Below are positions 1 through 64,000 of a stretch of 64,000 nucleotides of DNA, one piece after another. The notes under the pieces are model-generated. The model saw nothing but the letters and a program-made list of their open reading frames with translations, was not told the DNA's origin and ran no database searches. Source of the DNA: Octopus vulgaris. Lineage: Eukaryota. Position numbers and translations under genes: made by a program. The number at the start of each line of letters is the position of its first letter. Positions within the stretch are counted from its first letter, which is position 1. The stretch covers positions 38,316,001 to 38,380,000 of the forward strand of contig OX597839.1 of NCBI GenBank assembly GCA_951406725.2. The letters are read 5' to 3'.

Positions 1-254
1 TAACGGCAAACGAAATACCTATTTCTTTACTACCCACAAGGGGCTAAACACAGAGGGGACAAACAAGGACAGACAAACGGATTAAGTCGATTACAACGAC
101 CCCAGTGCGTAACTGGTACTTAATTTATCGATCCCGAAAAGATGAAAGGCAAAGTCGACCTCGGCGGAATTTGAACTCAGAGAGCGCTGCGGCGGACGAA
201 ATACCGCAAAGCATTTCGCCCGGCGTGTTAACGTTTCTGCCAGCTCGCCGCCTT
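1..254 (-). mobile_element. SINE type B (tRNA-like head, Nin/Deu-like central domain), part of a tandem array running off the window start
   Basis: Reverse complement reads AAGGCGGCGAGCTGGCAGAAACGTTAAC...GCCTTTCATCTTTTCGGGATCGATAAATTAAGTACCAG...AGCCCCTTGTGGGTAGTAAAGAAATAGG, closely matching the copies at 33829, 36170 and 49342. Confidence 0.9.
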
Positions 255-904
255 TGTAGGAAGTTATACTCGATCAAAGGGGCGAAAGCTCTCTCGATCT
301 CCATTTTCTTTACGTATACGGCGCCGAAGCGAACCCCCAGAATGGAAAGTCCGCCGGCGAAACCAATTCACGGGGACAGGGTAGTGGAAGACCTGCTCGA
401 AGATTCATACAGACATGAATAAGCAACATTTATCATTGCCAATAGAAAATCGTGAATTGTGGAGAGACTTTGTCGGAAATGATTTTACTTGCATTTCATT
501 GGACGGGTCGCCATGCAGTTTCCGTCTACCGAGGTTGCCTTGCAATGTTTGGGTCGACCCGATTATATAATAGATGACATTTGCTCAAGATACAATGCCA
601 CGAAATCGAACCCTGGGTCTGGCGATTGCGAGAAGAGCTTGTTAATGTTTCTTACATTCTCTGACAAGAACCAGGATGTGTTCACACCATATAAAAAGGA
701 AAATGAATAACACTGGTGGAATATTCAAAGAAAAAAAAACAGCAGTACTGTATAAGTACTATAGGCCAGATACCGTTCAATGGAACAGGGAGCAAATGGT
801 GTGCACTTTTGTAAAGAACAGCTGCCGGGCGGATGTGAATATTTGGTAAAAATAAAATTGGGGGAAACGGAAGAAAGGAATTAGGAAGAATTAATGAGAA
901 GCAG

Positions 905-1110
905 TGTGTATATATCCAGGCTATAGGTTTTCATTTGTTCCAATTATTAGAGGGGCTTTTAGATATGGAACAAAAGATCTCGATAAAAACCAAGAAATGC
1001 TGAGATTCTTCACAAAAGAACAAAGCAAACTAATTCGTCTTCTCCGAATACAGTTGATTAGCAGCACATGGACATTTTGGGAAAACAATCCAGGAAGTCT
1101 TCATGTGTGG
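905..1110 (+). pseudogene. Decayed C-terminus of an RLE-type (R4/Dong-like) non-LTR retrotransposon ORF
   Basis: Translation YPGYRFSFVPIIRGAFRYGTKDLDKNQEMLRFFTKEQSKLIRLLRIQLISST resembles the PI(V/I)IGALG...LGF...LQ C-terminal end of R4-clade elements. Recognised by eye. Confidence 0.5.
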
Positions 1111-1139
1111 CTCCTGGGATGAAAGTAGGACCGCGTTCG

Positions 1140-4680
<3,541 letters not shown>

Positions 4681-5370
4681 TCATTTGAAGACAATTGTTT
4701 TCGAGTTGGGTTTTTCTCTTTAATTAAAGATCTTCCATATTTCCTCCTTGTTTGTGTTTACTGTTTAGTTGTAAAACAACAGTATTCCTCAGATCATTAA
4801 CCTTCCTGGATCTCGGGATCACGACCTCATCTTCAGAATGAAATGATGATAATGACGTGTGTGTTTTTTTCTTTCTTTCTTTCTATTTTGTCGTAGCCAG
4901 AAAGAGAACTTGGAAGTTTGTTTGTTTCTTTGTTCGCATTTTAGTAACAAATTCCAACCACATATAAAACAGATTCAGCTTAGTGTGAACATAAAGCAAA
5001 TAATTATCCAGAAATTAACAGCAAGCCAACTTCTATTCCGACACGGGCTTGCCAGCTAGATCTTTCCACGATAAACAACACTGGCCGATACAACTTTAAT
5101 GCGAAAGTTTATGCTTTTTTTTTTATCGTCTATCGTTTATCTTTTACTTATTTATACTCAATGGACTGCGGCCATACTGGGGCACCGCTATCAAGTGTTT
5201 TAATCAAACGAATTGACCCCTGTACTTGTGGGGATTTTGTGTTTGGTGTTTATTCTACCGAAACTCTTTCGCCGAAACAGCACGATTATGGTGACGTAAT
5301 ATCCCCCCACGTCGAGCGGGGGGAATACACAAAAAATGCACACACACACACACACACATACATACATACA

Positions 5371-5498
<128 letters not shown>

Positions 5499-5589
5499 TG
5501 TATATGTACATAAGAGACGAGTATAAACATTCCACGTAGCATGCATGAACAATTGTGAAGATTTCTTCACATGAAACCACTGGTTACCT

Positions 5590-5829
5590 TGTTAACTATG
5601 ATGCTCCCCCACTACTTCTGCTCGTGATCAGAGATGCACATATCGCTAGCCACTGAGGGACATGCTCAACTGGTTAAGGTCAAACAACTGACACACAAAT
5701 CTGTGGTATTGAGCAGAATATTTGTTGTAACCCATCTTTTATACCAAGACAAAACAATGTACGTGATAACACTTGCAATCAGTTAAGATCAGAAGCCACA
5801 AGAGCCACTGCCTGGTACTGCATCAGGGC

Positions 5830-5884
<55 letters not shown>

Positions 5885-5920
5885 GTTATCATTATTATTA
5901 TTATCATTATTATTATTAAT
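5590..5920 (+). mobile_element. Probable 3' end of a non-LTR retrotransposon with an (ATT)n tail
   Basis: About 240 bp of complex sequence ends abruptly (...CTGCATCAGGGCATTT) in a long (ATT)n tract, as LINE 3' tails do. Confidence 0.45.
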
Positions 5921-5980
5921 ATTGTGTGTGTATGTGAGTTTGTGTGTGTGAGTGTGTGTGTGTATGTATGTGTGTGTATG

Positions 5981-6020
<40 letters not shown>

Positions 6021-6216
6021 CAGCTGGTTAGACCTGAGCTTTCAGCAACATGAAATGAAGTATCATGCTGAAAAAAGACAATATGCCGCACCTGATCCAG
6101 GAATTGAAGGAATTGAAACCTACATTGTGATCGTTAGCCGAACACACTAACCACTTGGCCACACCACGCTTTCATATGTGTGCATATGTACATGTGTGTG
6201 TGTGTGTGTGTGTGTG

Positions 6217-6257
<41 letters not shown>

Positions 6258-6413
6258 AAATCCACATACACACACACAATTCCACAATTTGCTTGAAATT
6301 TTGCAAAATGTCGCAGAATTAAATCGAAACCACTAATTAAAAATACAAGTTTTGCTGGAAGACATACGTGGGAAAAAATATGAAGTAACTGTATAGGCAG
6401 CAGCAGCAGTAGC

Positions 6414-6506
<93 letters not shown>

Positions 6507-6508
6507 TA

Positions 6509-6547
<39 letters not shown>

Positions 6548-6845
6548 CGGCTGCGGCGTAGGCGGTTGTGGTGATGGTAGTAGTGGTGGTGGTGGTGGTG
6601 GTGGTGCTGGTGGTAGTGTTGATGATGGTGGTGGGAGTGGTAGTGGTGGTGGTCGTCGTGGGCTAGTTGATTATAGCCTAGGAAACAGTAGCGATGCTGT
6701 CGGTGTTAGCAGCCGAAATGTTGCTGCGGTGACGGTGGTAGTGTCGGTGGCGGCGGCGGCGGCGGCGGTGGTGGTGGTGGTGGTGGTGGTGGTGGTGGTG
6801 TTGTTGTTGTTGTTGTTTTGGTGTTGCTGTAGGTTGTGTTATTTT

Positions 6846-7217
6846 TCTGGTACTCCGTCGGTTACGACGACGAGGGTTCCAGTTGATCCGATCGACGGAA
6901 CAGCGTGCTCGTGAAATTAACGTGCAAGTGGCTGAGCACTCCGCAGACCCTTAACGTAGTGCTCGGTGAGATTCGGCGTGACACAGAGTGTGACAAGGCT
7001 GGCCCTTTGAAATACAGGTACAGCAGAAACAGGAAGAAAGAGGGAAAGAAAGTTGTGGTGAAACAGTACAGCAGGGTTCGCCACCTCCTTTGCCGGAGTC
7101 TCATGGAGCTTTAAGTATTTTCGCTCAATAAACACTCACAACGCCCAGTCTGGGAATCGAAACCGTGATCCTGCGACCGTGAGTCCACTGCCTTAACCAC
7201 TGGGCCATTGCGCCTCC
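6846..7217 (-). mobile_element. SINE, head type C + tail X
   Basis: Minus strand GGAGGCGCAATGGCCCAGTGGTTAAGG...GGTTTCGATTCCC gives pol III A/B boxes. The head is shared with 43640 and 47885; the tail is shared with 7270 and 40620. Confidence 0.85.
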
Positions 7218-7269
7218 ACAGGTTGTGTTAGCAATATTATTATAAGTGATGGTGTAGGAGGTAGTGTAA

Positions 7270-7510
7270 TCGCGTGGTTTACTGGTTAGCGTTTGCGACT
7301 CATGATCATACGGTAGTGAGTTCGATTCCTGGCGATGCGTTATGTCCTTGACCAAGACACTTTATTTCACGTTACCCCACACCACTCAACTGGCAACAAT
7401 GAACAGTACCTGTAATTCAATGGGTCCAGCCTTGTCACATTCTGTGTCACGCTGAATCTCCCCGAGAAACTACGTTAAGGGTACATTATGTCTGCGGAGT
7501 ACTCAACCAC
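7270..7510 (+). mobile_element. SINE, head type D + tail X
   Basis: A/B box-like head (TGGTTTACTGGTT...GAGTTCGATTCC), CORE-like TGTCCTTGACCAAGACACTT, then a tail matching the reverse complement of 6925-7021. Confidence 0.8.
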
Positions 7511-7737
7511 CTTTTCTTTCGTTTGTTTCAGTCAAATCTTTATTAAGCTACGCAGGGCCGGACACAGAGGGGACAATACAATGTAGAATTTTTCTCTTCA
7601 AAACTGATGAGTATCAATAGGGATCGAAACCGTTTGGGGACCTGTGCACAAGATATAACAACAGAAATTCCCAAAAAGGGAAGAAAATATAACACTGAGC
7701 AGGGTTATCCGTGGGAAGAAAAACGCATATGTGCCTT

Positions 7738-8031
7738 TTGCAATAAGACGAGTGACAGTCACTTCGAAGTTTCGGCCTGCTGGGCATTGTCACCTTGCGC
7801 CGACCAGTGCCACGTAAATGAATTTGGTAGACAGGAATTCTGTGTGTGTGTATGTGTGTGTGTGTGTTTTGCAAGTAGACCAGTGACAGTGACTACGACG
7901 TTTCGGCCTGCTGGTCATTGTCACGTTGCGCCGACCAATGCTACGTAAATGAATTTGGTAGACAGGAATTCTGTGTGTGTGTATGTGTGTCTGTGTGTGT
8001 GTGTGTGTGTGTGTATGTGTGTGTGTGTGTT

Positions 8032-8089
<58 letters not shown>

Positions 8090-8150
8090 TTTTGCAAGAA
8101 GACAAGTGGACAGTGACTTCGAACTTTCGGCCTGCTAGCCATTGTCACCC
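7738..8150. repeat. Three tandem diverged units (~130-220 bp, each with a variable (TG)n tract)
   Basis: The motif GACAGT..C..CGA..TTTCGGCCTGCT...CATTGTCAC recurs near 7752, 7883 and 8107. The downstream GTAAATGAATTTGGTAGACAGGAATTCTGTG occurs twice. Confidence 0.85.
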
Positions 8151-8386
8151 TCCGCTAGAAGTTACAGCAACAAGAATATTAAGCCAAAGATGTAACAGTA
8201 CGTTGAAAGGAATTCGGGATCCCGTTAAGTTCGATAACAATAAGCGACTTGTGATTATCTTCAACGGCCTCCAATGAGATGTGCCACTGATTACATCACT
8301 GTGGCTGCTATTATTGCTATTGCTGTTGTTGCTGTTGCTGCTGCTGCTGCTGTTGTTGTTGTTGTTGCTGTTGTTGCTGTTGTTGC

Positions 8387-8423
<37 letters not shown>

Positions 8424-9575
8424 GCTGTTGTTGTTCTTGTTGCCTAGCCCACAAACAGTGAAAATCAAGTTGTTTGACCTATGGTCAAAGACACTCCATC
8501 CTTGACAATCATGACTTTTTTTTTTTCAGATACAATGTATCTAAGACTTTACGATACCAATATATCGTCTTTTTTTAAAAGAAACAATTTCTTGACTGTT
8601 ACCCTTGCTGTTGTTGTTTGGATTTGTGTTTCTATCGTTTTAATTCCGATATATGGGGGGGGGGTGTATGTGGCTTCTTCTCTCTGTGTGTGAGCGCGCG
8701 CGCATGCAAATATGTGTGAGTGAGTGTGTGTGTGTGCGTATATATATATATATATATATATGCATACATATATATATATAAAAAATGTATGTATATATAT
8801 ATATAAAAAATGTATGTATATATATATATAAATATATATATAATGTATATATATATAATGTATATATATATAATAATGTATATATATATAAATACACACA
8901 CACATACATACACTATGTGTGTGTGTGTGTGAGTGTGTGCGTGTGTGTATCTTCCTTCGTTCCGCCTCCCTTTACCCCACCACCTCCTTCTCACCTGCTT
9001 ATTTGCCCGAAAGTATTGTTGGCAATGTGACAGAACTAGGATTGTGTAAAGGATAGTTAGCATGAGGTGGTGGTGGTGGTGGTGGTGGTGGTGGTGGTGG
9101 TGGTGGTGGTGGTGGTGGTGGTGGTGTTGTTGGTGCTGATGCTGGTGGTGGTGGTGGTGGTGGTGTTGTTGGTGCTGATGCTGGTGGTGGTGGTGGTGGT
9201 GGTGTTGTTGGCGCTGATGCTGGTGCTGGTGGTGGTGGTGTTGGTGGTGGTGGTGGTGGTGGTGGTGCTGATGCTGGTGCCGGTGGTGGCGGTGGCGGCG
9301 GCGGCAGTGATGGTGGTGGTGGTGGTGGGTGGAGAGGTAATGGTGGTGTGGTGTGGTGTGGGGCGGGTGGTGGGGCGGGTCTTGTTCCAAAATTAGAATT
9401 TAGGAGGGAAATCTGCCAGGGTGTCAAATCTGGCAACAGGTACTTTAAAAACTTCCCTAATTTCACACCAACTCTGTCAACACATTCACACACACATACA
9501 CACACATACACGGATATATACACACACACCCAGCGAGAGCATTATGGCAAAGCTTTCTATATGTGTGCGTATGTG

Positions 9576-9616
<41 letters not shown>

Positions 9617-9626
9617 ATATATATAT

Positions 9627-9680
<54 letters not shown>

Positions 9681-9699
9681 GTATGTATATATATATATT

Positions 9700-10118
9700 A
9701 CTCTTTTACTCTTTTACTTGTTTCAGTCATTTGACTGCGGCCATGCTGCGTAGCACCGCCTTTAGTCGACCAAATCGACCCCAGGACTTATTCTTTGTAA
9801 GCCTAGTACTTATTCTATCGGTCTCTTTTGCTAAGTTACGGGAACGTAAACAGATCAGCATCGGTTGTCAAGCAATGTTGGGGGTGGGGGGGACAAAAAG
9901 ACATACAAGCATATACATACATAGATATATATATATATATATATAATATATACGACGGACTTCCTTTAGCTTCCCGTCCACCATATCCAAACAGAAGGCT
10001 TTGGTCGGCTCGAACCTATAGTAGAATACATTTGCCCAAGGAGCCAAACAGTGGGACTGAACTCGGAACGATGTGGGGTGGTAAGCAAGCTACTTACCAA
10101 ACAGCCACTCCTGCTCCT
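9700..10118 (-). mobile_element. SINE type A (tRNA-derived, CORE-like segment, internal microsatellite); its 3' half is duplicated again at ~10180-10380
   Basis: Reverse complement of the full-length copies at 12566 and 59259. Confidence 0.9.
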
Positions 10119-10129
10119 ATATACATACT

Positions 10130-10179
<50 letters not shown>

Positions 10180-10381
10180 TCTTTTATTTGTTTCAGTCAA
10201 TTGACTGCGGCCATGCTGGAGCACCGCCTTTAGTCCGACAAATCGCCCCCAGGACTTATTCTCTGTAAGCCTAGTACTTATTCTATCGGTCTCTTTTGCT
10301 AAGTTACGGGAACGTAAACAGATCAGCATCGGTTGTCAAGCAATGTTGGGGGTGGGGGGGGACAAAAAGACATACAAGCAT

Positions 10382-10419
<38 letters not shown>

Positions 10420-11150
10420 CAATTGGGTAATAAGAACTTATGATTATCAGTGGCCTAACACAAAAACGAATTAGTCATTAGACTATATATTATCCTTATT
10501 TGGTGGTTTTGAGTTTTCTACTGCTCTTTCTAACACAAGGCTTTCCTATTTGGAAGCCTCTTATTGTATTTATATATATATATATATATAAGTGCGTGTG
10601 TGTGAGAGAGAGAAGGAGGTATGGCTTTAATTGGCCTATATTTAATAAGAAAAGTACAGCCAGTGTGTTGTTTTAAATAAGCTTCAACTAATTGCGTAAA
10701 TGAATCTACGTCAGCGCTATTTTCTTGAAATATACTTCGTAATTTCGAGCATTTCGGGGAGGAAATAAGTGACCCTGGTGAACTTTAAAGAAAGACGAAA
10801 TATCTTCACCGATTCCGTCCTCTCAGTTACTGAAAATTTTAAGGTTTAGTCGTGGGTTATGTTTTCAGAACGAGAAGAAAAAAATTAAAATGTCTGTTTG
10901 TTAAATATATTCTAATAGGATTTATATATATTTATATATATATTTATATATATATATATTTATATATATATATATATATATATATTCTGTATTTATTCTG
11001 TATTTATTCGAATTCGAGATGATGTGTTGATGATAATTTTGTTATTGAAGCACATATTTCTAGAAATATCACTAAATCTGTATCTGTCTATATCTACCTG
11101 TCTACCTATCTACCTACCTACCTATTTATCTATCTATCTATCTATCTAAC

Positions 11151-11183
<33 letters not shown>

Positions 11184-11419
11184 ATACTTATCTATCTATA
11201 TATATATCTATCTACTTATATATCTATCTAACTATCTATCTATACGTAGATACATACTCGTCTATCTATCTATTTGTCTGTCTATCTGTTATCTCTCAGT
11301 CTGTTAATCTACCTATCTCTACTTACATCGCTATCTCCAAGACGATGATGATGATGATGGTGACAGTAACGGTGACAACGACGATGATGATGATGGCGTT
11401 GATGACGTTGATGAAGATG

Positions 11420-11464
<45 letters not shown>

Positions 11465-11794
11465 TTGACGATAATTATGACGACAATAGCGATGACTAAA
11501 AAGAAGAAGAAGAAGAAGAAGAAGAAGAAGAAGAAGAAGAAGAAGAAGAAGAAGAAGAAGAAGAAGAAGAAGAAGAAGAAGAAGAAGAAGAAGAAGAAGA
11601 AGAAGAAGAAGAAGAAGAATCTTTGGGAGTATCCGGTATTGATGATAGCCAACTAGAAAGAAATGCATTTATCGGTCAACTACAGGGAACCCCACGATTA
11701 TTGTTGGTGCTTTAATGCCTTTTGCCTAAAGCGAGAGTTTTTCTCCCTGACATTTTCTCGGAGCAAATATAATACAAATGGTGGGATTGATTGC

Positions 11795-12031
11795 TCTTTT
11801 AGTTGTTTGACTGCGGCCTTATTTCTTTTAGTTGTTTGACTGCGGCCATGATGGGGCACCGCCTCAAATCGAACAAATCGATCCCAGGACTTATTCTTCG
11901 TAAGCCTAGTACTTATTCTATCGGTCTCTTTTGCCGAACCGCTAAGTTACAGAGGCGTAAATACACCAGCATCGGTTGTCAAGCAAGGATTTTGAGGGGA
12001 AGACAAACACAGACACACAAGCATATACATA

Positions 12032-12062
<31 letters not shown>

Positions 12063-12180
12063 GACGAGCTTCTTTCAGTTTCCATCTACCAAATCCACTC
12101 ACAAGGCTTTGGTCGCCCCGAGGCTATACGAGAAAACAGTTTGCGCAAGGTGCCACGCAGTGAGACTTAAGCCGGAACCA
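11795..12180 (-). mobile_element. SINE type A
   Basis: TTTGACTGCGGCCATG...CCTAGTACTTATTCTATCGGTCTCTTTTGCCGAACCGCTAAGTTAC...CAAGGTGCCACGCAGTG, matching the other copies. Confidence 0.9.
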
Positions 12181-12494
12181 TATATATATAGGGACAGCTG
12201 ATGAAGGGGATTTTTCCTTGTGTAGTTTGTCTTGTTCTCTGTTTTTTCGTTGTTGAAAAAGGTCCGTTTCCATGTTTGTTTTTACGTTTTCGTTTCTCGT
12301 TGAGTTCTACGTCTATTTGTGGTGTCCTGTACTCACGTATATATATTTATATATGCATGTATATATACATGTAGATGTAGGTACGTACATATATGTATGT
12401 ATGTATGCATATATTTTATTTATCACACTATTGTATGACTGAGCGCCCTCGCGTCGATTCGATTCGTTTCGTTTCGTTTCATCTCCTCCAAGTA

Positions 12495-12534
<40 letters not shown>

Positions 12535-12565
12535 GAGAGGGAGAGAGAAAGAGAGAGAAAGAGGT

Positions 12566-12970
12566 AGGCGCAGGAGTGGCCGTGTGGTATGTACCATGCT
12601 TACCAACCACATAGTTTCCAGTTCAGTCCCACTCCGTGGCACCTTCGATAAGTGTCTTCTATTATAGCCTCGAGTTGACCAAAACCTTGTGAATGGATTT
12701 GATCAGCTTTATGCTATAGCCCGAGGATATAAATATATGTATATATATATGTATGTATGTATGTATATGTTTGAGTGTCTGTGTTTGTCCCTCCACCGTC
12801 CTTTGACAACCGGTGTCAGTGCATTTACGTCCTCGTGACTTAGCGGTCGGCAAAAGTGTCTGATAGAATAAGTAGTAGGCTTACAAAGTATAAGTCCTCC
12901 GGTTGATTTGTTGGACTAAAGGCGGTGCTCCAGCATTGCCGCACTCAAAATGCCTGAAAGAAATAAAAGA
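12566..12970 (+). mobile_element. SINE type A, near full length
   Basis: AGGCGCAGGAGTGGCCGTGTGGT...GTTCAGTCCCACT...ACTAAAGGCGGTGCTCCAGCAT. Confidence 0.9.
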
Positions 12971-13096
12971 ATATATGCATGTATGTGTGCGTGTGTGTGT
13001 ATATGTATGTATATATGTACATATATCATGTATGTGTGTATATATATATATATATATGCTAACGCAGACACAAGCACACACGCACATATATACGTA

Positions 13097-13204
<108 letters not shown>

Positions 13205-13591
13205 TACTTTATCTTTCCGTCGAACAGGAAGTAGACGATCGTCTACTCTGTCATTGGCTCTGTTCATGTGTAGGTGAGTTATCGTTGATGGCCGAATCTA
13301 TGGGTGTGAGTTCAAATAGCGTCCTATCTCTATTCAATTTTGATAACAAAATCTTTCCCAATAAAGATAACGTTAAACGGAAATACATTCGTCACAGGAA
13401 AAAAAAAGGTTTGGTTCACTCTACCGTGAAAATTAATGTCTACATGTACGTGGGTGTGGATGTCTGCACACACACACACACATACACACACACACACACA
13501 CACACATATACATACATATATATACATATATACATGTATATATTTATATATATCTATATATGTATACATATGTGCATACAGACATACGTAC

Positions 13592-13624
<33 letters not shown>

Positions 13625-13948
13625 CATACACATATACATATATATATACATATGTATATATACATATATGTAAGTATATACATATACATGTATATATATA
13701 TAGATATACGCGCACACACACAGATATATATACATATGTATATCATATATATGAACCTGTATTTGTGCGTGTATATATATATATATATATATACATATAC
13801 CGTAGTAAACACATAAATGTGAAACAAGGTGGAAAAAAGAGTACTCAAATACCAGTGGTAGAGTAATATGCTTTATTTTAAGCAGCAGAAAATTCAACAA
13901 AAATTCAACAAAATCTGTTACTCTGAGTTTCTCGTTGCTAGAATCTAG

Positions 13949-13998
13949 CAAAAACTGTCTGATGAACGGCAACGAGAAACTCAGAGTAACAGATTTTG
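13949..13998 (+). ncRNA. Type-I hammerhead ribozyme motif, intact core, within an inverted repeat
   Basis: CAAAAACTGT-CTGATGA-ACGGCAACGA-GAAACTCAGAGTA-ACAGATTTTG. Stem I is CAAAA.CTGT/ACAG.TTTTG, stem II is CG-GCAA-CG, stem III is ACTC-A-GAGT. Predicted cleavage after GUA at 13988. Confidence 0.8.
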
Positions 13999-14036
13999 TT
14001 GAATTTTCTGCTGCTTAAAATAAAGTATATATACAT

Positions 14037-14142
<106 letters not shown>

Positions 14143-14344
14143 GTTCTGATTAAAAGCATCCCGAGACTCATCATCCTTAACCCCCCCACACACACACACA
14201 CATTACCCCTCTACACCTCCTACACCCTACCCCACACCCGTTGAACCTCAATCTTTCTGTCTTTCATTTAACATCAGCTCCTCTTCTTCCTCTTCCCACC
14301 ACCCCACTTCCATATATGAATATATGCATAATATGTGTGAATAA

Positions 14345-14388
<44 letters not shown>

Positions 14389-14465
14389 AACACACACACA
14401 CATATATATATATATATATGCATGTCTGTGTGTGTCTGTCTGTCTGTATGTATATATGCATGTAG

Positions 14466-14512
<47 letters not shown>

Positions 14513-15271
14513 GATATATATATATATCAAGGCTCTTCTAGAAGTGCTCTCATACACAAACCCGGTGAGCGCACTGCATCTTGCAGCAGAAACAGCTGCA
14601 AGCCAATGGATTTTACAGCTTAACTGCATGTTCCCTTGTCATTTATTTTATTTCCTATGTGTGCATTAGACCGTATGTATGTATCAAGGGAGTTGAGGAG
14701 GTGTTCTGGGAATTGTGTCTGGAGATATATATATATATATATATGTAGAATAATGAATGACCTTAATCAGATAACTGTTAAGGTGCGTGGGTTTGCGTGG
14801 GTGTGCGTAGGTGTGCGGGTGTATATAGGTGTAGATGAATGTGAGTTCGTGTGTGATAGTATGTATACGTTTCCTTTGTATGAACTGTACGTCTACACCC
14901 TCGAACAAACGAGCATATACATATTCATATATATATATATATATATATACATTCATACATACATACATACATACATACATAAATATATATACACACATTT
15001 GTTATGCATGAATGCACATCATGTTTATGTATGAATGTATGTATACATATATATGTGTGTGTGTGTGTATATGTATGTGTGTCTGTGTTTGTATGCATCT
15101 ATATAAATGTGTATATATATATATATATTTCTGTATGTGTGTGTGTGTATATAATGTAATATATTCATGTATGCATACATACAAAGAATATATACATGCA
15201 TATGTATGTATGTATATATATGTATCTATGCATGTATATATATTTATATATATATATATATGTATGCATGC

Positions 15272-15352
<81 letters not shown>

Positions 15353-16194
15353 CACTTATATAAATATACACATTATATGCGTATATGTATATGTACATAA
15401 GTGTGTATGTGTTTATACATACGTGTATGTTTGCGTGCGTGTGTATGTATGTATGTATGTATGTATTGCTTGTATGTGTATGTATGTATGTATGTATGAA
15501 CGTGTGTGTCTGTGTGTGGTGGGGTGAGGAACCCACGACTGTTCCTGCCTTCGCTGGGTTTTCCTTTCTCTCCGAATGGCTGTGATAATATTTTCTCTAT
15601 TAAACTTCGAAAGATCCGAGATAAGCGGAGATAAAGCGTTATATATTAGCAATAGTTGATCTAGATAGGTTAGTGCGAGCGAGTAATGGGGTGGGTGGGT
15701 GGGGGGAAGAGGATGGGAAGAGATGAAGGAGGAGGAGGAGGAGAAGCTGATGTTAAATGAAAGACAGAAAGATTAAGGCTCAACGGGTGGGGGGTAGGGG
15801 TAGGACGTGTAGGGGTAAGGTGGCGGGGGGTGTAAGGATGACGAGTCTAGGGATGCTCTTAATCAGAACATCTGTGTTTTGGAAGACATCAACAAAGACG
15901 AATGAGCGAGTGTGTGTGTGTGTATAAGACGCTTATATACATGCATATATATGTATATATATACATATATATATACATATATATACATATACATATATAT
16001 ACGTATATACATGCATCAATGTATATATGTGTATATATATGTATATATATATACATAGATATATATGTATGTATATATGTATGTATATATATATATATGT
16101 ATATATATATGTGTGTGTGTGTAACTATATATGTATATATATATATATATCTGTCTATCTATCTATCTCTCTTTCTATCTATCTATATATGTAT

Positions 16195-16225
<31 letters not shown>

Positions 16226-16463
16226 CCAGATAAAGTGTGATTTATAAATCCGTGCTATATACTCAGTCAACACTCCTGCTAGAATCAGTTGAGAGGGCGT
16301 ACAAAAGTTACCAGTTTTTCTTAAAGGAAACCTTTTATACAAACTTGATTTCCAAGAACAATCTATTAGTCGCGAATTAAAATACAGCGGGTTCAAGAAT
16401 GGATGTGACAGCATTTGAATATATTCGCTCATTATGGTTATAATGAAGGAATAGGTATAATAC

Positions 16464-16583
16464 TTAACTACGCACGTTTCATGGCTATATTTTCTAGATA
16501 ATAATAATAAAATCAATTCGATTCAAAATTAAATCGAACTAAATTTAATTCTATTTAAAAATATAGTCACTCATCAGGTCTAA
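16464..16583 (-). ncRNA. Type-I hammerhead ribozyme motif, intact core, ~90-nt extended stem II
   Basis: Minus strand TTAGAC-CTGATGA-GTGACTATATTTT...AAAATATAGCCAT-GAAACGTGCGTA-GTTAA. Stem II pairs 12/13 at its base, plus an apical TAGTTCGATTT/GAATCGAATTG helix. Confidence 0.75.
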
Positions 16584-16714
16584 AATAATAAATAATAAAT
16601 AATAATAATAGAATAAATGTACTTATCTTAACTTATTCTAATTAAACAAATAAATATATTTAAAAAATACATGTATTAACTATAAATATATATATTTCTT
16701 TTATCTTATGCTTT

Positions 16715-17015
16715 TTAATCTTTCAGTCATTAGACTGCGGCCAGGCTGGGGCACCGCCTCGGAGAATTTTTTAGTCCAATGAACTGATCACAGTACTCAT
16801 TTTATAAGGCCTGGTACTTATTCTGTCAATATCATTTGCCGAACTGCTACGTTAAGGGACGTAAACATACCACTGCAGACAGAAGGACACACATAGATAT
16901 ATATGTATGTATATATATACGATGGGCTTCTTTCAGTTTCCATCTACAAAATCCACTTACAAGGCTTTGGTCTGCCCTAGGCTATAGGAGAAAATACTTG
17001 CCCAAGTTATTACGC
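16715..17015 (-). mobile_element. SINE type A, diverged and partial
   Basis: TTTCAGTCATTAGACTGCGGCCAGGCTGGGGCACCGCC...CAAGGCTTTGGTC...ACTTGCCCAAG. Confidence 0.8.
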
Positions 17016-17349
17016 AGTTTCTTGAAAATAGATATTTTGTCATACGATTCTGGTTTCACGCCATTGCGATCAACAGGCGAGAGAATGGGTACATATACAA
17101 ACATATATACATGCATGCGTACACATCAGGCATACTCACACACATATATTTAAATAAATATATTGATGTATACAAGCGTACTTACGTAAATACATTCGCA
17201 CACACACACTACATACCTACATACATTCATGCATACATACATACATACATACATGTATATATGTATAAATATGAGGAAGTTAAAAGCCTTGTTTCAATAG
17301 ACTCTGGACAGAGAGACAGAGACTGTGAGAAAGAGAGGTTGTCATATGG

Positions 17350-17610
17350 TTATTGATTTCATTATATTGGACCTTATAAAATCACAGTATCGATCATACC
17401 ATCAGATGACATTGAACACCGCTGGTCACACTGCGCTTCCAATTCTGTTTTGACTGCACCATTCTTTTCCACTTTGACCCAAAATCGTTTGACAAAATTG
17501 TCTTCCCATCATCGTCGTGGCCTTCCAAGTGGCCTTCTCTGCTCCGTTGGACACTACTTGGAAACTACTCGGGTCCACCTGTTATCTGTGGGTCTTGCTT
17601 GACAAAGTAT
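17350..17610 (-). pseudogene. 3' end of an RTE-clade LINE ORF, degenerate
   Basis: Minus-strand translation ARPTDNRWTRVVSK*CPTEQRRPLGRPRR*WEDNF matches the RTE C-terminal pattern D.RWT..V..W.P....R..GRP..RW.D, with stops. Confidence 0.7.
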
Positions 17611-18798
17611 GTCGAGTCAATATTGAGATTCGAACTTGGAATCTCACAGTTGTAACTAATTACCAAGTAACATATTTAATGAATGATGGAATGTACGGTG
17701 AGAAGCGGAGGTGATTGGTGGTGGTCATGGTTGTAGTGGTGATCTGATATTGCTTGTGGTAATGATAGTAATGCTGATGGTGGTGGGGTAGCGTTACTAG
17801 CGATATTAGGGTACTTGTAGTTGTAGTGGTGATGATGATGATGATGATGATGATGAGGGGGAGGATGATGATGATGATGAGGATGATGATGATGATGATG
17901 ATGGTGTTGTTGGTACTAGTAGCACTGGTGGTAAGGGGGTGGCAGTTATCGTTGTAGTAGTGATGGCAGTACTGCTGCTGTTGCTAGAGGTGGTGATGGT
18001 GTTGGTGGTGGTTATAGCGGTGGTGGCGTTTTTGTTGTTGTTGTTGTTGTTGATGATGTTGGTGGTGGTGGTGGTGGTGGTGCTACTGCTGCTGGTGATG
18101 ATGGTGGTGGTGGTAGTGGTGGTGGTGGTGGCGTTATTGGTGGTGGTGGTGGTGGTAGTGGTGGTGGTGGTGGCGTTATTGGTGAATGCGGTGGTCATGG
18201 TGGATGTCCTAGAGGCAGTTGTAGTCGTTGTTGTTGTTGTTGTGGTGGTGGTGGTGGTGGCGGTGCGGACACTTGTTGGTTTCCATGGTGTTGTTGTTGC
18301 TGTTGGTAGTGGTTATAGTGTTGGTGATGATGATGATGATGATGATGAGGGTAGTTAGAGTTGCAGTGGTGATGGTAGTGGTGGTGGTGTTGCGGGTGCG
18401 GGTGGTGGTAATGACGTGGGTGGTTGAGGTAGTGGTGGCGTTGCTAACAACAACAACACCGCAGTCACCAAAGAGACAGTGAACCACATAATCATACGGA
18501 ATATTACAGTAATTGCTGTAATTATTGTATTGGAACTCACACTATCACCACCACCACCACCACCACCACCACCACCACCGCCGCCGCCGTCACCGCCGCC
18601 GCTACCAGCACCACCATCACCGCCACCACCATCACCGCCACCACAATCATCTCCATTCGCCCACATCTGTAAATATCTATACATATATCAGAATATATTT
18701 TTTTAATAACGTTATATGTGTATATATATATCATTTATATATATACAAACATATATACATATTCATATACACGCATGCGTACATACATTTACATATAT

Positions 18799-18853
<55 letters not shown>

Positions 18854-19124
18854 TATTATATATGTATATACACATTTGCACTCACACACACATAAAAACA
18901 TACATATGCATGTATACATGCACATATAAAGATATATATGTATATATGTGTGTTTGTGTGTATGTGTGTGGGGAGGTGTACGTACACACACACACACACA
19001 CACACACTCATACACAAATGTAGACACACACACATACACACACACACACATCACATGTATATACATATGCATGTATATAGTATCACTGCAATTACTGAAC
19101 AAGAACGGCAGGGCGGAAGAACGA

Positions 19125-19154
19125 AGGAAAGAAAGAAAGAAAAGGAAGGAATGA

Positions 19155-19225
<71 letters not shown>

Positions 19226-19470
19226 GAAAGAAAGAATGAAAGAAAGAAAGAAAGAAATAAAGAAAGAAAGAAAGAAAGAATGAAAGAAAGAATGAAAGAA
19301 AGAAAGAAAGAAAGAAAAGAAAGAAAGAAAAGAAAGAAAGAAAGAATGAAAGAAAGAAAGAAAGAAAGAAAGAAAGGAAGAAAGAAAGAAAGAAAGAAAG
19401 AAAGGAAGGAAGAAAGGAAGAAAGGAAGGAAGAAAGGAAGTAAAAAGAAAGAAAGTAAAAAGAAAGAAAG
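19125..19470. repeat. (GAAA)n/(GGAA)n polypurine microsatellite
   Basis: Direct observation. Confidence 0.95.
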
Positions 19471-20167
19471 AGGCTAAGAACTAAAACGAAAGTAAAATTT
19501 CAAGCTGAAAAAGACCACAGCTGAGCATCCGTCCACTCCCAGCCACAGAGCCACTCAAGGCGACCCCACTCCACCCTAGAGCCAGACTCCAGCCCCCATC
19601 CTCAAACACTCACAACACCAACCAACCAACCAGCCAGCCAGCCGCACCCCACCCCTCAAATAGAATGATGAAATCATTTCAACGTGATGTAATTACAGTG
19701 TTAAGTTAGTTTGTCTAATTTCTAGCCTCGGGGTCCTGGTTTCGAATCTAAATAACATATTTGTAATAATAACCCGATATCATACATATAATTGCTATGC
19801 ACTATTTTAGACAGTGGCCTAGTGGTTGGTAGTGGTTGGTAGTGGTAGTGATGGGGGGTGAGGGTATTGTTCATGATTGCTAGGTTACGGTTTCAATTCC
19901 AGGGCCGAGCAGCGCGTTGAGCTCTTGAGCAAAACACTTCACTCCACATTGCTTCTCGAGTCCGCTCGGCTGTAAACGGATGACCCCACGATTGACTTAT
20001 GTCCAGCTCAGGTGGGTGCTGGGAATGATCTCGGTTACTTATGTTACGCTAGGGAAACCGGGTACCTGGCCCTTCGAGTCTTAGGGCTTCTAACACACGC
20101 CGCTAGTCTAACTCGGTACGTAATCGATTTTGTATTTCACACGAAATTTTTTTTATAATTAAACAGT

Positions 20168-20576
20168 GCCTGTGTGGTAAGTAGCTTGCTTACCAACCAC
20201 ATGGTTCCGGGTTCAATCCCACTGCGTGGCACCTTGGGCAAGTGTCTTCTACTATAGGCTCGGGCCAACCAAAGCCTTGTGAGTGGATTTGGTAGACGGA
20301 AACTGAAAGAAGCCCATCGTATATATGTATATATGTGTGTGTGTGTGTATGTGTTTGTTTGTGTGTCTGTGTTTGTTCCCCTTCCCCCAACATCGCTTCA
20401 CAACCGATGCTGGTGTGTTTAAGTACCCGTAACTTAGCGGTTCAGCAAAAGAGACCAATAGAATAAGTACTAGACTTACAAAGAATAAGTCCCGGGGTCG
20501 ATTTGCTCGACTAAAGGCGGTGCTCCAGCATGGCCGTAGTCAAATGACTGAAACAAGTAAAAGAGTAAAAGAGTAA
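20168..20576 (+). mobile_element. SINE type A (a second 5'-half copy lies at ~20842-20990)
   Basis: TGTGTGGTAAGTAGCTTGCTTACCAACCACATGGTTCCGGGTTCAATCCC...GAAACAAGTAAAAGAGTAAAAGAG. Confidence 0.9.
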
Positions 20577-21450
20577 ACAGAAGAACAATAAAGACAAAAG
20601 CATGTTACGTTTGAAATAAAAAGCGGAACCGGAAATACCTTTACGACACACAGACACAGCAAGACTTTCGATTTCTTTTGGTATAGACAGTCTAACAAGT
20701 TTTTTAGCGAAGGAACAACCAGTGGAGTTTTCAATGGCGCATTGGATTGTCTGGTTAATTGCTCTGTAAAACAAGAGACAGATATGTCGTTAATTATAAT
20801 CATTAAATGGTTTAAAATAAGGACGCATATAATATATATATAGGCGCAGTTATGGCTGCGTGGGAAAGAAGCATATGTCTCAACCATGTGGTCTTTGGGT
20901 TCACTTCCACTGTGTGACAACTTGGGTAGGCCTGACCAAAGCCTTGTGAATGGATTTGGTCGACAGAGACGGAAAGAAGCCTGTCGTATGTATAGCAAAA
21001 TGTCTTCTAAGAGAAGCTCAGATGTTTTCGTCACTGATGTGTTCAAATCAGGTCGAAACGCCGGTGTCCAATGATCTACTGACGTCATTTTGAGTTTAGT
21101 GTTTTTAACATAAGCCGCTTAAGGTAAATTTAACTATTTCCTCAGTAGGCTAAAAACAATGATGAAGAACTTCAATCGATTTTCGAAATTTAATGGGGTC
21201 CCATCAGAACTGAGTACATAATTTGACCAATCCCCGAGTTACAAAAAACTAGAGGATCTAATTTGCATACCATAAGTGTTTTACTAATTTGAATATCACA
21301 AGTATTTTTGATATCAGCGGCCTGTCAACGGGCGTCACGGTCTACACGGTATCCGGATACGATGTAATACATGTCGACATACTTAGCAGATATACAAACA
21401 TGGCAGCAGCAGCAGCAACAGTAGTAGTGGTAGTAGTGGTGGTGGTAGTG

Positions 21451-21491
<41 letters not shown>

Positions 21492-21720
21492 TATGCTTTA
21501 CAAGAGCCAAGCCAAATTCGACAAAGACAGGATGTTCACGGCGGGAACGTCACACAAACCACGAGAAGTATCTCTAAATATCGGTTGTGTGTAGAAATGA
21601 GCATCTGTCTATAACGGCAAGATGTCTTCTTCATGTCATGCAAAATGTAAGAAATATAAAAAGGCGGTTCTGCGAGTGTGTATTAACCACAAGTATGTAT
21701 ATACCACACTATAGCAGATT

Positions 21721-21762
<42 letters not shown>

Positions 21763-21780
21763 ATATACATTCGCCTTGAT

Positions 21781-21960
21781 AGATCGCTAGCCACTACACA
21801 TTCTTTATTTTCTCTCATTGTTTCTTTCTGTGTTCCTTTCTGTGGAAGAGCGTAGGCTCGAAATGTTAAAGACTTTTCACTTTCCAAGCATTATACTAAT
21901 ACATCTGTTTGTTGTCTACACAACCTGTCTTCGTCTTTTGTTTCATTTTGTGAATTCTCT
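21781..21960 (+). mobile_element. Short non-coding element with an A6U hammerhead-like motif (copy 1; motif ~21835-21872)
   Basis: CTTT-CTGTGGA-A-GAGC-GTAG-GCTC-GAAATGTT-AAAG. Homologous to 43455, 54328 and 57372; ends at a (TA)n tract. Confidence 0.7.
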
Positions 21961-22139
21961 CCCCATATATATATATATATATATATATAATTATATTCAT
22001 GTATGTATAAACATCACATTGTATACACATGTGGGTGTGTTTGTGTATGTGTATGTGTGTTCCTTTTGGTTTCGTTTTCGTAATACAATTCTACTTCAAC
22101 TACTACCATCATACCAGTATTACCATTGCTACTACTACA

Positions 22140-22175
<36 letters not shown>

Positions 22176-22365
22176 GTATGTATGTATGTATGTATGTATG
22201 TATTTATATATATATATGTGCGTGTGTGTAAAGTATATATACATATATGTATATGTAAACATATGTACACATATTTAGATATATCTGTGTATATATATAT
22301 ATATGTATGTATGTATGTATGTATATATATATATGTATATATAAATATGTGTGTGTATGTATATG

Positions 22366-22405
<40 letters not shown>

Positions 22406-22623
22406 TATATATATATATATATGCATAAATATGTGTGTGTAAGTGCAATAACTGGACAAAGCAACGCGTCCCCCTCTTTCCTTTTCTCTCTCTCTTTCTC
22501 TCTCTCTTTCTCTCCCTCTGTCACTCCCTCCCTATCTCTATCTCTCTCCGTCAGAAGGCAGTGCTCAGCACTCTCCTCCCACCCACCCCCACACCTTTAT
22601 CCCGGCATTAAACACAAGCGAAC

Positions 22624-22704
22624 CAAATGAATCCACACCTGCTGATACGCACAACCAAACATTTGAGCAGCAGCATCACCTGATCAGTGAGAGAGCACCA
22701 GGTG
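22624..22704. promoter_or_regulatory. Candidate enhancer: five E-boxes in 81 bp
   Basis: CAAATG 22624, CACCTG 22636, CATTTG 22660, CACCTG 22677 and CAGGTG 22699, in a unique island between microsatellites. Confidence 0.4.
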
Positions 22705-22764
22705 AATGCGTGTGGGTGTGTGGGTGTATTTGTGCATGCATGCACGTATGTTTGAGCATGTGCT

Positions 22765-22807
<43 letters not shown>

Positions 22808-23012
22808 ATATATGTATGTATGTATGCATCTTTGTATGTATGTATGTTTGTATGTATGTATGTATGTGTATATGTATGTATGTAGTTATGTATGTATGTA
22901 TGTATGTATGTGTATATGTATGTATGTATGTATGTGTGTATGTATGTATGTATTTATGTATGTGTGTATGTATGTGTATATGTATGTATGTATGTATGTA
23001 TGTATGGATGTG

Positions 23013-23044
<32 letters not shown>

Positions 23045-23105
23045 TGTATGTATGTATGTATGTGTGTGTGTATGTATGTATGTATGTATGATGTAGATGT
23101 ATGTG

Positions 23106-23137
<32 letters not shown>

Positions 23138-23197
23138 TGTATCTTTGTATGATGTATGTATGTATGTATGTATAGATAGATAGATAGATAGATAGAG

Positions 23198-23242
<45 letters not shown>

Positions 23243-23310
23243 TTATGCTGCTATATGTATGCACAACTATATATGTACATGTGTGTGTATGTATATACAT
23301 TGCATGTATG

Positions 23311-23348
<38 letters not shown>

Positions 23349-23781
23349 AACATATACATATATATATATCTTTTTATCTTTTACTTGTTTCAGTCATTAG
23401 ACTGTGGCCATGCTGGGGCAATATAAATATATATATATGAACACACACGTGCATATATATACACACACAAGCACACACACACACGCAAACACGCACACAC
23501 ACAAATATAAATATTTATACATAGATATGTATTATATACATACAATATTTGTGACATGAATGTGTGTATATGTGTGCACACTTTTCTTTATAGATAAACT
23601 TAGTCAATGACCGTAATTTTTTAAAGATTTAACAACATTGACGTGAGTGTGTGTGTGTCTGTGTGTGTATGTTTGTTTTGTATGTCTGTCTATATATATA
23701 TATATATATATTTGTATTTGTGTACGTTTATAAATGGGTGTGTACTTATATATAAGTATACACATATGAATGTGTTTGTGA

Positions 23782-23825
<44 letters not shown>

Positions 23826-23836
23826 TCATAAGTATG

Positions 23837-23867
<31 letters not shown>

Positions 23868-23978
23868 GTATGTATGTATGTATATATGTATTTACATACA
23901 TACGCCTCACTCTACATATATATTCATACATATTACACATATAAAAAAATATATATTTAAACTTATATGTGTATGTGA

Positions 23979-24032
<54 letters not shown>

Positions 24033-24349
24033 GTATGTATGTATGTATGTATGTATGTATGTATGTATGTATGTATGTATGTATGTATGTGTGTGTATGT
24101 GTGTATGTATAAGTATTTATACGTAGGTGAGTAGGTGTAAATAAGTGAAAGAACTTCTCAACTCCATATAAATTAAATTTTATTCAGTACATCTTTCTCT
24201 ACAATTTATATGTATGTATTATATGCATGAGTAAGTATGTTTGTATGCATATATATGTGTGTGTGTGTGTGTGTTTGTGTGTGTATAAAGATATATATAT
24301 CTATATTTATCTATCTATATCTATATATATATATATGTGTGTGTGTGTA

Positions 24350-24393
<44 letters not shown>

Positions 24394-24725
24394 TATAAAC
24401 ATTGACAAAAGCATACACACATACAAACACATGTCTGTGTGTTCCTATATGCGTGTATGCTTGTCAGGTGGCCGCTGTATATGTCTGTGTGTATACGTGA
24501 GTGTTTGTGTGAGAGAGAGTGAGAGAGTATGTGTATGTTTGTGCGTGTGTGTGTGTGTACGTGTGAGTGTGCACCTATATACCTGAATATGCTGAATATG
24601 CTGTAATTAAAGGGGAATGCGCAGAAACGCTGCAATTCGGTATATACACACTGTCTCACAAATATACATACGATATATATTTGCATACGTAGACACATAC
24701 CGCTCACACACACACTCATACCTGC

Positions 24726-24771
<46 letters not shown>

Positions 24772-24888
24772 GTGTGTGTATGTGTATATATATATATATG
24801 TGTGTGTATATATATATATATGTATATATATGTATATATATATGTATATATATGTATATATATATATATATATATACATATGTGTGTG

Positions 24889-24937
<49 letters not shown>

Positions 24938-25309
24938 GCGCATAGATATTTCAATAGATATTTAATGTATATATTTATACATGTGTATAAGCAACTATGT
25001 ATAATATATATATACACATTTATATACTGTCATATACGCACGTATATACACATGCGCACATGTCAATTTGTCCTTATACATTCATATATACTGTATAAGT
25101 ATATATACATATAAATACTTATGTATGCATTTATACATACACATTTGTTGTACGGGACGATCATTCAATTTTTTGGTTTGTCAAAGATTTTCGTCACACT
25201 TCTGTGACCTTTCCATTAACTTTCTTGGTTTGCAGACTCCGCACAAAGTTCGTGATCGTACAGACACACAACGCCCACTCATGTATATGTAAATAGATAA
25301 ATAGACGGA

Positions 25310-25870
<561 letters not shown>

Positions 25871-26210
25871 GAGAAAGATCGATAGATAGCTTAGGTAGAT
25901 AGATGGTTTATGTATATACTATGCCTGTGTGTGCTTATGATAGTATTTGTGTTTGTAGTAAATGATTTTCTTTAGTCTGGTCGTACTCTTACGCGTTCTT
26001 ATAGACACACATACATACATATAGATACACACACACACATATATATATATACATATACACACATATGTATACAAATACATACACACACACACGCACACAC
26101 ACACACACACACGCACACACACACATAGACATAATGTTTACGTCTGTCAGCGTGAGACGTTTTGTTGTCATTGTTCTGCTTCATCTTTTCTGTTTCGTTA
26201 TACATACACT

Positions 26211-26259
<49 letters not shown>

Positions 26260-26618
26260 GCGCATAAACACAATCTCACATACACACACACAAACGCACG
26301 CATAAGCACAAACACACTCATACACACATATATATGTTACTACAGTATTGATATTATTTTCCTCGTCAGTTCATTCCCATCGCCACTCGGTCTGCTCCTA
26401 CGACCGATCAATTGTCGTTAGTGACGTTGCTGTTGTTGTTATTTGTTTTGTTGCTTATTTACATATTTATTTATTTCTGTATTCAGTTATTCATTCGTTT
26501 TTGTGTGTTGTTGTTCAGTGAAATGGTTCGTGTTTTGCGATATACATTCCTGTCATCTGATTTTCTCATCAATGAAGTCCTTACGCCGTGTCTCTTCTTT
26601 TTGTTCTATGCACATACA

Positions 26619-26675
<57 letters not shown>

Positions 26676-26761
26676 GATAGATAGATACATACATACATAC
26701 ATACATACATTCATACATATATATATATGCGAGTGCGTCTGTGTGTGTGTGTGTGTGCGCG

Positions 26762-26795
<34 letters not shown>

Positions 26796-26959
26796 CATGT
26801 ATGTATGTATATAAATGGCACAAAAACGCAATAGAGGACAATAAAACTTTCGAACAGACAGACGATATAAACGGGGACAAGAAAAATAACAATTAGAAAG
26901 ACTGGCAAAAAAAAGACGGGTCAAACGTGGCCTTCTTTCCTCGGTCAAGTACCAGAAGT

Positions 26960-27742
26960 CACGACCGTTTCATCCGGACTTTTGCCATAGTATCAAAGTT
27001 AAAGCACGCAGAGTGAAGCCGCTGGGCCAAAATTGACGTTTTAACGTTCTCCCTCACTTCTGCTGTTTACAACAGTGCTTGGAAGGAACGTGTGTAGCAT
27101 ATGACAGTCACACTGACCTTGAATCTACATCAAAGATTTTGCCAAAAGCTTTGCGATCCCTGCTTACAGGCCTACACAAAGTTGCAGAAAGTGTATGGAG
27201 AGGAGTATATAAACCGAAAAAATGTCGATATTGACAAACATTCTGGGAGACTTGCAGCTAGCAGAACCGAGAAAAACATCGCAGATGTGAGAAGGAATCG
27301 TCGAATCGCCATCCATGAATTATCAGAGGATGTGCAGATTAGTTACAGTTCACTTCAGTCCATTATCACTGAAGATTTGGGTATGAGATGCGGGTCTGCC
27401 AAATTTGTGCCAAAACTGCTTTCAGCTGACCAAGAAGACACTCGGGTTCAGTTGCACAAGGTTTCCTTGATTGTTTTGAGAACGGTGAAAACTTTTTGAA
27501 AGCTTTGCGTCGGCTTCTGAGCAGGTATCGCCAAGCTTTTGGCAAAATTTGATGCAGATTCTCTGCTCAACGTTGTGCCATGGTCAATGCAATAATCACA
27601 TGCTACACACCTTCCTTCCAAGCACTGCTGTAAACAGCAGAAATGAGCTAGAACGTTAAAACTTAGTGCTCATGCACAACAGAGATCGAGGTCAATCTGT
27701 TGCAAGCAGTTTCACTCTACATGCTTTAGCTTTGTTTCTATG
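26960..27742 (+). mobile_element. Mariner-derived fold-back element with ~200-250 bp diverged inverted arms and an N-terminal transposase fragment
   Basis: ORF 27101-27499 has mariner HTH-region motifs (LQKVYGEE, SGR, ITEDLGMR..SAKFVPKLLS). 26986-27192 is the approximate reverse complement of 27491-27742. Confidence 0.85.
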
Positions 27743-27821
27743 TTTCAGAGTATATCTCTCTAATATTTGTATTCCAAGCCAAATTTGCTCTTTCGAAGAT
27801 GCTTCTTAATGAACATAATAT

Positions 27822-27838
27822 TACCACTAGATGGTGCT
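27822..27838 (+). promoter_or_regulatory. CTCF-like motif
   Basis: CCACTAGATGGTGCT differs from the CTCF core consensus CCASYAGRKGGCRS by one C>T change. Confidence 0.4.
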
Positions 27839-28841
27839 GCTAAGCCAGGTGTTTAGCGGTTGGTTGTCTATCCTAGATTTTGTCCTTCCATTGCACTGCC
27901 CAATTTAGTGTAAAGCAGAAATATTTCCAGGGTCCCAAACGCAACTCACAGCCTAGGGCTTGAACCTAAATTATTGTATTCAGAAATAAAAAATATATAA
28001 ACACGGCCAGATTTTGTCAGAGATTGATAACGTCAACAAGTAACTTGCCTTTCATATCCTTGATAGAAACAGCGAGATCAATTCAAATATGTTTAGGACA
28101 TATGTGATCAGTAAAAAAAAAGCCGTTATCACTGAACTTTGCCATGGAGAAAAACTCTTGCTTCAGGCGAATGGCGTTAAAAACACTAAAGTCAGTTCAG
28201 AGTTGCACCTATTGAATGGTAGCTACATTTTGAGCTTCCTATGCTCTCTTCAGTTCCAGATACCAAGGGGAGCAACTCTAAACTGACTGGAAATCCTAGT
28301 TTCATTATAGAAGTTCAATAAACAGAACATAGTGAACGTGCGCTTCGGATGCCAGGCCGGACAAAATGTAGGCGACACACAAAGCTGTGATGTAAAATAA
28401 GCAAACTTTAAATCAGATCAAATATGTTTTGGACTTATTTGACCAGTGAAAAGGCAATTTCATGGCCTCTCCCAACCTATAGAGGCGCTCTGGGCTGATA
28501 TTGGTGTTTAACACATTTTGTCTTGATCGAGAAATTTTCTTCATTGCATTCCGCATTGAAATTGCCTTTCGAAAGGTCAATTACGCCCCAAACATATTTG
28601 AACTTATCTAAAATTTGTTCAATTCACAACAATGCCACGCGCCCCAACCGTGTATTAAGAAATTGTTTCTATGATATTAGTAACTTGGCTGACTGGCGAA
28701 AACACAGAAGACCTGGTGGATGCTTAATTCATTAGAAACGCTGTTGTTGTAAACAGCTTAAACAATTTGAGAAGAAGAAACACATGGGAATGTCATTAAT
28801 GATTTTGTCTTTGGCATCATTTCTTCGACTGCCTGAAGGCA

Positions 28842-28892
<51 letters not shown>

Positions 28893-28953
28893 AGCTGTAT
28901 ATATGTATGTATTTATATGTATATATATGTGTGTGTTTATGTGTATATGTATG

Positions 28954-28985
<32 letters not shown>

Positions 28986-29003
28986 TGTATGTATATATAT
29001 ATA

Positions 29004-29034
<31 letters not shown>

Positions 29035-29681
29035 AAGAAGAAGAAGAAGAAGAAGAAGAAGAAGAAGAAGAAGAAGAAGAAGAAGAATATAATTAATATA
29101 TATGCATATACATACGTATATGCACATACTTACATATATATGTATATACATATATGCATATGTAGCCACAGGACGTCACAGAACGTAAACAACAAAAATA
29201 CGGAAATACAGAATACGAAATACGAATACATGGAATACACACACATACACACACACACATATACACATACATGCATATATATATATATATAATATAATAT
29301 ATATATATATATATGTAGGTAGTGGGTAGCGATTTTCTTCACTACTTCAGGGAGTGATGACCCTGCCTGACACGAGTCCCGGGCTCAGCTGGCTCTGGCT
29401 GACAGTACCAAGTATGGGCCCCTATGCAGGGTAACGGAAAGGAGACAACCTTCAAAGAAATCCGGAATGGAGTCCTGTAGGCGGTTTAGTGTTCGATTCG
29501 ACTCTCTTCCGACAGCTCCTGCATCCAAGCTGGGGCCAAACGTAATGCTCTGCACTCCTTTGGACTACATCAGCAAGGTCGAGAGAGGAATCCTGACGAT
29601 TGGGCTACCCAGGATTTTTTGGCATCTAGCCCAGGCCTGCGCAAAACTGGAGAGGAAACTGGAGAGGACACGAATGTAGAC

Positions 29682-29845
<164 letters not shown>

Positions 29846-30081
29846 TATCTGGTCAGTAGTCATGATATAGCTAAAGTCAGCTAACCGTAGGAACTTACAC
29901 CACTCAGCATCAGCCAAGGAATTCGACCTCTTCATCAGCCCAGAGTATCGATACTAATATCTCTCGCAGACAAACTCGAACTCATTCACCCGAACTAAAC
30001 GTCTCTTTCGCTGACGTCGTAGGTTTTCGTTACAGGAATACTGCGGCTGATTTTCTCTGCTAGATTCTGCTCTTCGATTCC

Positions 30082-30399
30082 TCTCCCGGTTTTCTCTGTC
30101 CGTTCCTGCCTTTAATTCTAAGGGTTTCGGGTTTTATCGTAGGCGTGTGATTAGCGTCAGGACTTGGCTGTCAAGGAGCTTTTTAGTCTTGGAGATGTTG
30201 ATATTCCGGATGAACTTTGGTGGCTGTGCCTTCAAAAACGTCTACAATGCATGTCATCTCTAGAATATTATGTGCGCGTAAGTATTATGTATATCTGTAC
30301 GTATATAAATGTATACACACGCATATGCACAAACATATATATATATATATGTATATATATAAATACATACATACATACATACATACATACATACATACA

Positions 30400-30434
<35 letters not shown>

Positions 30435-30814
30435 GCATACATACGTTTATATACATATATAGGTACACATAAACACATGCAAATACATACATACATACAT
30501 AAAAGCATTATTGCAGAAAGACAGGAACACACAACACAAATGAGTGGAGAAAAGAGGAGAGAGGAGGAAGAGGTGGAGGAAGATCGGAAGGAAGGGTTGG
30601 GGTTTGGTAGGGGAGGATGGTGTTGTGTAGGGGGGCGGAGGTGGGGGATATGGAGAAGGGGGTTAGGGCGGAAGAGGTGGAGGATGAGAAGGAGAAGGAG
30701 GAGGAGGTGATGGAGGTGATGGAGGTGATGGAGCAGCAGGAGGAAGAGAAGGAGGAAGAGAAGGAGAAGGAGGAGGAGGTGATGGAGGTGATGGAGCTGC
30801 AGGAGGAAGAGAAG

Positions 30815-30846
<32 letters not shown>

Positions 30847-31425
30847 GGAAGAAGAAGAGGAGGAGGAGGAGGAGGAAACGAGTTGGCACAAGAGGAAGAG
30901 AACGACGAAGAGGAAGACTGGAGGTCGATGCAGAAACAAGGAGGGGCGGAGGATAGGGGTGAGAGAACGAGTAGTCGGAGGTGGAGATGATGTGGAGGCG
31001 GAATATGAAGAGGAGGGGGAGGAGAAAGATGACAACTAACAGATGATTGCGTAAATGTCATCGATGACAGTTCGATCTACGGAAAATGCTCAGAAAATTT
31101 ACGATTCTCCCGGTTTTTTCTCTGTCCGTTCCTGCCTTTAATTCTAAGCAGTTTCGGGTTTTATCGTGGGCGTGTGATTAGCGTCAGGACATGGCTGTCA
31201 AGGAGCTTTTTAGTCTTGGAGATGTTGATATTCCGGATGAACTTTGGTGGCTGTGCCTTCAAAAACGTCTACACGCATGTCATCTCTAGAATATTATGTG
31301 CGCGTAAGTATTATGTATATCTGTACGTATATAAATGTATACACACGCATATGCACAAACATATATATATATATATGTATATATATAAATACATACATAC
31401 ATACATACATACATACATACATACA

Positions 31426-31456
<31 letters not shown>

Positions 31457-32063
31457 GCATACATACGTTTATATACATATATAGGTACACATAAACACAT
31501 GCAAATACATACATACATACATAAAAGCATTATTGCAGAAAGACAGGAACACACAACACAAATGAGTGGAGAAAAGAGGAGACAGGAGGAGGAGGTGGAG
31601 GAAGATGGAAAGGAAGGGTTGGGGTTTGGTAGGGGAGGATGGTGTTGTATAGGGGGGCGGAGGTGGGGGATATGGAGAAGGGGGTTAGGGCGGAAGAGGT
31701 GGAGGATGAGAAGGAGAAGGAGGAGGAGGTGATGGAGGTGATGGGGCAGCAGGAGGAAGAGAAGGAGGAAGAGGAGGAGGAAGAAGAGGAGGAAGAGGAG
31801 GAGGAGGAGGAGGAGGAGGAGGAGGAGGAGGAGGAAGCGAGTTGGCACAAGAGGAAGAGAACGACGAAGAAGAAGACTGGAGGTCGATGCAGAAACAAGG
31901 AGGGGCGGAGGATGGGAGTGAGAGAAAGAGTAGTCGGAGGTGGAGATGATGTGGAGGCGGAATATGAAGAGGAGGGGAGGAGAAAGATGACAACTAACAG
32001 ATGATTGCGTAAATGTCATCGATGACAGTTCGATCTACAGAAAATGCTCAGAAAATTTACGAT
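30082..32063. repeat. Tandem duplication of a ~1 kb unit (30082-31105 and 31106-32063)
   Basis: Both copies begin TCTCCCGGTTTT and end GAAAATGCTCAGAAAATTTACGAT. The unique, (TACA)n and GA-rich parts are collinear, with scattered substitutions and indels. Confidence 0.95.
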
Positions 32064-32184
32064 AATGGGTTTATTATAGCTTTCAACACGCACGCACCTT
32101 CGCATACAATTTCACATATAACGCAACACATTCGACGCATGTATATATATATATATACATACACACAAAAATACACGCATACAC

Positions 32185-32215
<31 letters not shown>

Positions 32216-32427
32216 CACACACAGTCTACGCACAACCTAGCGTATTGCTTTACTGTAAACCAAAACTGACCAAGAATCGTGTGTCAAATGGATTACAACA
32301 ACAAGAAATGGCTATTTATAATTCGGAACGGTCTGAGCCAACTGTCTTGATTCATTTATATACACAGATTGACGTATGGTCATAATCGCATACATTCGCA
32401 TATGGCTAAACGCATATATGTATGTAT

Positions 32428-32458
<31 letters not shown>

Positions 32459-32513
32459 ATACATGCATACGTGCATACACATATACACACTCACACCTGC
32501 GCATAAATACATT

Positions 32514-32555
<42 letters not shown>

Positions 32556-33289
32556 AATGCAAGCTTGCACACACTTATAACAAGCTCACACGCACACATA
32601 TACCCACGCACATATACACACATACACTCACACATGCATATGCATATATAGATATACAAACATACATACATATATATACATACATGCATGCACAGAAACA
32701 CGCACTCAGGCACAAACGCATAAGGACACACGCACATATATAGCCACATACATACACTCACATACACACACACACACATATATATATGTATATACATATG
32801 TACATACATGCACACACAAATACCCGCACATACACAAACACACAGAGCCTCAAACACACATACCCGCACACACACACACACACACATACACACACACTCA
32901 CACATACACACACACTCACACATACACATACAGATATATGTGTGTTTACATATACACATACATGCACACACAAATACACACACACTTAAACACAAAAACA
33001 CACACATTTACATGTGGACGTTCATGTATACACGTTGACAGACACGCAATCATACGGTCATATACTGACATATACATAGATATGACAGAAGTAAATAGAC
33101 ACCCATAAAAACATCATTTTATGTTTATCCTATCTTGCAGAAGGTTTATATCTTTTTATTGATTGACATTGTTTGACATTTTTATGTTTCAGATTCTATA
33201 TGTGTCTGTTTCATCATACCATGTACAAAAGAAGTCTTGGAACTGTCCAAATTTCATAGAATCCGTTTTGTGGGTCACTCTGACGGTGG

Positions 33290-33791
33290 ACTTAGTCATC
33301 GTAAAATCGCAGAAAACCTTGGGGGTCTTGTTTTCTACAGCTAATAGAATGATTGCGCAATTCACCAGAGAGGGAAGGAGTCCAGGTCATCTCGCCCAGG
33401 TTGACCAGCTCCCTCTGACAGGACCCTTCGCTTTGTTAAGAGAAGTGTGGAGGATAATCCTCGTTGCCAGGCCTCTGACATAGAAGAACAAGTTGGTATC
33501 AGTCCCAAAACAGTTGTCAGGTATCTCCACAAACTTAGTTACTACGGCTGAACAGCAAGAAGGAAGCCACTTCTTCTACCAACCAATATCAAGCGGAGAA
33601 AAGATTGGACCAGTTAAATGGTGGAGAGGCCACTAGCATTTTGGGTCACTGTCACATTCTCCAGTGAGTTCAAATTTTCTGTATTTCCTGATAGTGGTCG
33701 AATGTGGGATTCTGGTGACTCTATGATCAAGAATTTGATGTGAAAAATGTTGCAGCCAACAATGAAACACGGCAGCTTTTCTGTGATGGTC
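33290..33791 (+). pseudogene. Tc1-like transposase remnant
   Basis: Translation VGISPKTVVRYLHKLSYYG*TARRKPLL...RRKDW...FWVTVTFSSEFKF...QPTMKHGSFSVMV matches the Tc1 motifs ARRKPLL, W..V.FSDESKF and PTVKHGGGSVMVWG; it contains stops and frameshifts. Confidence 0.85.
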
Positions 33792-33828
33792 TTTGTGCCT
33801 AGAGTAGAAAAGAATATATAAGACAGGC

Positions 33829-34387
33829 AAGGCGGCGAGCTGGCAGAAACGTTAGCACGACGGGCGAAATGCTTAGCGGTATTTCGTCTGCTGTTACGTT
33901 CTGAGTTCAAATTCCGCCGAGGTCGACTTTGCTTTTCATCCTTTCGGGGTCGATGTAATCGATTTAATCCGTGTGTCTGTCCTTGTTTGTTCCCTCTGTG
34001 TTTAGCCCCTTGCGGGTAATAAAGAAATAGAAATAGGTATTTCGTCTGCCGTTACGTTCTGAGTTCAAATTCCGCCGAGGTCGACTTTGCTTTTCATCCT
34101 TTCGGGGTCGATTAAATAAGTACCAGTTACGCACTGGGGTCGATGTAATCCATTTGTCTATTTGTCTGTCCTTGTTTGTCCTCTCTGTGTTTAGCCCCTT
34201 GTGGGTAGTAAAGAAATAGGTATTTCGTCTGTCTTTACGTTCTGAGTTCAAATTCCACCAAGGTCGACTTTGTTTTTAATCCTTTCAGGGTCGATAAATT
34301 AAGTACCAGTTGCCCACTGTGGTCGATCTAATCGACTGGCCCCCTAGCCCAAAATTTCAGGCTTTGTGCCTAGAGAAGAAAAGAATA
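33829..34387 (+). mobile_element. SINE type B, one head plus internally restarted tandem units (three bodies)
   Basis: Each tail ...AAAGAAATAG joins directly to the internal GGTATTTCGTCTG of the next unit. Confidence 0.9.
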
Positions 34388-34564
34388 AAGAGGAACCGAA
34401 ATACGTACCGACAAAATATTCCAAACGTAGCCGAAATATTTGGGTTGGATACAATATCGTGGCCGCATCGCGTTACGTTGATCACTCTCTCCAGAAAATT
34501 CGGACACACTGCACAAAATATACAATTGTAGATAGGTAGGTAGATAAATAGATAGCTAGCTAGC

Positions 34565-34606
<42 letters not shown>

Positions 34607-34703
34607 CGTTCGTACATACATACATGGATGCATGCATGTATGCATGTATGTATGTATGTATGTAGGTAGGTAGGTAGGTATCATTATTCAGTTTTATATA
34701 TAC

Positions 34704-34738
<35 letters not shown>

Positions 34739-34748
34739 AACAACCCTA

Positions 34749-35421
34749 ACCCAAAAAGGTTATTTTAACATACCGAACTACTTGGTAAAATTATTAATTA
34801 TTAATTATTAATTAATTCATTGATTAATTAATTAATCAATTTTACCCTTTTATTTTTATTGAAATATAATTTACTCCCTGATTGAATACTGCAGTTTCTG
34901 CGGGATTACTCGTAACACACGTAGATATTTGAGCATAAATACATGTTCTCATTCGGCTGTATATTTTTGAAAGTGTGGTTGAATATTGGGTATGCGATGA
35001 CGCTTGGTCGTGTACATATTTAATCCTAACACTCTCAAATTTATATTTTGAAACGCTGCACTGAAGATGAGAAATAAGTAAATAAATATAACTTTTCTTT
35101 AATCCCGAAACGCGTATGTAGCTAATCTAAGTCATGTGGATTCGTTATTTTTTCTCTTTGCCTACGTAAAAAAGTGAGTTACTGTCTAGGAGATATTTAT
35201 GGTAACGGAAAAAGTATTTTAACTGCTATTTCTAAATCCGGTGCGTGGCGAAGCAATTAGCTGACCCCTGATTATAATTATACTTATAATTATAGAATAT
35301 TTGTATAATGTTACCCAAAAAGGTTATTTTAACGTACCGAACTACTTGATAAAATAATTAATTATCAATTAATTTATTGATTAATTAATTAATTAATTTT
35401 ACCCTTTTGTTATTATTGATA

Positions 35422-35424
<3 letters not shown>
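34749..35424 (+). mobile_element. Non-coding element with ~115-bp direct terminal repeats and an internal hammerhead, inserted in (TA)n (pLTR- or retrozyme-like)
   Basis: ACCCAAAAAGGTTATTTTAAC.TACCGAACTACTTG...TTTTACCCTTTT starts at both 34749 and 35313. (TA)n flanks both sides, and the HHR lies at 35055-35122. Confidence 0.75.
35055..35122 (+). ncRNA. Type-I hammerhead ribozyme motif, intact core
   Basis: GCTGCA-CTGAAGA-(39-nt imperfect stem II)-GAAACGCGTA-TGTAGC. Stem I GCTGCA/TGTAGC pairs 6/6 with one G-U, stem III is the palindrome ACGCGT, and the cleavage triplet is GUA. Confidence 0.75.
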
Positions 35425-35499
<75 letters not shown>

Positions 35500-35849
35500 A
35501 CAGAGAGCGGGAGAGAAAGAAATTGAAGAAATTCATGTAAAAATCGAACAAACGACTCAAAAACAAAACAAAAATTTTAAAAAGGGCAAAAGAATCGTAC
35601 CCGAATCACAAAGGCTTTGTATTTCGTGGTTTGATGAATTCCAGCTGATCTTGGAAATAGAAGTGGTAAGTTGGCAGTGTGTTGCGCTCTGCTGGAGACA
35701 TCTGGTGAAGTTATTCGACTCTACCGCACGCCTGGTGGAAAATCAGTTCACAGAACAATGTGTTAGACGAATTATGGTGTCACAAGTTGTCATATTTACG
35801 CTATTCAATAATTCACAGATGTCTAACTTTTTTATGATCTTTTATTTTT

Positions 35850-36075
35850 TATTTGTTTCAGCCATTGAACTATGGCCATGTTGGAGCACCGCCTCCATTG
35901 GTTTTAGTCGCACGAATCCCTCCCTGTACTTAGGTATTTTTTTTTTGTTTTGTGTTTTTTTTTTTAAAGATTGGTACTTATTCTATCAGTCTCTCTTTGA
36001 CGAAGCGCCCGTTACGGAGACGTAAGCAAACCGATGCCAGTTATCAAGCGATAGATATCGGTAACAAGCACAAAG
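35850..36075 (-). mobile_element. SINE type A, diverged 3' part
   Basis: TTTGTTTCAGCCATTGAACTATGGCCATGTTGGAGCACCGCC...GTACTTATTCTATCAGTCTCT. Confidence 0.75.
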
Positions 36076-36169
36076 GCACACACAGACAAACATACACACA
36101 CACATATACACACACACATACACACATACACACACACGTACATACACACACACATATATACATATATGC

Positions 36170-36390
36170 AAGGCGGCGAGCTGGCAGACTCGTTAGCACG
36201 CCGGGCGAAATGCGTAGCCGTATTTCGTCTGCCGTTACGTTCTGAGTTCAAATTCCGCCGAGGTCGACTTTGCCTTTCATCCTTTCGGGGTCGATAAATT
36301 AAGTACCAGTTACGCCCTGGGGTCGATGTAATCGACATAATCCGTTTGTCCCCTCTGTGGTGTTTAGCCCCTTGTGGGCGGTAGTGAAAT
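36170..36390 (+). mobile_element. SINE type B, single unit
   Basis: AAGGCGGCGAGCTGGCAG...GCCTTTCATCCTTTCGGGGTCGATAAATTAAGTACCAG...AGCCCCTTGTGGG. Confidence 0.9.
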
Positions 36391-36527
36391 ACATATGTAC
36401 ATATATACATATACATACACACAGAGGGTTGGCCAAAAGCTACCCGACAGTAAATCACAATTCCATAAGTTTTATCTGTAATTCTGTATTGACTCGGATG
36501 GAAAAAGGGTGTCGCTCAAGAAGGACT

Positions 36528-36621
<94 letters not shown>

Positions 36622-36629
36622 AACCAGAC

Positions 36630-36737
<108 letters not shown>

Positions 36738-36738
36738 C

Positions 36739-36917
<179 letters not shown>

Positions 36918-36964
36918 CAGACAAACAGACAGACAGACATACAGACAGACAGATAGATAAATAA

Positions 36965-37035
<71 letters not shown>

Positions 37036-37173
37036 TGTTTCTTTATTAGCCACACAGGGCTGCACACAGATAGAACAAATTACAAGGTAGAGCTTTTTTT
37101 GAAGGTTTAAGAAAAAAAAAAAAAAAAAAAAAGGAAGGGGAGTTTCGATCAAAAGGGATCGTAAAGGAGAGAA

Positions 37174-37217
<44 letters not shown>

Positions 37218-37246
37218 CTAGGTAGGTAGGTAGGTAGGTAGGTAGG

Positions 37247-37334
<88 letters not shown>

Positions 37335-37555
37335 CACACGATGGTCTTCCACACAGTTTCTGTCTACTAAATTCACTCATAAGGCATATTGATTGACCTG
37401 GAGCTATAGTATAAGATAATCGACAAAGGCGCCTCTCAATGAGACTGAAACCAGTAGCTGCAAGCGAGCTTCTCAACCACGTAATATAAATCATGTTAAC
37501 ATTTGTTATAGGGTGTATGGAAATGCTGATTAGAAATAATAGTACAGCAATGAAA

Positions 37556-37682
37556 TAGAGAATACTTTAGGAAATAACTAAGTGTGCTATAATTTTGAAA
37601 TCATGTTTCGTTCTAGTTATGAGCTCATCAGTGAAACATGGACTTTACCGTACATGCTGAATCTGAGGTAGAATAAAGTAAA
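37556..37682 (-). repeat. ~125-bp dispersed direct repeat (second copy ~38830-38957) containing a hammerhead-like core
   Basis: TTTTGAAATCATGTTTCG.TCTAGTTATGAGCTCATCAG.GAAACATGGACTTTACCGTACATGCTGAA occurs twice, about 1.27 kb apart. Confidence 0.85.
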
Positions 37683-38224
37683 TGAAACTAAAATAAATTA
37701 CGAGAGTCTTCATGAGTTTGTCGTCGGCAGATGTAGATAACTAGAAAGGAAATAGCTCAGGGTAGCCATCTGCTTGAAAAGCAACAGTCATGTCAGTGAT
37801 ACGATATTTTAAATGGAAATAGCTTTCACTTACATGCATAGCGTTCCGGTGTCGACAGCTTCTGCTGATTGGCTGAGAGAATCTGCTTTCACGTGTAAGA
37901 GGTTCGCGCATCGCTGGGCGGCGGATAAATCACAGCTCTTCTCCCGGGATGATGAGTATCCTGGGTATTTTGAAAGAAATTAGCGAGATAAAAAAATGTC
38001 AGTGTTTTTGTTGTTGTTGTTGTTGTTTAGCTCCGAGCCAGTTCTGACACAGCACACCGATTACCATGTTTGTTTGTTTGTTTTTTTTTTTGTTTGTTTT
38101 AATTTTTAGACAAAGTGTCGTCTGTCCCATTTCCAAATTGAACTGAGCGGGTGCATGGTTATACCATAAAAAAATGCGTAGCAACACCTCAGGCAAAAGA
38201 CTTCCCGAAATAATAAAGAATAAA

Positions 38225-38225
38225 C

Positions 38226-38262
<37 letters not shown>

Positions 38263-38298
38263 AATGATGATGATGATGATGATAATGATGATGATGAA

Positions 38299-38332
<34 letters not shown>

Positions 38333-38412
38333 ATGATGATGATGGTGGTGATGATGATGATGATGATGGTGGTGATGATGATGATGATGATGATGACGAC
38401 GACGACGACGAC

Positions 38413-38445
<33 letters not shown>

Positions 38446-38593
38446 GGTGGTGGTGGTGGTGGTGGTGATGATGATGATGATGATGGTGGTGGTGCTGGTG
38501 GTGGTGGTGGTGGTGGTGATGATGATGATGATGATGACGACGACGACGACGACGATGATGATGATGGTGGTGGTGGTGGTGGTGGTGGTGTGA

Positions 38594-38627
<34 letters not shown>

Positions 38628-38676
38628 GGTGGTGGTGGTGGTGGTGGTGGTGGTGGTGGTGGTGGTAGTGGTGATG

Positions 38677-38708
<32 letters not shown>

Positions 38709-38745
38709 GATGATGATGATGACGACGATGAGGCTGATGATAATG
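38225..38745. repeat. (GAT)n/(GGT)n/(GAC)n compound trinucleotide array
   Basis: Direct observation. Confidence 0.95.
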
Positions 38746-39732
38746 AACATCAGTTTCTTTCCCTGATCCACTAAGTTACGGGGATGTAAACCTGCCAGTG
38801 CCGCTTGTCAAATGTTGAAGCAGTTAAATGGAGAAATACATTAGTCAATAACTCAAGTGTGCAGTAATTTTGAAATCATGTTTCGATCTAGTTATGAGCT
38901 CATCAGGGAAACATGGACTTTACCGTACATGCTGAAGCTCAGGTAGAATAAAGTAATTATCTATTCACATTTTAAATTAATCATGCATTACCTCGTAGCT
39001 ACGAGATTTTGATTATGTGGTTGTTAATTTTCAGAATGACATTGTCGGTTAGGTGCGAGAGGCCAGATCCGACTGGCTTCAAGATAAAACTGGGAGACTA
39101 GTTGGGTTGGATATGGCACGTTTAAATTCTGAAGAGTTAAGCTAATATTTCTAGCATGCGGAGCCGCCACGTTGCAGGCTCGTTCGTTGCCTCGACAGAA
39201 AGAATGTTCTGTCTGTGTGTCGATGCCAACATATTGGCAATCCAGCCGTACTTTCGTCTCTTCAAAAATTCCTGATTAACTCTAATTGTTGTCAGCTCCG
39301 ATGAAGGGTTAGGTGGTAGACGGACGGATGAACGGGTAGATTGGGGGTGGTGGGGTGGTGGTGGTGGTGGTGGTGATGGTGGTGGTGGTGGTGGTGATGG
39401 TGAGAAGACGGTGGAGAGGAGAGGTTGATGAAGCAGGGAGGAGAATGGAGGTGTGGGGTGGGGTGGGGTGGGGTGGAGCGCGGGGTGGGAGTGCGGGGTG
39501 GAGTGCGGAGTGGGCTCGTCGGGTGGCTCGGTGGATTAGGAAGATTAGTTGATTCGGTTACTTCGTTAGTCAGTTGATTTGTGGGGAGTTCTTCTATACA
39601 CATTGGATGCCATTCCATTTATCATTCCTACCCCGACCACTTCCACCCCTACCTTCCAATACCCCTACCACTTCCATCAGCCACATCCTCCTACACTCTC
39701 TCTCTCTTATCCTCCCGTTATATATATATGTA

Positions 39733-39797
<65 letters not shown>

Positions 39798-39814
39798 ACA
39801 CATAAACATATATG

Positions 39815-39846
<32 letters not shown>

Positions 39847-39866
39847 CCAGCATGTAGATGTAGATG

Positions 39867-40032
<166 letters not shown>

Positions 40033-40084
40033 AGTATGTATTTGTATGTATGTATGTATATATATGCGTGGGTCTGTGTGTGTG

Positions 40085-40116
<32 letters not shown>

Positions 40117-40619
40117 CTGTATATATATATATATTCATACACTCACATACACATATATGTATGTGAGTGTGTGTGTGTGTGTATATCTTCTGTAAATGTC
40201 TGAAATGAATACGATTTATGATGATGGATTTATTATGACAAAAATGGTGGTTGTGGTGGTGGTGGTGGTGGTGAAGGTGATGGTGAAGGTGGTAGCGCCG
40301 CCGCCATCACAACCAGCGTCGCCACCACCATCGTCATCACCATGATCCTCATCATCATCATCATCATTCTCATCATCATCAACGTCATCATCACCACCAC
40401 CACCACCACCACTACCATCATCATCATCATCATCATCACTAGTTCTTCTTCCTTTCGAGTTTATGTTGTCCATGTTCAGAAAGTGGGATTGGCTTTGTGC
40501 AAATCCTTCCACCACTATAATAAAAAAAAAATCTGGAGCATCGCTGGGAATCGAACTCGCGAGCTTGTGATCGTAAGCCGAATGCCCTAACCATTAAACC
40601 ACCGCTACGCACGCACATG

Positions 40620-40860
40620 CTGCTGAGGGCTCCACAGACACGCGTGCCCTTAACGTGGTCTTCAGCGAGATTCTGCGAGACTCTGAATGTGACGAGGCTG
40701 GCCCTTTAGAATTACAGGTACGACTCATTTTTTTGTCAGCTTAGTGGACTGGTGCAACGTGAAATAATCTTTCTTGCTCAAGGACACAACGCGCCGCCGG
40801 GAATTGAACTCGCGACTTTACGATCGGGAGACGAATGCCGTAACCACTGAGCCACACGCC
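40620..40860 (-). mobile_element. SINE, head type D + tail X
   Basis: Minus strand GGCGTGTGGCTCAGTGGTTACGGC...GAGTTCAATTCCCGGCGGCGCGTTGTGTCCTTGAGCAAG..., followed by the GTACCTGTAATTCTAAAGGGCCAGCC tail. Confidence 0.8.
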
Positions 40861-40958
40861 TACACACAACAAGACTTCCATCGTCATCACAAACACCAAC
40901 ATCGCAGCTTCCAACACCACCACCACCACCACCACCACCGCTTTTACCACTGGCCTTC

Positions 40959-40990
<32 letters not shown>

Positions 40991-41451
40991 CAGCAACAAC
41001 GACAACAACGTTAGCAAATACAACCGCCGCCGTCACCACAAAACAAAACAACGACACAAACACCACCACCACCACCACCACCACCACCACCACCACCACC
41101 ACCACCACCACCAACAACACCACCACCATCACCACCACCACCAACACCAACACCACCACCACCACCACCAACACCACCACCACCACCACCAACACCACCA
41201 CCACCACCAACACCACCACCACCACCACCACCACCATCACCACCACCACTATGACCACCACCACCACCACCTAGAGCAACAATATCTTTGACAACACCCC
41301 CCCCAACATTATAACTTCAGCCACCACCACCACCACCACCACCACCACCATTACCACCAGCACCGCCTGCGCCGCCAATCTTCATGTCTGTCTAATTAAC
41401 CACTTTTGGTGCGTTGAGTGGTTGTTCTGAAACCGGAGGTCTGAGAAGTAT

Positions 41452-41465
41452 GTTCCCATGGTAAC
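41452..41465. promoter_or_regulatory. RFX X-box motif
   Basis: GTTCCCATGGTAAC fits the 14-bp X-box consensus RTHNYYWTRRNRAC and lies in a unique island. Confidence 0.4.
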
Positions 41466-41520
41466 GTATAACCCTTTCATACAGAACTCACTTCATTAGA
41501 GACCCACACCTCATGTCATG

Positions 41521-41609
<89 letters not shown>

Positions 41610-41837
41610 AATATATGCATATATATACATACATATATATATATATATATACCTATATATATATGTATGTATACATGCATATATATATACAGGACATCAA
41701 AACAACATGAACAAAATGATAAAAACATGGATATATATATAAACGAGAACATGCATATATATATATATATATATACATACACACCCATATGTATGTATGT
41801 GTGCGTGCGTTTACACATATACATATATATACATACA

Positions 41838-41899
<62 letters not shown>

Positions 41900-42573
41900 A
41901 AATAACCAGCAAGGATATCCAGAGATAATGCTGTACGATCGTTTCAAGCAACTCCATTGAACCTGGGGTGGAGGGTTCGAAACAATCGTCCGTACTTATC
42001 CGCTTTCGCTTTGATTTTCGAAGAGTTATTCACATCAGCAGGGCTTCTGACCCCTATAACGGAAAATGTTTTTTTTCTTGTCTCTCCCAAACAGCAATAT
42101 CCAACCTGTTATGTTTGCACTCGGGAGGAGTTTTTTTGGGAATGTTCCATCAAAATATTCCTTACGTTGATGTTTGTGTATGGATTCAGTAAGTAGGGTG
42201 CGTCTCTATATTGTATGTATGTGTGGATGGATGGATAGATGGATGGATGAATAGTTGAATGGGCGGATATATGTATTATGAATACATGTATGTATGTACG
42301 TATGCATGTATGTATGTATGTATGTATGTATGCATGCATGTATGTATGTATGTATGTATGTATGTATGTATGTATGTATGTATGTATGTATGTATGCATG
42401 TATGTATGCATGTATGTATGCGTGTATGTATGTATATATTATCTATGTATGTACGTATACATGTATGTATCTATGCGTGTACGTACACATGTATGTATAT
42501 ATGTATGTACACATATATATATATGTATGTATTCATGTAGGTACGCATGTATGTATGAATATGTATGTATGTG

Positions 42574-42605
<32 letters not shown>

Positions 42606-43129
42606 TGCATGTATGTGTGCGTGTATGTATGCGTGCATGTATGTATGTATGTATGTACACACGTATGTATGTATGTATTTATATAGGTACGCATGTATGT
42701 ATGTATGTATTATGTATGTATGTATGTATGTATGTATGTATGTATGTATGTACACACGTATGTATGTATGTATTTATATAGGTACGCATGTATGTATGTA
42801 TGTATGTCGAATACGTGATTATCATATTTATGAAGTAGGTGAACTCAATGCCAGTTCCGCCGAGTTCATTGGCGTATAAAATAATACAAACCCAGGGCAA
42901 TCTACGAATAGTTTCGCGGCGTTCGTCATAGTTCTGTAATTTACTCTGCATGAGCACAAACAATCCACAACCGAGGAAAGCGCTTAAGACGTTTGTGCAC
43001 CCGAAGACAGAGTTATACAAATATTATGCATAATAAGGAAATGGTGCCTAATAAGTGCAGGTTACTGCATTATACCTATATATATATATGTGTGTGCGTG
43101 CATACACATACATTTGTGTGTGTGTGTGT

Positions 43130-43172
<43 letters not shown>

Positions 43173-43177
43173 TGTGT

Positions 43178-43430
43178 GGAGGCGCGTGGCTTAGTGGTTA
43201 GGGTATCAGTATCATGATCGTAAGATTGTGGTTTCGATTCCTAGACCGGGCGACGCGTTGTGTTCTTGAGCAAAACACTTCATTTTCACGTTGCTCCAGT
43301 CCACTCAGCTGGCAAAAAGGAGTAACGCTGCGATGGACTGGCGTCCCGTCCAGCTGGGGAATACATACGCCATTGAAACTGTGGGAAACCGGGCCCATGA
43401 GCCTGGCTAGGCTTTAAAAAGGGCGTATTT
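43178..43430 (+). mobile_element. SINE, head type D + tail Y
   Basis: GGAGGCGCGTGGCTTAGTGGTTAGGG...GGTTTCGATTCC...TGTGTTCTTGAGCAAAACACTT, followed by GATGGACTGGCGTCCCGTCCAGCTGG...GGGCCCATGAGCCTGGCTAGGC. Confidence 0.85.
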
Positions 43431-43454
43431 ATTATTTATATATTTTGACTCCAT

Positions 43455-43595
43455 TTTTACCTTCTTATTCCTTTCTGTCGAAGAGCGTCGGCTCAAAATG
43501 TAAAAGACTTTTCCATTTTTCCCGAGCGTTAAACTAATACACCTGCTTGTTGTTCCTTCACTTGTCTTCGTCTTTTGTCTTTCTATAAATTTGAA
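43455..43595 (+). mobile_element. A6U hammerhead-like element, copy 2 (GAAA decayed to AAAA)
   Basis: CTTT-CTGTCGA-AGAGCGTCGGCTC-AAAATGTA-AAAG; ends at (TA)n. Confidence 0.7.
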
Positions 43596-43639
43596 TATAT
43601 ATATATATATGTATACATATATATGTCTATATATATATA

Positions 43640-43916
43640 TGGGCCCGGTTTCGCGGTTTCTGTGGCGAATGTGCCCCACCCCCCAGCTGGACAGGACGCC
43701 AGTACATCGCAGCGTTACTCAAGAAACAGGAAGAAAGAGTGAGAGAAAGTTGGGGTGAAAGAGTACAACAGGGGTCGCCACCACCCCCTGCTGGAGCCTC
43801 GATGAGCTTTAGGTGTTTTCGCTCAATAAACACTCACAACGCCCGGTCTGGGAATCGAAAACGCAATCCTCCGACCGCGAGTCAGCTGCCTTAACCACTG
43901 AGCCATTGCGCCTCCA
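43640..43916 (-). mobile_element. SINE, head type C + tail Y
   Basis: Reverse complement of the 47885 copy. Confidence 0.85.
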
Positions 43917-44204
43917 CATCTATAATTGCGGCTTGTTCATAATTATAAACGTTTTTCTTCATTATCTTTCATGATAACATGTTTGGCCATTGATGTATTC
44001 ATAAATTGTCTTAATTATTTATAATATATCCTCCGTTATGTTTTTACATTACTCTCTACTTGTATATAGAGATACGATTAATGGACCAAAGATGGTTTTA
44101 GACCAAATAATATATCATGGGAATATATCAATTTGTGTATTAGTTAATGTGTGTATGTGTATGTATGCCTATCTATATGTGTGTCTGTATACATATTCGC
44201 GTGT

Positions 44205-44349
<145 letters not shown>

Positions 44350-44420
44350 TAGATACATACATACATGCATACATACATACATACATACATACATACATAC
44401 ATACATACACACATACATAG

Positions 44421-44905
44421 ATCTCATCAACTTGGACATCAGATTCACCCAGTTTGACATCGTCGACTTCTACCCTTTCATATCTAAGCCCCTCTTCCTG
44501 AAGGCCCTAACGTTTGCTGAGCAATTCACTAACACTAGTCATCACGATGTCAAAATCATTGTGAACTCCAGAAGGTCAACCCTGGTCCACGACGATCCCT
44601 TCTGAGTAAAGAAAGAAAATGATCCACTGTTCGATGTCTCATAGGGAGCTTTGACGGGACTGAGATCACCGACCTCGTCGGGTTACTCATTTTGGACACC
44701 TTCAAGAGACGTACATATCCGCATTGGTCGGCCTCTACAGGAACGACGGCCTGACAATAATTTCAAGCCGTATGAACGGCCACACCATGGATAGGTTCAG
44801 GAAGTGCCTAATAAAAATATTCAAAGAGTTCGGCCTGTCCACAACGGTTACAACAAACCTGACCGCGGTTGATTTCTTGGACGTACCCTTAGATCTGAAC
44901 ACGCA
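44421..44905 (+). pseudogene. Penelope-like element reverse transcriptase remnant
   Basis: Translation across frameshifts: RFTQFDIVDFYPFIS...F*VKK...LFDV/IGSFDGTEITDLVG.../GLYRNDGL...VDFLDV. These are PLE-type RT motifs (FDI..FYP.I, GS.DG.E...LVG, GLYRDDGL, FLDV) with stops. Confidence 0.8.
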
Positions 44906-45147
44906 ATTAGGAACCTTGATTCGGGAGATAGCAGGCAGGTGTCCAAACTCTCGGCCAACAGGGGTTCTTTAATAGGGCGTCCCCCCGCTAAAACGATGCA
45001 TTGACCAGGAGCGGGTTCACCGAGAGGCTCACGTACGTGAAGGACCTTCAAACCCCTTCCCCACACCCTATATACGGGACGCACATGCAAAACCAACCAT
45101 AAATGTATATACATCTATATATATATATACACATATTTATACATATG

Positions 45148-45194
<47 letters not shown>

Positions 45195-45232
45195 GTACAT
45201 ACATATATATATATAGATAGATAGATAGATGC

Positions 45233-45263
<31 letters not shown>

Positions 45264-45899
45264 TATATATACACATATAAATACACACACACACGTATAT
45301 ATACATTCATATATATTATACATACATATATACAGATAATATATATATATATATGTATATATACGTATGTATATATATATATATCAGCGTATAACTCACA
45401 CATACATACATACACACACACATACATACATAAATACATACATACATACATGCATACACACACACATACATACATACATACATACATACATACATACATA
45501 CACACATACATACATACATACATACATACATACACACATACATACATACATACATACATACATACGTACATACATACACACAATCATAAACAACCCATTT
45601 TAGATTGCCAAACGGCAGCGCAAAATACCTGCTGTATGTAGGATGGGATGCGATGATGCGGCGAGATGATGCGGGATGCTGGATGGAGGGGGAGGAGGGG
45701 AGGCGGATACAACAGTCTAAGATGATATAAATCACTAGAATATTTGGCCAAGTGGATTCTTAATGCCTGGGGCTGTCTCATTAGTGAGGTTCCGAACACC
45801 CTGCCACCCGCACCACCCTTATATATACCCTGTTACACACACTGTAAGAGCATTATGTACTCTCGCCTCTAACAGCGAGCGCACAACACTCGGGGAAAG

Positions 45900-45930
<31 letters not shown>

Positions 45931-46132
45931 CATGTGTGTGAGTGCTGTGTGTCGAGATGGTGTGATGTAGACATATATAATGCGCATAATTCTTTCATTC
46001 CTTCTCTCTGTCTTTGCTAGCACCTATGTGTATATGTGCGTGTGTATGCATGTATGTATGTATGTATGTATGTATGTATGTATGCATGCATGTATGTATG
46101 TGTATATATATATATATGTATATGTATGTATG

Positions 46133-46189
<57 letters not shown>

Positions 46190-46340
46190 GTACTTATATT
46201 TATATACACATAAATACATGTATGAATATATGTGTGTGTATATATATATAAATACATAGATAAATTTATATATGCACGTATATATACATATATATGGAGT
46301 ATACGTGTATATATAAATGCGTATATGTATATATATATGC

Positions 46341-46398
<58 letters not shown>

Positions 46399-46773
46399 AA
46401 TATATATATATACATATATATATGTATATACATATATATATTTATATACATATATATATTTATATATATACATATATATATATGCATATATGTATATATA
46501 TATATATATATTTGTGTGCGTGTGTGTGTGTCTGTGTGTGTGTATCTATATATATATATATATATATGTGTATGCTTGTGTGTGCTTGTTCTATTGGAAT
46601 CTGAAATCTCTCAAAATCGTTACTTAGTATTTCCTGTTCCGATCTTCGGACGATTACCTACCTACTTACTTACATACATACATTCCTACAACCTTCCCTA
46701 CCTACCTACTTACCTTTCTAGTTCTCTATGAACACACTACGCATGCCCACACACACATGCACGCACATACACG

Positions 46774-46807
<34 letters not shown>

Positions 46808-46859
46808 TACGAACACCGTTATGCGCACATATACGATCACAAGCACATATACATACAAG

Positions 46860-46898
<39 letters not shown>

Positions 46899-47048
46899 CA
46901 TACATATATACAGAGATAGAGAGAGAGGGGGATGGATGGAGGGAGAGAGGGGTAGATTAATTAGATATATACATAATTGGATTGTTTCGATAGATAAATG
47001 ATAACACAAGCATGTACATATATACATATATATATATAGACAGAGAGG

Positions 47049-47138
<90 letters not shown>

Positions 47139-47246
47139 CATACATACATACATACATACATACATACATACATACATACATACATACATACATACATACA
47201 TACATACATAGATACATACATACATACATACATACATACATACATG

Positions 47247-47282
<36 letters not shown>

Positions 47283-47408
47283 TTCAGCAAAATTTAGATT
47301 CAAATGAATATGGTACTTAAGTTAGATGCACCAGAATTTTGTATGGTGTTATCCATATAAACCCATGGGGCGATTATAATCAAAATAAGCAACAAGAATA
47401 TCTTCGGT

Positions 47409-47500
47409 AATTTGGTACGATCGTTTCACGCTACATCATTTTATTAAACATTGTAAGTATTACAGCAGTTTTAAAATGTTGAGCAATCATCAGCCATTTA
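47409..47500 (-). ncRNA. Type-I hammerhead ribozyme motif, intact core, ~59-nt extended stem II
   Basis: Minus strand AATGG-CTGATGA-T-TGCT-CAACATTTTA...TGTAA-TAC-TTACA...TAAAATGATG-T-AGCG-T-GAAACGATCGTA-CCA. Stem III is the palindrome ACGATCGT; stem I is short (TGG/CCA). Confidence 0.7.
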
Positions 47501-47554
47501 TAGAGGTTTTCCATTAATACATATTTTCATATTAATTGATAACATACACACGAT

Positions 47555-47712
47555 TGGCTTTTCAGTTTCTGTCTACCAAATCCACTCACAAGGCTTTGGT
47601 CGGCCCGAGGCTATAGTAGAAGACACTTGCCCAAGATGCTACGCAGTGGGAATGAACCCAGAACCATGTGGTTGGTAAGCAAGCTACTTACCACACAGCC
47701 GCTCCTCCGCCC
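47555..47712 (-). mobile_element. SINE type A, 5' half
   Basis: CAGTTTCTGTCTACCAAATCCACTCACAAGGCTTTGGTCGGCCCGAGGCTATAGTAGAAGACACTTGCCCAAG... Confidence 0.9.
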
Positions 47713-47884
47713 TTTAACTTTAATGTTTAATTAATTTGTAACTATCTTTTAATTACTATGAAATTAACCTCTACATGCACAACATTTTTAGCACAAATGC
47801 CTAATGAAGTCAGAATGAACATTTTAGGTCCATATCCTTATTAATGCCAATACAACTCTTGAAAGGCTTAAAGCGGTAAGGGGG

Positions 47885-48200
47885 GGGGCGCAATGGCCCA
47901 GTGGTTAGGGCAGCACACTCGCGGTCGGAGGATCGCGTTTTCGATTCCCAGACCGGGCGTTGTGTGTGTGTTTATTGAGTGAAAACACCTAAAGCTCCAG
48001 GAGGTTCCGACAGGGGGGGTGGCAACCCCTGTTGTACTCTTTCGCCACAACTTTCGCCCTCACTCTCTCTTCCTGTTTCTCGAGCAATGCTGCAATGGAC
48101 TGGCGTCCCGTCCAGCTGGTGGGGGGTGGGGGACACACATACGCCACAGAAACCGGGAAACCGGGCCCATGAGCCTGGCTAGGCTTGAAAAAGGGCGCAT
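47885..48200 (+). mobile_element. SINE, head type C + tail Y
   Basis: GGCGCAATGGCCCAGTGGTTAGGGCAG...TTCGATTCCCAGACCGGGCGTTGTG...ATGGACTGGCGTCCCGTCCAGCTGG. Confidence 0.85.
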
Positions 48201-48353
48201 AAATAAATAAATAAAAATAAAAGCGGTAAGAGAAAACCATGTGCAGACTGCCCTGTGTTTCGAGTTCAAGTCCCGCGAATGTCAGCATTGTTTTTCATCC
48301 TTCTTGGGCGAACAAAATTAAGTATCAGTCGAATACTTCTGGTCTGTGTCCAA

Positions 48354-49033
48354 CCGTGACCCGACTTTTCGTCCGATGTCACTTTGTCCAAAATCACTTT
48401 TGTCCACACTTTTGGTATGATGTCTTTTTTGTCCGATGACTTTTTTTTTTTTTTGTCCAACGATTTTTTGCCCAAAATCTTTATATATAAAACTGTAGTT
48501 GTGTGAGTGTCTGTCCCTTTCGATTTAGATTCCTAACAACTCCCATATTTTGCGGTGCAGTTTAACCAAAACCGGGTATCTTATAGTCGTGATTCATATT
48601 GAGCCCTTCTGGGTATTAGCGCCCGTCTACGATGAGTCTACGATTTTAAAAATAATTTACCATCATTTTTTTCCATTTTAATGCATATTTTTTTAAATAT
48701 AAGGGAAGTAACTCTCTAAAAATGTCTACGATGAGTCAACGATTTAAAAAAAATTTACCATCATATTTTTTCCATTTTTAATGCATTTTTTTACTATTTT
48801 TTTGGCTATAACTCTCTAAAAATGCTGTATAGTTATTTCCCTTACAAACCCGAGCAACGCCGGGCGATACTGCTAGTTTTTAATAAAATCTTTAGAAAAC
48901 AAGGTGAACATAAAAATCAAATAATCGCTGAGAATTTTATTGAAAAGACGATTGACGAAGTGACGATTGACGAAGTGACAATTGACGAAGTGACGATTGA
49001 CGAAGTGACGTCGGACGGAAAGACCTAACACGG
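48354..49033. mobile_element. MITE with imperfect TIRs and 15-bp subterminal repeats, interrupted by a Helitron
   Basis: The left end CCGTG...CTTTTCGTCCGATGTCACTTTGTC mirrors the right end GACGAAGTGACGTCGGACGGAAAG...CACGG. (GACGATTGACGAAGT) is repeated four times at ~48947-49007. Flanks are TGTCCAA/TGTCAAA. Confidence 0.7.
48478..48876 (+). mobile_element. Non-autonomous Helitron, copy 1
   Basis: Begins TC after host A and ends CTAG before host T, with the subterminal hairpin CCCGAGCAACGCCGGG and an internal ~100-bp tandem repeat. A homologous copy lies at 61918. Confidence 0.85.
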
Positions 49034-49341
49034 TGTCAAATTATATAAACAACCAGTACGGACATCAAGCATTGGTCTTCAACATGTCCTTCCTTTTCGT
49101 TCAGTGTTACTCATCCTTTGAGGGGGCATATTACTGCACTTTCTAGAGGGTCGTGTGACTTCGTCGAGACTCCTACATTAACGTTGCTGTCGTTGTTGTT
49201 GTTGATGGTGGTGGTGGTGGTGATGATGGTGATGGAGGTGATGATGGTGGTGGTGACGGTAATGATAATGATGGTGATGATGATGAGGATGGTAATGATG
49301 ATGGTAGTGCAGTTATTGTTAGTGATAGTGATGATGGTGAC

Positions 49342-49761
49342 GGCGGCGACGAGCTGGCAGAAACGTTAGCGCGCCGGGCGAAATGCTCAGCGGTGTTTCG
49401 TCTGTCGTTACGTTCTGAGTTCGAATTCCGCCGAGGTCAACTTTGCCTTTCATCATTTCGGGGTCGATAAATTAAGTACCAGTTACGCACTGGGGTCGAT
49501 GTAATCGACTTAATACCTATGTCTGTCCTTGTTTGTCCCCTCTATGTTTAGCCCCTTGTGGGTAATAAAGAAATAGGTATTTCGTCTGCCGTTACGTTCT
49601 GAGTTCAAATTCCGCCGAGGTCGACTTTGCCTTTCATCCTTTCGGGGTCGATAAATTAAGTACCAGTTACACACTGGGGTCGATGTAATCGACTTAACCC
49701 GTTTGTCTGTCCTTGTTTGTCCCCTCTATGTTTAGCCCCTTGTAGGTAGTAAAGAAATAGG
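49342..49761 (+). mobile_element. SINE type B, two tandem bodies
   Basis: Same family and same tail-to-internal junction as 33829. Confidence 0.9.
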
Positions 49762-50584
49762 TAATGGCGGTAGTGGAGTTGTTGTTGTTGTTATTGTTGT
49801 TGGGGGGGTGATTGTTGTTGTAGTAGTGACATTAATGCTGTGCCGCACAAGGAAGAAACAAAACGTCCCTTTGTGACTCGAATATGTGGACCCACCTCTC
49901 CTTCCCCTCCCACTCCAGGTAAAAGGCAGACTAGAGGGGGAAAGGGTCAATATGAAACAAAAAGATTCCAAAAACACAAAAAGATGAAAGGTCAACTTAC
50001 CAATCAGGCCGGTCACTAAGATGACCAACAGAATTAAACAACCTTCGTTAAGGATTGATCTCGAAGTCTTCCGTCTTCCGTCCATGCTTCATCTAAAATA
50101 AACCAACTCCTTCCTCTAACTCACTCTCCTCTCGCCCTCCTTCCTTCCCTCCCTCTCTTGCTCTCTTTCTTTCTTTCTTTCTCTATTAGAACTTTGTATA
50201 ACTCTCCTTTCTCTTGCTCTCTCTTCTTCGCTCTCTCTCTCTCTTTCTCTCTTCCTTGCCTCCTCTCTTTCACGCCTCTCTATCTTCCTTGCCTCTCTCT
50301 CTCTCTCTTCCTCGCCACTTTATCTGTCTATCTGTTTATCTGTCTATCTCTCTCTCTCTCTCTCTCTCTCTCATTCTGTGTGTGTGTGTTCATCACCTGT
50401 CTCTCAATTTTTCGGTCTAACTATTTCTCTACCTCTCTTTTCTCTCTCTCTCTCTCTCTCTCTCTTATATACATACGCGCAAATACACACTCACACATAC
50501 ATAAATATATTCATATATATACATGCATGCCTATGCATATGTATATATATATATATGCGTGGTCTGTGTGTATGTATATACATG

Positions 50585-50635
<51 letters not shown>

Positions 50636-50662
50636 ATATGTATATATGTATATGTATATGAA

Positions 50663-50714
<52 letters not shown>

Positions 50715-50723
50715 ATATGTATA

Positions 50724-50801
<78 letters not shown>

Positions 50802-51071
50802 TGTGTGTGTGGCGTAGCTAACGTGAAAGAATGAAGTTTCATTCCCAGCAAGAGAACAACCCCCACCCATGACACGACCACCACCACAACAACCACAATG
50901 ACACCCGTTCGCGTCTGGGACGACAGTACGCCAGTAACATGACAATCGCAACATCACTAACAGCGCCAGAACCACCAACACCACCGCCAAGACAACATCG
51001 CCGAGGCGTGTGTAGGAAGTCGGCCGAAACAGAGTAGAGGGTGAGTGTCCTCTGTGTGTGTGTGTGTGTGT

Positions 51072-51116
<45 letters not shown>

Positions 51117-51139
51117 GGAGAGGGAATGAACCATTCTCG

Positions 51140-51615
<476 letters not shown>

Positions 51616-52349
51616 GGAAGTGATTGAAGAAGGAAGAGTAGGGGAGGGATGGGGTGTTGGGGTCAGTCTGGGACAAAGCTGGCTGTTTGTGTCACGTCAC
51701 GTCTTGGAACATTCCAAAGTTATGAAAGGGACAAGAAAATATGAGTAAAGAAGTGAATAGGGGGAGAGGGTTTATTGTTTAGTGAAGGGGAGAAGAAGGG
51801 GGAGAAGGAGAAGAGGAGGAGGAGGGGAAGAGGAGCAAATGCCTCTTCTACCCTCTCAATGATCTTCCGTCATTACTTTTGGGGGATGTTTATCCTCTGA
51901 ACGGACCCTAATATTTGCAGCGATATGGATTCCACGAAAGGACTATGTGGTGGTTGTGGTGGTGGTGGTGATGATGGTGGTAGTGGTGGTTGTGGTGGTG
52001 TTGGTGGTGGTTGTGGTGGTGGTGGTGGTGGTGGTGGTAGTGGTGGTGATGATGGTGGTAGTGGTGGTTGTGGTGGTGGTGGTGGTGGTGATGGTGGTCA
52101 TGGTGGTGATGGTGGTGGTGGTGGTGGTGGTGGTGGTGGTGGTCGTCGTCGTCGTCGTCGTCTTGTTTTTGTTGTTACTGCTATCACTGTAATTGTTGTT
52201 GTTATTGCTGTTGTTATTAATGATATCTGCCATCTCCCTCCTATCAGCAACGATATTGGATGAGTGTACCTTGCCGTACCGGAGCAAATATTGGAACATG
52301 CTGGAAAGAAATAGAAAAGAAACTAAGAAACGAAGGCTCAAAGCATAAC

Positions 52350-52830
52350 AACAGGTTCAAGATGTGAAGCTATCGATGCTACACAAAGAAGAGAAATAGT
52401 TCAGAAATTTAGGAAAATACTACACGAAACGAAATTTAAAATGAAAACAATCGGGGAAACAAAAACAGACAACTCCATCGAGTCACATTTAGGAAAGAAT
52501 TCATTGCACTGTAAACTGCAGTGTGCGCAACCAACGCACAGATAAAGTACAAAATTAGGAATGTGATGTATCATATGAGATGTATGAAAAAGACGTATAA
52601 GGAAGACACTTGTGTGGAAAGAAGTGTAAGGACACTTTCTCCTATACAGGAGAAAAGGCTCGTAGTGTAGATGAAGGGGTTGGTATTCACTGGCGTGAAT
52701 ACCAGCAAATGGAACGCATCCATGCTCTACCAACATGCAATGCAGAAACACAATGGATCAATGGACAATGATGGAATAATAATTCTTTTAACACATCCAA
52801 AACTTTTAACATTGAGAGACGTTCCAGTGG
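52350..52830 (+). pseudogene. Penelope-like element C-terminal (GIY-YIG endonuclease) remnant, copy 1
   Basis: Fragments IDATQRREIVQKFRKIL...CKLQC, YTGEKARSVDEGVGIHWREY and SMLYQHAMQKHNG resemble the Y.GE..RS..ER..EH...S.L..H....H.G pattern of PLE GIY-YIG domains. Confidence 0.6.
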
Positions 52831-52847
52831 AAGAGACTCTACCTCTC

Positions 52848-53270
52848 GTGTCGTAGGAAGTTTGCTTCTAAACCACACGGTTCTGGGTTCAGTCCCACTG
52901 CGTGACGTCTTGGGCAAGTGTCTTTTACTATAATCTCAGGCCGACTAAAACCTTGTGAATGAATTTGGTAGATGGAAACTGAAAGACTTCCATCGTGTGT
53001 GTGTGTGTGTATGTGAGTCCGTGTTTGTATGTTCGCGTACGCGTACGTGTGTGTTTGTTTTTGTGTCTATGTTTGTCACTATCACAGCTTGACAATAAGT
53101 GTTGGCGTGTTTACGTGCTCGTAACCTAGCGGTTTGGCTAAAGAGACTGATAGTATAAGTACCTGGCTTATGAAAATAAAGTACTGGGATCGATTTGTTC
53201 GGCTAAATTTCTACAAAGCGGTGCTCCAGCATGGTCACCGCCTAATGACTGCAACAAGTTAAAAAGATAA
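52848..53270 (+). mobile_element. SINE type A, diverged, lying between the two GIY-YIG remnants
   Basis: GGTTCTGGGTTCAGTCCCACTGCGTGACGTCTTGGGCAAGTGTC...GCGGTGCTCCAGCATGG. Confidence 0.85.
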
Positions 53271-53289
53271 AGGTAGTTACAACACCGAG

Positions 53290-53605
53290 TGTGCACAACC
53301 AACCTTCAAGTAAACTGCAAAATTAGAAATGTAACGCACCACACGAGATGCTTTGAAGGAAATGTAAGTGTACTACCACGACCTTATACAGGAGAAATGG
53401 CTTGCAGCGTACATGAATGGCTTGTAGAACACTGGCGTGAATACGAAGAAAAGAAATGCATGCATTCTCTAGCAACGTGTCTTACAGATACACAATGCAT
53501 CAATAGACAATGATGGAATGATAATTCTTTATTCACAGCCAAAGTTCTAACATTCAGACAGGATTTCTGGGACCGTTCGGACACTAGAAGCAGAATCCGT
53601 ATCAC
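53290..53605 (+). pseudogene. Penelope-like GIY-YIG remnant, copy 2 (diverged paralogue of ~52510-52815)
   Basis: CKIRNVTHHTRC...YTGEMACSVHEWLVEHWREY...TLEAE; the DNA is clearly alignable to copy 1. Confidence 0.6.
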
Positions 53606-53955
53606 GCCCACTCACACACAATCCGTAGAAGGAATGAAGAATGACAAGCATTGTCGCAACCAGCTCCAATTATTTCCAACACTAACATCACCACCGCCGC
53701 TGCCGCTACCACCTTCGCCGCCAGCACGGCTACTGCTGCCATCGCCGCCACCACCACTACAGTAAAAAGAAAATGAGCATAAAATGAGATTCAAACACAT
53801 GCACGCGTGTACGCGAACCACAAACACACAAACAATAAACGCACATGTGTACAATTCACACACACGCACTCACACACAAAAAAACAAACAAACAAGCAAA
53901 AACAAACACAGGCAAACCACAAACGCACAACGAAAACAAAACAAAACACGATTAG

Positions 53956-53987
<32 letters not shown>

Positions 53988-54265
53988 AACAGCATGTGAA
54001 CAAAGCATTCAACTATGACATGCACAAAGAGGTCAGTTGGTGGGTTTGAGACCATTGAAATGGTTCATAGCAGTGGGATGAAAACATTCCTGCCATTTAG
54101 CCAACAATAAAACTCATAGTGAAACGAATTACAAACCGTGCGTGGGCTTATTGGCAGTATGACCCATTCAAAGTAAAATTTTATTTGATTCCACTGACAG
54201 AGAAGAATTACTAGAGCAATGTACATGTGTGTGTGTGTATGTGTGTGTATTGATATATATGTGTG

Positions 54266-54327
<62 letters not shown>

Positions 54328-54328
<1 letters not shown>

Positions 54329-54522
54329 GAAGGTTTACGAAAATAAACAAGAGACGAAGGCAGGTGGAGTACAAACAAACAATGTATTAGTATGGCGCTC
54401 AGGAATAGAAATAAAACAAGTCTTTTACGTTTCGAGCCTACGCTCTTCGACAGAAAGATACACAGAAAAGAAACAAGGAGAGAAACAAAGAGAGAAAACA
54501 TTGCGTGTAGGGGCTAACGATC
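54328..54522 (-). mobile_element. A6U hammerhead-like element, copy 3 (best preserved; motif 54421-54458)
   Basis: Minus strand TCTTT-CTGTCGA-A-GAGC-GTAG-GCTC-GAAACGTA-AAAGA, with a 5-bp stem I, a 4-bp stem II and an ACGT palindrome. The 3' end abuts (TA)n. Confidence 0.75.
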
Positions 54523-54525
54523 CAA

Positions 54526-55120
54526 TCAGGTTGGTGCAAAGGTAATGACTGATTTTAAGTTCTCTATTAAAAAAAGGCCCATGATTATTCGTTAACATTG
54601 CTTTCTAGAATTTCATTCCATCCTTCAACACGTTTATAGAGGCCGCGCATGTAAAATTGTTAAGGGTTTGATGCGGAATATGAACCCAACTCATTTTCAA
54701 CCTCTTCCCTTAGTTTCAACCTAAGACCATTCAAATGGTTCTTGTAGTCCCTGCAAAAAGTGATAATCAGAAGGAGCAGGGTTTGGAGAAAATGGAGGGC
54801 GAAGCAATATTTCCCAACCAAGCTCTTCCAAGTCGAGCTGTATGAGGACCAGCATTATCATGGTGGAAGATGACACTCTTTCTGTTGAACTAACCAGGGT
54901 CGCTTTCTGTTCAAAGCAGCTTTCAAACGACGACGTCGACCACAGTAGAGATTCGCAGTAATGGTTTGAATGTGGTCTAACAGTTTGTAATGGACAATTC
55001 CTTCAATATCCCACCATACACTCAACATGATATTCCTTGGATGAAGTCCTCCTCACAATTCCTTCAATATCCCACCATACACTCAACATGATATTCCTTG
55101 GATGAAGTCCTCCTCTTGGT
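54526..55120 (-). mobile_element. Mariner (DD34D) transposon 3' remnant with TIR and a 61-bp internal tandem duplication
   Basis: TIR-like TCAGGTTGGTGCAAAGGTAAT at 54526. Minus-strand motifs LHPRNIMLSVWWD, IFHHDNAGPH and LGWEILLRPPFSPNPAPSDYHF. Duplication 54994-55054/55055-55115. Confidence 0.9.
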
Positions 55121-55668
55121 TGTTGAACAGGTCTTCCTCCTCGACTGATACACGATGAAAGGCAAAGTCGACCTCGGCGGAAATAGAACTCAGAACGTAA
55201 CGACAGACGAAATACGGCTACGCATTTATGCACACGTGCAAGTATACACTCACACATGCATAAATATATTCATATTCATACATGCATACCTACACATACA
55301 CATATATATATATGTGTGTGTGTGTGTGATCTGTTAACGGTTATTTTCAATACTTTTGTCGTTGGTTTACGTGTTAGTTTCACTTTTTGTCATCTACTAC
55401 TTTATTTTTGGATATTCTATATATGTGAAGATTTTCATCCTCCGTCTGGCTGTTTTTCTCTCTACAAAACAGAAAGTTACATCGTGGAACAGTCATTTTA
55501 ATGAGCTGTATTTACTTATCACCCAACGGGATACATCTGCACCACCGGATGCCCCTGAACCAGTTGTTGAGTGTCCCACCCAAGAGGAATCTATGCTAGA
55601 TGTATCGAAACGATTGTCGTGATTAATAATAAATTCTCGTATATTCCATCTTCTGTCTTTCATTTGTT

Positions 55669-55706
<38 letters not shown>

Positions 55707-55712
<6 letters not shown>

Positions 55713-55910
55713 TGTTGTGTCTGGGGAGAGTCATTCTCTTTTAATACCTTATTATTTAACACACTCACCGGTAAAGTTTCCACTCGTTTATTTATTTTTC
55801 TAAAATTTTGGTTGCGTCTTGAAACCTTTTCAGTAGTTGTTGACTCCGGTGAGTGTGTTAAATTATAAGACACTAAAAGAGAATGACTCTTCCCAGACAC
55901 AACAGAATAT
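55707..55910. repeat. Inverted repeat with ~65-bp arms and a 74-bp spacer, between (TA)n tracts
   Basis: ATATTCTGTTGTGTCTGGGGAGAGTCATTCTCTTTTA...AACACACTCACCGG versus CCGGTGAGTGTGTTAAA...TAAAAGAGAATGACTCTTCCCAGACACAACAGAATAT. Confidence 0.9.
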
Positions 55911-55962
55911 GCTTCAACACACCAACTCACATGAAGAAACTTGCAAACCAAATCCTATAACG

Positions 55963-56029
<67 letters not shown>

Positions 56030-56460
56030 GTGGTGTGTGTGTGGTAAGTAGCTTGCTTACGAACCAGATGGTTCCGAGTTCAGTCCCACTGCGTGGCACC
56101 TTGGGCAAGTGTCTTCTACTATAGCATCGGGCTGACCAAAGCCTTGAGTGGATTTGGTAGACAGAAACTGAAAGAAGCCCGTCGCATATATGTGTATATA
56201 TATATATGTGTGTGTGTATGGGTGTGTATGTGTATGTTTGTGTGTCTGTTTGTCCCCCAACATCGCTTGACAACTGATGCTGGTGTGTTTACGTCCCCGT
56301 AACTTAGCGGTTCGGCAAAAAGAGACCGATAGAATAAGTATAAGGCTTACACACAATAAGTCCTGGGGTCGATTTGTTCGACTAAAGGCGGTGCTCTAGC
56401 ATGGCCACGGTCAAATGACTGAAACAAGTAAAAGAGTAAAAGAATAAAAGAGTAAAAGAG
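56030..56460 (+). mobile_element. SINE type A
   Basis: Collinear with the 59259 copy. Confidence 0.9.
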
Positions 56461-57103
56461 TATATATGAAGTATAAGGAAAAGAAAAATTGTAGGCGTCG
56501 ACGACCTTTAATCCATAATCCATGTTGGTACACAACCAACATACATTCTACAAATAATTCTATTGTAATATATTCGTTCCTGTCTCGACTATGAAAGGTC
56601 TTTGTATATTGTATGTTGGTCGTAATCATTCATACCAGTCTGTAATTCCTGACGAAGAATCTAATTTTTATTTCAAGAAGAGTTTTTCGTTTTTGTCTTT
56701 GGAATTAATTAGACTCCAAAACAATTTGTAGAATGTATATTGGATCTGTACCAAATTGGATTGTTAATTAAAGATCGTCTACACCTACAATTGTTTTCAT
56801 TTCCTTAGACTTTATTTATTGGTTTTGCAAATACTGAATATATATTTTTTATATATATATTCTTTACTTGGACTGTACCGGCGGATATTGACATACCTTT
56901 GAAGGATCTCAGAAGCCCTCACCTCTTTTATATGTATTCATATCAAACTAGCTGCTGCTAACTACCTAGAACCCACAAGAGTAAAAAAGGAGAGACAGAG
57001 ACAAGCAGAGAAAAGGAAAATGTCCCTTACACTTGAAAACTATGGAAATATATTTTTAAATACACATTTCATTTAATTTTAATTGTTTTTCGTGCTTACA
57101 CCA

Positions 57104-57137
57104 AGTTGAAAAAGTCACAATGACTGAAACCGGTACT
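57104..57137 (+). ncRNA. Hammerhead-like motif with a U3:A8 core variant
   Basis: AG-TTGAAAA-AGTCA-CAA-TGACT-GAAACCGGTA-CT. Stem II is a perfect 5 bp and stem III is the palindrome ACCGGT with a GUA triplet, but stem I is only 2 bp. Confidence 0.5.
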
Positions 57138-57283
57138 AAAATGTTCTTCATGATAAAATTATTTTAGCATTTTCTACCTTGTCTTATTTTCCTTATCTAT
57201 ATATAGATATATAGATAGATATATAGATATATAGACAGACAGACAGATAGACAGACAGATAGATAGATAAATTGATAGATAGG

Positions 57284-57338
<55 letters not shown>

Positions 57339-57371
57339 GTAGATAGATAGATAGATATGGCCATCGCCATG

Positions 57372-57530
57372 ATTGACCGCTAGCTACTAAAGCTTTCTCG
57401 TGTTCCTTTCTGTTGAAGAGCGTAGGCTCGAAACGTAAACGAGTTTCTCACCTTCCTGGGCGTTAAATTAATACACTTGCTTATTGTTTACACGCACGTC
57501 TTCGTCTTTTGTTTTTTGTAAATTCCAACT
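57372..57530 (+). mobile_element. A6U hammerhead-like element, copy 4 (motif ~57405-57442)
   Basis: CTTT-CTGTTGA-AGAGCGTAGGCTC-GAAACGTA-AACG. Confidence 0.7.
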
Positions 57531-57801
57531 GTATGTGTGTGTGTGTGTGTGTGGATAATAAATTAACATAATTTATTACCAGTGCTTAACATGCATAAAT
57601 AAAAGTCATAAGACAACGTATTTTCAGAAACATAAACGTGTATAGAATATTTCTACACACAAAGAGGAGACTTTTGACAGGACTCCTTACATGCAAGAAA
57701 GGTCAGTTAAAACCTAAACCACGAAAAACTTCACTTTTTTGTTCGTTGAAGTATTATAATCAGTGTGCCTCGAGAATTCTTATAGGAATATTCTATACAC
57801 T

Positions 57802-57836
<35 letters not shown>

Positions 57837-57907
57837 GGAACGCAACGCACCCCGACTTTTATTAACAGTAAGTTATATATATATGTATATATGTGTGCGT
57901 GTGTGTA

Positions 57908-57964
<57 letters not shown>

Positions 57965-57986
57965 GTGTGTGTGCATATTTATACAT

Positions 57987-58040
<54 letters not shown>

Positions 58041-58070
58041 ACACATACATACATACATACATACATACAT

Positions 58071-58120
<50 letters not shown>

Positions 58121-58300
58121 ACGACCGCTTTATTTAAACAGCAGCAAGTTCCACTGGAAACCCCTTTGGACACGTTTAGCTTCCAGGTCATGTCTCTCAC
58201 CTATGTGACCCCGCAAAGGTCAAAGGCGAGTGACTGTTATGAGGGGTCAAATGGTATTGGCTGAGGATTCCAACATGCTCTTTGTACCGATTTCTTGGCT

Positions 58301-58335
58301 GTTGTCACGAGCAACACGTCCGTAACCTTGGCAAC
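58301..58335. promoter_or_regulatory. Tandem RFX X-box-like motifs
   Basis: GTTGTC-ACG-AGCAAC (58301-58315) and GTAACC-TT-GGCAAC (58322-58335). Confidence 0.4.
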
Positions 58336-58694
58336 GTACTCTTTCTGCGTTCCCAGCTGACATAGGTGTAGAGGTGGTGGTGGTGGTGGAGGGGAAGATT
58401 GGGGTATTAAAGGTGGTGTGGTGGAAGTACTGAGAATGGGAGTGATGGAGACGGAGGTGAAGGCTGTGGTGATGGTGGTGGTGGTGGTGGTAGTTACTTA
58501 ATATGCTATCTTATTCTAGCTTCAGTCATTGGACTGCGGCCATGCTGGGGCATCGAACAAATAGACCCCAATACTTAGTTTTTAAGTCTGGTATTTACGT
58601 TATCGGTCTCTATTGCGGAATCGCTAAATTACAAAGAATTAAACAAACCGACACCGGTTGTCAAACGGAGATAGGGAACACACACAAACACAAA

Positions 58695-58743
<49 letters not shown>

Positions 58744-59258
58744 TGTGCAACGCAATGCACACTTGGTTATGCTTATAGTAAGTTGCTCCTATATTCGCGT
58801 TACTTCTATGTCTAGCCTTTCTTGTTTCTCCTTTTTCTCTCTCTGTCTCTTCCTTTTACTCTCTCTCTCTCTCCCTCTCCCTCTTTCTCTCCCTCTCTCT
58901 CTCCCTCTCTCTCTTTCTCTCCCTCTCTCTCTCTCTCTCGCTTTGTTTCTCCTCTGCTTTCTGTGTCTCCTTCTGCCCGCTACTGACACGTGACCTGTGG
59001 TCAGCCTTTCCTCTTTCGCTCTTTTTACACCGTCCGTTGAAACAACCGTTCGTAATTTCCCTAGTCTCCACTTCAACCTGTTTCGCTGCCTGTTGTCCTT
59101 CTTTCCAATCCTTTAGGATTTCCCTGTTAGCGTTGCCCACACTTCGTCTGCATCTAACCCTAAGGCTATATTCAATTTGTTTATTTCGTTTTTGCCCCAC
59201 GTCCGTCCACTAACGGTCACGTCCTGAATTACATTTATTCATTTTCGTACGTCCACAT

Positions 59259-59674
59259 AGGCGCAGGAGTGGCTGTGTGGTAAGTAGCTTGCTAACCAAC
59301 CACATACTTCCGGGTTCAGTCCCACTGCGTGGCACCTTGGGCAAGTGTCTTCTGCTATAGCCTCGGGCCGACCAAAGCCTTGTGAGTGGATTTGGTAGAC
59401 GGAAACTGAAAGAAGCCTGTCGTATATATGTATATATATATGTGTGCATGTGTGTGTATATGTTTGTGTGTCTGTGTTTGTCCCCCTAGCATTGCTTGAC
59501 AACCGATGCTGGTGTGTTTACGTCCCCGTCACTTAGCGGTTCGGCAAAAGAGACCGATAGAATGAGTACTGGGCTTACAAAGAATAAGTCCCGGGGTCGA
59601 TTTGCTCGACTAAAGGCGGTGCTCCAGCATGGCCGTAGTCAAATGACTGAAACAAGTAAACGAGTAAACGAGTA
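59259..59674 (+). mobile_element. SINE type A, full-length and apparently young
   Basis: AGGCGCAGGAGTGGCTGTGTGGTAAG (A box)...GGGTTCAGTCCC (B box), CORE-like ACCTTGGGCAAGTGTCTT, an internal (TA/TG)n tract and a (GTAAACGA)n tail. Confidence 0.92.
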
Positions 59675-59886
59675 ATATATATTGTTTCTTAACCATGTAT
59701 TGTTTTTCCGTTCTCGGTACCATATTCCCGGCAGCTTCTGCCGGTGCCACCAGATGAGAATCAATGTATCGTTAAAAGCACGAAATTGCGTTTGACGCAC
59801 GAAATTGCGTTTGATAACTGATGAGGAGTTGGTGACCTTCTGTGTCACTTTTCCGTTCGTTTGTGCATGTACTACATATTTTTAAC

Positions 59887-59944
<58 letters not shown>

Positions 59945-59956
59945 ATATGTATGTAT

Positions 59957-60031
<75 letters not shown>

Positions 60032-60570
60032 CGATATGTTTATACATATATATGATATATTTATGTGTGTATGCATATATGTGTGTGTATACATGTGTTT
60101 ATATATACATATACATAGAGAGAGAGAGAGACAGAGACAGACAGACACATGACATATAGACAAAAATTTATACATACACATAGACACATATACGAACACA
60201 AACACACACAAATAGACACAAACAAACGAAGCAAATACAGTAACAAAAACAAACATAAAGAACATACGTCAAGCATTCAAACAGAGAAATACTGAGCGAA
60301 TGGAAAGTGTAAGAAAAGGCGCTATTTGTTAAAATTCCGATGCCATGATAATTTAGTAGAATAGGTAAAACGAAGAAAAGCCAAAAAAAATGTTATAACC
60401 GACGTGGACAGACAGACAGACAGACAAATAGAGCGAATTTTTAAAAAAAAATGATGTTCTGAGGATGTTGAACTGAGGATCAATGGCTACTTCCGGTATT
60501 AATGGCAGCCATCTAGTTACAATCACGACATTAATTCAGCAAGCGTTCGTAAGTTCAACCTGACCTATCA

Positions 60571-60719
<149 letters not shown>

Positions 60720-60866
60720 TAATCCAAACAAGAAAACAAAAAGGCAACAACGCAAGGATGTGGAACAAATAAAGTATTATTGGACGCTCAGGAAAGAAGG
60801 GAAGAAGGAGGGTATATACATATATATATATATATGTGTGTGTGTGTGTATATATGTATGTATGTG

Positions 60867-60931
<65 letters not shown>

Positions 60932-61024
60932 GTATGTATGTATATATATGTATATACATATATATGTATATATATACATGTATATATGTATATATATACA
61001 TGTATATGTATATGTATATATATT

Positions 61025-61119
<95 letters not shown>

Positions 61120-61359
61120 GTATATATAAATAGATAGATAGATAGGTAGGTAGGTAGGTAGGTAGGTAAGTAGGTAGGTAGATATTTCTATGCATGTAAT
61201 ACACACACACACACACACACGCTCACACATATACACATATATATAAATTTTAGCCGATAACCGTAGAGACGCTTTTATATGCACATTATAAGGCTGATGT
61301 TATCAACCTAGATTATATTAAATATGTCTGTCTATATATATATATAAATATGTATTTGT

Positions 61360-61482
<123 letters not shown>

Positions 61483-61917
61483 TGTATGTATGTATGTATG
61501 TATGTATGTATATATATGATATTTGTAAGTGAATATGTTTGTGAGTTTGTGTATGTAACGGAAAAATATAATTTGTTTCCCCATTGTCACATCATTATAC
61601 ACATATATACACACACACACAAACACATACACACACACACACACCCGCGCGCCCACACACACACACACACGAACACACATATATATAATTCATCTCCTTC
61701 CTTCCTTCCATTCTTTCTTGATGTGGATGGTGGCGATGTTCATGATGATGATGGTGGTGGTGGTGGTGGGATTGTTGCGGTTTTTGTCGGTTGCTAATTG
61801 TTGATTATAGGGATCGAAAATAGAATATGGGAGATAAACATATTACGTATATGTGCGTGTTTGTATGTATGTATGTGTGCATGTATGTGTATATAATCTT
61901 ATATATACATATACATA

Positions 61918-62297
61918 TCTTTATATATAAAAGTGAGGTTGTGTGCTGTCTGTCTCCTACGATTTAGATTCCTAACCACTCCCACATTTTGCGGTGCAGT
62001 TTAACCAAAACCGGGTATCTTATAGTCGTGATTCATATAGAGACCGTCTGGGTATTAGCGCGCGTCTACGATGAGTCTACGATTTAAAAAAAAATTTACC
62101 ATTATTTTTTCCATTTTAATGCATTTTTATCGCTATTATATAAGGGAAGTAACTCTCTAAAAATGTCGACGATGAGTCAACGATTTAAAAAAATTACCAT
62201 AATTTTTTTTCCATTTTTAATGCATTTTTTTGCTATATTTTGGCTATAACTCTCTAAAAATGCTTACAAACCCGAGCAACGCCGGGCGATACTGCTA

Positions 62298-62298
<1 letters not shown>
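61918..62298 (+). mobile_element. Non-autonomous Helitron, copy 2
   Basis: A^TC...CCCGAGCAACGCCGGG...CTAG^T; homologous to 48478-48876. Confidence 0.85.
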
Positions 62299-62344
<46 letters not shown>

Positions 62345-62725
62345 AGGCGCATGGAAAGTGAACAATGTATGAGTCAGATACATGCTTGCGTTTGTATGCA
62401 GGGGGAAAAATCAGGTGTAGTGTTGGCCAATCTCAGGAAGCATGGAAGTACCTGTTAAACTCTGGGGTCGATACAATTGACTTACCCAATTTCCATAAAA
62501 TTTCTGGCCTTGTGCCAAAATATGAAATCAATGTTTTAAAGTGAAGAATTTTGTATCAGTAAAAAGTATGAAATATTAAATAATAAAAATGAACACGAAA
62601 TAAAAGTTACTCAACATAGAGTCACAGGTATATAAAGAGAGTATGGCTATAAACTGGGTGAGTATTTCAATAAAACAAGTTTGTCGTTATTAAAATATTT
62701 AGGTCTTTCTTTTATTTCTAGATAA

Positions 62726-63140
62726 GGATCTTTTCGGTTTGAACGGCAGTTTTTTTAAATAATTTCCACGTAACTAAACACTTTTAAACTTCGTATAGTG
62801 ATAGAATGTGTTTATAAAACATCTTTTTCTCTTGGCTTTATTGAGAAAATCCTATGTGTTTGTAGGATATTTGTTGTTGTTTTTCTTCAATTTCTGCAAT
62901 TTCAACCAATCAATGACGTCTATTGAGGTAAAAAAAAACATTCTGTGCCGTATGAATATGTCCCTCGTTTAAGAAACAGATTGGGTTTATTTACATTTGT
63001 GGAGAAAAAATATACCCTTCCTCCACCCCTAACCCTAAAACAGATTGAAAAGCAATAGATCGATACTAGGGTCATAATTATGGGTGACAATTTCATATAA
63101 CACCGCTAGAAAAAAACTGCCGTTCAAACCGAAAAGATCC
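62726..63140. mobile_element. MITE with perfect 31-bp TIRs and a target-site duplication
   Basis: GGATCTTTTCGGTTTGAACGGCAGTTTTTTT (62726-62756) and its exact reverse complement (63110-63140). TAGATA lies on both flanks (62719-62724, 63142-63147). Confidence 0.92.
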
Positions 63141-63684
63141 CTAGATATTTCTATAAATTAAGAAGGGCCGACGTCCCTTTCTGTGGTGGGTTGGGGATTG
63201 TTGTGAACCCAGTAACTTATACGTCATGGAAACTGTGTGAAGCTCTGGCCCTGAAGCCTAAAACTTACAACAAATCGATGTCCTAACACTTTCCCCGGTG
63301 TTGGCCTCGATAGGATTCGAAACCAGAACGAAAGACCTGGAATAACATAAAAAATATTTTCGTTGATTCACTAACGATCTTTTGCCAATCCATCAATTTC
63401 TAAAAAATATTAGCGATCAGCAAATTGTTGCATTGCAAGACATTTTGTGGTCAACGGGAAGTAACTCGTAATAGGAAAAATTTGCTAAATCTAAGGGAGA
63501 CAACTCTAAAACTTTCCGACTGCAGATAAATTCATGGAAAATAATGATGTCGGTAGTGTTTGTTATAACACTGCTGCTGCTGCTGCTGCTTCTGCCGTTG
63601 TTGCTGCTGTCGTTGCTGCGATGCTGCTGCTGCTGCTGCTGGCGGTTGTGGTGATAGCGGCAGCGGTGGCGATGAGGAGAGAGA

Positions 63685-64000
63685 TGGCGATGGCGAGAGA
63701 GGTGGCGATGGTGGAAGAAGGTGACGGTGGTGGGAGAGGTGGCGGTGGTGGGAGAAGGTGACGGTGGTGGGAGAGGTGGCGGTGGTGGGAGAAGGTGACG
63801 ATGGTGGGAGAGGTGGCGATGGATGGAAGAAGATGACGGTGGTGGGAGAGGTGGCGATGGTGGAAGAAGGTGACGGTTGTGGGAGAGGTGGCGGTGGTGG
63901 GAGAAGGTGACGGTGGTGGGAGAGGTGGCGGTGGTGGGAGAAGGTGACGATGGTGGGAGAGGTGGCGGTGGTGGGAGAAGGTGACGGTGGTGGGAGAGGT
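63685..64000. repeat. G-rich 37-bp minisatellite (19+18-bp subunits) running off the window end
   Basis: The unit GAGAAGGTGACGGTGGTGG-GAGAGGTGGCGGTGGTGG repeats with period 37 (e.g. GTGAC at 63721 and 63758). Confidence 0.9.

Follow-up and report, generated by a model that had tools for sequence, protein, structure and literature searches.

An old, 5′-truncated solo copy of a dispersed non-coding hammerhead repeat in Octopus vulgaris, likely written by Penelope-like enzymes

Anatomy of the locus

The window considered here is a 64-kb stretch of contig OX597839.1 of Octopus vulgaris, and all positions are given in window coordinates (Table 1). It contains a 564-bp unit that bears a type I hammerhead ribozyme (HHR) motif and runs on into a second copy of its own beginning. 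An initial annotation made from the sequence alone had described a unit of ~564 bp bracketed by direct repeats of ~115 bp and lying between (TA)n tracts, and this description holds: the repeats occupy 34749-34868 and 35313-35425, with a period of 564 and 87% identity over the full repeat, the indels between them sit in an AT-rich stretch, and (TA)n is found on both sides, with a 10-nt filler at 34739-34748 in addition. The interior is non-coding, as had been proposed, the longest stop-free stretch being 94 codons on the minus strand and 44 on the plus strand at a GC content of 27.8%; no reverse transcriptase (RT) or GIY-YIG open reading frame (ORF) lies within the element, and the ORFs listed for the window are microsatellite noise and uninformative. 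Nor does the copy carry terminal inverted repeats (TIRs) or LTR ends, again as first noted.

Table 1. Features of the element and its flanks, in window coordinates
Feature	Position	Strand	Remarks
Left (TA)n target microsatellite	34716-34738		Seen in the sequence; belongs to a longer tract of simple repeats that begins near 34520
5′ junction filler, 10 nt	34739-34748		Seen in the sequence; no match to the unit
564-bp non-coding unit, unit positions 1-564	34749-35312	+	5′-truncated at its left end
First tail copy (start of the unit), with AT-rich quasi-palindrome	34749-34868	+
Type I hammerhead motif (HHR)	35055-35122	+	Predicted cut after 35116
HHR stem I, 6 bp	35055-35060 / 35117-35122	+
HHR core CTGAAGA	35061-35067	+
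HHR core segment GAAACGCGTA	35107-35116	+	Predicted cut 35116/35117
E1, first of the two fixed 3′ ends in the family, near unit position 559	35296-35307	+	Read through in the window copy
E1-to-E2 tail, 118 bp in the window copy	35308-35425	+	E2 at 35425 is the right end of the copy
Right (TA)n target microsatellite	35420-35498		Seen in the sequence; its first bases are shared with the end of the element

Two minor features of the surroundings may be added. The filler and the first bases of the element (34739-34752) can be read as one and a half units of telomere type, which is probably a coincidence, and a common tRNA-like SINE, probably similar to octopus SINEs, is present in several copies at 33827-34340 and 36168-36380.

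The hammerhead motif

The HHR comprises a CUGAAGA core, a bulged U, an extended stem II and a palindromic ACGCGU stem III, and is the sole match of a strict HHR scan across the 64-kb window, in which an Rfam search returned nothing at the gathering threshold. It had initially been called intact, and the core bases are indeed present; stem II, however, contains an A35070-C35105 mismatch together with two changes in its extension (35082 and 35096), and the motif folds no better than shuffled sequences (z -0.82), the corresponding value for a sibling copy (L016) being -2.57. With the core present but stem II damaged, 'intact' was therefore an overstatement. Because the locus holds a single HHR, double cleavage and hence excision of a monomer are impossible there; with stem II damaged as well, the window copy cannot release a unit-length RNA, which would make it a dead end. 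The palindromic stem III is moreover predicted to require a dimer, and metazoan and Penelope-like hammerheads with a short palindromic helix III are thought, in the account given in PMC4209133, to act as dimers.

Across the family, the pair corresponding to 35070-35105 is A-U in 67, G-C in 8 and A-C in 5 of 116 segments, and both core halves are intact in 50 of 95. In an alignment of 27 copies, 92% of the helix cells of the HHR hold paired bases, compared with 28-44% in slid controls, and A-U/G-C exchange is seen in stem II; covariation is thin, with three pairs changed on both sides, a number matched by 103 of 500 shuffles. The unit as a whole folds slightly better than shuffled versions of itself (z -2.16, 4/100 shuffles being as good), a signal that is absent from the E1 region (z 0.41) and from the tail region (z -0.21).

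A minimal hammerhead-like motif occurs elsewhere in the window, in three copies of another repeat at 21845 (+), 57415 (+) and 54448 (-). It has a 4-bp stem II, GAAACGTA and a short stem I, and in its first core segment U replaces A6; these copies may be the other HHR candidates of the initial annotation.

A dispersed family of old copies

A multi-copy unit had been expected, and the family is indeed present in hundreds of places. In the 2.8-Gb genome, a 22-mer from the 3′ half of the HHR has 52 exact copies, the full HHR pattern 167 matches (against 1 for the control) and an 18-mer near E1 279 exact copies (against 0 for the control). As this 18-mer was exact in 6 of 25 independently sampled arms, the 279 genomic copies translate into about 1,100 arms, and the size of the family is roughly put at 1,000-1,100. 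We examined 161 distinct loci with flanks of 1.5-2 kb, chosen by score or motif and not at random; the unit was matched in 159 of them. None contained a long tandem array, all arms being shorter than two units. The family was also detected in contigs from three sequencing runs (organisms A, C and D).

Among 90 segments of at least 300 bp, the distance to the nearest neighbour had a minimum of 5.8% and a median of 9.1%, so that no young copy appeared in this sample, and the nearest relative of the window copy lies 9.0% away. Judged by these distances, the family is old. Its sister subfamilies, at 68-85% identity, retain the non-coding layout. The window copy can thus be described as an old, 5′-truncated solo copy of a dispersed non-coding family. 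Two candidate relatives were rejected: a young family of ~490 bp located 2.46 Mb away (L261) has no meaningful similarity to the unit, and L234, where an HHR with a matching palindromic stem III lies near an opposite-strand Penelope-like fragment, shows no similarity to the unit there.

One segment just before E1 (35244-35315) stands out from the remainder of the unit by the much larger number of contigs and RNA reads that match it, and weak matches to it were seen in L068, L120 and L262. More distant families may possess this segment as well, or the excess may arise partly from its AT-rich palindrome.

Two fixed 3′ ends and scattered 5′ ends

The 159 loci provide 242 outer 3′ ends, 206 of which fall at two fixed points: 113 at E1 (unit position about 559, window 35307, a class taken widely as unit 538-564) and 93 at E2 (unit position about 120, window 35425), with 36 elsewhere. 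The 5′ ends, by contrast, are spread across the whole unit. Simple repeats begin within 40 bp beyond the end in 92/113 cases for E1 and 85/93 for E2 (177/206 in total), raw shares that have to be read against a repeat-rich genome. Seventy-six loci have one arm (45 ending at E1, 23 at E2 and 8 at other points), among them the window copy, which ends at E2, and 83 of the 159 have two arms placed back to back. In 26 of these 83 at least one end is unclassed; in the remaining 57, where both ends are classed, E1 is paired with E2 in 52, E1 with E1 in 2 and E2 with E2 in 3, an excess of mixed pairs with p = 3e-11 in a binomial comparison with 0.5. Within one insertion, the distance between the arms is below the median distance to other copies in 46/49 inverted and 19/22 tandem cases, inverted partners differing by 10.3% compared with a median of 15.8% to other copies; this similarity could reflect a single template RNA, and a shared subfamily would fit it too.

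These patterns alter the initial view of the window copy, which had been taken for a complete element, circularly permuted, with its terminal redundancy as the mark of free permutation. On the left it stops at a 5′ truncation point, of which the family has many at scattered positions, its right end is a fixed end of the family, and the redundancy of ~115 bp is the E1-to-E2 tail, as known for Penelope elements, bounded by two 3′ ends common to the family. Every copy begun at E2 and extended beyond 564 bp must therefore show the tail twice.

In 17 of the 159 loci the sequence passes from unit position 564 to position 1 and on past E2 without any ORF, so it is the non-coding unit itself that repeats. 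The predicted cut site is crossed intact in 122/159 loci, in a sample biased towards HHR-bearing copies, and the templates would therefore have been uncleaved multimers or religated circles, two sources that are indistinguishable here. No enrichment of termini was found at the cut: none of 395 aligned segments ends at unit 360-376, and three start there, at 362-364, that is, before the cut.

Transcripts

Among the 11.5-12.9 million raw reads taken from each of three RNA-seq runs (about 6% of each run), 131-146 align to the window unit, in both orientations and concentrated near E1, and 60-71% of them continue into unlike sequence. No aligned read reaches at least 99% identity to the window copy, in runs that may be from other species and may miss circles, and with the same reservations no pile-up of read starts or ends was seen in them, the cut site included. 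The sparse reads fit read-through of other copies of the family. As species label and library type may not suit, these reads are a weak test of the linear or circular RNA of ~560 nt which the initial annotation had anticipated from this locus.

Penelope-like elements and the search for a coding partner

Penelope-like elements (PLEs) that combine RT and GIY-YIG domains, the latter sought with the profile PF01541, are abundant in this genome; several have 781-codon frames, and their copies likewise end at (TA)n. They carry the linker motif CxxxxCxxC, which assigns them, by motif and not by tree, to the Neptune/Nematis type as described in PMC8557442. One large family (L065-L090), probably young, has many open frames of 781 codons and a variant HHR-like motif, which lies about 60-70 bp ahead of (TA)n and has ACATGT as its palindromic stem III. 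A second large family (L092-L120), with 10,141 first-look candidates, has a long CA-rich 3′ region and a frame of 665 codons in L111. Degenerate linker and GIY-YIG fragments that are 28-38% identical to the protein of the L111 family also occur within the window, at 52372-53456 (+).

A coding element that shares the unit was found neither in 30 GIY-YIG loci, where only a stray fragment turned up in L068, nor in 30 loci of the second PLE family, where the matches were L091, which is the same as L011, and a fragment in L120. PLE fragments occur in the flanks (1.5-2 kb) near four unit-bearing loci among the 161, none consistently joined. The main 781-codon family was rejected as a donor of the sequence, since its HHR and its ends differ; it could still act on the unit in trans. 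The search scored 150 of 6,136 and 150 of 10,141 candidates, and because this is a small part of them, a coding partner may yet exist.

Proposed mechanism and alternatives

Which process would leave behind two fixed 3′ ends, ragged 5′ ends and back-to-back arms in AT-rich repeats? Perhaps, the answer lies in enzymes that the repeat does not encode. The proposal of a PLE- or retrozyme-type retroelement inserted in (TA)n is supported, and the insertion footprint makes mobilisation of the family by a PLE likely. We accordingly regard it as likely that the window holds an old solo copy of a non-coding HHR repeat that was written by a borrowed PLE reverse transcriptase and GIY-YIG endonuclease. The PLE protein would bind an RNA of the unit, either multimeric or circular, cut AT-rich DNA and begin reverse transcription inside the RNA, at E1 or at E2; random arrest of synthesis would generate the 5′ truncations, and extension of both DNA ends, one from E1 and the other from E2, would generate the back-to-back arms. 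In the window copy, synthesis would have started at E2, proceeded through E1 and the ribozyme for slightly more than one unit and then stopped, and this start and run would yield the 115-bp redundancy without further cause. These thoughts find some support in work with a purified PLE protein, described as cutting AT-rich DNA, extending both strands and starting at two internal sites, one on either side of the tail, with HHR cleavage not required (PMC11167929). A circular template is possible for the family. More tentatively, and with somewhat less than even likelihood, the E1+E2 pairing may arise from a pair of PLE enzymes that primes both ends of the break on a single small RNA circle under a strict two-primer rule. 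If so, this rule (E1 on one side, E2 on the other) would have persisted in long-diverged subfamilies of a parasite that encodes no protein.

It is conceivable, but in our judgement unlikely, that the unit is instead the pseudo-LTR (pLTR), or another 3′ part, of an autonomous PLE and the copies its 5′-truncated fragments. The tail, the two ends, the inversions and the HHR are all features of pLTRs as described in PMC8557442 and PMC3846280, the partner search was partial, and in L011 a GIY-YIG frame stands directly upstream of unit position 388. That frame, however, is truncated, and in the 29 other copies of its PLE family a different 3′ region follows, which led us to reject L011 as an autonomous partner; the passage from unit end to unit start and beyond in 17 loci without an ORF, as well as the non-coding layout shared by the sister subfamilies, also speak against a pLTR. 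Copies longer than one unit might instead have been produced by satellite-like duplication of local DNA after insertion, local amplification of this kind being discussed by Li et al. 2026 (bioRxiv 10.64898/2026.07.22.740005), and the two tail repeats of the window copy are indeed about 10% apart. Yet this divergence equals the age between the arms of other insertions (10-12%), and the duplicated part stops exactly at the family-wide E2 in many unlinked loci, beside (TA)n, which largely refutes duplication and makes it quite improbable. Hardly credible at all is a retrozyme at this locus that is complete and functional and gives rise to a linear or circular RNA of ~560 nt with ends at 35116/35117: one full unit with all HHR core bases and a slightly favourable fold are outweighed by the lone HHR with its damaged stem II, by the finding of two same-strand HHR segments in just 3 of 159 loci, and by the RNA-seq reads, although the species or libraries of those runs were possibly unsuited.

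Relation to known retrozymes and Penelope-like elements

Returning to the preferred reading of a repeat written by borrowed PLE enzymes, the 564-bp family is a new family of a known kind, namely a non-LTR retrozyme or non-autonomous PLE: it functions like the latter, and by the structure of its unit it belongs with the metazoan non-LTR retrozymes, the window copy being a solo monomer. As described for those retrozymes in PMC7229834 and by Li et al. 2026, the unit is non-coding, low in GC and equipped with one type I HHR, and the family shares with them the head-to-tail junctions, the many solo monomers and the presence of PLEs in the same genome. Its length falls inside the 51-972 bp range given by Li et al. 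2026 and exceeds the 220-390 nt reported for coral, mussel and axolotl monomers. In contrast to those elements, the family is old and without long arrays, its cleavage and circles are predicted only, and the window copy has one HHR where Li et al. 2026 count two as the criterion for an active retrozyme. Plant LTR retrozymes differ in having a type III HHR in each LTR, whereas the window HHR is of type I and is not contained in the repeated stretch.

PLEs are described as inserting at microsatellites with 5′ truncation and as carrying, optionally, a tail on one of their two inverted repeats (PMC8557442; PMC3846280). The octopus family resembles endonuclease-bearing (EN+) PLEs as so described in its two fixed 3′ ends around a tail, the tail on one inverted arm, the random 5′ truncation, the AT-rich or microsatellite targets and the HHR; it differs from them in the lack of an RT/GIY-YIG frame and of a sequence link to a coding family among the loci examined, and in a tail of about 120 bp compared with the 30-40 bp described. 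The HHR follows the type I hammerheads of PLEs and metazoans, as presented in PMC4209133, in its 6-bp helix I, the unpaired base between A9 and stem II, the G10.1-C11.1 pair and the palindromic helix III, and departs from them in a stem II to which an internal loop and a second helix are added and which is partly broken in the window copy. Perhaps closest in organisation are the MRC1-type non-autonomous elements of Chlamys, which according to PMC8557442 are also non-coding, with pLTRs and head-to-tail insertions; these are algal, however, and share their 3′ ends with a known autonomous family, whereas the 564-bp family has no such partner among the loci examined.

A literature search returned no account of retrozymes in cephalopods. 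Though genuine, the window locus is unremarkable within its class, being an old and probably dead-end copy, and its significance is modest: it adds a genomic case to the proposed link between animal retrozymes and PLEs. Moreover, the count of 52 mixed pairs in 57 puts a number on a PLE tail that had been described merely as 'optionally present' on one inverted repeat.
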